Shown one piece after another: positions 1 to 64,000 of a DNA stretch of 64,000 nucleotides (the first letter of the stretch is position 1; each line of letters opens with the position of its first letter). The notes under the pieces are model-generated. The model was given only the letters and a program-made list of their open reading frames with translations. It did no database searches and had not been told where the DNA came from. The translations under genes were made by a program, and so were the position numbers. Origin of the DNA: Stegostoma tigrinum (taxonomy: Eukaryota); assembly GCF_030684315.1 (NCBI RefSeq), contig NC_081386.1, forward strand, positions 17,059,914 to 17,123,913, written 5' to 3'.

Positions 1-380
1 CATAACCTCTGTATCCTTGTACTCCAGTCTTCCAGATATAAAAACCAACATTCCATTAGCTTTCTTGATTATTTTCCATACATTTTGGTGACATATGAAA
101 GATCTATGCATCTGAACACCCAGGTTTCTTTGGGTGTTCACTTAATTTAACTTCATACCATTATCTATCGCTTTTGGTCCAAAATGGATAATCTTACACT
201 TGCATACGTTGAACTCTATCTAACACAGTTTGTTCATTCACATAGTCAATCAGTACCCCTTTGTAGTTTTATGCAATCACCTAGACCGTTCACAATGCTG
301 CCTAACTTTGGATATGTGACTTTCTATGCCATTATCCGAATTGTTAATAAATGTTGTGAGTCAATGAGGTTCTAACACAG
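1..380 (-). mobile_element. Degenerate CR1-type LINE fragment
   Basis: Reverse-strand similarity to the 3' ORF2 region seen in the better-preserved CR1 copies of this window. Confidence 0.5.
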
Positions 381-382
381 AT

Positions 383-463
383 CTGAAGAAGGGTCATGAC
401 CCCAAATGTCAGCTTTCCTGCTCCTTGATGCTGCTTGGCCTGCTGTATTCATCCGGCTCTATA
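383..463 (+). mobile_element. Short PLE tail fragment with decayed hammerhead core
   Basis: ctgaagaagggtcatgaccccaaatgtcagctttcctgctcc...gctgcttggcctgctgt matches the PLE tail at 59144-59230. Confidence 0.75.
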
Positions 464-469
464 CCAATT

Positions 470-960
470 CACTGGTGATGACTGGATAGATTATAAAGGA
501 ACCAGGCAAGGGGAAATGCAATCATTGAGAAGAGGCATAAGAGAGGCACCAGTCTGTGGACAGGTCAAGAGGATGAATGCAGACAGTTCCTTGTGATCAC
601 AGAATGTTGTCACTTTGATCAAGCTGTATTTCAGTTTTGCAGCAGGGGTTGGAAACCGAAGTGAGTGCTTCATACATTGAATTGAAAGAAAAATGGGCAT
701 GAGTTTTGAGTCAACAGCAGGGACTTTGGAGAGAAAAGGCAGTTGGAAATGGAACTGTATTTAACAAGGAGGGGTGGAGAGGCTAAGGTGAGTGATAATG
801 GAAGAATAGAAAATGAGTGGAGTGACCGGGGCAAGGGTGCTATTTGCAATAAAAGCAATATGGGAGCCAGGAATGGAAATTGAGATCAGCAATTGAGAAG
901 AAATAGAACTACAGAGCAGGAGATTGGTCTCCTGAATAAGATATGTTTGAGAGGGCACGA
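470..960 (-). mobile_element. Old L2/CR1-clade LINE remnant
   Basis: Purine-rich + strand. The minus frame resembles LINE ORF2 just upstream of the RT domain, with many disablements. Confidence 0.4.
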
Positions 961-2059
961 GGAGATAAATTAATCTTCTAAGTCAATTAATTGGCATTTA
1001 TTTCTATGATCCATGTGTTCATCCTTTATTGCCAACACAATTTCTTTATGTTAACAACAGTGGTTACAGCATAGAGCCCATGGTTGGCACACAAGTCCAC
1101 AGCAAAATGGAATGGCCCAATCACAGAAAAGGCAATTCAGACAATAAAGCCACAAAAGCTTGGTTCTGGGCAAATGTTCAAAGCAGAGAATGGGCAGAGT
1201 GACAAGCTCTGCTGATTTAACTGTCACCTGCAGAACCAGAACTGGTTTGGACGTTTTCTTTTCTCAAACTTTTAACTGACAGCTTTAAATAAACAGTAAT
1301 CAGCTCCATTGTGCATATGTCTCATTCACAAGTAGCAGAAACTGTCAAATCTGTGGTTATTAAGATGGAAAGGAGCTGCCAAAGCTGGGAAATGCTTGGA
1401 ATATCTTCCATTGCACAGATGGTCCTCATATTCTTGGTTTCATTACTGTGTTTCTACTGTTCTACAATATTCTAATACCTCATTCTGTAAGACATTACAA
1501 GTTAGGATTTGTGTCTGAACCTTCCTAGTTACAGTCTTTATTGTGTAGCTTTGAAGATAGGGTGGAATTTAATCTAGTTGGTCAGGGTGGAAACCTTGGC
1601 AGCCAGGCCCACTTCATTGTGGATGAGGCTTTGTCTGTGTCAGCTTCTCAGCAATGACAAAACCTCCGCTGATTAAGTGAGACAGCTTGCATAACTGAAT
1701 ACATTCTCCAAATAAGTGTCTCCTCTTTGAAGGGAGATGCATGCCTCCTGATTTAGGCAGGTTGATTTATTTAAAAAAAGGTTATAATATAAATTTGGTA
1801 TCTCAAACCATCAGACTAACCCAAGCTACTCTGGACACATTTGATAAACTTACTGTGCATACTGTAGTGTTAGGGAGCATTTGGATATGTTTGAATCTGT
1901 CCCTGAAAACAGACATAACTGGCTGAATTTAGAATGAGTACCAATGTTTCCCATCTTGTGCAAAGATTCATACTGTACAGTTGTAAAACAGAATAAGAAG
2001 GATGTAGCAACTATATTGATGAAAATATGATTAGCATCCTCTGGGGAAGAGGAAATGTC

Positions 2060-2151
2060 ATTGGGTGAGCAACCCAGAACTCCAGGCTAATGTTCTAAAG
2101 ATATGGTCTTGAATTCCACCATCACAAGTGTGCGCATGTGTGTGTGGTGGT

Positions 2152-2182
<31 letters not shown>

Positions 2183-2590
2183 GGGTGGTGGGTGGTACAA
2201 AGCACTGCAGTTTCTGGAAATCCGAAACAAAATCAGAAATTGCTGGGAAAGTTCAACAGGTCTGGCAGCATCTGTGTAAAGAAAGCAGAGTTATCATCTC
2301 TGGCACAGTGACCCTTCTTTGGAAAGGGCAAATATGAAGCTTGAATTCAATAAAAATCTTGAATTTTCAAACACGCTAGTCTAATAGAAACCATGCAACT
2401 ATCGTCATTTTTAAAATAGCACATCTTGTTCATTAATGTCCTTTCAGGAAAGAAATCTGTTGTCCTTTCCTGGTCTAATTTCAGACCCACAGAAAGGTAG
2501 TTGACTCTTAAGTGCTCTCTGAGCAATTAAAGTTGGGTAATTAATACTGGCTTAGCCAGTGCTTCTCATATCCCATTAAAGAATAAAGAT
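2060..2590 (+). mobile_element. tRNA-derived SINE (same family as 34262-34605), interrupted by a poly-G tract and a PLE-type tail (~2225-2325)
   Basis: Shared blocks ttgaattcaataaaaatct, ctaatgtccttt-like, cagacccacag and gcaattaa. G28 at 2152-2179. Confidence 0.6.
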
Positions 2591-4004
2591 TAACTACCAT
2601 CATTCACAAAGTGCTGGTGATAATTTGGTTTAGTTGCTTTTCAGGTCTAATTCAAAGGATTTCATCTGGGTAAGACGCTAACTTTAAAATGCTTCAAAAA
2701 CTTGACACATGGATGGACTCCTGGAACAAGCTGCAAATAGTTTGATGCTTTGCCAAAAGCATTTTCCACTGCTTATTGATTTCACTGGAGTGGACAGTAA
2801 ACGTGAATGCTGCAGAGTTAAGCAGCAAAACATTGGTTTGAATTTTGCATCATGCAAACCTTCGAAAAAAATACATCCTGCCAGTGCTTCCCTTCCAGTT
2901 TCTGTCCCTCTCTCGTCATCTCTCTCTCTCCTTTTTGAGTTGTTCTTGCTGACTGAATCCCACAGAAAAACCTTTGCATTTCCTGAGACCCTAATCAGTG
3001 ATCTCGGAGTGCTAAATAATAAAGCTTGATAATCAAAAACTTGCTCTGCACACTCAAAAATCAGCCAATGATAGTTTTTATTTCTAACTAAGACAAAGAT
3101 TAACATCCCAATCATGACCGGAATTATCTTCTCAGAGCAATTTCATAAATTAACAACATATTTCTAGATCTCCATCACTTAGTGTATAAGTATACCATCG
3201 TGTATGCTGCGGGTTCAGTTGGCTTTGGCAGTATGAACGAATCTCAGTGGGCGGCAAAGTCTTCTCTATTGGCCTCCAGCATTCTTTGACTGTATGTGAT
3301 CTGAATGCCAAACGAATCATCCCATACCCAGTCACTGTCTTTGGATTCCTTCTAGAAAACGTGAGCATATATATATATCATACAATACAGGGGCAGCATC
3401 CACCATAATCACAATGTGTCAAGAAGTCTGCCAATATTCTGTGTGGACTATCAGACAAATAATAGTTCCTTTAAAAGTATTCAATTTTTGGGTATTCTTA
3501 ATTAAGCTTGAATCAGTGCTGACAGGACAGCACAGAAGAATGTGGAAACATCATAAACATTTTATTTTGTGAATTGTGACTATAGTAGGAGATCATCTTT
3601 TCTAGGATACCAAATAAGGTGATTATAGAGAGTTATTCTGGGATGTGCCTCCTTTTTATTGAGAAAGATACGAGGCCTCGTATATTTATGCTAAAAATAG
3701 TAAATGTGATTGCCCAACAAAAGTGCGATCATGAAATGAAGTACATCAGTAAGAAATCTAGGCGCAGCAATTGATATAAAATAAATGGAAGTGTCATTGA
3801 AGTATTTGGCAGCAGTGAACAAAGGTAATGAAACATTGAAGTAAACTCATACCAGTGCTTCACTGGCTGTAAGTCAAAGCATGTGAAAGTGACGCTCCGT
3901 CAATTATCAGTGAAATGCGGAATACAGGTTTAACATCTTTTGAGTTCAGGAGCATTTGTTTTTTTATTTGTGGTCCTGTTTCTAGTCTTCATGGCATTCA
4001 GTTA

Positions 4005-4372
4005 AGTTTGATGGCACAACTCTCTTGGTAGGACTCGTGCTCCTAAGGTCCTAGGTTCAGGGCGTGAGCACAAAAAAAAATACAGTGACACCCTAGTGTA
4101 GTACTGAGGGCATGCTGTGCTGTCTTTCAGACGAGTTATCAAACTAAGTCCCACCTGCCAGCTTGAGTGAGTGTTAAGGTTCCCAAGGAATTCTGTTGAA
4201 GAGTAGAGCTTATCCACAGTGTTCTGACCAATGTTTAGCCCTTAATTAGTGGCACAAAAATATAGATTATCTGGTTGTTATCATATTGGTTCCTTGTGGG
4301 ACCTGGCTTCATTTTATTGGAAAGCACTTTGAGACATTTAGCGATCATAAAATGTCCTATGTGAAAGCAAGT
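4005..4372 (+). mobile_element. Deu-domain SINE (SacSINE1/AmnSINE1-like)
   Basis: tRNA-like head, then gtactgagggcatgctg...gattatctggttgttatcatattg...aaagcactttgagaca. Related copies at ~25370-25620, ~52620-52900 and ~63700-64000. Confidence 0.55.
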
Positions 4373-5799
4373 TGACTGCTGTCATTCCTTGATCAGCACG
4401 GATAGTAGTGCACTGCTAATGTCAGTAGACTGATGTGCTAAAATGTCAAGCTAAAGTTCTGTGGAGGTAGGTTTAAATCCCACCATACCAAAGGATGAAA
4501 TTTTAATTCAATGAAAAGCTGGTGTAAAGGGGATCATGTGACCACTGTTCATTGTTACACCAAACCCAACGGGTGGAGCTTAGGTTCACCTCAAATTTAC
4601 AGAAGGTAGAATGTACAAGACCAGCCAGAGGTCCAATGGAATAACCTGGGAATGCAGGTAATGATGTCATATGTTTGCATTCAATAACTAACCTGACCCT
4701 CCTAGCAAGGATTGGCTGTTATGGATGATACAGTGTGAGAAATAGTGGCCTGTGTCTTGCAGCTCTGGTAATTTGAAGAATGTGGAGTCACAACCTGTAT
4801 ATGTGCAACCTCTTATACCATTTCCAAAGGCAATGTGAAAATGCATAGTTAGCCCTCAAATTCTTCTCTCTGCCCGTTGTAAAGAAACAATAATTTGTTT
4901 ACGTAAGTAGAGAATATAAATACACTCATATGATAACACTGTTAACAGCAGTTTGCAGGTTAATGGAACAAGTCAATGGTCCCTTAAATTTTTCCTCTGA
5001 CAAAAGAATGTATTTCTCCAAATAGATGGCCTGTTCTTTGTATCATTTATATATCAATCTTAAAAGACTCTGGTGCAACATTCTGATACTGACACTGCAG
5101 GTCAAGGTCTGCAGAAATTACAGTACTGCAGACTTTGGATTATGGAATCTAGACAAGCTGAACTAACATAGGATAAAAGTGCTGTGAGTTTTAGCTTACT
5201 GCCCTGGAGCTCCCTGGGGGTGAAACCAACAGAGTCCAAAGGTAGATACTCTCTGTTTTATGGGTGCATCTTTGTTTTCAACTCCCTCCGTGCACCAACC
5301 ACCCACCTCGCTGTGAAGTCCTCCAATTCTTTTGGTATCTCTGTAATCCTCTGACTCAGGTCTCTGGCATATTCCTGGTTTTCAGAGTTCGATCATAACA
5401 GTTGCCCCATCTGCAGTCTGGGCCCTTGGCTCTGGAATCCCTTCCCTAAGTCTCACTACCTCTCTAATTATTTCTCCTCCTTTAAGACATTCCTTGAAAT
5501 CCATCTCCATCTGTGTTAATATCTCCATATATTGCTTAATGTCATTCTTCTTTCTGATAAAGTTCCTGTGAAGTGACTTGGGAAATGTTACTATGTCAAA
5601 TATAGCATATAAATGCAAGGTGACATTGCTAAATGAACATAAACTCCTTGGTGTGAGGAGTATGTTTCAATTATTACAATAGTGTTTTCAAATAGTATAG
5701 AGCAACCACACCCACAGAGCATAGACCAAATTGTAAGGGTACGAAGACATGGTTTTCACACTCTTCTGTATTTTCTGAGTTATGGTGTCCTTTTCCAAT

Positions 5800-6350
5800 A
5801 TATAGATAGAGTAAATGCCAGTTGGCTTTCCCCTTGGATGTAAAATTTCAAGACTAGGGGGCTTATTTTTAAGGTGAGAGGAGAGAGATTTAAAAGGAAC
5901 ATGAAAGGCAATTTTTTTTAAACACAGAGGATGGTTCGCGTGTGGAATGAACATCCTGAGGAAATGGTGGATGTGGTCACAATTGCAACATTTAAAGACA
6001 TTTGGATAGGTACATAAACAGGAAAGAGATAATGGGAACTGCAGATTGCTGGAGAATCTGAGATAACAAAGTGCAGAGCTGGATGAACGCAGCAGGTCAA
6101 GCAACATCTTAGGAACACAAAAGCTGACATTTTGGGCCTAAACCCTTCTTCAGAAAAGCTCCAGAGGGAGGAGGGTAACTTCTTCAGGATAGGCATTCCT
6201 AGGAGAGGCTGCGCAGTGAGGTTAAAATTGTATCAGAGAATAAATAGGAAAGATTAGGAGGAATATGGGCCAGGCGCAGGCAGGTAGGACTAGTTTAGTT
6301 TGGGATTATGTTCGGCATGCACTGGTAGGACCGAAGGGTTTGTATTACTC
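5800..6350 (+). mobile_element. CR1 LINE 3' end with a nested PLE fragment (~6028-6239)
   Basis: CR1 tail (tttaaggtgagaggagagagatttaaa...gtgtggaatgaac...) split by gataatgggaactgcagatt...ccttcttcaga. Imperfect duplication ataaa(c/t)aggaaaga on both sides of the insert. Confidence 0.75.
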
Positions 6351-6789
6351 TGATTTGTTCACCTTCCAGACAGCTTCAATCATCACTGCCTCCAAGGCTG
6401 ATCTGATTGACTAAAGATTCAGTAGACCTAACAGTGCCAGTGGCTGTGACTACAGGCAGTCCTTAGGTTCAAAGTTCCAGGGCTCTGTACCAAGAAGTGT
6501 GAAAGCGAGAGACAGGCGGTGAGGCCCAAAGGGTGTGGTGAGCATCAAGGGCTAGGCTTCCTAACAGGCTGTGATGGGGTGGAGATGGTGTTATACAGAA
6601 GGTATGAGAATGTGTAGGGAGCTGACCTTGTTGGAGATGGGTGCCTAATGTGGAAAGCAGCTGTTGAACAAGTATCCCACAACTGTGACCTTCCCACAGC
6701 TCCTACCAGTCTGAAAATTAAGTCCAGTAGGAAATGGCCTGTAAATAGTCATCAAGGGCTCACATAAGTGTCTCAACTGAGACAATGGT

Positions 6790-7718
6790 AGCAAGTTTAA
6801 TAAGGTTCCCCATGGTAGGCTGTTGCAGAAAATTCGGAGGCATGGGATTGAGGGTGGTTCAGCGTTTTGGATCAGAAATTGGCTAGTTGGAAGAAGACAG
6901 AGTGTGGTGGTTGATGGGGAATGACAATCCTGGTGCTCAGTTACTAGTGGTGACTGCAAGGATGTGTTTTGGGGCCACTGCTATTTGTCATTTTTATAAA
7001 TGACCTGGATGAGGGCATAGAAGGATTGGTTAGTAAATTTGCAGATGACACTAAAGTCGGTGGAGTTGTAGATGGTGCGGAAGAATGTCCCTATGTAACC
7101 TGCAAAATAGATAAGCTGCAGAGCTGGGCTTAGAGGTGGCAAATGAAGTTTAATGCAGAAAAGTGAGAGGTGATTCACTTTGGAAGGAGTAGCAGGAGTA
7201 CAGAGTAGTGGGCAATGGTTGTTAAGAAAGCGTACGGTGTTAGGTTTTATTGGTAGAGGGATTGAGTTTTGGAGCCATGAGGTCTTGTTGCAGCTGTACA
7301 AAACTCTGGTGCGGCCACACTTGGAGTATTGTGTACAGTTCTGGTCGCCACATTATAAGAGGGATGTGGAAGCATTGGAAAGGGTGCAGTGGAGATTTAC
7401 TGGGATGTTGCCCGGTATGTAGGGAAGGTCTTATGAGGAAAGGCTGAGGGACTTGAGGCTGTTTTTGTTAGAGAGAAGAAGATTAAGAGGTCACTTAATA
7501 GAGACATACAAGATGATCAGAGGATTAGATAGGATGGATGGTGAGAGCCTTTTTCCTCGGATGCTGATGGCTAGCACGAGGGGTGATAGATACAGGACAG
7601 ATGTCAGAGGTAGGTTCTTTACTCAGACAGTAGTAAGGACGTGGAACGCCCTGCCTGCAATAGTAGTAGACTTGACAACTTTAAGGGCCTGTACTACTGT
7701 ACTAATGTTCTATGTTCT
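6790..7718 (+). mobile_element. 5'-truncated CR1 LINE (RT C-terminus and 3' UTR), disabled
   Basis: Encodes QGCVLGPLLFVIFINDLDEGIEGLVSKFADDTKVGG and LYKTLVRPHLEYCVQFWSP. Ends in a gttctatgttcta tail. Confidence 0.92.
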
Positions 7719-7877
7719 AAGTCAGTCTGCTGTAAAATGGTGGACAGAACGGAAATGGGAAAGCCATCCAGACAACCACGCACGCACGCACACTCACACA
7801 CACCCCTCCTCTCACCCCACCAGCCTGGTCCCATTGGTGGATGTGTGTGGAATTTCAGACCCATGTTGGTTTCCTTT

Positions 7878-8200
7878 CATAGAATACCTACAGTGTAGAA
7901 ACAGGCCTTCCGGCCCACTGAGTCCACAATGACCCTCCGAAGAGCATCCCACCCCTTACACTATCCTATCCCTGTAACCCAACATACACCATGCCAAATT
8001 AATCTGGCCAGCACATCCCTGGACACTGTGGGTAATTTAACATGGCTAATCCACCTGACCTGCACATTTTAGGATTATGGGAGGAAATCCATGCAGACAT
8101 GGGGAGAATGTACAAACTCCACACAGACAGTTGTCCTTGGGTGGAATTGAATCTGGGTCCCTGGTGATATAAAGCAGCAGTCCTAACCACAGAGTCACCC
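7878..8200 (-). mobile_element. HE1-type V-SINE, followed by a second partial tail at ~8201-8332
   Basis: Minus strand has a tRNA-like head (gtggttaggactgctgc), the V-domain ctgtctgtgtggagtttgtacattctcccc and a CR1-derived tail. Confidence 0.85.
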
Positions 8201-8499
8201 CATAAAATCCCTACAGTGTGGAAGCCGATCAAGTTCACACCAACCCTCAGAGCATCCCACCCAGGCCTACTCTTTTACTCTGCATTTCCCACGTTTAATC
8301 CACATAACCTACACATCCCTGGACACTATAGGCAACGCGGCATGCCAGCCGATGAGCAGGAGGTTGAATATGTTCTGACGTTTTGTGATGCAGTCAATTA
8401 TCAATAACAGAGGTTATCAAAGCAGGCAAGACTATATCAGAATACAGTGTGCCACTGTATTTATAGAATCAAGACCAACTAAAACACAGAAAACAATCA

Positions 8500-8600
8500 G
8501 GAACAAAAACAAAGTTGCTGGAAAAACTCAGCAGGTCTGGCAGCATTTGTGAAGAAAATATCAGAGTTAACATTTCAGGTTCGGTGACCCTTCCTCAGAA
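8500..8600 (-). mobile_element. Second-family PLE-type tail with a hammerhead-like core
   Basis: aacaaagttgctggaaaaactcagcaggtctggcagc... The minus strand reads gttCTGAGGAagggtcaccgaacctGAAAtgttaac. Similar pieces at ~2225-2325 and ~29825-30050. Confidence 0.6.
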
Positions 8601-8877
8601 CAGTTCGTGGGCTGAAGGGCCTGTACTGTGCTGTACTGTTCTATGTTCCAATTAAGGTATTCCACATGACAGAAAGTGGGAGAGGTAATGTTAGAAATGG
8701 AGCTAGGAAAGTGAACCAAGACTGTTGTTGAATAATGTTGCTTCCTATAGGTGTTTGAAGGGTAGGAGAGATTGGGCAAGTGATGGAGGGTGAGCTTAGC
8801 AAAAATTACTATCAACAATGTCTGAGATGCAGCAACACACAATAGGGCAGCAAGTGAAACCTAGGAAGACTTTCTTC

Positions 8878-9205
8878 TATTCATTCATGAGACAAGGGTT
8901 CGCTGGCTAGCCAGTATTTACTGCCTGTCCCTAGTTAAGAATCAGTCACATTGCTGTGGGTCTAGAGTCACATGTAGGCCAGACAGATGGCAGATTTCCC
9001 TCCCTGAAGGACATTAGTGAACGAGGTGGGTTTTTTCGACATTTGACAATGGTTTAATGGTCATCAGTAGATTCTTAATTCCAGATTTTGTTTTTAAACT
9101 AAATTCAAATTCTACCATCTGCCATAGCAAGATTTGAACCCTGGTCCTCCGACATTAGTTTCTGGATTAACAGTCTAGCAATAATATCACTAGGTCATCA
9201 CCTAT
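8878..9205 (-). mobile_element. tRNA-derived SINE, reverse copy of the 34262-34605 family
   Basis: Reverse-complement match across the whole length, including B box ggttcaaatc. Confidence 0.8.
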
Positions 9206-9232
9206 CCTTAAATAGGTACTTATAAATCTAAG

Positions 9233-9368
9233 CGATAATGGGAACTGCAGATGCTGGAGAATCTGAGATAACAAAGTGTAGAGCTGGGTGAACACAGCAG
9301 GCCAAGCAGCATCCTAGGAGCACAAAAGCTGACATTTCAGGCCTAGACCCTTCATCAGAAAAATCTAC
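9233..9368 (-). mobile_element. PLE tail-only insertion with 11-bp TSD
   Basis: ataaatctaag at 9222-9232 and 9369-9379 flanks gataatgggaactgcagatgctgg...gcctagacccttcatcaga. Confidence 0.85.
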
Positions 9369-10613
9369 ATAAATCTAAGGCTTCTCAATCTCCCCTCTCA
9401 CTTAAGTACTGGTGCCCTCAGGTTAAACTCACCACCAGTTGTCTCCATGTTTGAAGAGAGAACAGTCCTATAGTCTTCTGGGACTATGGTGACTTTACAT
9501 TATAAATCTAAGGATAACATTTTCAGAAACTGAACTTTCTCTACCTTTCCATTCTATAGCCCTTATTGATCACTTTGGATACAACACAATCCAGATATAA
9601 TAGAGTACAAACTGACCTTTGTTGTTCTGGTTTCCTGGGTAGAAAACAAAGGAAAATGAATGCAATGTTTTTCTCATGCACCTAAGCACCTAAAATGCTT
9701 CTGTCCCATATTTGGTCAAGAGATTTCTTTTTACAAGGCATCCTGGCCAACAGATAAGAATAGGATTTTATATAGCACAGATTTCTTCAAGTGGAACAGC
9801 ATCTAACACCAAGCTGTCGGAGAAGAGGGGGATGAAGGAAATGGGCTGGGGGAAGGGAGATCCATATTTTCTCTGTGATTATCATTGTCAGGTCTGGAAA
9901 TGTACATGAGATGTACATTCAGGATTAAAATCACATTGGTGCCAGATATTGGTATCAAACCACGACATTTAGATTTAAAGGATTTTTGGTGATTGCAACT
10001 GATGTCTTTGGTGTCACTAAAATTAGCACATGTTGGGAATGCATCAGATAGTAACTGACAAAGTTGGTGGGAGTGGGATCCAATTTAATGAGGTGCTAAT
10101 GAATGGGTAGGAGAATACAGAGGGGTAAGCCAGGAGGCTGAAGATGCCGATTCTGTTGACAGGATTTACTGTCACACTGTGATCAAAACAATCTCCTGAA
10201 GCCACAACAGTATTTCATTTCCCTACAACTTTGCACCAGCTTTGATACCAGCAGCTGGTACCACTGGTGGGTAGTGTTGATGACCCATGACTAATATCAA
10301 TGACTATAGTGGCAGTAACAGCAACAATGGGATGACACATAAGAGGGAATTCATTGGTTACAGTACATGCATGAGGAAGAGAGCGAGGAAATACCAGAAT
10401 GTGTGATAGAGAAAAAAAATTGAAAAAGTAGAAAGAAAATGAAGAAGAAAACTAATGAGTACAATAGTAGTCAAGGAGGGAGAGAGAAATATATTTCCCT
10501 AAGGATATATTGAAGCTCCTAGAAAGCTGGTTGAAGCTGTGTCCGTATCCTTAATGAAAAGTCAGTCCATAGTAGACTCAATTGTATTGAAGTTACCGAC
10601 ATGAATTATCTTA

Positions 10614-11858
10614 GAGATAGTAGGAACTGCAGATGCTGGAGAATCTGAGATAACAAGGTGTAGAGCTAGATGAACACAGCAGGCTAAGCAGCATCAGAGG
10701 AGCAGGAAGGCTGTTTCGGGCCTAGATCCTCCTCCAGAAATGGGGGAGGGGAAGGGGATTCTGAAATAAATAGGGAGAAAGGGCGAGGCGGACAGAAAAT
10801 GGATAGAGGAGAAGATAGGTGGAGAGGAGACAGATAGGTCAAAGAGGCAGGAATGGAGCCAGTAAAGGTGAGTGTAGGTGGGGAGGTAGGGAGGAGATAG
10901 GTCAAGGGGGTGGGATGAGAAGAGTAGGTAGGAGATGGGGGTGAGGTTTGAGGTGGAGGAGGGGATAGGTGGGTGGAAGGACAGGTTAGGGAGGCGGGGA
11001 CGAGCTGGGCTGGTTTTGGGATGTGGTAGGGGATGGTCCACATTGATACCATTGGGCTGCAGGGTTCCCACGCAGAATATGAGTTGCTGTTCCTGCAACC
11101 TTTAGGTGGCATCGTTGTGGCACTGCAGGAGGCCCAGGATGGACATATCATCTGAGGAATGGGAGGGGGAGTTGAAATGGTTCATGACTGGGAGGTGCAG
11201 TTGTTTAGTGCGAACCGAGTGTAGGTGTTCTGCAAAGTGGTCCCCAAGCCTCTGCTTGGTTTCTCCAATGTAGAGGAGGACACAACGGGAACAGCGGATA
11301 CAGTATACCACATTAGCAGATGTGCAGGTAAACATCTGCTTTTTGTGGAAAGTCTTCTTGGGGCCTGGGGTATAGGTGAGGGGAGAGGTGTAGGGGCAGG
11401 TGTAGCACTTCCTGCAGTAGCAAGGAAAAGTGCCAGACTTCACAAAATCTCCCCTCCCCCACTGCATCCCAAAACCAGCCCAGCTCATACTCGCCTCCCT
11501 CACCTGTCCATCCTCCCTATTTCCCACCCCCCACCTCAAGCTTCACCCTCATCTCCAACCTACTAACCTCATCCCACCCTCTTGACCTGTCCATCCTCCC
11601 TGAACTCACCTACTTCCTCCCTACCTCCCCACCTACACTCACCTTTACTAGCTCCATCCCCACCTCTTTAACTTGTCTGTCTCCTCTCCACTTATCTTCT
11701 CCTCTATCCATCTTCTATCCCCCTCTCCCTATTTATTTCAGAACTCCCTTTCCCTCCCCGATTTCTGAAGAAGGGATAGGACCCGAAACATCATCCTTCC
11801 TGCTCCTCTGCTGTTTGACCTGCTGTGTTCATCTAGATGTACACCTTGTTATCTCAGA
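10614..11858 (-). mobile_element. Penelope-like element: GIY-YIG endonuclease remnant with inverted terminal duplication
   Basis: Minus ORF 11102-11539 contains CTSANVVYCIRCSRCVLLYIGETKQRLGDHFAEH (Cys-containing GIY-YIG). Segment 11436-11858 is an inverted copy of the tail at 10644-11031. Confidence 0.9.
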
Positions 11859-12600
11859 CCCCAATCAGTGTCAGAATTCTCATTTCCCACAATTCAAAAA
11901 AGCTCAACTAAGCACTTATCACCTCTGCACAGTCCTGTGGGAATGCTAACTTGATTTGCCAGAGGTTCCATATTTATCCTATAAATGAGATTTCTACTTC
12001 CCTCAAGGGGCTGAGTAATATTTATTCAGTAAGTGTGATGTGTCAGGAATACATTTTCCAGACAGAATGTGCTGTTTTAAACAGACCCATGAGATTTTAA
12101 TTGTATCATTGATAATCGTGTCTGATACCTTGTAAACTTTGAACTTTCCATCATCATTGAAACATTTCTGTCTACATTCCTTAAATTTATAAGGACACTT
12201 TTCAATATATGGTATTTAGATTTTGGTTCTTTTGGACTATTTGAAATATAATTGAGCTGCTATGGTCATTATCGATCTATCATATACTGGGGACCCAAAT
12301 TTCTATTCCAAGTTTGGAGACACAATACAGTATGAGGGTAGTGCTGTAATGATATGTAAGAATATTGGGATTAACTTCTTTGTAAACTTTAACTACATAC
12401 AGTTGTTCATCTTGTATTTTACTAATGTTTAATATTGTCAGGCCTTTATCTCTGTGGATTCTCAGTAATCTAGAAGAGGCAAGTAAGTATGGCACAAGTG
12501 ACACACTACAGAGATTTGAGCATATAATTGCCGTTAAGTTAATGCATGGAATATCAGGCTATTGACCCACAAGCTGTAACTGTGTCCACTATTGTTTCAG

Positions 12601-12738
12601 GAGCACATCTGAATCCTGCTATTTCCCTTTCTATGTGTGTTCTTGGACGGCTTCAGTGGTTGAAACTGCCAGTCTACTGCTTTTCTCAGCTTGTCGGGGC
12701 TTTTATCGGCTCAGCAGCCGTTTTTGGACTTTACTATG
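12601..12738 (+). CDS. aqp9: Aquaglyceroporin (aquaporin-9-like), coding exon 3, with the first NPA motif
   Basis: Acceptor tttcag|GA at 12600/12601 and donor G|gtaagt at 12738/12739. Size 138 bp, typical of aquaglyceroporin exon 3. Translates (G)AHLNPAISLSMCVLGRLQWLKLPVYCFSQLVGAFIGSAAVFGLYY. Confidence 0.95.
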
Positions 12739-12816
12739 GTAAGTCTTTCATTTTTACATCTGTATTTAAGAAGTGGAAATTGCTGCCTGTTGCAATAATC
12801 TTTATGCTCTTTTTAG

Positions 12817-12935
12817 ATGCGTTCATGGCTTTTGATGGTGGGAACTTGGCAATAACTGGTCAAAATGCAACAGCACAAATTTTCTCCTCTTATCCAGCTC
12901 CACATTTGTCTTTTGCAAATGGCTTTGCAGACCAG
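12817..12935 (+). CDS. aqp9: Aquaporin-9-like, coding exon 4 (loop C, N-glycosylation sequon NAT)
   Basis: Acceptor ttttag|AT and donor CAG|gtaaac. Size 119 bp, and phase matches exon 3. Translates DAFMAFDGGNLAITGQNATAQIFSSYPAPHLSFANGFADQ, which closely parallels the AQP9 loop-C region. Confidence 0.95.
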
Positions 12936-13937
12936 GTAAACATGAATGCTTTCAAAATAACTGAACACCTTGTCAACTAGCTTTAATGTGTTGCAGTTTT
13001 CACTACTTTTAATTAATGACAAGAGTTTTAAAAAATACCCTGCAGTTGATAATTCACTCTCAGTCCTTGAGGACTCAAGCATTAGACGTCTTATGAATTC
13101 AAGCTGGGGTGATTCCCGTGGAAAGTGCTGTGTTATGTTGGAGATGTGGAATCCTCCCCTCCATTTTCTCCATATTCTGCTCTGTACAAATTAGCTATCA
13201 TATTTCCTCCTAGGAAAAGGTGACTAACATTCCAAGGTAACTTATTGTTTGGGAAGTAATTTGATATGAAAGGAGCTATTTAAATGCAAGGTCTTTAGTG
13301 AAGTACTGATGCTTCATCCATAAGCTTCTCAGTTGCATTAGTAATACTTCTGACTGAATGAATGTTCCATTTTTAAAAACAAATTCAATTAGAAGATTAC
13401 AACTCTTTTGAATGTTTAGATTTAATCACAGAATAGTTTCATTGTGCATCTCTTATTTTGTTAAAACCCGACTGATGAAAGAAAGCTGCGATAATAAAAC
13501 TCATTTAAGTGTTGTTATTAATATGAGATACATCAAATCATCATAAAACATGCTCATTTATCCCAAGGGAGGAAAAATATTCAATCTAATTGACAGATTC
13601 AATTCACACAACAAAAGCATGGAAGAGTAAAAGATAATACTAAGATGGAATGATCCTCTAAGTATGTGCCAGCAGAAAGAAGTTTCAGGAGAACAGGAAA
13701 ATCACAGCGGCACTACCTTCAGTTTGTCCATTGGTGAGGACTCCCAGTGCTGCTGTGCATTCAGAAAATTGACTCCAACATTCCCGCTGGTGTTCGACGA
13801 GAGATCAAAGAAAACTACATGACAAGAAACAATCAAAGGCAGTGAGACAATAATACAAATACAAGTCAATTTGGAGGGGTAGACTGATTGTTTTCTTTGT
13901 CGTGCTACTCCAGTGGTCACAAGAAAATTTTGAATTA

Positions 13938-14010
13938 ATGAAGGGAATGTTGCTGATTATATATTAGATGGTATGAAGGGAATGTTGCTGATTATATATT
14001 AGATGGTATG
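13938..14010. repeat. Perfect 35-bp tandem duplication
   Basis: atgaagggaatgttgctgattatatattagatggt at 13938-13972 and 13973-14007, then atg. Confidence 0.95.
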
Positions 14011-16329
14011 TAGCTTAGTATCAGAAACTTGCCAGTTAAGTCCAAGTTACATTGAGATATTGAAGGCTTTTCACCATGAGGCCTTGTGAATTTTCTTGGT
14101 GTATCTTAATAAACTTCCCTTATTTATTACTCAATCCACCTAATAGTGTCTGTCTCTTCTGATTCTAGCCCCATTCTACTATGCACTGTTCCTAGAACAA
14201 TTCACTACTCAGTGAGTATTGATTGAAAGACTGGCAAACTTCGTGTCTGCACTTTGTCAAAATGCCACTGCACACACAAATGAGTGTTGGCAATTCAGCA
14301 TCACTCCTCACCACTGATGTAATAGCATAGCCGACATAAAGCCATACTACTCCTCAGCACACAGCCAGCATGGCTGACCTTCCCTTGCGCATACAATCCT
14401 ATTCTCTCACCCTAGTCTGTTTAAACCTGAAACTACACATTTTACCCTTCCTTGGCTACATTCTGCTCAGTCATCTTCTCTAAATCACCACTACTCTGTC
14501 CCTTGTGCCCAGTGTAGAGCTGCAGCTTGTCCAGGAGGGGAACATCACCTTGTCATGAGGTAACAAAATGATCTGGTGTGATATTGCACGGACAGCATTG
14601 ATTATTTTTCTGATACATTTGTGGGAGTACAACTGAGAGATCACTCCCTGGTAGGAAGCAGTCGCTTAGAAGTTTACGGCAGCTGTCACCTTCACAGTCC
14701 CTGGTAAAAGATAGTCTCCCATTCCTGCAGCCCTCAGATCTCATTCCAGCCTCTGACACAGTTCTGTCACTGTGTCTGAGCACATATGGAGCCTGTATTG
14801 GTATTGCCCCTTGTTCAGCCTCAGGGAATAGTATTGGAGATCAAAAACTCTGGGCCTCCTGCACCCCCATAAATCCCAGAGACCCTACTAATGCGGCCAA
14901 TCCCTGTGGTAGATGCTCCTCATTCTCCTGCCGGCCTACTCCTGTTCCCGATTTTGCTATTGAATCCTTCTCCTCCTGCATCTATCTTTGCCTTCTTAGG
15001 AAGGCACCCCAAGTAAATAAAAGGCTATCAGCATCTGGCACAGGACTCCTGCTGGAAATGGCCCATGGTGGGAACATCAGGAATGAATGAGGTTCTTATA
15101 TGTCAGATAAGTCATGAGCACATTGCACAGGTGAGGGCTGAGCACACAGTGAGACATGCTGCATCCTTATGTCTTCATCATTCATCCAGCTTCAGGCTCT
15201 ACATGTGCAACAACATGGTAAAGATGCTGTACTGGATGAGTGGCCAGCAGATTACTGATTGGGTGCACTCTGAATCTCCTCCTAGTCCAGACCCACATCA
15301 ATCATTCCACCTGTGACTGCATTCAGTATAGACTATTAAACTTAGATGCCAGATGGTGAAGATTTTCACAGCACCCTTGGACAATGCATGAATACTGGTT
15401 CACTTTTGGCTAGCACTGGGTTTTTGTAATGACATTGCTGCTAACATCACCTTCAACGAGAAGACAGATGTTTATTTTTCAAGCACCCACACACTGCATA
15501 TCACCTTTGACCAGCATCTGATCTTCCCCAGCACCTTCATTCTGCATGCATAGCAAATTGTCAATGAAATGATTGCATATTAAATTTAGCCAGGATTTGC
15601 AAAATGCCTACTTCATGTATTTGCCCCTTCAATGTCCTATCATCCAGCAGATGGGAATCCTGTGCTTTCACACCTCAAACTGACTGACCTGACACTCCCT
15701 GAGTGTTTTCCCAGTCATTTTTCAAACAGTAACTCACTTCTATAGAATAGCAAATAATGGCAGGGGAAACAGCTAATGGTGGACAATCTCTTTTTATGGC
15801 CATTCCAAATGAAGAAGTTTTAGAAATAAGTTGAACTGATTTACTCTATTTGGTCCCTCCTTCAAACAGAATAAGCATTCCCTCTCACTCCTAACCGAGG
15901 GAGGTAAATCAAAGGAAACATTATTTCCAGACTAGTTCAGGCCACCTCACAATTCAGCAGGCTTTGAGAATCTATTGATACTTGATAAAGCAATCTGTGA
16001 ACATCTGAATCTTCTCAGAGCAGCTTGTGATAAGCGTAATTAATTCAATTAATTAACTTTTTGGAATATTGTGTAAAATCAACTGATAATGTAAGTTTAG
16101 CCAGATGTAACTCTATGCTGGTTCCACAATGACATCTGTTACTGTTTGTTAGGACTTTCTACACCCTCTGTACAACAGGTGACTGAGTGTGCAAACAGAA
16201 ATTAGCACAGAGTGGAGATGACTTTCAACTTTGTCTTTCTCAAGTCAACTTCACTCCCATGGGTTGTCTGTATTGATGTTGAGATACATGCTCATCTAGG
16301 CTTCAGTGGACTTTGAACATCAGTTTGAC

Positions 16330-16570
16330 CATCAAACTGAAAACTGTACAGCAATAGTTCTGCCTACTCTACTCCAGACATGCAAAACAGACTGAGTACC
16401 ATCGTCATGCCTAGCAGTTCAGAAACTGAACTGATCTGGTCAAATAAACACAGTGTTTGCAAGACCATGTCAGAAGCTAGGAATACTGCAGTGAGTAACT
16501 CAACTCCTGACTCCCCAGAGCCTGCCCACCATCTACCAGGTATAAATCAGGAGAATGATGCCTGTTTGTG
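16330..16570 (+). mobile_element. Old CR1/L2-clade LINE remnant
   Basis: cagaaactgaactg...gctaggaatactgcagtgagtaactcaactcctgactccccagagcctgcccaccatctac resembles the post-RT part of LINE ORF2. Confidence 0.45.
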
Positions 16571-19500
16571 ACAAATTCCAGTTCTTTGGAATATCGTATG
16601 TTTCTTATTGATATGAATGTGGCTTATGATAATAATACTACACTTTATTTTAGTTTGCTTAGCACTGTGAGTATTACTGTTTTATATAAAATACTTAATG
16701 TTCTCTTAAATAAAAGGGTTTTTTTTATTATCCTTTTGTCCTGTGCCTTATTTTTAATGAACAATGATGGTACTGAAATTGAAAAGTTATAAAACTTTTA
16801 CATGAATTCCAGCTTGTAAGCAGTTATTGAAGAAATTTCAGAATCAACTGTCCCCATCTGGTCCTATTTTTTGATCCAGATCCTGCATTCACTTAATATT
16901 AATTTAGCATGTGGTTTGGATTTTCATTTGTGTGCAATAATGATAAATCTGTATCGCATTCTACAAAGATCCTCTTTCCATGCTCCTTTAGCCTTGATCT
17001 CTGGGGGTAGAATTTCTTCTTTAGTAAGTGTAAGAGTCTTGATGGAATGGAAGCCCCAATATCACAATCAAACACACCAGCTGTTCAGAACTTTAACGGA
17101 TAGAAAATTCGGAGCAACTCATGCCCAATTTTATACTAAAATGTTTTGCCCTGCCACGTTCTTTGCTGTATTTATTTTAGGTTAATTCACCAAGGATGAA
17201 ATTGAAGACCTTCCACCTTTGTATGACTTACTTCTACCCCAAGAAATGCATTTAACCACAAGACTTCTGAGCATGTGGTGCATTGGACGAACATCTTCAC
17301 AGTGGCCTATTCCAATGTTACACTGTGATAAGGAGAATTACATCCACTGTTAACTTGAACAAGCCAAGATTTACACCAGAGTGTCCTGAGCAAGCTTATA
17401 TGAATACCTATTGGAGTAGCCATTGATGTAAATGCCATGTAAAATTAGTTTAATTGACTGCAGTGCATGGGAATCGGAGTGGATTCTTTAAAAGGAGCGT
17501 TCAATCTGCACAGGACTGGAGATGGGTGGGGCGGTCACAGGAAGAAACAATGCCTGGCTCAATGAATTCCTGGAAGATTTTTGGATCTTTTCATCAATCT
17601 GTCTATCGTCCTTTACAAAAATTATGTCTACAACACCAGCACTTGAACTAAGTAAATGGAGAAAATGACAGAACTTCAGCAAATGAACCCTACTTCAAAA
17701 AAACTACAAGTCATAATGAATAAGTGCAGTCTCATGTGCAAGTCAGCCATGCTCAAACTGAAAGAGATGGCACTAGCAATGAGAGTCAACTCCCTTACCT
17801 TCAGGACCACGGATTAGCACAGCAAGGTGATCAACAGCCTCGCCACGGCAGTTAAGATAACAGGCTGGATACTGCTCCTTTCCTTCTTTGCCTACCAGCA
17901 CATATGTTAAGGTAACATATGCATAATTAACCCATCAAAGCACACTCTTGTTAATGAAGGCTTACACGTGTCATTTTGTGCTAAATCCAGCTACGTCCCC
18001 ATACGGCTCCCTTCAGTCGGCTGACATCTCTTCCTTCAGCAATTTCGTGTCACTTGGCACACACTGCTCAGCTGTTGGGCTTCCCTCATTTGCTCTATCT
18101 TATTGCAGGAGAAAGGGGAACCCAAAGAACGACCAAGGCAGGTCATGAGGGGCATCCCCATCCTGAATGCCCTCCCATCCTAGAAGAGAAAGCTATGGAG
18201 TCGGTGAGGATGCATTCTGTTCTTGCTGTGGGAGTTGGTGAGTTCGATGGCAAATTACTATTGCCACTAATACATACATTGTCACCCTAATATTCTTAAA
18301 TTATGCTCTCATTTCCTGCAGATCCGTTACCATGATGCAGACAATAGGTGATGATGAGGAGGAGCATTAGGGTCAATGTCTTTTGTTCACGCTTTATAAT
18401 GTGATTCTGAAGCACTAGGCCACACAGAAATTCCTGGAGCGTGATCCTACACGACGTTTATTTGCACCATCTCGGTCTGTGTCACCTGATGAGAAATCAC
18501 TGCTTCCATAGGCCCTAGTTATTTTGATCTGGGGCTGTTACATCGTACAGTTACTGTGCAGCAGAGGGCACAAGGGAGCTGGAGGAGTGATGGCGGAAAC
18601 CCCATGAAGGCTGAGGTGAAAGCTCTCTATGGCTTCAGAGATGAGGGATTCAGAGCTCTTGGATGTTTACCGGAAAATAGGATTTTCAAGAAATGGCTGT
18701 AGCAGGGACTTGGGTGTGTGGTAACTGCTAGATGTGCTAAAGTCTACAACTCACTTTCACGGCAATATCTCAAAAGTTTGTCTTTGTTTTCTGAACAAAT
18801 GGCAATTCACCAGAGTTAGACCCTCAGCTAAGAAACAACCAATGACCTATTTCTACCTCTATTTTCACTTTAGCAGAGGCCCCTCCTGAGTGGCAACAGT
18901 GGAGGGAATACAGAGTGCCCTGCATAATGGCTTCCAGATCACAAACAGCTGTTACACAACATACAATAGATATCTGGAGGCGGGAACAGGTCTCTTAAAT
19001 CATGAAATCCTGCGTTGCTCCAGGCCTGGGCCCCTGGCAACATTTCTGTCTTTTGAACTTTCTCCCCCCACTCTCCCCAGCTCCTGACCTGAGCACCATA
19101 GCCCAGGGCCTCAGTTATTGAGCCCTGATGTATCCCCACTCTGTCCCATGTCTTGCCTGTAGGTCAATGCATCCCTCCAATCATTGAGGCCACATTTCCT
19201 GAACTCAGTACAATGCTAACAGCTAGCATCTGCCTGATTTTGCTATCTCTTGGAGCAGCAGCAAGCACCATCAGCTTTCTCCCTCAGAGCACAATGGTGA
19301 TTTTCTGAAGACCTACCAGCAGTATTCAAAGATGCAGCCAGAAGTACCTTTCTTCCAGCAGAAAGGAGGTCATTTTGTCCTATTACTGTTTTCTGGAGTA
19401 TGAGGAAAAACTATCTCCTGCGATTCAAGCATCTAGAGTTTCCAAAACAGGTGACAGAAAATGCATGTAGGTCTCTCGGGAAGCATAGTGTTTAAACAGG

Positions 19501-22329
19501 TTGATTAATCACAATTACTGTACCAAAATAGAATGGGCAATTTGCTAAATATACATGTTTGAATCTTATAGGAAAGGATCACTTTATTTGGTGTGGATCC
19601 ATTCACTCAAGTGATGATTATGGCCATATTTACTAAGGGTAAAAAAAACTGATATATTATTAAGTTATTTAATGGAAAATTAATTGAGTGAATCCTGTAC
19701 CGTAAGTAAGTTGAAGAGAAGGATGAAAAACTGTGGTGTCAAAAATACATTGAAGAGAAGCTTTCAGTGATGTGACGTACTCTGATGTAAGAATCACTGG
19801 AAATTCATCTGAGAGCAGGTTATTATGATGGTCTCTGCATGTTCTGCCCCCAACAGAGTCAAGATCTCCTCACCAATAGTAACAAATGCCAGCTTTTAAT
19901 TTTTAAACTGTGTGGGATGTAGAAGTCATTGACTAGGTCAACATTTATTCCCATCTCTAACTGTCCTTGAGAAAGGGGTTGTAAGCTTCGTTACTCAACT
20001 ACTACAGTCCTAGGTGTTTAGAAGCAACCACAGTGCTGTTAGGAATGGAGTTCCAGTATTTCAACCTGAAGAAATTGAAAATAGTTCCAAGTCAGGATCA
20101 TTCTTTGTTTGCAGGGGAACTGCAGCTGATGATATTCCCATGCAACTGCTGCTCCTTTCCTTTTAGGTGGATGAAACTGAGGATTTGTGAGATGCTGTCA
20201 AATGGCACAACTGGTATAACTGATCAGAGGACAATATCTGGAAGTATTGCGAAGCCTCTCCTGAACCTTTGAGCAATTGCTAGTATTTCTTTAAGACCTA
20301 ATGGACTTCCGGATGATATGCATCGTTGTAATGCACTATAGTAATTTTTCACTGGAGAATAACCTGAAATCATCAGTTGATGTAATTTCCATTCCTAAGG
20401 TGATCAGGCAGTGCTTAATCGCCAAGGGTGGAGATATCTTGAAGCCTTTCAACTTATTAGAATTTGACAAATAAGGTACATTGCATATAACTTAACCCGA
20501 ACTTTGGAGAAATCAGCATCCCTGTAAAAATAGATCACCCAACATTTTTGCTGTCTTGCAGGGAGGTCAGAGGTGGTGAATTTGACAGCTGTTCTGCATC
20601 AATGGCCTAAAGTATGCATGGCTGAACTGTAAAGTTCACTGCTAGCTGTAGGACATGAAATAGAATGAAGTGGTTACATTCATAACCACTGGGAGTAGGT
20701 AGATCAATGGCTGCAACTCACCATTCAGCACAAAACCCTCTTGCCATTTTGGTGAAATGCACTAAATGCTTCTTGAATAAAAATCTCAGTTGACATGTGC
20801 TGCCTGTATGTTCCATGGGAGATGTAATACTTGTGTGAGCTGCAGTCTCTTGAAATGCTGATGGGCTCTACTTTGTTTCATCCTCCTGCTCCTTGCTAAT
20901 GGAATTACCCAGATTTTCATCCCTGCTGCTATGAAACCATTACCTTGACATGGGATTGGCAGGACCACTTACACTCATCCCAACTCCACAGATTTATTTA
21001 TAAATTACCCAATATTTCTAATAGCACTTATGTGCTCCTTTTTAACCACTGATTCTTAGTGGCAATTGATGGAACATGTGTGACACACATTATTTTCATT
21101 GATAGTTCAGAATTGAATATAGGTCCTATGATGTTGATTTTCCCAGACTAATGAAGTGACTCTAGTTTACCGGTCTGTGTACTTCGGCTGCCCATTTCAA
21201 GGACCCCCTTCAAACGATACCAGCAGTGGCAACTGGATCAATTTTCATTATGCAGCTGACTTGTTTGTGCCAAATGGGGAAAGAGTCATCTTGGCCAATG
21301 CTGCATAACTCCTGTTATCAGCTTTATGCAAACTGTTGCCTTTTGAATTACAAAAACAACTGATTCACATTTCTTAGCAACCAGGTAGAACACTACTGAC
21401 TGGAGAGCGGAGGATTGGACAACTGTGTTCTTCAACATGGTACAACCTGATGAAGCATAAGCAGGAAAGCAAACAAAGCTTTGCGCTATTCGATGAAAAG
21501 CCTTCAGTTGTTCTCTCATTTGCCAATATATCTTAAAGCTATGCGACAAGAGGAAATGAGAAACAATGAGCAAGGCAAAGCTAAAGCTAAAGATAATTTT
21601 TTAAAACTCCAGCATGAAAGCCAAGCCCCTAAAAAAACTGACAGAATGAATATGCAACCATCAAATACAAATGCATTTCCACGTACCATTTCTGTTCTGA
21701 GATACAATGATTTTCATTTCAATAATTTATGATTCTTATATTGTCATACAATTATCATGCATCTAGCACAACTCAACTATATTTAATTCAATTATGTATG
21801 TTATAAACATGGAGACAGTGGATTCATCAAATAAATTTAACCTGTGATGCAAAAATACACAGTACCTGTATTATTCTTTGGACTCAAGCTTTCAAGCATG
21901 ACATACTCTTGATTAATTTTCAAAAGGCAGTCCTATGAATTTCCACCTGTCACTCAAAGAATATCTCTATGTCTTCAAGATACAATTGCAAGTATGAACC
22001 TCTTTGCAAATTTTATCATCAATTCAGATACATCTCAAAATGAAGAACGTGAATCATGTTTTGAAATCATTTGGGAAAGCAAACAGGAAATCAAACCTGG
22101 AGGATGCTTTTTTTCATGTAAATTGATGGAAAAAATTGAAGTTGTAAATGGGATTAAGCAAGTACATAACTAATGAAGTTTACTGTAAGAAAAACAGAAA
22201 ATGCAGATAATACACAATAATTTCTGTGAAGAGAGAAAAGTTAATGTTTCATTTGCATTTTTTACAAATCATCAAGACCTGGAGAATTTTAGTTTTGTAT
22301 TAATGAAACATGCTTCTTGTGTTGAACAG

Positions 22330-22547
22330 ATGGTGGGTACTGCTGCTCTGCTCTTCTCCATTCTGGCTATTTTGGACTCTAAGAATGATTGCGTCCCCAA
22401 AGGCTTGGAGCCAGTGGTGATTGGCCTCATCATTATGGTCATTGGTCTTTCGATGGGCTTCAACTGTGGTGGCCCCATCAATCCAGCTCGTGATCTTGGA
22501 CCAAGACTCTTCACAGCTGTGGCTGGATGGGGATTTGAGGTTTTCAC
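22330..22547 (+). CDS. aqp9: Aquaporin-9-like, coding exon 5, with the second motif NPARD
   Basis: Acceptor aacag|ATG and donor AC|gtaagt. Size 218 bp. Translates [77 protein letters not shown] is the glyceroporin signature. Confidence 0.95.
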
Positions 22548-22779
22548 GTAAGTGATAATGAATAATTCGAATACAACAGTAAACATTGTGCCTAAAAGCA
22601 AATCTAAAGGCACTCCTCAGATCCTGAAAAAACAGGTGCAGTTAGTAGAAACAATTTACATTCATTATTTGGGCAAGGCCAGTTTTGTAGGCAGATCAAG
22701 ATTTCAGCTAAAATTCCTTAACTTTGATTCCGCTGATAAATGGACTAATGAAGAAAGGTTGCACTGGTTCGGTGACTAT

Positions 22780-23180
22780 ATGGTAAACTTAGAGATTGAC
22801 AGGTGATCTTCTTGAAATAAAAAAATCTGAGGTGATTCATTAGGACAGACACTTAAAAAGATGGTTCCTCTCATGGGGGAGTCTAGAATTAGATCACAGT
22901 TTAAAAGTAAGGGACCTCCCATTTAAGATGGCGATGAGGAACAATTTCTTCTTTAAGAGCGTTATTCATCTTTGGAATTCTCTATTGCAGAGAACTGCAG
23001 AGGTGAGCTCATTGAATGTGTTCAAGGTTGAGTTAGATAGATTCTTAACTACAGGGAGTCAAGGTTTCTGGGGAACAGACCAGAAAGTGAAGGTGAAGCC
23101 ACAATCAGATCAGCCACAAACTAACTGAATGGCAGAGCAAGCTCAAGAGACCAATTTGTCTGCTTCTATTTCTTGCATTC
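22780..23180 (+). mobile_element. CR1 LINE 3' fragment
   Basis: ORF 22928-23128 reads MRNNFFFKSVIHLWNSL...FKVELDRFL, the typical CR1 ORF2 C-terminus. Confidence 0.85.
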
Positions 23181-23854
23181 TTAACGAAGCAAATTTGAAC
23201 CTCTAAGATACAAGTAGTTCTGCCTTCTCTCTATAAACTTCAGAATCCAACTGTGTAAACTCCACAATCCACATGTTCCTTTCTCCTCTTCTACAATACA
23301 GCATATCAATCCTGCAGCTAACCATGTTTTACAGTTACAAACAAAACAGAACACTTCCTGATTTAATTAGTAGCCTGGCCATGTGATGTCTTTCTAAGCT
23401 TTCAGTATTTCCATGAGCTACTATCCTTGGGATCATTGTGTTTTGATTTTACTTTCCATTAGCAGTTCACTGCACAGGAGCATATCTGATACATCAATGG
23501 CTCAGATCAGTTAAATTCGCTGGCACAGAAGAGTTGAGTAAATTTTCAACTCCTAGCCGACAACAATCTCATGGAAATATATTTCCTCTAGATTTCATCT
23601 TAGTAATATGGTAAATTTGATTAGGAGCTAGGGAACTCCAGCTTTAGAATTGCATGTTTCTCCCTTAAAATTACTCAACTGAGCAAAATGCAAATGGCAC
23701 AATCGTCTCTTGATGTACTTCAAAATCCAACAAACAGTACAGGTGCCCCACACTTAGTTTACTTTTCCAACATTCACCCCTACTGCCACTCACCCTCTAA
23801 TTTAGAATTTCTGTATTGACTGGAGGCAGAAGGTGATATCTTCTTAATGACCAT

Positions 23855-24745
23855 GGAATTAGAATCATAGAGTTATACAAAGACCTTCAGTCCAACTCGT
23901 CAATGCCAACTAGACATCCTAATCTGACCTATTCCCATTTGCCAACATTTGGCCCACATCGCTCTAAAACCTTCCGATTCATATACCCAGATGCCTTTTA
24001 AATGTTGTAATTGTACCTGTCTCTTCCTCTGGCAGCTTGTTCCATAGATGCACTATCCTCTGTATGTAAAAGCCAAAAGGTCCTTTTTAAATCAATCCCC
24101 TCTCACCTTAAAACAGCACCCTCTTGATTTGGACTCCCCCACCATAGGAAAGAGATCTTAGCTGTTCACCATGTCTACGATACTCATGCTTTTATAAACC
24201 TCTACAAGGTCACCCCTCAACCTCTGATTTTCCACTAGAAAAGCCTCAGCTTATTCAGCCTCTCCCTACAGTTCAAACCTGTCAGTCCCGGCAACATCCG
24301 TGTAAATCTTTTCTGCACCCTCTTAGGTTTAACTCTCAGAAGGGAGATCGAATTGAGCACAGTGTTTCAAAAGTGGCCTCACCAATGTCCTGCACAGCCA
24401 CATACGTCCCAACTCCTATACGCAATGTTCTGACCAATGAAGACAAGTGTACCAAACATCATCTTCATCACCCTGTCTGTCTGCAACTCTTACTTTCAAG
24501 AGGCTATGCATCTGCAATCCTAGATCTCTTTGTTCGGCAACACTCCTCAGGGCCACCGTTAACTCTATAAATCCTGCCCTGGGTTGCCTTATCAAAATGC
24601 AACCCTCACATTTATCTAAATTAAACTCCATCTGCTACTCATCAGCCAATTGACCCATATGACCAAGGTTCTATTGTAATTTAAGATAATCTTCTTCACT
24701 GTCCACTACACCACTAATTTCAGTATAATCTGCAAATTTATTAAT
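23855..24745 (-). mobile_element. 5'-truncated CR1 LINE
   Basis: Minus strand encodes KFADYT and MEFNLDKCE...EQRDLG. The tail is reversed at ~23860 (tagaatcatagag). Confidence 0.88.
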
Positions 24746-25689
24746 GAAAACGAACTCCCAGTTTTTCCTAATGTTGACCACAGTAAAGATGAGGACAAAT
24801 GATTAATTATACATTTAGCACTAAGGAAGTTTCTGATTGAAGGGTGCCATATGGTGCCATCTGTTATGTTGGCATAAGATGGGTGACAGCCTTATCCTCC
24901 AGAATCTAATACAAGTGATGATATTATGACTTGTTTTGTAGCCACAACTGACATAAGCTCAGCTCCTCAGGCTTGTTTAACCTGGCAGTACACCCTCTGA
25001 TTATATTTATTCCTCGGTACCTGATGTGCTGATGAATAAACAGAATGCATGCATGCCAGGTACTACTTGGTGCATGATAGAATGAGACACTATGTACTAA
25101 GATTGTGCAAGCCCTGAGCTCCAAAGAAAGAGTGGTCAAATTGCATTCACAATGCACAAACTAATAGTGCAAATGATGTGTGTTCTTTAATACATTTCAA
25201 TCCCCCTGTGCAAATAGTTTAAAAAGGATATTGGAATCAATTCATAGTGACCTGTGGGCTGTGAATGCACAACAATTCAAAGTTTTTGAAGTTGTGCTTT
25301 CTAATGAAGCACATGAGTATGGTCCTGGGTGAATACTGTGCAATCAGTTTGCTGTGTTTTGATGAATTAAACTAAGGGCTTCTCTGGACTCTCAGCTCAA
25401 TATGAAAAATCCCATGACAGCATTTGAAAAAGGGCAAGGGATTTCTTCCATTTGCCTTTAGCCAACATTTAAAACACATAACCTTGTCATTGTCATATTG
25501 TTGCTTATGGGAACTCCTATGGATCAATCGGGTGTCACATTTCCTGGGCCATGTGGAGCCTGCACTGATCATTTTTTGCAATAGGAAAACTCTATGAGTG
25601 ACCTCCAACAATGAAAAACTGCTGAAATCCGCCAGATATCTAAGCAGTTGAGTGGTGGAGGTAGTGACTTAGGTGTAGTGATGGAGAAG

Positions 25690-25975
25690 GTAGAGGCATT
25701 GTGGCAATATTACAAGACTGGTAATTCAGGTACATATTCAGGGACAATGATTCATATCCAACCATGGCAGATGGCGATATTTACATTTGATTATTTAAAC
25801 AATAATATCTAATGGCAACCATGATTGTCATAAAAAATGCATCTGGTTTCGGGGAAGAAGTGTATCATTCTTACTTGGTCTGGCCACTTGTGATCCCAGA
25901 TCCACAGCCCAGGAAGGCACTTAGTGATAAGTGACAAATAGTGGTTCAGCCAGCAACGGCCACATTAAAAAAAAA
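25690..25975 (+). mobile_element. Degenerate tRNA-SINE (34262 family)
   Basis: accatggcagatgg, catctggtt, cttacttggtctggcc, cagccagcaac and an A-tail. Confidence 0.55.
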
Positions 25976-26330
25976 CAACATAAAGCTAAAGTATGCAAAA
26001 GTAATGCTCTGTTTTTTATCTTTTCCACTAAATGAGGAAATTCCAGCTAGTGGGCCCTGTTGTAAAATTTAAAGAAAGAGATTTCAGAAAAAACTTTAAA
26101 GAGGTCCTGCACATTAGAGAACAGGTTCACCTGAATCTGAGTTGCAGGCTTGTGTGAATCCAGCAGTCAGGCTGTTTGGTAAAAGCTAGTTCAGGATCAG
26201 TAAACAAGACTGTTCCATACTAGAAGGAGACACTCGATCAGACTGAAGAAAGAGACAAGTGAGACAGCAGAAACACTGAACATTTTCTATTATTTGGAAT
26301 GGTCTGTTTGTTGTTTTATATTTTCACATA

Positions 26331-26975
26331 CTCCCTGAAGATGTCAGTACAGATAGACAGGTAGTGAAGAAGGCATGTGGAATATTCAGCTTCATTAGTA
26401 AAGGCATAGAATATAGGAGCAAGCAAGTCTTTTTGCAACTTTATACAACATTGTTTAGGCCACAGATGGAATACTGGTCAGGTTGGCACAGTATCAAAAG
26501 AATGTGACTGCACCGGAGAGGGTGCCCAGGAGATTCACCAGGATTTGCCTGTGATGAAAAGTCTCAGTTATGAGGAGAGTTTGGATAGGCTGGGTTTGTT
26601 TTCACTGAAGCAGGGAAGGCTGGGGGGAGATTTGGTTGAGGTACTAGTATGCAAAATAATGAGCAGTATAGACAAAGTAGATTGTAGAATCTCTTCCCCA
26701 CATCTAGGACCAGATGACATAAATTTTAGGTGAGAAACAACAGGTTTAGAGGAGATATGAAGAGGAATTCTTTTCATCCAGAGGGTGGTAAATATATGGA
26801 ACGTGCTACTTGAGAGGGTGGGGGAGGCAGATACTCTTAAAAAGGATTTGGATGAGTACTTAAAATACCAGTCAGAGTAGGCTATGAACCAAGTACAGAT
26901 AAATTTGGTGCTTGTTGGTCAGCATAGACATGGTGGGCCAAAAGGCCTGTTTCTGTGCTGTACGCCTATGTTCTA
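26331..26975 (+). mobile_element. CR1 LINE 3' fragment
   Basis: LSYEESLDRLGLFSLKQGRLGGDLVEV, and tail ggcctgtttctgtgctgtacgcctatgttcta. Confidence 0.88.
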
Positions 26976-27059
26976 ACTATAAATTATACATTGTTTGTAC
27001 GTAGTGGGCATGGAACTTTGATTATTTGACTGTTAGTTATGAATGCCCTTTGATAAAAA

Positions 27060-27330
27060 AAACAGAAATTAGGAGTAGACCATTTGGCCCTTCAAACCCT
27101 TTCTAATATGGTCAACGGCTGATTATCCATCTCAGTCCCTACTCCTGTGTTCTGCCCATACCTTTTGAACTCTTTAGCCCTAAGAACTATAACTAACTCC
27201 TTCTCGAAACCATTCAAGGTTTTAGACTCAACTGCTTTCTATGGCAGAGAATTCCACAGGCTCCCAACCTTTGTGGGTGAAGAAATTTCTGCTCATCTCA
27301 GTCCTAAATAGTTACTCCATGTCCTTAAAT
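27060..27330 (-). mobile_element. CR1 LINE 3' tail fragment
   Basis: aggagtagaccatttggcccttcaa...ggcagagaattccacagg...gaagaaatttctgctcatctcagtcc. Similar to 62470-62815. Confidence 0.7.
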
Positions 27331-27670
27331 GGATCTGCCTCAAGCTTCTGTAATTGAGTTTTGTGAAAACACTGCAGGAAGAATCCCATTGTGTTTGGTG
27401 TAACAAATGGATTCTTTAAGAAAGTGCATCCAATCCCGGTCCAGAGATTAGGAGATGTCACACTATTGATTCAAAGAAATGAGGCAGTGGTGTTAACACT
27501 TAACGTTTGCATAACATTTATAAGCTTCACTCAAACTCAACTTTTCTGAACATCACTGAATAATGGTGTAAATACAGCACACAGTGTCAAATTCTAAGCA
27601 ACAGTGGTCTGGTTTGAGAGTCAGTCGACCACTGTATCTGACTTGATTCACTTGTTGTTTGCCCATGCAG

Positions 27671-27863
27671 AGCTGGTGATGGATGGTGGTGGGTCCCTGT
27701 CATCGCACCACTGATTGGAGGAGTTCTTGGGACTGCCATTTATGTTCTGATAATTGAGTTGCACCACAAGGAGACAGCCCCAAAGGAGAACCACTGTACC
27801 TCAGAACAACAGATGGAGGGGAAGGCAAAATATGAAATGATTTCAATACAGTGCAACAAATAA
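27671..27863 (+). CDS. aqp9: Aquaporin-9-like, terminal coding exon 6 (absent from the ORF track)
   Basis: Acceptor atgcag|A completes the ACA codon from exon 5. Reads (T)AGDGWWWVPVIAPLIGGVLGTAIYVLIIELHHKETAPKENHCTSEQQMEGKAKYEMISIQCNK, stop TAA at 27861-27863. IELHH and the C-terminal KYEM point to AQP9 rather than AQP3/7/10. Confidence 0.93.
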
Positions 27864-28860
27864 TGCTGACAATTGAGTGAAGAGGCATCTTATATGGTCA
27901 GGATTCGGGTATGTGAAGAGAATATGAATTAATTTCTTAAAATGTTTCATTATTCTCCTGACAAATGAGTTCTGGGAACATGATTCTTATTTTATTGATA
28001 GGGGACAGAGTCATCAATTACACAAGTAATTATACAAGCAACCCAATATTATGTAGTGATATTTTGAGAGGCTATTTGGCACCCAAAAGCAACCAGTCAG
28101 AACTGAGACTAGTGCAATATTTACTGAGGAAAACCTGGCAATTGATGAGTCACAAAATCACAATTAATTTTGACAGAATCTTTGTTGGGAGCAGGTCGAT
28201 GTAACTCACAATCATAAAAAAACTCACAGATGTGAATGAGTTATGCCAGCTGATTTTTGAATCTATATGTTAAAGCGCCTTGTCCTCCTGTGTAATCTGC
28301 TATTTCACACATAAGCATTTATTTATAGTTGCTGGATAGTACAGAACTTGAATATTGCTGAAAGGAGCGCCACATCGGTGAAATTTTTTGTCTCACACTT
28401 GTCAGGACAAACATAAGAACGCCAAATTCCAAACTATTACAAGTTTTGATCACTTCGAATTTGTTATTCTTGCACTTGTCCTGATAAGTGCAGACAAAAA
28501 AACTTCACCAACATGTCTCTCTTCAGTAATGTTTATTTATATATCTAACTTTCACACAGAATCATGTTGCAACAGTGATTTACACTAATCTGGAAGCTGC
28601 ATTCACACTGCACAAAAGAATGGCATGCTAACTAAACCATGAATATTTGTGAAATAAAGCAAACTGTGTATTCAAAAGATGCATTCATCAACAGTATTAT
28701 TGCTGCATTTTATGTTTATATAAATCTCACTTGAAAACAGATACATTTGTGTTTAGTATATTTACTTCCACAGGCCCACATTGAAGTGCTTCTTTATGTG
28801 TTGCTTCACAGAATAACAAATACATATGCTTGAATAAATTTTATATCAATTATTATTCAA
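27864..28860 (+). other. Probable aqp9 3' UTR with candidate polyadenylation signals
   Basis: AT-rich, repeat-free sequence after the stop. AATAAA at 28653-28658 and 28833-28838. The real 3' end cannot be fixed from sequence alone. Confidence 0.45.
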
Positions 28861-30859
28861 CTGCTTCTGTGGTTATGTTGCACTTCAATACCACACTGTG
28901 TTATTGCCAAGATTGACTTTAAAAATCAGTACTGTAGTATGGAAAATTCTAACTGTGTCACTGTCATATCTTTGGTCCAATTTTTACTTTCTCTTAAGAC
29001 AGAATATTAGCTTTATGTACAAATGTCAACTTGCTTATAAATAATGGCACAATTTAAGATGGAATGTGAAGTGAAGATGCAGGCTACTGCACTTAGAAAC
29101 AATTCTAATGAAACTCGGAATGTTTATTCACTTAATTGCAGTTTGTAGTACTCCAATTTGCCCATTGGGTCCTCCTGAGATGTGATAAGGTGCTAGGGAA
29201 ATTCAACTTTGCATTTTTGTAATGTCGTAAGTTTACTAGCTAGGAAAAAAAAGAGAAATTCAGTATATTTTGCAACAATTTCTGTCCTAGTAATTTCTAC
29301 ATTTGAGAATTTATGGGCTGGATCTCAGTTGTACATTTCATTTGCTGAACAGCAAGGGGAGTTTTAAATCCAAGTGCTGATGGGTTTGGTATGAATGGAA
29401 TGTGATCATTATAAAAATATCAAATTTCGACCTAACTTGGCTGGAACCCACTTATTTTGAGTCTGTCTGAAGTGGGGTAAGTGAGCAGGGATCCAGAATG
29501 ATCATTGCTTATTTAAATGTTTTGATGTGGTTGCATGCCTCAGATTTCATTCTTCCTCCAGTTCTAACCTGCAGCTGTAGGAAGGCAGTAACAGTGCTGT
29601 GAAAGAGATTTGTACTTTTCCTGCTGTGTATGTGGACCACAGGGTGCAGGAGTATTTCCTCCTAGGTCTTGAGCTAACCTTCTGCGCTTGTCATGCCTAG
29701 ACCCACCAGCATTGCTGATGATACAACACTCTTTCAGCACTGTGTTGAAGTATCAACCTCGATTTAGTGCACAAGCCCACGGTGATTCAGACATGTTACC
29801 AAAGAGGAAAATATTTCAATCAATAAAAGCAAAATACTTCAGATGCAGGAAATCTGAAACAAATACAGAAAACATTGGGGAAAGTCAGCAGTTGTGGCAA
29901 CATCTGTGGAGAGAGGAATAAAATTAGTGCTACAAGTCCATGTGACTCTTCCTTTGAAGAACAATCAAATCAGATTCGAAACGTTAACTCTGTTTCTCTC
30001 TCCACATATGCCATCAGATCTGCTGAGCTTCTCCAGTACTTTCTAATTTTCTGTCAGGCTATATTCCAGCTGGCCCTGTACATCGGCACTAGAAAGATTT
30101 CCTTTACAGTGCTAACTCAAAATGAATCAATGATTAAAACTGTCAAAAATTGTTGGGCTTTCACTGTGTTTTGTTAAATTCACCTACACGGAGATTCCTG
30201 AAAATTTTGCATTGCTCAGTTCTGCCGCTGGTTTGTTTACTATCTTGTTGCCTGGAGCTGCACACTGGCATGGCTCCACCTATAAACATTTGTGCAGTCC
30301 ACTGATCTGTGTTTATCTATCCAACACAATTGTATTGGTGTAACCTAGCAACCAGCTCAATCAGTTGAGTTAGTTAGTTATAGAAAAAAAATGCGCTTAC
30401 TTTTCATCCGAATATACTGCTTGAGTTCCTTGCATTTTCAATGTAATTTGTTTGGGTTATATCACCTTTTAATTGAAATGGTACTGCAGTGGGATATGTG
30501 CACAAATATGACCTTTAGCTTAAAAATCAGACACTTGGACCTTATGTGGAAGAGGACAGTATGCAGCAACCAGTTGAACGTGCTGTAATATCAACAATGC
30601 AAATGGGAAAGCAATTATGAGAGTATTTCTGAGTTAACAGTAGATCTCAAACACAAAGAAGATCACGTTAAATCTCCAAGATGACGTTAAAACTCCAAGC
30701 AGGTGAGAGAAAATTATTTTGTGTGGTACCCTTTCAACACTAACAAGAGAAGCTAGCTTCCTTTTAAGTTTACAACAAACCAGACTATGAATGTAGACTT
30801 TAAAATTAAATTGGAAGCAATCTGGATATGTACCAACAACTTACATCATATGTTAAAAT

Positions 30860-30932
30860 CGAAACATCAGCTTTTGTACTCCTGAGATGCTGCTTGGTCT
30901 GCTGTGTTCATCCAGCTCCACACTTTGTTATC
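30860..30932 (+). mobile_element. Short PLE tail fragment
   Basis: cgaaacatcagcttttgtactcctgagatgctgcttggtctgctgtgttcatccagctccacactttgttatc. Confidence 0.8.
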
Positions 30933-31705
30933 AACAGGAACATTGTTGGGGTTCAGGTCAAGCAGAGGTTTTTAAGAATGGTCAACAAAAGGAGTTTTCA
31001 AGACAAAGGAAAAGAAGTGAGATGAAGACAAGAAACAAATTCCATCGCAGCGGAGACAGAGTTCAGCAAACTCTGCTAGATTTCACAAATGTGGAAGAAT
31101 AAAGGGTGAATGATGGGTTGGAGAATAGAGTTGTACAGAAGGAAACCAAAAAAGGATTTGAAATTTTGGGGAACAAGCTTGAACATGATGCGCAGAAGGT
31201 TATTGCCAGCGGAGAGCAATCAGGGTGGGAGGGGCAAGAAGACTGGTGTGCATGAGTTTGAGTGAAATAGGATGTGGACTTCAGAAATCTGGATGACTTA
31301 GAATTTGTTTGAGTTGGAGTTGGGGAGGTTGGTGAGGAGACCATTTGAAAACACAAGGCTTTATGTAATGATGGCATAAATAGGGGTTTCAACAGTGATG
31401 GGGTTTTTAGTAGCGGCATAGGTAAAACCATGCTTGAGAGTGGGAAAATAGCATTCTTTGCAAAAGAGGAGTTAATTATAAATGTAGAATTGAAATTGAA
31501 CTTCAAGGTCCAGCAGGACATAATAATGATATTAATGTGTTTATCCTGAGCAAGCAGAAAATCAGAAATATGGATTTGGAAACTAAGGTGCAAAGTTTCT
31601 AAGAACAGTTGTTAAGGGTTGGTTTCTGCCTTGATAATAACTGAACAAAGGGAAATTCTCCCCCATCCAGGATTTGCTGTCAAATGGGCAAACAGGAAAT
31701 GCAAT

Positions 31706-32029
31706 AGAATTGAATCCGTACAGTGTGGAAACAGGCCCTTTGGCCCAACAAGCCCACACCAAACCTCACAGCATCTCACCCAGACCCATCCCTCTATAAC
31801 CCACCTAATCTACACCTCCCTGAACACTATGGGCAATTTAGCATGGCCAATCTACCTAACCGGCACATCTTTGGACTGTGGGAGGAAACTGGAGCACCCG
31901 GAGGAAGCCCATGCAGACATGGGGACAGCATGCAAACTCCACACAGACAGTCACCCGAGGCTGGAATTGAACCCAGGTCCCTGGTGCTGTGAGGCAGCAG
32001 TGCTCACCACTGAGCCACTGTTCCACCCC
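31706..32029 (-). mobile_element. HE1-type V-SINE, near full length
   Basis: Minus strand reads gtggctcagtggtgagcactgctgcctcacagcaccagggacctgggttcaattcc (A and B boxes), then V-domain and CR1-type tail. Confidence 0.9.
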
Positions 32030-32374
32030 ATTGCTCTGCTTTTCCAAAAGCCAGCTGAACGATAGTACTGGTGCCAATCTTTACATAATTGTACCTTTTT
32101 AGTATTAACTTTGGAGTTAAATATTACAAGCAGCTTCTGCCTAACTTAGCCACAGGGCAATTTGGTAAATGTCTCCCCTGAAAGATACTCAACTAAAACT
32201 CACTTAATATCCCACACTTGTAAATAAATGTGACAAATATATAATAAATAATGTTGGATTCAAAAGGTGAAGAAAGAGGCAATGGAACTAATACCATTCT
32301 AGTAATACAGCAAACTTTACCTTACAAACTGGCAGGTTTTCCAACTGAGCCAAGCTGATACATAAATGCTGCAA

Positions 32375-33165
32375 TGTTGTGATCACAGCTGATGGAAATA
32401 CTTGATAAGTCAGATCCTAGAGTGAAACTTTACTTGATAGATTGTGAGTCTCCTGTTCACTTAGTTACTATGGTGGTTAGTCATCAAACATATTCAGAAG
32501 TATGCCAATGTTCTTTGAGAAAAGAACACAAGTTTATTACACCAAAGGCATAAACAAACAAAGCTACATTTATGACGGATTAAAAAGATTGTAACATGAA
32601 TGAGGGATAAAGTTTGAACTACACCTCCAACAACATCCTTTACAGATACTCAATCGTAGTGAGGTGTCACTCTCATCTTAATTCTTTAATTTCTTACTTG
32701 AAGACTTTTTTCGTCTGATAGATTGAACCTCATTTTCATTCTGATAGATTGAACATTTCTATATAAACTCCCGCAACTTGGAGACTTCACAAACTAACCT
32801 GCCCTTCTCCTGGGGTGAAATTGTCCTTCTGAACTGAAACATGACTGTTAATGAACCTTCAGCTGTTTTCTCAGTATATCACAAATGTTCAACATTGTAA
32901 GCACTTCATCAATTAATGTCACATTATTCTGCTACACACTTTAGTCATCTGCCTTCTCAGAAATTTAATGTTTAGTTTGCAGTTCCAAATTACTTTCTGA
33001 ATTCTTAACATCTCTTTAAAAAGGTTTTTAATGACTGAAATGAGCACCTACTTTACCTAAATTTAATAAACCAAATTCCAAGTGATATAATATATACACC
33101 CTTAACACAACAGCAAAATCATTCCATTTCTGTGGAAATCATCAACTATTCTCAATGACATAACA
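32375..33165 (-). mobile_element. Solo LTR (~790 bp) with 4-bp TSD
   Basis: Termini TGTT...AACA. GCAA at 32371-32374 and 33166-33169. The 3' end on the minus strand (ccatcagctgtgatcacaaca) matches ends at ~40785 and ~52248. Confidence 0.7.
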
Positions 33166-33554
33166 GCAAATTTCATAGTATGATGCCTGTGATACACTAA
33201 AAACTAGAGAACTCCAGATAAGCTGAACCTATGTAATTTAAAATACAACTGTGTTGATCAACTGGAGCCGAGCTCAGCGGAGCTCAAAAACAAGCAGCAT
33301 TGAGGAAACCAATCATTTATCATCGAGGTTATCAGTGACTAGGTCTAACCCTGGTGAAAATTTCAACGTGTTCTCAGTTGGAGAGAAGTTGAAGTTGATA
33401 CAGTGAGTGAAAACTGTAACACAAAGCAACAAGCAGTCACAGTGAAGAAGTGGATGAAACCAGACTATTTTATTATCTTTTGCCAGACAGCTCTTTAATG
33501 TTTAAAGAATAAACTTGCAATATTGGAAAGCAGAGAAAGGAATGTATCAGTGCA

Positions 33555-34025
33555 CTGCTCCTTTTTTTGTAGCTTCCCCGGGGCATTTTTGTACCGGGTC
33601 AGGTTCCTTCAACTCTGCGTCACGATACAGGTGGCATGTAACACTCAATAGCTGGTCTCTTGTGCCTGGTGCATCTTGGAAGAAATTCATTCTCTTATTC
33701 ATGTGGCAAAGGCTTCAAGGCAGTGACATCCACGTATCCATCTCAGATTCTGAGGTCTCTTCTATATGTGATGGCAGGGAGAACCCAATAGTTCTGACAG
33801 ACTTTCTGACTGTTCCAAAGAGCAGGCGATGTTTTGTTCCCACCTTGTTTGCAAGTTTGCAGCTTTCAAATACTCCATGTGCTTGTTCAGGACCGTTGTG
33901 TAAGTCCTATGCACCTACACACTGGACATGCCTTTTACTCATGCAGGGCCATTCCTATGGTGCCTACACCAAACTTTGTTCACCTGAAGTAAACTGTTTC
34001 TCTTGCTTAGCACAGACTTTTGTCT
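33555..34025 (-). mobile_element. Ty3/Gypsy pol C-terminal (post-integrase) remnant
   Basis: Minus strand gives KQFTSG..KVWCRHHRNGPA...VLNKHMEYLKAA across frameshifts. Its end resembles 42715-42790 of the LTR element below. Confidence 0.55.
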
Positions 34026-34261
34026 AGAATTTGCATTCATGATGCCATTTCACCCTCCCACCCCGCAAGTCTGGGTATATCAGATTTAATCTGGCCCTAC
34101 AATCAAATAGGAACTGGGGCACTTCAGTATCTAAAGAAGCTGTAGGCTGTTTCTGGACTGCTCTTTCTGTCAGACCATTGGATGATGGATGGTACGGAGC
34201 TGCTCTTATAAGTCAGATGTCATTCAACTTTAGGAAATACTCAAATGCCCTGCTGGCAAAT

Positions 34262-34605
34262 GGGAGGTGATGACCTATGGTATTATCGCTGGACTATTAA
34301 TCCAGAGACCCGGATAATGTTCTGGGCACCCAGGTTCAAATCCTGCCATGGCAGACGGTGGAATCGGAATTCAATAAAAATCTGGGATTAAGAATCTAAC
34401 GATGATTGTGAGACCATTGTCAGTTGTCAGATCTGGTTCACTAATGTCCTTTAGGGAAAGAAACTGCCATCCTTACCTGGTCTGGTCAACATACAATTCC
34501 CAACCCACAGAAATGCGGTTAACTCTTAACTGACTTCTGGGCAATGGCAGACAGGCAATAAATGCTGCCTCGCCAGCAATGCCCTCATCCCATGAATGAA
34601 TAAAG
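34262..34605 (+). mobile_element. tRNA-derived SINE, best-preserved copy of a family with at least 7 copies here
   Basis: B box ggttcaaatcc at ~34333, body ctggttcactaatgtcctttaggg, tail catgaatgaataaa plus A-run. Confidence 0.85.
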
Positions 34606-35162
34606 GAAAAAAAAGCTCATTGTCTGTGAGCAACACTTCAGGAGTCCATGTATTGCAAAAGATGAGCGCAATTTTTCTATCATCGTCTCAATGTTTGATG
34701 AATGAAATCTACGCATGTTCAGCCACTTTGATCAGGCATTCACAATTAATAAGAACTTTCAGCCTATGAAAGGATCTGCACAGTTGATGTATAATTGGGT
34801 GAAGGGTTTACCCAGCCATTCCACGAATGTGGGAGACTGTTGGCAGTAATTTGTGTCTTTGCTGGCAATCTGGGCACTGGCCCACCAATGCAGCTATATG
34901 TGTATCTAATTCTGGTTACTAGACACAACTTCTCACCAACATCTATATTTTGGAAACCCTGGATGGCCCTGGTGGAGTTACAGTCAATTTCGTGAAAGAT
35001 AGCTGTTTCAGTGATCACAGAACCTATGCTAGTATCGACTTCCATTAGAATTGGGTGACCATTTAACCAGATTTTATTTTGATTGGTTCTGACTTGGACA
35101 TTGCTAAGCAGTTTAACTGTTCCAGACTAAATGCAGGTGCAATTATACTGGGACCTGTCAAC

Positions 35163-36106
35163 TGCTTTTTGTCATTTATATGAATGATTTGGATGTGAAT
35201 ATAGGACAAATGATTAATAAACATGTAGATTCCACCAAAATTGGTGGTGTAATGAACAGTGAAGATTGTTGTGAGAGTACAACAGGACTTTGATCAATCA
35301 GATAGGCTGGGGCATGGCAGATGAAGTTTAATTTTGATAAATTCGTGCTGTCGCATATCAGTAAGGCAAATCAGGGCAGGACTTAGGACACTTAATGGTA
35401 GGATTCTGGGGAGTGATGCCAGACAAAGAGACCTTGGGGGTGCGGGTTCATAGTTCCTTGAAGCGGAGTCACAGGTAGATGGGGTAGTGAAGGCAGCATT
35501 TGGTATGTTTACATTTAGCGCATTGAGTATAGGAGTTGGGAGGTCATGTTTTGGCTGTACAAGGCATTGGTTAGGCCACTTTTGGAATAGTGCATTTAAT
35601 TCTGGGTTCCACGCTATAGGAAAGATGTTGTTAAACTTGAAAAGGGTCAAGAAAAGAGGTACAAGGATGTTGTAAGGCTTGGAGGGTTTAAGTTATAGGG
35701 AAAGGCTGAGCAGGCTGGAGTTATTTTCCCTGGAGCACCAGAGACTGAGGGGTGACTTTATAGAGGTTTATACAATCATGAGGAGCATGAATGGGGTGAA
35801 TAGCCATGATCTTTTTCCCATGGGAGGGGTCAAACTCTAGATGGGAAAGGTTAAAGGTGTGAGGGGAAAAGAATTAAAAGGGACCATACTGGCAGCTTCT
35901 TTACACAGTGGGTGATGTGTGTATGGAATGAACTGCCAGAGAAAGTGGTGGAGGTGGGTATAATTGCAACATTTAAAAAGCATCTGGATGAGTATATGAA
36001 TAGGAAGAGTTTAGAGAGAGATGAGACAAACGCTGGCAAATTGGTCAGCATGAATGAGTTGGACTGAATGGTCTGTTTCCGTGCTGTACAACTCTTAGGA
36101 CTCTAT
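35163..36106 (+). mobile_element. 5'-truncated CR1 LINE
   Basis: LLFVIYMNDLD at the 5' end, CR1 ORF2 C-terminal motifs, and tail gtctgtttccgtgctgtacaactcttaggactcta. Confidence 0.9.
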
Positions 36107-36204
36107 AACTGAAGAGTAACCATAGATCGCCTCCACAGATTCTAGAGAGAAGAAAAAATGCCAAATATTGAAGTCAGAAATAGAACCAAACTCCCACTCA
36201 TTGA

Positions 36205-36354
36205 TAATGGGAACTGCAGATGCTGGAGAATTCCAAGATAAAATGTGAAGCTGGATGAACACAGCAGGCCAAGCAGCATCTCAGGAGCACAAAAGCTTTT
36301 GTGCTCCTGAGATGCTGCTTGGCCTGCTGTGTTCATCCAGCCTCACATTTTATC
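36205..36354. mobile_element. PLE tail-derived fold-back insertion with 13-bp TSD
   Basis: TSD tcccactcattga at 36192-36204 and 36353-36365. Palindrome 36237-36354 centred on aaaag|ctttt. Confidence 0.92.
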
Positions 36355-36481
36355 CCACTCATTGACATGTTTTCATTGTTTGGCCAGGATATTCAAAAAG
36401 CCGTGGGGGACCATCACCCAGGCCCTTTTCCCGTTGGATGACGAGAGATCGACAAACCATGAGATTCATCAATTCGTGGAG

Positions 36482-38338
36482 AAATAATAGGAACTGCAGA
36501 TGCTGGAGAATCCGAGATAACAAGGTATGGAGCTGGATGAACAGAGCAGGCCAAGCAGCATCTCAGGAGCAGGAAAGCTGACATTTCGGGCCTAGACCCT
36601 TCATCAGAAATGGGGGAAGGGAAGAGGGTTCTGAAATAAATAGGGAGAGAGGGGAAGGCAGATCGAAAATCGACAGAGGGGAAGATAAGTGGAGAGGAGA
36701 CAGGAAAGTTAAAGAGGTGGGATGGAGGTGAGTATAGGTGGGGAGGTAGGGAGGAGATAGGTCAGTCTGGGGAGGACGGGCAGGTCAAGGGGGCGGGATG
36801 AGGTTAGTAGGTAGGAAACGGGGATGTGGCTTGCGGTGGGAGGAGGGTATGGCTGGGAGGAAGAACAGGTTAGGGAGGCGGGGACAAGCTGGGCTGGGTT
36901 TGGGATGGGGGGGGGGGTAGATTTTGAAGCTTATGAAATCCACATTAATACCATTGGGCTGCAGAATTCCCAAGCAGAACATGAGTTGCTGTTCGCGTAG
37001 CATCATTGTGGCAGTGCAGGAGGCCCAGGATGGACTTGTCATCTGAGGAATGGGAGGGGGAGTTGAAATGGTTCATGACTGGGAGGTGCAGCTGTTTATT
37101 GCAAACTGAGCGTAGGTGTTCTGCAAAGTGGTCCCCAAGCCTCCGCTTGGTTTCCCCACTGTAGAGGAGGCTACAATGGGTACAGCGGATGCAGTATACC
37201 ACATTAGCAGATGTGCAAGTGAACCTCTGCTTGATGTGGAAAGTATTCTTGGGGCCTGGGATGGTGGTGAGGGAGGTGGTGTGGGGTCAGGTGTAGCACT
37301 CCCTGCGGTTGCAGGGAAAATTGCTGGGTGTGGTGGGGTTGGAGGGGGGTGTGGAGTAGACAAGGGAGACACAGAGAGAGTGGTCCTTCTGGAAAGCAGA
37401 CAAGGGTGGGGAGGGAAAAAATGTCTTTGGTGGTGGGGTTGGATTGCAGATGGTGGAAGTGTTGGAAGATGATGCGTTGGATCCAGCCATTGGTGGGGTG
37501 GTACGTGAGGAAGAGGGGAATTCTCTTTTGATTGTTATTGCAGGGACGACTTGCAGGAAACGTGAGAGATAAAGTTGAGGGTGTTCTCGACCACTGTGGG
37601 TGGGGGGGGGGGGGGGGGGGGGGTTGCAGTCCTTGAAAAACAAGGACACCTGAGATGTACAGGAGTGGAATGCCTCATTCTGGGAGCAGATGTGGTGGAG
37701 GTGAAGGAATTGGGAATAGAGGATGGCATTTTGCAGGAAGGTGGGTGGGAGGAGGTGTAATTATAGGTAGCTGGGGGAGTTGGTGGGCTTGAAATAGACA
37801 CCGGTTTCTAGGTGGTTGCCTGAGATGGAGACAGAGGTCCAGGAAGGTGAGTGAGCTGTTAGAGATAGTCCAGGTAAACTTAAGGTAGAAGGTGTTGGTA
37901 AAGTAGGCGAACTGTTCGTGCTCCTCATGGGAGCACGAGGCGCCGCCGATACAGCCATCAAATGTAACGGAGGAAGAGGTGGGGTTTAGGGCCAGTGTAG
38001 GTGCGGAAGAGGGATTGTTTCATGTAACCCACAAAGAGGCAGGAATAGCTTGGGCCCACGCAGGTGCCCATGGCCACCCCCTTTGTCTGTAGGAAGTGGG
38101 AGGAATTGAAAGAGAAATTGTAGAGGGTGAGGACGAGTTCGGCTAAGCAGATGAAGGTGTCAGTGGAGGGGGACTGGTCAGGCCTGCAAGACCAGAAGAA
38201 GCGGAAGGCCTTTAGACCATCTGCATGGGGAATGCAGGTGTACAGGGACCGGAGTCCACAGTAAAAATGTAAAAATGAGGTGTTGGGGACGGGCAATTGG
38301 AAGTTCTGGAGGTGGTGGAGGGCGTGGGTGGTGTCAAG
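36482..38338 (-). mobile_element. 5'-truncated Penelope-like element (RT and GIY-YIG, frameshifted) with 11-bp TSD
   Basis: Minus ORFs give QTKGVAMGTCVGPSYSCLFVGY...LFLRYI (PLE RT), YFKPTNS and VYCIRCTHCSLLYSGETKRRLGDHFAEH. TSD aattcgtggag at 36471-36481 and 38339-38349. Confidence 0.93.
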
Positions 38339-39849
38339 AATTCGTGGAGCGGCTACACAAGCAGCAGAGGTGCCAGAGCCCCATCCTGTGGTCAGCAGCA
38401 ACACAGCAGGCTGGCGGCATCGAAATCAGCGCCAAAGCAAAGGCACTGAGCCCAGAAAAAGAAACTGCTGCAACCGCTGAAGCGCCTGTGCCGCAAGGCT
38501 GCCGAGTCAGCTGGTGACCAACGTCGGGCTTTGCAGGGGAGATTTGGAGAGGCAGGCATCCTCAATTCATGCGTGTGGAAGGAATGGAATTAAAACAATA
38601 CTCGCCCAGGAACGAATTACCCGTGCATTGCTGGAAACTGTCTCCCAGGATTTCAATACAAATATCCTGCAGGCGAAAAAGAAGCCAAAGGAGTATAAAA
38701 TAATGATTTTGTACATCGTAAAGAAAATTTGGAACTAAAATATAACGTTTAGAAATAACCGTAAGCGTTTGTCATGTCTAATTTAGAATCTATCGGATAC
38801 AACAGTGTTGCATTCCACGTGCACTGTTCCCTTCATTTTTCCCATCGGCTTCCAATGGCTTTTTCACGGGAGGCTGACTGGCAGGATGAATTTTCACCCA
38901 GGAGGCAGGTAGACGAGTAAAATTCTGCAACAGGCAGCGTGAAGCATCATCCTGTCCCGGCCTTTATTACAACGGCATGGTCAGGCTTGGAAGGACTAAC
39001 TACCCACAAGAAGCAGATGGTGCATTCAGACCATGAATTTCCTTGTCTTTCACAAAATTGGGAACGGACTAATAGTACAGGAGGGAAGTCCCATCAGCAG
39101 ATCATAATCACAACCATGGACCGCCTTGTAAACGGACTCCCCACCATCACAGTGGACCGGCAACTATGGCTATTTTCTCAGTGGAACCTTAAGGCGGCGG
39201 AGAGGACACCTCAAGAGGGAGACAGTCTCTATTATATGAAAAGCAGGCTTTTCATCTGCTTCTGAGCTGGAGGCGTCTTGTTAGCTCTCAGCCCTGTGGG
39301 TAACACGCCACTGTCCTTAGTGTGATTACAAGTGCGTCCCTTGGCTAATAACTGGACGGGGGGGGGGGGGGGGGGGGGCAGAAAAAGCACTGAACCGTAA
39401 CTGTTCCCTATTGAGTGCAGATCTAGCAACGTCATTCTCTCCCAAAGCATTGCTTGTGATTACAGAGCATTTAAATTGAGCACCGTCCACAGCAAGTCAA
39501 CATATTATGTGAACTGGCCACCCAATCAGGTTAAAGAATCCTGACTCAGCTACACAGTCAGAGTCAGGAATTGTCCTATAACAATTCATTCAATGGCAAA
39601 TAAAGTCAATAAAGCAAAATGAAGAGGGAAGTGAAGAAGAGATTTAGAGGGCAGTAGATAATAGCTGTTTTTCCTCAAACTTGCACTTTATCTGTATGTT
39701 TGTCACAATTTCTGATTAGTTCATAGCTCAGTTTGTGGTTAATAGTGGTTAAGAGACTGCGCTCATTTCTCCTTGATCAAATATGTGCTCAATTAAAGCA
39801 CAGCTTCCCTTTCTCTTGGTGTGACCCTATTTTAATGGTCTGGTCTTTG

Positions 39850-40785
39850 TGAGACATGGGCGTGGGGGGGGGGGGGGAGAAAGTATGTGTTTACAGCTGC
39901 TGAGTAAGCTATTAGGATTTGGGGTTTAGTTCCCAAATGAAGCAGGGGATGAACTTTTAACAGGCACAGTGAAGGAGAAATTCAGTGTGGTGGAAACAAC
40001 AGATGCCCAACTTTTCATAGACTTCTTTTTGGAATAGCAATCAGGCCTCATAAGCTGTCAATTAGACAACTATAAAAACCTATCATATATTATTATCATT
40101 TGAGCATTTGGAATTTGAGAGATAAAATTGATTCTTGGCTTTAATTTTATGAAGGTAGTTTTTTTTTTAAGAGAGATCAAAATAATTTTGAAGAGTGAAC
40201 TAAATACATCACTTCAATAAAGCTTGTAAATCCAATGCTCAGCAAAATACTTGTACAGTTATTTGGCAAAGTGTTAACAATACTGAGTTTTGTGATATGC
40301 AGGAAGACAAATGGTTAGAGGCCATTAGTACTTCAGCAGTTCAGAAGAACATTTTCAGCCTAGCAGAGGTCATTCTACTAACTTGCAAAAATCTCCGGTT
40401 TGTAAGCGTACGTAGAAGACTCCTGCCAGAAATCCAGGCCCTCGGAAATGGAAAAAGTCTCTTGACCATCAAAACTGGAAAAGAGTCAGTTGAGTAGGGA
40501 ATCATGAAATTAATATAGGAATGATGCTTGACAGGAATCAAGTAACAATAAAGAGTAATGCTGGGAAAATTGTTGGACCTTTATGTTTGCTCTTTACGTT
40601 GCTATACTTTTCTTCCGTGTAATAAACTTTTTTATTGAAAGAACTATGGCAGCCTTCTGTGAAGATGTTCAGTGACTAACCATTATGGTAATCAAAGTGC
40701 AAAATAGAAAATATTTGCTCTATGAAGCTAGGTTGTGTTCTGGAATCTGATTTGTTCTGTATTACCATCAGCTGGAATCATAACA
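39850..40785 (+). mobile_element. Probable solo LTR (family of 32375-33165); 5' boundary uncertain
   Basis: AATAAA at 40621, and 3' end tattaccatcagctggaatcataaca is shared with the other copies. Confidence 0.45.
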
Positions 40786-41575
40786 ACTCACCCACCAACA
40801 GACTAAAATGTGATTATTTAAAGTAGCCTCATGTGTTAGCACTCAGTCTAATGGCCACCACTGCTGCCCAGAGCTCACAAACAAAATCTGTTCTTTCAAC
40901 CCTGCTGGGAATGGATGCCCACCATTTAGAAGATCTGACTTAATGTAAAGCTTGTATTGGTAATCTTGGAGGGAGGACAGAGCATAATCTCAAGGCAGTT
41001 AAGTTATGTAAGATTAAGGGGTAGAACTCAGGATGCAGTAAAGAGAAGCCACAGTCTCAAAACCTGTCAGACAGATATTTTAGCCATGAAAGATAAAACA
41101 CAAACCTGTTTACACAATAAAGTTGCTTTTACAATGTCATGTGCATTTAAACAGGATTTTAAAGTCACATAAATTAGAATAAAACTTTGGAAATTAAAAA
41201 ACTCAAGAAGCCAGATAGATATGGGTAGAATTTGTATGGATAAATCAAATAGGAATCATATAAATTTGATCTTTATAAGTCAAATAAGTGTTTAGACAAT
41301 TATACAAATTTAATTTCAAAAGGCAGATAAATTATATCAATGTTAAAAAGCCACATAAAATTAATCATTTAAAAAAAATCAGCAATTCAAAATCAAGTCA
41401 AAAAGTTAAAATACATTTGACAAGAGTTGAAAAATCTCACCTGTTACATCACTTTGCAAGTTAAATCATCCATCCATTATTAAGGTCCTAACAGAGTATG
41501 CACAAACAAAAACTGAAAAGGAGGTCTCCTTCCTTATATGATTTTGATTTATTGTCACATATATTTTGTCATAAG

Positions 41576-43047
41576 TCTAATGATTAGAACCAGGTGGATC
41601 TTGTTGACAAAGAGATCCTTGATTGGCCTCATCAACCTGGGCCAATCAGGAAGCCCTGGCTGACCAATATAAACATGAGATTCTGAATGGCGGGAGTGTA
41701 GGAGTTTAAATAATAAAAAAAAACTAGGAGATTTAAAATATCCTTAGTTCAGGTGACTGTCTCGAAGCTGGCTGGGCACAGCCACTGTACTGCACACAAA
41801 TAAATAAAGGCTGGCTTGGTGGGATACTAGCCTCTGTGCAGTTATTTCAGTGGTGATGGGAGAAAACAGTACATGCCTAAAGAACATTTGCTCACAACAG
41901 TCATCTTGGAGTTGGGGTAAGCATTTCCAGTATCATGCCTTTATTTGGGAAGCTTGACCCATTCGATCTTGCTTTCGAAGACCGGGCACTGTACTTGGAA
42001 AGGATGCAATATATTTTCCAGGCAAATGACATTGGGCAGATGAAAAGCAAAGATTAATCCTCATGACTGCTTGCGAAGCTGCAGCATTTTTGGTGATAGT
42101 GCCTTAACTTTCTTAGAGGCACCAGACACTAAAACCTTGCAAGAACTGACAGTTGGTTGAGGATTATTACCACAAACTTCCTAATTCTGAGACACCGTTA
42201 GTTTTATTCAGCTGTTAGAAAACCTGAGTAAATCGAGATCAGGGATTTTGATGAAGTTAAGACAATTGGCAGAATCATGTGATGTTGGGTTAGCAGTTTG
42301 GTATATGGGATTAATATCATAACCATGCAGAAATACCTATTAGCTAAGGCCCAACTGGACTTCAAACAGGCACTTTAACTGGCTTTGTCATTAGAAAATG
42401 TGGCAAGTGGGGCATTGGAGCTGCAGGGCATCCCAATGGAAGCAGATCCTTACCTGTCTGGAATACCACGAGTGTAGGCACTTAGAGTACATACTCTTTC
42501 AGCAACCTGAAAGCTGTTCCCTCACAAACAAGGCAGGAGCAAAACAACCTAGCCCCACAGAACAATCAGAAGGCCTGTCAAAAACCATAGATTCTCCCTC
42601 TCTGTCTAGTGTTGGGAAACCTCAGAGCCTGAGATGGATATAACCTTTTTATCATTACCACCGAAACAAACTCTCCTGAGATGGGCCGTACACAAGAGTT
42701 GGGCTATGGTCTCGTACACACTACCAGTGCCAGAGTCCAAGTCAGAGGAACCAGATATGGGGCAAAACCATCGCAGGAAAAGCTACAGGAGAAAGACCAG
42801 ACCTATATCCCTGAACTGGGGGATGCAGTGACTGGAACCAGGTGGATTTTATTGACTATGAGATTCTTGATTGGGTTGTTAACTTGAGCTGATCAGGAAG
42901 CCCTGGCTGACCAATATTAACAGGGGATTCAGAATCTCCTCAGTTCAAGGGCTGATTCTGAACTGGCTGGCCACTGCCAGTGTACTGCACTTGAGCAAAT
43001 AAAGGGTGACTTGGTGACACGATACTGGCCTCTGTGGAGTTAAGTCA
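41576..43047 (+). mobile_element. Internally deleted Ty3/Gypsy LTR retrotransposon with two LTRs, PBS, gag remnant and PPT
   Basis: LTRs 41576-41849 and 42824-43047 share gaaccaggtggat, atcaggaagccctggctgaccaatat and gcctctgtg. PBS-like tggtga after the 5' LTR. ATG at 41935 gives MPLFGKLDPFDLAFEDRALYLERMQYIFQANDI. Purine run before the 3' LTR. TSD ataag/gtaag. Confidence 0.85.
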
Positions 43048-43138
43048 GTAAGAATACAATAGATTACAGTGTACAGCTTTCATTTGTTACCACTATAGAG
43101 AATGAACTTTGAATAATTTGTGAATCAGGGACATTAGC

Positions 43139-43310
43139 CACTATACCACAAGACCAACCATTTTATAGAATATAGCACCCTGTCGTCAAAACTTTACATA
43201 AACACAGTTTAGCCTATGCACTCCTGTATTTAAATCTTAGGTGTCAGAAAGGATCAATGCTTAATTAATGCTTAATGGAGCAGAATAAGCATCACTGACT
43301 GTGATGATGC
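43139..43310 (+). repeat. ~170-bp diverged direct repeat, copy 1 (copy 2 at ~44803-44966)
   Basis: Shared atatagcaccct, ctttacataaac.cagtttagcct, tgtcagaaaggat and agaataagcatcac. Confidence 0.85.
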
Positions 43311-43932
43311 CACCGAATCTGGGTCCTGTGCTTGTTACGGAAAGGTGGTTTGGCATTCACTAAGTCCACGCTGGCTGCACTCTCCTCTGTGCTGGGCTCA
43401 CCTGAGGTCTGTGCCCTGAGCCTGGCTGGATGTCCACGCCCTGGGCCCAGCTTGAGACTGTTAGAGGTCCATGTCCTGGGCCCAAATCAAGGTGTGCACC
43501 CTGGGCCTGCTCAATGTCTGCACTGGGCTCTTGCCATTGCTGATGCCATCCACACTCAGAACAAGGTAAGTAAGTAAAAATAAAACAAAGGGGGAAGAAA
43601 AGAAAAACGGAGGAGGAAGTAAAAACGGAAGTGGAAGGCGGTCAGAGTGTATGAGCTCTGGCACAGGACCCCTACTCCACTGCCATTCTGGGGTCATCCT
43701 TCATGAAATATCAGCCCTCAACTGTTTGATACAGCAACATTCACAGACAATTGTCCCAAATTCACACCAGTATCATTTTTTCCTTGCTGTTGCAGCAGTG
43801 CAAAAAGCCCAATTAGCACTTTGGGATTCTTTGCTGTATTGCATACATTACTGCAATGACTGGCACTTTCATTGGTATAGTGGCAGGGAATGCTGACAAC
43901 TTTATCATCAAAACTATCACAAATCTCAGCTC

Positions 43933-44038
43933 AGAGATAACAAAGAATTGCAGATGCTGGAGTCAGAGTCAACATCAACTTTCCTACTCCTCTGATGCTG
44001 CCTGGCCTGCTGTGTTTCTCCAGCTCTACACTATGTTG
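43933..44038. mobile_element. Short rearranged PLE tail insertion with 14-bp TSD
   Basis: acaaatctcagctc at 43919-43932 and 44039-44052. The insert joins tail pieces in opposite orientations. Confidence 0.8.
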
Positions 44039-44802
44039 ACAAATCTCAGCTCCGGGTTTTGTTTGAATCAGATATTTAACTTCGATTTTGTGACATTTGT
44101 AAAAGTAGAATTTTATAATGAAATGAAGGTAAAACTGTAACATAATCACAATAATTAATGTGACATCCTCCGTACGGTGCGCAACAAAATTAAACATATC
44201 TTCTCATTCTTAAATATACAGACTAATGATTACAAAAGCCATCAGCTTAGAAGTTACTGAGTGATAACGTTGTATAAATGCTGGAGACGTAAGCATCAGG
44301 TTCCTCTTGTGCTATTTTAGTTGAGGCTTTAATCTATTCAAAATAAACGGCTGAATTGATTGTGGTCCACAGATAAGAAGGCAGCAAATACTTGGCAGAT
44401 GTCAAAAATGCAGAACCATAGTTTAAAGAAAGAACCTAAGAAATGAGCCTGATGGAGGAGGTGTCAAACAACTATAATTCACTAGCTCCTGATCTTGTCA
44501 ATGGTTGTTTTCTTTGTGATTCATTGCCCAACTTTCGGTATAGTGAGTGGCATGCTGAAGGAGTCTGAGCTGCTGTGGTAATATAAATTTTCATGTATGT
44601 GTTGTAGTCTGGAGCTATGGTTAATGAGGTCTAAGGCTCCAATTTCTCTCCCACTATTATTATCCGCTGTTGACAGATTTTGGAAAGTTTTGCAAGTTCA
44701 TAGTCGTCCTGTTTGACCACATTACGAACTCATCTTCTTTGGTCATCAGGTCCTAAGATGAGACTTGAACCCAGAGCTTACAGCTCAGAGGCAGGAACAC
44801 GA

Positions 44803-44966
44803 CCCACTATATCACAAGGCCACCAACATTCATAGCATATAGCACCCTACATGCAAACCTTTACATAAACTCAGTTTAGCCTGCGCACTCCTATATCTAG
44901 GTCTTAATTGTCAGAAAGGATTAATACTTAATAGACTAGAATAAGCATCACCCATAGTGACGATGC
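44803..44966 (+). repeat. ~170-bp diverged direct repeat, copy 2
   Basis: Colinear with 43139-43310. Confidence 0.85.
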
Positions 44967-45059
44967 TATGAGGACTCGTTGCGAGAGTAAAGTACGATCT
45001 TGAAGGAGACTGAACCAAGTATAGATCCCCACAGCATTCTTCACAGCAATTTGTTCTGA

Positions 45060-47215
45060 AAGCTGTAAATAGGTGCAGAGATGCAATAAAATATGTCAAG
45101 ATACACTAGACCATGTAAGCAGTTAAAGAATCCACAGATTTTGAAAACGTGGATGACAGTTTACACAACATGGTGGCAGTGTTGGGATTTGAAGATTTAA
45201 TTCAGCAACAGCTGCAGACCCAATGAGGCAAACGCTGGTAACCCAGAGGACTTCAAGGATAACAGATGTGGTGAACTGCTGAGGACAACGAACCCCAAGA
45301 AAACCTTGTTGCACCACTCAACACTAAAGAATACTTAAAAAGGTATGACAGAAAGAATTTCAGACCTGAGAAATGATGCATTGCAATCAAAGAAATCGGC
45401 CCTTCCAAGGCAGGAGCACAGGTTACATCGTGAGTGGTCCCAAGTACAAGTTTCATCGTAAGTGAACAGATACCACACATTGTGAGTCTAAACTAAAAAT
45501 CGCTGCTACAAAGGGAAACTTTAAATAACACAATACTTCAGGATGAAAGGGCAAGGACTTTAAAAAATTGCAGCTTAAATCAGGCGTTGCCGCCATAGCA
45601 TGCAGACACCATGTAGGCGCAGCTAGAAAAAAAAAACAGAATTAACAGGGCCATAAGAGAAACTCACCCAATTCAGAGCAGAGAGTCAAGGAAATCGTGC
45701 ATGCAATCAATTAAAGTGGATAAGGTCTGTGCAGTTTAAAGAAATGAATGATTCTGTTCTAAAAGGAGAAATTGTTCCGGAATCTTCCATTACAGCCACA
45801 AAACATTTTAAAGTATTAAAAAAAAAGAAAGAAGCTCTATTATAGCCGTGAAAAGTGGGAAAATCTGCATTTCAAGAATGCAGTTTCTGACTTTGTCTCA
45901 TTCATTTATCAGACAGTGTATTTGAGTGGAAAGCTGCACACAATGCCAGATGCTTTGTCCAAAGCCTTCCTCAAGTCACAACGTCAATTTCATCTGAGAA
46001 ATCAAGTCACATATGCAGTCCACTGTGGCACTGTGCCAACAAGTTACAACTGACTTAGCTGCAAGTGACAAAAGCAATTGAGAATTAAGTCTGAATCTCA
46101 ACATCCACTGATTTTGCATTGAGGTTTGGCTGCATCAACGGCACTGTGAAATGCCCACGAAAAACATATTTCGAACACAGGAATCATTTCATTATTTTTG
46201 ATGACATAATCATGCTTGACGAATAATGACTCAACAAAAAGTTTCAACAGGAATTCTTAGCAAACACAAAGAACAGAGCTAGAGCTCAGTTGGCTTGAAA
46301 TCTCCAGAGACATTGAAGAACTCATTTCCAATAATCAGACATGTCATCCACAGGCCAGAACAAAGAGAAACATGGATACTTATCAGGAGTCTTAACTCCT
46401 GATTGTGCCTAAGAAATTAGCTCCACACTTGGATCTTCGTGATTACCAAGCAATACATGTCCATGAGCAATTCAATCACACAGAACAGGCTGCACATTAA
46501 AATAAGGAATTTATCAGAGCTAGGAATGGGACAATGAATCTGGTTTGATGATTTAAACAGAAAAGCTACAATCGCCCGTACAGATGCAAACCAGAGATCA
46601 GACACCAATTGTACTGCCAAAAGGGTTGCTCAAAGGAATCACAAGAACCTCATCTCATAAATGGGTGAGCCACCCTCAGGTTATTGATTGTGTTGAACTA
46701 AATGACAACCATGATATCAGACCAGAACCTCAGACCGGCAGGAAAGTAGTCAAAGACAACTACCTTTTACCCAATAAACTACTATCCTGTCACGTCTCAA
46801 GAAAATATGCCCAGTAAAATAAGTGAAATACCCACGCTTTCTGAATCTGACTTGGGAAGAGATAGATTATTGGTAAAAGTAGCCATATAAACAAACGTAT
46901 AACAATAATAGCTTCCAGAAACAAAAACTTAGGGGTAGCTGTTGTATGCAGGTCTGAAATGTTCTGGAAGTGTTGACATTTGGTTGAGTGCAATGTGCAC
47001 TGATCATTGTAATAATGTAATGAAAACTGAGTAGGCAAGTAAAGGAGGATCTCATGGGAGAAAGACCTAACGCCAGGACCTGCCAAATGGCTTTGTAGTA
47101 ACGTACAGCCTATTATTATATCCTCTAAGTAGTTGCAGAGATGCAATCAAATCACATTTTGTTTGCTCTACAAGACTCTTGTCATTATGCTAGAAATTGC
47201 CTCCTCTTCGACACA
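45060..47215 (+). mobile_element. Highly decayed Ty3/Gypsy element (PBS, RT and integrase zinc-finger traces)
   Basis: acaaca|tggtggcag at 45170/45171 looks like an LTR end plus PBS. KSGKICI at ~45851. RARA...EISRDIEELI...TC at ~46275-46345. A ~30-bp block with tgcagagatgcaat is shared between ~45063-45092 and ~47123-47152. Confidence 0.55.
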
Positions 47216-48084
47216 ATAAACCATGACGCCACTGAAGAACCCACACAATCAGAAGATATAGATGGCAACACCCACAACAAGAAATTGAGCCAGCTCAATC
47301 TTATCTTTTTGTCACTCTCCGTATACTAACGTTTGCAGTGAAAATTTAAGGTTGCAAGTAGACATTTACATAATGCAGTGTAGTAAACTGCAAAATATAT
47401 TGTGTGAGAGAGTTGTGCGTAAAAGCAGGTAGTATAATGAATTGCAGCATTATAAGTATCTGGGCAAGGCACCACTTTCCAATATGTCACACAATTACAA
47501 CATGGGAAATGCTTGCTGCTACAATTAATTTTTTACAGAAGGAAATTGAATTGCCCTGTAGGCCTGTTATTGCTTGAGAAAATTCGCAATTCTGCTGACT
47601 TTGCTTCAGGCGATAGCTAGAAATTTATGTGTAACAAGAACTTCATCAACCCTTTGCTGCTGCCAAGCTAAGATGTGGACCTGCTTTTTCACAGTCATCA
47701 CTCCGAAGCAGAAGATTAAAAAGATATGTTTCCAACAGCAATATAATGCACAAAGTGCCAAATGAAACATGGATGACCATGAGCTGTGGTAACCCTGGGG
47801 AGATCTGACGTTTGGCTATATTGTTTATGCTGACTAATTGCAATTGGGCCTCTTCATAAGATTACATCAATCAGCAATGAATCACGTCTAACATATAACA
47901 TAAATTGACATTAAAACTGCATGTATTGATTGCATAATTGTGACCTTTCTATTAACCGCTCTATTCTGTTTCACAGGGATAATAAACAAATGAGAACGCA
48001 AGACAATGCGAAGAAACACATTTTGCCACAAAACATATTGCAGTATTTGAAAGTAACAGTATGAGAAGTCTTTAGAAATGTGCT

Positions 48085-48378
48085 TGTGAGAGATGAGAGG
48101 CATGGGGTAGGGTGGGTTGTTGGAGTCCTTTTGCAGGGTGAAAACGTCAAAAACCAGAAGGCATAGGTATAAAGTGAGGGGCTTTAGTTTTTATTACAGT
48201 GTGGTAGGTGCCTAGAACATGCTGCCATGGAGATTGTAGAAGCATACACAATAGCAATGTTTAAGAGGCATTTAGACAGTCACATGAACAGGGAGGGAAT
48301 ATATTGGGATTAGTTTAGAATGGCATCAAATGTTTGGCTAAAGAACCTGTTCTTGTGCTGTACTGTTCTATATTCTAT
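48085..48378 (+). mobile_element. CR1 LINE 3' end
   Basis: agaaggcataggtataaagtgagggg...gtgctgtactgttctatattcta. Confidence 0.8.
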
Positions 48379-49280
48379 TATTTCTCACAATATTGCTCTC
48401 AGATCCAAGGCTGAGATTACGTTGTACATTCTTACTGTTTAAGATTGCTAGGAAACAATGCCACAATGATAATGTTGCTATTGATTACAGCTATCCCAAA
48501 ACCAGCATAGGCTTTTTACAAACAGATACTTTTTAATTGCCCGTAATATTGAAAAGGAAAGAAAACTCTGAACAGCACAATATTAGAGACTGGGGAGATT
48601 CTGACCAAGGGACACAATCCTCATTTTAAACTCACAATCAAACTACTATTCCATCAACTTCTTCCAACATGTTCACATTTGAGTTGTGAACAGCCTATAT
48701 GCACATTTGTTTTCAATACTTTGCAAGTAGTAGATAATGTGTGCTATCTGCAGACCCTCTCTAGGTCACTAACACATGGACAATCCATCCCAACATAACT
48801 TGATGCAGCAACCACTCCTTAAAAGCTTATCACCGCACTAAGCGCTGGATTCCCTCTCTACACCTCTTCACCATGTTTCCCCTTTTAAGATACTACATAA
48901 AACATACCTCTTTGACCAAGTTTTTGATACTCTATCCTAATATATTTTCTTATGATAAAGTGTCATGTCTTGATTGATAATGCTCCTCTGAAGCGTCTTG
49001 GCACATTTTGTTACATTACAGCTGCAACATAAAAATTATTTGCTGTTGTTCATTCAGTCCATCAGTACCTGACTTGTTATTATTGCCCTACATATAGAGA
49101 ATTTCTATTTTTCATCAATATACTTGTGCTATGGCTGTTATTGCACTGATAAGACAACCGTCTTGTTACCTCCCTGGTTGCTAAGTAACAGGAGTTCAGT
49201 GGAGGTAGCATTTTTGTCAGCTGTTATTTGTCGCCATGGCACTAACTACATGTTTTCTTTCAAATTGAACCCTTCAGGAA
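48378..49280 (+). repeat. ~0.9-kb diverged direct duplication, copy 1
   Basis: Colinear with 50598-51460, from tatttctca.aatattgctctca to ggcactaactaca...tttcaaa.tgaa. Confidence 0.92.
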
Positions 49281-50597
49281 CTCTGGAACCTTTTTACAAC
49301 ACTTTTTGACATTTTGTTTCAGTATGTCTTGATATATTGAGGCCTATTCTGGTGTTCCTTCATACATATCCTGTCACATCCAATGAGTTACATTATGGAA
49401 ACTATTAAGAGATAATGAAAAATGCACAGAAGCCCTAAACATTCCTAGCTGTGATGTTGATCACAAAATAGGCGATTTAAAAATTATTTCCTTAAATTTC
49501 TCAGAAAAATAATGAATGAATCACAGATATGATACTTTTGATGTAAGCCTGCATTAAACTGTACATATAAACATAAAATGATTTTTTAATTAATTGTTCT
49601 ATCCTGTTTAGTTAAGACAATGTGCAACGATGAAAGCAAGTTAATGTGAAGAATCACATATTGCCAGCAACACATTTTACAATGTTGGTTAAGTATTTGA
49701 TGATATGACAAATCTTTTGAGAAATCGTTTTGTTTCAGACTGATGTAATAAGATGTTTTTTCTCCCCCTCAGCATTTCTGTTTCTGAACTGGAAGGTCTG
49801 AGGTTCAAATCCGACTCTAGATCTTCTTGGCAAAGATTAAAGCACACACAGGGCTCAAAGTAGTTTGTTAATTAGTCTACAAAGTTTTCCAAAAATACTT
49901 GCCATTCCCCAGGGGAGACACGAGGATCAGGGCGTGCAAAACAAACTCCTTCTTTCCTCCTCTCCTAGCTACATCTAGTCTAATCTAGATATTTTGTGGT
50001 TATTATCATCAGGGTGGATTTCCCTTCTCCAGTTGCTGATTTTAGGGGATGGCCAGGTCACAGTGAATGAGAATATCAACTGAATATGGCACATGGCCCA
50101 TATTAGCATAGGATAGAAAACTATCCTAATTTTGAGCATTTAGTCAAATTGATGATTTATTGAGCAGACTCCTCTATTCCACTTGATATTTTACAATTGC
50201 TACACCAGGAAAAGGAACTTCTAATTGATTTTAGTTACTGAAATAAAAACAGAAAAATGCTGCACATTACAGATTACTGATGTGGGACATAAACAATTAA
50301 TGATGCGGAACCACTTTGGCAGAAATCTTAACTCACCTGTAATTTTTGTCCTTTGAGACTCAGTCGAGTTTATTTATGGGATGTAAACAGTTTTGTGCCA
50401 TGTAGCCTGTATGTAACTAAAATCTAAATATTATATCAATGGACTGCTGTCAACATATTATCAATATGCGTAAGATGATAGAAAATAAAGTTTCTGCGTC
50501 AATTTCCATCACTGATTACTTTTTGATTTCATTAATTTGTATTTTCTGAATACACAGTTAAGCAGTAAACAGAACAATTTTTTCCCTAGTTATCACG

Positions 50598-51460
50598 TAT
50601 TTCTCATAATATTGCTCTCAACTCCAAGGCTGAGATTTCATTTTTCTATGCTAATGATTGCTAGGAAACAATGCCACAATGATAATGCTGCTATTGTTGA
50701 GAGCTGGTTCAAAACTAGGGTAAGTTTGTTTTCGTCAAACAGATACTATTTAATTGCCCATTATAATGAACAGGAAAGAAAACTTTGAAAAGCACAACAT
50801 TAGAGACTGCGGAGATTCTAAGGGATATGTAGAACTCATTTCTCATTTTAAAGTCTCACATTCGGCCCTTACTTTTCCAAATTCATCAATTTCCTCCAAC
50901 TTGTTCACAAGTAAATTGTGAACAGCCTTTGTAAACAATTGTTTTCAATACCTTGCACGTACTAGATAGTGTGTGCTACATGCAGACCCTCACTAGGTTT
51001 CTAAGATGTGGAGAATCTACCTAGAAACATCTTGATGCAGTGACCACTCCTTAAGAGCTCATCACTTTGATTCCTGGGCCCCAAGGACTGGAATTCACTC
51101 TCACTACATACTTTGCATGTTTGAGATACTCCTTGAAGTGTTCCTCTTTGACCATGTGGTGCAGTTTCATGCCTTGATTGATAATGGTCTTGTGAAGTGT
51201 CTTGGCACATTTTGTTACATTACAGTTGCTGTAATTCTGTCAGTCCATTAGTACTGGACTCGTTATTGCTCTACACATTGACAACTTATATTTTTCTTCA
51301 ATATTCTTGTGCCTAGATCCTTACTGCACTCATAAGGCAACAGCCTTATTACCTCTCTGGTTGCTAAGTAACAGGAACTCAGTGGAGATGGCATTTTTGT
51401 CAGCTATTTATCGCTATGGCACTAACTACATTTTCTCTTTCAAACTGAATCTTTCAGAGT
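50598..51460 (+). repeat. ~0.9-kb diverged direct duplication, copy 2
   Basis: Colinear with 48378-49280. Confidence 0.92.
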
Positions 51461-51639
51461 CTCCAGCACTATGTTAGTATTTTGTTTGACTAGTGTTGAA
51501 TGTTTATAGTATCCTTATATTTTAGGGACGTGAATTTTAATATACAAGTTAATGCATTTTGGCATTCAGTTCTTTAAGGCCAATTTTTTTTAAAGGTCAG
51601 AAACAGTGGGTTGAAACAAAATTTCCAATAAATCATGGG

Positions 51640-52248
51640 GCCCTGAGATAGATGATTAGTCAAGCTACCTGGTAAGATAAGTGATGAGGAGTTTACATAG
51701 TTGAGTTTTTATGACTCAGATATAGGAGGTTGGATTCCAGAGGCAGATTCAGCTCAGAGATAAATACTCATACCAACAGAGGTGCTGTTGGCAGCCTCAA
51801 AGTAATCATCATAATTGGGAAAAGTCAATGATGCAATCTATGTCTGTACGTGTCAGAGAGTGTCACATCTGGTGAATGTGTAAAACGTTACCACAAGGAA
51901 ACACTTCCAACTCAGTTGAGTAATACGTTAACAGTGAAAATAAGACAGATAGCTCACTGAGGTTGAATCTATGTAAAGGATATTGCTGGGAAAAAGGGCT
52001 GAAATTTTTTGCAGTTTATTTACAAAATCTTTGGAAATTTTCTTATTTATGGTTTTGTTTCTTATTTTATTATATGTAAAACTTTGATGTACTTCTATTG
52101 AAAGTATATCGGCAGGGTTTTTGTTTGAATGCTCAGTGACTGGCCACTACGGTCAATAAACTGAAAAAAAAAATGAATTTATGGTCCATCAAACAAAATT
52201 TCACTCTAGGTCTGAGTTGCCCAGTATTACCATCAGTTTGATGACAGC
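51640..52248 (+). mobile_element. Probable degenerate solo LTR; 5' boundary uncertain
   Basis: 3' part (tattgaaag...tcagtgact...tttcactctagg...cagtattaccatcag) matches 40630-40785 and the minus strand of 32375-32520. Confidence 0.4.
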
Positions 52249-52619
52249 ACAGTAGATGTAGATGCATTTGGGTACACTGTCCCCCCATATTGTGTCTTGC
52301 AAAATCCAGCAAGTTACATTATGTAGATGATCAATTAAAACAATAAAACACGATGGTAAATTGTACAGATGTGCCAAAGGCTTCTAGCATGTTTTTGGTC
52401 ATTAAAAAATGCATAAGTGATTTAACTTATTTCCACAACTGAAAGCCACCACATTAAAATATATAACTCCTAATTTTTAATTGTCTTTTTCTGCTTCCAA
52501 TTTTCTGTAATAGTAAAAGTATTCCATTCCACAAACTGAACATTGGTGAAAGGCAGGGTTATTTGTTCTGGGCAACGGAATGCTTGACATTTCTGGCTGA
52601 CAATTATTATCAACCAATT

Positions 52620-52900
52620 CTATCATTTGGATTAGACATTTCACTGAGACCTCATCTGCTCATCTTAGGTGCAATTAAAAGATTCCATTGCCCTAATTCA
52701 AAGAGGAGCTGTGAAGTTATCCACACTGTCCTGCCCTCAGTTTATCCCTCAAGCAACATCATAAAAAAAAGGAATCAGAAATCATCAGATTGCTGTTAGT
52801 CAAAGATTACTACATGTAGATTTGCTGTCCTTTTTCCCAAATTACAAAAGCGTATACATATAAAAATTACTCCACTGTCTGTAAGACACTTTGGGATGAT
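52620..52900 (+). mobile_element. Deu-domain SINE remnant
   Basis: aaaagattccattg...tttatccctcaagcaacatca...ctgtaagacactttgggatg. Confidence 0.5.
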
Positions 52901-54159
52901 GAAAGGTAGTGTACAATTTATTTAATCCTTTACCTGAGTGGAGTATATCATACTCTGTAGATTAATCTTACTTTGCTTTCTTCAACCATATGAAACAATC
53001 CAACCTCATCAAAAAGAGCAATGTAATGTTTATTTTCAGTTTCCACCACCATTTCTCACTGAGTGCAAACTGACTGTTTTGTGCCACATTAGAGGCAATT
53101 TTGCACTGTAAGCATGCAGAACTCTGGATTGCATGCCCGAGTTAGTTGACATCACCCATATGTTGGCAGAATACAGATATTAGTCTGTGAAACTGACACA
53201 ACCAAAGCAGTAGCAGCACTATCATTTCATACAGAATCTGATTTCCATTCCATCATTCTGGGTCAGATAAACCCTAGGATAGAAAGTCTGAGGCTTTAGC
53301 AAGCCACAGTCCAACTTAGCAAGCCATTTGGTCAAGGGTTGGAGATTGAAAGCTTTCTTGGCTTTGTTTCAATCTCTTTTTTGCTCTTTTCTTGGAGGCA
53401 GATGGTTCTTTTCATCCATTTTCACGCTATCGTTTTGAGATGGTATTGGTGGAAACCTGGCCTTTCTTAATCTTTCTAGTTCCATGTACTCCGGTGAGTC
53501 CAGCTGCAAGTAATCCTAAATTTCATTGATCATAAATGGAGGACAGAATTTAATGTAGATGATGGGGGTTTCACCTGCCTGCTGGAAAGCCCTCAAAATC
53601 TGTACATTGCCTCTTTACAGAAAAGTCCATCACTTCAACTATCAGGCAACTAACTAGACAGCAGTGGGCCCTTCTGGAGGTCAAGAATCCCACTCATTAA
53701 AGGCTGCCAGATAATCAGAGGCCAGTAGATCTGCATTGCTCAGTGGGGAGGCGCTGATTGCTGCTGGCAATACACCCAGCAGAAACCCACGATCACTGAA
53801 GAACACAAGGGAATGGAGAGGGGGATCATAGAGTGCACAGAGCTGAGTTTTGGCAGTAAGGGCAGTGCCCCTCAATACTGGATCCCTCAATCAGGCACCG
53901 AGTGTCCACGAACAGGGATTCCACAAACAGCGATGAGATATATGATCAGATATTTCATTTTAATGATACAGCTAAGGAACTAAGTTGACCAAATAAGCAG
54001 GAGTTTCTTAGAATATTGCCATGGAACCACTTATCCACGTCAGAGGCAACTATAACCTCGGTTTAATGTATTGTCAAAAAGACAACAGAATTCTGCACAA
54101 ATGTATCAGTCCAGAGTTTGTGCTCAAGTCTCTAGTTGCCCCCGAGGTCCATTTTAAAA

Positions 54160-54402
54160 TCTTTCCTCTCAGATCTTAAACCTCTAGTTTTGGATTTCCC
54201 TACTCTGGAAACTGTTCAACTTATCCATACCTTCATGATTTTATAACCTTCCATAAGATCACTTTTCATCCTCCGACACTCCAGGAAAAACAGCCGCAGC
54301 CTATTGAGCCTTTCCGGAAATCTCAAGTTTCACAACAGCTTTCCTGTAGCAGGAAGACCAGAATCGAATACAGAATTCCAAAAGTGGCTTAACCAAAATC
54401 CT
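54160..54402 (-). mobile_element. CR1 LINE fragment interrupted by the PLE below
   Basis: ttcatgattttataacc...attccaaaagtggcttaaccaa, continuing briefly after 55090. Confidence 0.7.
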
Positions 54403-55080
54403 AGATAATAAAATGTGAAGCTGGATGAACACAGCAGGCCCAGCAGCATCTCAGGAGCACAAAAGCTGACGTTTCGGGCCTAGACCCTTCATCAGAGAGG
54501 GGGATGGGGTGATGGTTCTGGAATAAATAGGGAGACAGGGGGAGGCGGACCGAAGATGGAGAGAAAAGAAGATAGGTGGAGAGGAGAGTATAGTGGGGAG
54601 GTAGGGATGGGATGGGTCAGTCCAGGGAAGATGGACAGGTCAAGGAGGTGGGATGAGGTTAGTAGGTAGGACATGGAGGTGTGGCTTAGGGTGGGAGGAA
54701 GGGATGGGTGAGAGGAAGAACAGGTTTGGGAGGCAGAGACAGGTTGGACTGGTTTCGGGATGCAGTGGGTGGAGGGGAAGAGCTGGGCTGGTTGTGTGGT
54801 GCAGTGGGGGGAGGGGACGAACTGGGCTGGTTTTGGGATGCGGTGGGGGAAGGGGAGATTTTGAAGCTGGTGAAGTCCACATTGTTACCATTGGGCTGCA
54901 GGGTTCCCAAGTGGAATATGAGTTGCTGTTCCTGCAAACTTCGGGTGGCATCATTGTGTCACTGCAGGAGGCCCATGATGGACATGTCAACTAAAGAATG
55001 GGAGGGGGAGTGGAAATGGTTTGCGACTGGGAGGTGCAGTTGTTTATTGCGAACCGAGCGGAGGTGTTCTGCAAAGCGGT
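54403..55080 (-). mobile_element. PLE 3' fragment with intact hammerhead core and 10-bp TSD
   Basis: Minus ORF EQQLIFHLGTLQPNGNNVDF (PLE endonuclease C-terminus). TSD ccaaaatcct at 54393-54402 and 55081-55090. Confidence 0.9.
54468..54495 (-). ncRNA. Candidate minimal hammerhead ribozyme core in a PLE tail
   Basis: Minus strand reads CTGATGA-A-GGGTCTAGGCCC-GAAAC-GTC: CUGANGA box, helix II, GAAA box, GUC triplet. Local stem I is weak. Confidence 0.65.
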
Positions 55081-56544
55081 CCAAAATCCTGTTTAGCCGA
55101 AACGTGACATCCCAACTCATGACCTTTCGATTTTAGAGAGGACAGTGCCACTAATGAGCTGGCACTGGTGAGAGGTTGGGCCTTGATAATCTACATGTTA
55201 AATAGCAATGGAAAATGGGGCTGATCAGCTCTGCCATCTTCTTTCACAGTTGCAGCTTTATCTTTACACTATTGTTAGTCATGTCCCACCAGGCATTTTT
55301 GATGAATTAATCCAACTGAAGCCCTGAAGAAATTCCAACAGGGTTTACTTTTTGGACTTCTCACAGGCCACGTCCCCGGCCTGTCACTGGGTGAATACCA
55401 ATGGTAGCAGGATGAGATCCAAAGCGGACATAATTGTCTGCCTAAAGACTGCTATTTGGAAGATGTTCAGGAATGCTGCCCATGGACTTTTGTGAGGAAG
55501 AGGCAAGAAGGTGATGAGGACACCACCTGACTAATACCACACACCATGGTCAATCGCACCATAAACATATGTGGGCCCCAAAATGCTGTATTCTATCAAC
55601 AAGTTATTTAAGTGAGATTGATTGCTGTATTTAGACCACTGAAAACACCACTTGGGTGGGATTTTCCTAACTGTCAGCACGCTGCTGTTTGTTGGAGTGT
55701 CACTGAATCAGAGCTTTGCAGTTTCGAGTCACAATCAAAGGATTTGAGAGTACAATCTGAGTCAACATTTCAAAACAACACAGAGGCAATGCTGCAAATT
55801 TCGTCAATTCCTTTATCACAGTTTTCTGATGAAAAGCTTGTGACATTAAATTCAAACTGTACTACCATGTCCTTTTTCAGTCTGAATGGCTTCAAAGGAA
55901 AGATCAATGAAGGTGTATTTTAGTAAATGAAGCAATATATAACAACCTTCTGAAACAGACTGAAAGTGAATTCTCACTTTCTCCATACTGGGAGTTTTTG
56001 ATCGCAGTGTTTAGAAGAGTCTTGTCAAGCAGTATTCTGGTAATGGAAGAAATGTAATCAATGCACTTTTGTACGTGACCATACCAGTCTAATGTTCACT
56101 ATTAATGACACTCTTGTATATTTATGAAGAGTTTGTTCTCCTTCCTCTGGTGGGCTGCGTCTGTCCGAAAGCTCTTGTGTACAAACTGGTATTATAAAGT
56201 GATACTGCAATCACTTCATGGGTTTTTAATCGGGATTGAAGCTACACACAATTGCAATGCAATGTAGGGTCCTAAATATGATAAGCAGTGTGTGTAACTG
56301 GCTTGTTGCACACTCCCTTTTAGATTGATGTCTGCCACACTTTTGCTCATAGAGGAATGTTATTTATATGCAATCTGTTTACTCACTGCTTAGCATATTT
56401 CTGATGACAGTGTCGTCAAGTCTCCATTCTTCTTATAAGCAACATTGCATGCAGACACACTAGGAGGTGAGACAAGGAAGGGTAGTTTTAGACAGCTGGA
56501 GTCATCAAAAATATCTTCTGGGACATGACAGGACTTGGTTATTA

Positions 56545-56895
56545 AATTCACTTACGGGATGTGAACATCAATAGCTGGGCCAGCATTTATTGCCCAGCTC
56601 TAACTGATCAGAGGGCTGTTAAGAGTCAACCACACTGCGGTGGCTCTGGAGTCACATATAAGCCAGTCCAGGTAAGGATAGCATTTTATCCTTCCCTAAT
56701 GTGCATCAGTAAACAAGATGGGTTTTTTTATGGCAAACAACAGTTGTTTCATGGTAATCGTTAGATGTCTAGTTCCAGATTTTTATTGAGTACAAATTCC
56801 ACCATCTGCCATGACAAAATTCAAAACCGGGCAACTGAAACATTGCCTGAGTCTCTGGATTACTAGTCTAGTGATAGTACTACTAGGCCATCTCT
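56545..56895 (-). mobile_element. tRNA-SINE (34262 family)
   Basis: ccagcatttattgcc...gttaagagtcaaccac...ttccaccatctgccatg. Confidence 0.8.
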
Positions 56896-58427
56896 ACCCC
56901 ACTTGTTATTTACACAGGCTAAAGATTAGGCTACGTGGACCCAAAATTTCTCACGTTGTGCTAGCTCACAACTGTTACTTTTGTCTCCAAATCGGAAGCT
57001 CGTGGGAACAAGGTTTTCTACAGAGATTTGACCACAAAATTTAAGCTGCTACATCCACACAGAGCTGCACTGCCTTTTGAATGAGACATTAAATGAAGGC
57101 CCCAATTTTTGGCTGCAAAAAAGATTCCATGGCACTATACTAAGAAGCATGGAGGGGTGTTTCTCTGGTCCCACAAACAGCAACTTTCAGATATAACATT
57201 TTAGAGATATTGGTTAACAGACTAAGGTTGGCCAAGGTGGCATTTGAACCCATATCTACAGAACATTAGCCTAGGGTTTTGGATTGCTAGTGCAGTGACA
57301 TAATCACAATGTCAACAAGTTCCCATTGAGTGTAAAAGAGTGAAATTCAATAGTTTTGTCGAAAAATAAATTGACTCAAATAGCCTTTCCTTATCCACTT
57401 TTGATAAACATCTGTACGAAATAAACAGTTTTGTTTTAAAAAGCAAACCATTTGATTAAGCCTCAATTAAGTTACTTGAGAGAAGTCTGAAATAAAATGA
57501 AAACTGTTTGATAATCTCAGAAATGATTAACTCTTATTATGACTTGAAATCAATACATTCTATCAGGCTAGTAAAGTACTCATCTTTCCTCTGTGAAAGG
57601 GACAGTCCCACCAGCATACAGTCAAATCAGATAACCTGACCATAATGACATTGAGCTAGCCAGTTGTTCCATTAGCTCACGTCGTTTCCTCATGTACCTC
57701 ATTTCAGTAAAACTTTGTAACAACCACAAGGTGTCACTTCATCTACAAGAGCTGATCCTGAGACAGAAGAGTTAAATTCCCTACTGTGTTTCTCCACTAT
57801 GAGGTACAGACATGTTGAATTCAACACTGTCATTTCTACTTCGAACTCTGAGTCCAATCCTTCCTCGATACTTTGATTCAAAGTTGCATGACAGCAACTA
57901 TCTCATGCCCTTTCACTGTACTTATGATTACAGTTGAAAAATCTCAGTATTCATCTCCCTCAGAACTTTGAGTTTCCTAATCAGATTACAATGCTTTACT
58001 GTTCTACATAGCACAACAACAACCACAATTACACTGTTAATTTTCTTAGCTCACAGACCATTTACAGAAGAATTTTTTCAGAGCTATCATTTAAATAGCA
58101 CCTTTTGCAACCTCAGTACATTGCACAGTGCTTGTGTCGGAAGAGCAGATTTACAGTTCATATCTCAATATCCAGCCAACCAATATTGTATACAAAAGAG
58201 GAGAGAAGGCAAATGTAATAGAATTTGACTACTGCAGAAAAGACATTTATCAAATCTTTACTTCTTGCCCTCATCAGGACATTTGCAAGAATACCAATAT
58301 AAAAGCAAACATAAAACTTTTATACTGAATGAAAAGAGAATGCTGATTAGTTGGCTAGCTGACTCCAGTTAGATTAAGGCATTGCCATGGAGATTACACC
58401 AGTTAGATAATGATCAACAGTTAACAA

Positions 58428-59269
58428 AGTGTAGAGCTGGATGAACACAGCAGGCCCACCATCCCCTACAGGGGGAAGTGCTACACCTCCCCCCAACCCC
58501 ATCCCAAGCCCTAAGAAGACGTTGATGTTGACCTGCACATCTGCGTAGTATACTGTATCCACTGTTCTTGTTGTGGCCTCCTCTACATCGGGGAAACCAA
58601 GCAGAGGCTTGGGGACCGCTTTGCGGAACACCTACGCTCGGTTCATAACAAACAGCTGCAACTACCAGTCGCAAACCATTTCAACTTCCACTCTCACTCC
58701 CTGGATGACATGTCCATCCTGGGCCTCCTGCAGTGCCACAACAATGCCATCTGAACATTGCAGGAACAGCAGCTCGCATTTCACTTGGGAGCCCTACAGC
58801 CCAATGGTATCAATGTGGACTTCACAAGCTTCAAAATCTCCCCTTCCCCGACCACATCAAAAACCAGTCCAACTCTTACTTGCCTCCCTAACCTGTCCTC
58901 CCAACTATCCACTCCCCCCACTTCAAGCCCCACCACCATCTCCCACCTACTAGCCTCATCCCGCCTCCCTGAACTGACCTATCCTCTCCCCAGCTCCCCA
59001 TCTACAATCACCTTTACTGGATCCAACCCTGCCTCCTCGATCTGTCTGTCTCTTCTCCACCTATCTTCTCCTTTATCCATCTTCTATCCGCTCCCCCCTT
59101 TCTCTCTATTTACTTCAGAATCCCCTTCCCCGCTCCCCCATTTCTGAAGAAGGGTCTTGACCCGAAACGTCAGCTTTCCTGCTCCTCTGATGCTGCATGG
59201 CCTGCTGTGTTCATCCAGCTCTACGCCTTGTTACCTCAGATTCTCCAGCATCTGCAGTTCCTACTATCC
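58428..59269 (+). mobile_element. PLE 3' fragment (GIY-YIG) with a short inverted tail at its 5' end and 10-bp TSD
   Basis: Encodes LLYIGETKQRLGDRFAEH and FHLGALQPNGINVDF. TSD cagttaacaa at 58418-58427 and 59270-59279. Segment ~58422-58456 is the reverse complement of ~59199-59233. Confidence 0.9.
59144..59171 (+). ncRNA. Candidate minimal hammerhead ribozyme core in a PLE tail
   Basis: CTGAAGA-A-GGGTC-TT-GACCC-GAAAC-GTC, with perfect helix II, palindromic ACGT helix III and a GUC triplet. Confidence 0.65.
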
Positions 59270-59429
59270 CAGTTAACAACAAAACTCTGTTTAAGGCATG
59301 TTGACTCTGAATGCTTAAGGCATTGTCCTAAGGAATGACTCAGAGAATCAATGTTGCATGTAAACAAGACACCAGTGTATGTGGGTGCGCCTCTAGGAGA
59401 AGGGGAGTCATGAAAATGGAGGACAGTTA

Positions 59430-59880
59430 ACGATCTGAAATTACTGAACTCTAGGTTGAATCCAAATGGCTGTAAAGTGCCTAAGTGAATAATTTGGTTC
59501 AGTTCCTGCAGCTTACATTGGGCTTTGCTATAAAAGTACAGCAGGCCCAAGACAAAAACTTTAGCATGATGGTGTACTGAAATGGCAAGCAACTTGAAGA
59601 TCGGAATCATTCTTGCTGACAGAATAAAGGTATTTCACAAAATGATCACTCAGTCTTCATTTGATCTTGTCAGTTTCGAGAAGAACCACATTGTGAGCGG
59701 TGAACACAGTACACTAGATTGAAAGAACAAGTAAATCACTGCTTCACCAGGTAAGGATGTCTGAGTCTTTGGACAGTGAGGATGGAGGAGATAAAGGTGC
59801 AAGTTTACATCTTCTGCAATTTCATGAGAAGGTGCCATGACAGGATGAGGAAAGTTGGAAGTGATGGAAGAGTGGATCAT
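59430..59880 (-). mobile_element. Older, divergent PLE endonuclease remnant
   Basis: Minus ORF includes IIHLGTLQPFGFNLEFSNFR. Confidence 0.65.
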
Positions 59881-60467
59881 CATCCCTCCTTTTTTTCAGA
59901 ATGAATTGTATTGAATTCAAATTTAAAGAGAATTCTATCATATTATGATTACTATTTTCCAAAGTTTAATTTAGAGAAAAGTTGGCAATTAGTCTTTTCT
60001 CACTAAACAACACTAAATCCAAAACACATTTTAGCAAAGATTAAGTCTCATCTGTATATCAAGGTACATCGCATCCTTACAGTACATATGTTTTTGAGCA
60101 TTACTCTCTGCAGCCAAATTAGACACGGATTTCCATCAATTACTCATACAACTCTAATAGTAAGTGGGGTTGTCAGAGGTTTGACTGGCTCTCCACCTTT
60201 GCCAGAGATGCAAGGAAACAGGGCCAATGGAAGTACTCGGATTAAAGGCCAGCTCTCCATTCATGTAGATGCTTTGCGATGAGGCTGTTTTGTGCGCCAC
60301 TTCTCGTCCTCAGAATTTACAGGATGGTTAGTATAAATAACTTCTCTGTAAAATAAATGTTCAGATTTGTTAACCAGAGGGAAGTCTCTTGGAGATTATG
60401 GAGAGTAATACATCAAGTCAAATGTAGGGCTCCTGTGGTGCCATGGTAGTATCCCTACTTTATTTTT

Positions 60468-60795
60468 TATTTATTCACAGGAGGAGGGCATTGCCAACCA
60501 GGCCAACAGTTATTGCTCATCCCAGAGGGCAGTTAAGAGTCAAACACATTGCTGTGGGTCTGGAGTCATATGTAATCCAGACCAAGTAGGGATAGCAAAT
60601 TCTTTCTTTAAAGAACATTAGCGAACAAGACTTTTTTTCCCAACAATATGGTCATCATCAGAATCTTATTCCAGATTTTGTTTGAATTCAAATTTCATCA
60701 TCTGCCATGGTTGGATTTGAACCCAGGTCCCCAGAACTCTACCTGGGCCTCTGGATTAACAGCCCAGCGATTATACCACTAAGACTTTGCTTTCC
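60468..60795 (-). mobile_element. tRNA-SINE (34262 family)
   Basis: cccagagggcagttaagagtcaaacacattgctgtgggtctggagtca...ggatttgaacccaggtcccc. Confidence 0.82.
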
Positions 60796-62087
60796 CTAAG
60801 GGAAGACTTTGGGTCTGAAGGCCAAGTTCCACCTCCTCCTCAGGTGCATAACAACACCTCTAAACATGTTAGTTCAACAATCTAAAAAATATCTTCATTG
60901 TTTCTTCTTTATCAGTTCACTCTCCTATAATCTCTTAGCAAACATATATGCCAGTAGCCTACCCCTGTCATGACTGATGTCTGCTTTTTGTCTGATGTGC
61001 CTCCCTGTTCGTGATACAGCAACTCAAAATTCAGATTATCTTCCCCAGCATTTCTAGGTGTTTACAGCCTCTCATTTACAGCAAGTGAGATTCTAAATCC
61101 AAAACGAAGGGTTCATTCCTGGTTCCCAGCTCATGACCACAAGTTGGTGTGAATTTCTCAGCCAATGTGTAAGGATTTCCTTGAAGTGAAGTAAAATGTG
61201 AACCTCACTTACTTTGTGTTCTTGTGGTCCCAGTCCTGAGGAAACATCGTTGCACATCTCCACGTTCACATAGTCTCATGATACCGCTGCTTAGCTCAGG
61301 TCCTCATGAGAAACTGACCTCTTTCCCCAAGAATTCCAAACACAATACCACCTGTAAGCTTTCATGGTGAAGTGTCCTTTGCCAGTGATATCAATTAGTT
61401 AATAGACTTGGCAAAGAAGTGTGATATGAACATCTTCTGATCCAAGCGAATTTCCCTTCACAATGATTCATTACAGCTAATGGTCTGTTGGAGTGTCAGA
61501 TAGAGGTCCCAGCAGTTACACTCATCCTAATCATCATCTCCAGACTTTAAAACCTGATCACTTGATTCAATGTCCTCACCTTGCACTGATTTTGTATGGA
61601 AATGTGCAAAAGAGCTATTGGAGCCGTAAAGCAAAATTTCACCAATTGACCGCAGAGAATTCTTCTCCCATCCTGGAAATAAGGCACCCACATCTCCTTA
61701 TGTTTGACCAACTATGACTCATTAAATAAGTTGCTTGAAATTTGGGGAGAAACCATAGCATTCATGCATTTATCCCCTTCATCTAACTGAGCATCAGTGG
61801 ATATATGTTACATTTCACAACAAAACTCTGATTTCGTTTTAGTGTCGCTGTTTGTGATCTGTCATGTGATGGGTGGATTATTATATTGGACGACAGTATT
61901 GCAAGCATATTGTAAATGTTTTTTGCCAGATCCTTTGGAATATCTTAGGTAGATTCACTGTCAACAGTCCTTCTTGTTGGTATTAGTCAAACTACTAATA
62001 CCATGTGGGTAAGGATACCTACATGACACCAAAGGCAAAAGTTGGTTGCATTGATTAAACAGTAAAGGATTTTTATTTTTAAAAAAT

Positions 62088-62400
62088 CATTCAAGTAATA
62101 AGGGAATCACCAGCTGGGCCAGAATTTATTGCCTATCCCTAATTGCTCATAGCACAGTTAAGAGTCAACTACATTGCTGTGGGCTGAGTCACACGTAGGC
62201 CAGACCAAGTAAAGATAGCGGTTTCCATCCATAAAGGACATTAGTGAAACAGATGGGACTTTCTTAAAAATTGGCAATAGAATTATGGCCATCACTTATT
62301 CCAGATTTTTACTGAATTCAAATCCCAGCATGTGCTGTGGTGAGCTCCAAAGCCACGTCCCCAGGACATCACAATGCGCTGGGGACACTTGGCCATTGCC
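62088..62400 (-). mobile_element. tRNA-SINE (34262 family)
   Basis: tttattgcctatccctaattg...cacattgctgtggg...aaaggacattagtgaa. Confidence 0.75.
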
Positions 62401-62469
62401 TCCCTTAGTCTCCCCTATTACTTGGTAGCAAGTTACATTACATCAAAGTTAAATAAGAGTAAAAGAATT

Positions 62470-62815
62470 AGGGGCAGGAGTAGGCAATTCAGCTCCAGAA
62501 GCCTGCTCCACCATTTAATATGATTACGATTGATCTCATTTTGGCCTCAACTCCATTTTGCTAGCTGCTCTCATCACCCTTTAACCTACATTTAATTAAA
62601 AATCTACCTCCTCCTTAAATTTATTCAATGTCCAAGCATCCACTGCACTCTGAGGTAGTGAATTCCAAAGATTCAGGGCCCTTTAAGAGTTGTACTTCCA
62701 CCTCATGTTTTCAATCGTCACCTTCGCCTAAAATTGTGACTTCTCATTTTAGATTACCCGACAAGAGGAAACATCTGCTCCAAGCCTACTTTGTCAATCA
62801 CTTTTAGGTTCTTAT
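62470..62815 (-). mobile_element. CR1 LINE 3' tail fragment
   Basis: gcaggagtaggcaattcagc...ggtagtgaattcca...aagaggaaacatctgctc. Confidence 0.7.
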
Positions 62816-63699
62816 ACATGCCTGTCCTTTGAGATATCAGGCTCAATCTACAAACAAATGCACATTACTACTTACTAAGAACAACTGAAAAATATATTAG
62901 CATATGAAGAACTAGTAGTGCACTGATTGGCTCTTGCGAGGAACTGTCTTTTATATTCTGATAGAAATTATCTTTCAGTACTCTTTTGGGTACTAGCTGT
63001 CTTCTACAACTTCAAGAACATTAGCAGCTCATGGAATTGTATTGCATCTTTTAGTGGAGGAAGTTCCTCAATGTTTGTGATATTATCATTGTGATGGGAT
63101 GATGAGCAATCAGAATTAAAATGCTGCAGTAGAAAGGCTAATACTACAATTGCTCACTGTGCAGTATGTCTCCAGTAAATTGTGAAATCCTTAATCCAGA
63201 TTCTTACACTGCTACACAACAGGATGACTATATTTTGTAGACATTACATGAAAAATGTACACTTCAAAGAATATACAGAATGTAAACAATTCTGTACATA
63301 TTAGCTACAGCATGGTTTGTAGAAAGTATTAGTATTTTTAAAACTGTTAGAAATCTATTCTGCACGCAATATTGCCAAATATTAAAATAAACCTAAGCAG
63401 AGGAAACTGTAAGGATTCATTTGTTGGACAGAATTGTTTTTCTTTGAAGGCACAGGACCCAGAGTTTGGGCAGTTCTGAACAAAGGAATAATATTTAACT
63501 TTAAACAAATATTTTAGGCTATTGACTATTTCAGAATTCAAGGGTTTTTTACTTCAATCTTTCAGTTTATAGAATTGACCTGAGTCCCATTTTTGTTAAG
63601 TGAATACTGCATATTGCTTCAAGCAAGTTTATGTTAAAAAGTGGGTAAAATGAAGATTCTAGCCATGATCCTGGATTCAAATGTTTGAGACCTGTGTTC

Positions 63700-64000
63700 A
63701 AATCAAAAAGGACTTAGATGGAAACACAGCTTTTCATAATGTCACAAAGAGCTCTACAGTTAATTACCATACTTTTCAATTGTGATCACTGTTGTAGCAT
63801 AACAGCCCATTTCTGCACAAGTACCATCTCCCCCCTCTCAGAGCAAACCTCCACCAACAGCACTGTGATAATAACCAGATCATTTATTTTTCTGCTGCAA
63901 CTAGAAGGTTAAATATTAGCCAGGATACCAGAATACCTCCATTGCTATTCTTTAAAATAGTGCCTTGAGATCTGTTACATCCACTTGAGCAGATGGGCTA
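63700..64000 (-). mobile_element. Deu-domain SINE, running off the window end
   Basis: gataataaccagatcattt...aaatattagccaggatacc...aaatagtgccttgagatc...catccacttgagcaga. Confidence 0.55.

Follow-up and report, generated by a model that had tools for sequence, protein, structure and literature searches.

We interpret the inverted repeat at positions 36205-36354 of the window (the whole stretch of 64,000 nucleotides analysed) as a head-to-head insertion of an endonuclease-bearing (EN+) Penelope-like element (PLE), which would have been primed from both target strands on an RNA already cut by the element's own hammerhead ribozyme. We put the probability of this reading at roughly 0.7. The 148-bp insert itself is most likely an inert by-product, an ordinary dead insert. 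The class of cut-site inserts to which it belongs, comprising thousands of natural events, bears on the formation of inverted ends in PLEs and on hammerhead cutting in vivo, and it gives exact predictions for an existing in vitro PLE system.

Comparison of the sequence with itself delimits two arms of 59 nt each (36237-36295 and 36296-36354), which abut without a spacer and differ at a single pair of positions, 36249/36342. The palindrome centred on 36294-36297 is the sole exact palindrome with arms of at least 14 nt in the 64-kb window, and a 13-bp direct repeat (36192-36204 and 36353-36365) flanks the insert. A preliminary description of this DNA had reported a 118-bp loopless palindrome with one mismatch (36237-36354) inside a 13-bp target-site duplication (TSD). 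Both observations are borne out, and a one-sided extension had been missed: the left arm runs 32 bp past the mirrored part (36205-36236), still inside the TSD, and this extension is the 'tail' known from PLEs. Because the left arm is 32 bp longer and the right arm's two final bases double as the TSD's first two, the insert between the TSD copies measures 148 bp (36205-36352) and is thus larger than its mirrored part. The centre, AGCT (36294-36297), is the word that directly follows GAAACGTC in intact copies (e.g. window positions 54397-54508 and 59134-59267), and the insert has no hammerhead core; comparison with the intact copies therefore agrees with the earlier placement of the fold point on the AGCT after the GTC triplet, with the ribozyme core missing. 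The short arm is wholly contained within the long one. Elsewhere in the window there are 11 further copies of the arm sequence, which is the end of a very abundant repeat. The features are listed below, with positions relative to the predicted cut counted from the first base after GTC as 0.

36192..36204, + strand: left TSD copy, 13 bp; present as a single copy at the empty site of a related species.
36205..36297, - strand: long (tailed) arm, a PLE terminus spanning the stretch between the predicted hammerhead cut (36297) and the outer reverse transcriptase (RT) start site B, assigned by match to intact copies; the site B end lies at +93 to +105 across the family, and its role as a putative start site is taken from PMC11167929.
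36205..36236, - strand: one-sided 32-bp 'tail' between the two putative RT start sites; a tail on one arm only is found in 177/190 parsed junctions.
36294..36297, no strand: AGCT centre, the first four bases past the predicted scissile bond, common to both arms (4-bp microhomology), from comparison with intact copies.
36294..36354, + strand: short (tail-less) arm, from the cut site to the inner putative RT start site A, with two terminal bases that also belong to the TSD; in 41/47 exact-centre loci the short arm stops at +55 to +70, the inner start site.
36353..36365, + strand: right TSD copy, 13 bp, from the direct repeat and the empty site.
36479..38425, - strand: neighbouring, separate and decayed member of this PLE family that retains RT fragments and GIY-YIG-like ones, a hammerhead core (36580-36607) and a tail; over 127 aa it is 76% identical to the family's 964-aa protein.

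The locus is a true insertion with a target-site duplication (36205-36352) and not an assembly artefact, because a contig from a related species skips exactly the insert and one repeat copy, joining 36087-36191 directly to 36353-36481. A contig from a second sequencing run, possibly of the same sample as the assembly, matches 36338-36505 without difference; none of the listed contig pieces crosses the entire palindrome, and bisulfite reads sampled at about 1 in 100 did not reach the unique flanks. The mismatch between the arms falls on a subfamily site, and the haplotype of the long arm is rare there (6/755 vs 308/755). The mismatch might thus reflect two templates, but with so rare a haplotype a later point change is equally likely.

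By its sequence features, the parent family is an endonuclease-bearing PLE. The 964-aa open frame of one long copy (L302) matches RVT_1 at 528-677 (E 1e-5) and, C-terminally, GIY-YIG (E 0.014), both below the Pfam cut-offs, and a DKG motif is visible; with this reservation, a single ORF carries an RT followed by a C-terminal GIY-YIG endonuclease, as an EN+ PLE requires. Three fragments from the window gave no Pfam match at E 0.01, the RT and GIY-YIG matches coming from the longer copy, and a PDB search with the family protein returned no match. Four of the nine long loci fetched (L295-L298) have two same-strand hammerhead motifs 3.4-3.6 kb apart flanking the ORF, which is the partial tandem layout of pLTRs. 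An inverted, 5'-truncated copy with a one-sided tail and a TSD, another EN+ PLE trait, is present at our locus and in 177/190 family junctions. The PLE origin first suggested for the palindrome is thereby supported by matches to intact copies, by the RT/GIY-YIG protein and by the hammerhead-bearing repeats. The decayed copy at 36479-38425 (-) sits 125 bp from the palindrome, and its hammerhead has a C-to-T change at position 15.2.

The hammerhead of this family is a predicted motif. All of its expected core letters—CUGANGA, GAAA, UH, an extra base after A9, G10.1-C11.1 and the palindromic 15.2-16.2—are the majority letters in 270 intact copies. Helix II is 93-99% paired at five positions in these copies and is also formed in the predicted fold; one of its pairs shows one-sided changes (T-G 238, T-A 18, C-G 12), and no two-sided change was seen among the 270. 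Helix I amounts to 2 bp adjoining the core by eye, its upstream strand pairing elsewhere in the monomer fold prediction, which contains helix II and no hammerhead (z 0.87); an Rfam scan likewise gave no hammerhead match. PMC4209133 describes minimal type I hammerheads of metazoan PLEs with the same core boxes, extra base between 9 and 10.1, G10.1-C11.1 pair and palindromic 15.2-16.2 without a helix III loop. Our motif shares these traits and appears to differ in helix I, for which 4-5 bp would be expected and only 2 bp are visible by eye here; its helix II has 4-5 bp. The same paper also characterizes such minimal motifs as weakly active in vitro and states that in vivo evidence for them is absent (PMC4209133).

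What could be the route from a hammerhead-bearing RNA to a loop-free palindrome? We propose that the element's enzyme would cut both target strands ~13-14 bases apart, whereupon one target 3' end would prime at the outer site B, giving the tailed arm, and the other at the inner site A, giving the tail-less arm. If the template begins with AGCU, both cDNAs would terminate by run-off at one common base, with AGCT as their last letters, and two such self-complementary ends could anneal over 4 bp and be filled in to give a palindrome without a loop. As a rule both arms would have been copied from a single RNA or from two identical RNAs, and in a minority of cases the RNAs would belong to different subfamilies.

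A genome-wide census, which had been proposed beforehand as a check on whether fold centres gather at the base after GTC, did find such a pile-up. The exact 32-base palindrome centred on AGCT occurs at 566 loci, compared with 38 for the equivalent palindrome on ACGT four bases upstream, 212 on the GGCC of helix II and 21 on a downstream GGCC; the first two controls were searched with tolerance of CpG decay, and a model of microhomology gives all four self-complementary 4-base words equal weight. Copy starts are similarly concentrated, with 3,201 at position 0 (834+2,367; three mismatches allowed, then consensus), as against 317 at -5, 475 at -1, 417 at +1 and 499 at +2. A null based on microhomology only, which covers blunt head-to-head joins of one consensus, predicts 492-926 at position 0. 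By eye, ~69 of the first 100 of the 2,367 cut-site starts are palindrome-type, which would leave ~1,500 other starts, ~3 times the number at neighbouring positions. A minor capped start at +1 or +2 was also considered as the source of the palindrome centre and was discarded, there being no peak at either position.

The cut site is also used where no palindrome is involved. Head-to-tail restarts after site A or B gave 272 matches genome-wide, and among the first 100 of these, examined by eye, 70 rows representing 36/64 separate loci restart exactly at the cut. A direct repeat of 13-16 nt encloses 17 of 20 hand-picked restart loci, which contain up to nine cut-start units with junctions that vary inside one array. 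Several restart junctions have additional A residues in front of AGCT. The arrays (L304-L315 and L319; e.g. G000:C5:1683559-1684132) are flanked by TSDs and consist of units of 67-107 nt that extend from the cut to a start site, with ragged junctions. Since the junctions often differ within one array, the sequences point to repeated RT restarts on a bounded template rather than to later DNA slippage. Finally, 6 of the first 30 of the 80 copies broken after GTC carry an A-rich insert of 3-9 nt in the predicted scissile bond, after which the sequence resumes. At a control bond no such insert was present among the nine letters listed per copy, which makes this a partial control, and copies breaking after GTC are not in excess (80 vs 83 at the control bond). 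With copy starts peaking at the cut, arrays restarting there and A-rich inserts occupying the bond, the genomic sequence makes it quite probable that the template RNA had been cut by the ribozyme. The earlier proposal that this RNA began at the predicted cleavage site thus gains support from the copy-start peak, the palindrome census, the head-to-tail restarts and the A-rich inserts, and the insert likely records a hammerhead working in a living animal.

Several individual loci in this material have peculiarities of their own. The bond inserts at L328, L336, L337, L340, L341 and L343 suggest tailing of the upstream cleavage product, followed by rejoining or by an RT jump. At L099, L100, L113 and L114 pieces of the ORF 5' region stand in front of the cut-start units in the same orientation, as jumps from the cut end to fragmented RNAs of the element would leave them. 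One array (L316, in the region G000:C1:149364334-149364497) has units of ~46 nt that run from the cut to ~+43 within a 14-nt repeat and thus indicate a shorter restart point.

The preliminary description had explained the palindrome differently, by a snap-back of the cDNA end on AGCT, and self-priming has been put forward for PLE palindromes in PMC3846280. In its fullest form this alternative would have a single cDNA end at the cut, gain a few T residues, snap back on AGCT and prime the second arm, with the endonuclease trimming at site A; endonuclease resolution is suggested as a source of the tail in PMC8557442. It is consistent with the inclusion of the short arm in the long arm at this locus, with the subfamily alleles mostly shared between arms and with the extra A before AGCT in restart junctions, which would correspond to extra T on the cDNA. 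The geometry, however, is unfavourable to it. For a cDNA that stops at the cut, the predicted fold pairs the last three bases with AGC across a 6-nt loop (probability ~0.6; the same fold is retained with one to three added bases); two such ends are predicted to pair through AGCT at -4.8 kcal/mol. The looped fold would place the junction between 0 and +9 instead of producing a loop-free centre. Junctions fitting it are common (16 of the first 100 of the 2,367 cut-site starts by eye); at our locus the long arm includes all of the short one, as fold-back predicts, but the loop of at least 3 nt that it calls for is absent. At 36205-36354 taken alone, fold-back is countered by this geometry and by the family statistics only. 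These statistics favour two primers. Head-to-head matches number 933, 17,035 and 46,207 genome-wide with 0-30, 31-91 and 92-152 bases between two anchors, and of the 190 junctions parsed, 177 combine a tailed arm whose end lies near +93 to +105 with a tail-less one that stops near +55 to +66, that is, one arm ends at each of two fixed sites ~35 bases apart, with a TSD mode of 14. This set mixes selected and unselected loci (3 more failed parsing); in the unselected subset alone, comprising 80 junctions taken from the initial 3 Mb of a single contig and containing two exact 10-base anchors at most 152 bases apart, the proportion is 73/80. In 39 of 64 asymmetric unselected junctions it is the tail-less arm that reaches further 5', and the same is true of 13 of the 17 junctions in which one arm starts at the cut; each arm of those 39 holds sequence missing from the other, hence neither is a copy of the other, and junctions of these two kinds cannot be fold-backs. 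Palindromes of mixed subfamily exist as well, 7 exact-centre loci combining two subfamilies at two adjacent bases. Arm disagreement exceeds background at most subfamily sites (18/130 vs 0.029, 5/166 vs 0.003, and 15/175 and 20/170 vs 0.017), shows no excess at one (2/122), and lies well below that of independent draws; most arm pairs would so appear to share a template and a minority to come from different subfamily RNAs, a mixture that gene conversion could mimic. Extension of both strands has moreover been observed in vitro with the anole protein (PMC11167929). We regard priming on both target strands as very probable and fold-back as improbable.

Another alternative retains priming on both strands and dispenses with the ribozyme, the AGCU end arising instead where RT halts, where a host nuclease cuts or where transcription starts at a low level, with the self-complementary word amplifying it. 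Other strong ends do occur in this family. A second copy-start peak at +7, just after the T run (1,785 matches vs a null of 190-646), about equals in size the cut-site starts that are not palindromic, and a ribozyme does not explain it, so that sharp peaks can evidently arise in other ways, and the peak at -33 to -31 is larger still. Helix I is weak, and no anole RNA reads were found at the cut (PMC11167929). On the other hand, the peak at position 0 has a width of a single base and coincides with the predicted scissile bond, head-to-tail restarts free of any palindrome show it too, and the A-rich inserts sit in that very bond. A capped start at the cut also agrees poorly with the letter preceding cut-site starts, which by eye shows no bias towards G (~21 of the first 100 rows, vs 70 of 100 at -32). 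We consider an end of non-ribozyme origin unlikely. A very small probability attaches to the idea that the palindrome is a self-contained mini-element, MITE-like or a microRNA hairpin, copied as a unit, or else a fold-back artefact of assembly. The 566 loci do share the same 32-base centre, and Rfam microRNA models match the hairpin, but the scores lie below the gathering threshold (mir-2756, 55.4 vs 61 bits; mir-3150, 52.2 vs 100 bits) and are such as any perfect hairpin would reach. Furthermore, arm ends, tail side and alleles vary by locus within a continuum of >64,000 head-to-head matches, and an artefact is excluded by the TSD together with the empty site. Two-strand priming on cut RNA therefore remains our preferred reading of the insert.

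Is cleavage then the general cause of inversion, as had been suggested at the outset? The unselected sample does not bear this out: among its 80 junctions there are 2 exact AGCT palindromes and 7 with an arm at 0, while 34 of the 160 arms begin between -33 and -31 and just 8 begin upstream of that interval, the anchor distance limiting the upstream arm starts detectable in this sample. With the cut involved in 7/80 junctions and most arms starting upstream of it, the sequences indicate that cleavage sets the position of the junction for the cut-site class and is not needed for inversion. Most head-to-head copies likely derive from uncut RNA starting 32-33 bases upstream of the cut. This start, at -32/-33, is the commonest among the arms (L265-L294) and coincides with helix I's 5' end. 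Copies starting at -32 after a letter other than C number 11,730 genome-wide, with G preceding in 70 of the first 100, and direct insertions starting there include some with an extra G or AG after the TSD; the G or AG that usually stands before this start is non-genomic. Reverse transcriptases can copy the RNA cap, and -32/-33 is likely a capped transcription start with the cap copied; alternatively, the AG may have been carried by a source locus. The -32 start also yields AGCT-centred palindromes. Three palindromes centred at -32 itself (L152, L154, L225) have small apex deletions, possibly the result of hairpin-tip repair.

Inverted pLTRs with junction palindromes, and the proposal of self-priming for them, are already known. 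PMC8557442 calls the way in which PLEs form inverted ends undefined, and PMC3846280 ascribes it to self-priming; in the open-access literature we found no report of twin priming, template jumps or genomic footprints of the hammerhead cut in PLEs. In the Poseidon element of the green anole (PAc), the protein, a predicted dimer, cleaves both strands and also extends them, using two internal start sites between which the tail lies; no RNA-seq reads start or end at the cut, cleavage is not needed in vitro, and uncut RNA is the main substrate (PMC11167929). The two fixed arm ends of the present family match those start sites, so that it likewise has two putative internal RT start sites that bound the tail, downstream of a predicted hammerhead at the transcript start; unlike in PAc, a minority of insertions here appear to derive from cut RNA. 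Inverted copies are not discussed in the main text of PMC11167929, where the single 'inverted' refers to a primer block. Pen2a and Pen3a of Adineta (PMC3846280; PMC8557442) share with our insert a head-to-head inverted, 5'-truncated copy, a one-sided tail of 30-40 bp, a TSD and a junction palindrome; the present insert differs from them in its minimal arms (59 and 93 bp) and in having its junction on the predicted ribozyme cut. Our census speaks for two-strand priming rather than for the mechanism given in PMC3846280, self-priming with an antisense strand as template.

Priming from both target strands also recalls the twin priming of L1, in which, according to PMC2837659, both strands prime cDNA, the inverted fragments lie within one TSD, and each is joined to a target 3' end; as in L1 dual priming, two RNAs can be used. 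Twin priming in L1 is described there as occasional and dependent on chance annealing, with non-overlapping fragments and an internal deletion (PMC2837659). Judged against that description, the inversions of the present family share the two inverted fragments within one TSD, each joined to a target 3' end, and differ in being very common, in using two fixed sites and in having both arms copy the same segment, so that the insert works like twin priming and is not an L1 product. Telomerase synthesizes repeats by recopying a bounded RNA template. The DRT2 reverse transcriptase, according to PMC12039810, also copies a bounded RNA template repeatedly end to end, and the cut-start arrays of 67-107 nt may be compared with its product. 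Unlike the products of telomerase and of DRT2, the PLE arrays are rare by-products (272 junction matches) and ragged, and circular templates are possible.

We tentatively extend these observations to a more general hypothesis, which the genomic patterns make conceivable without making it the likelier outcome: two-site, two-strand priming may be the normal insertion route of this PLE, the hammerhead may cut in the germ line, and the short template from cut to start site may be either recopied by its telomerase-related enzyme in the manner of telomerase and DRT2 or joined head to head. If true, the genome would constitute a base-resolution record of both RNA 5' ends, the capped start at -32 and the ribozyme cut at 0.

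Repeats of other kinds accompany this family. At L241, L245, L250-L252 and L260-L264 there are tandem, internally deleted mini-elements with units of ~290-360 bp that contain a hammerhead and the start of the ORF, a retrozyme-like layout. In the window itself, a 35-bp unit is perfectly duplicated in tandem at 13938-14010, and three copies of a 39-bp repeat lie at 54745-54856, upstream of a PLE end.
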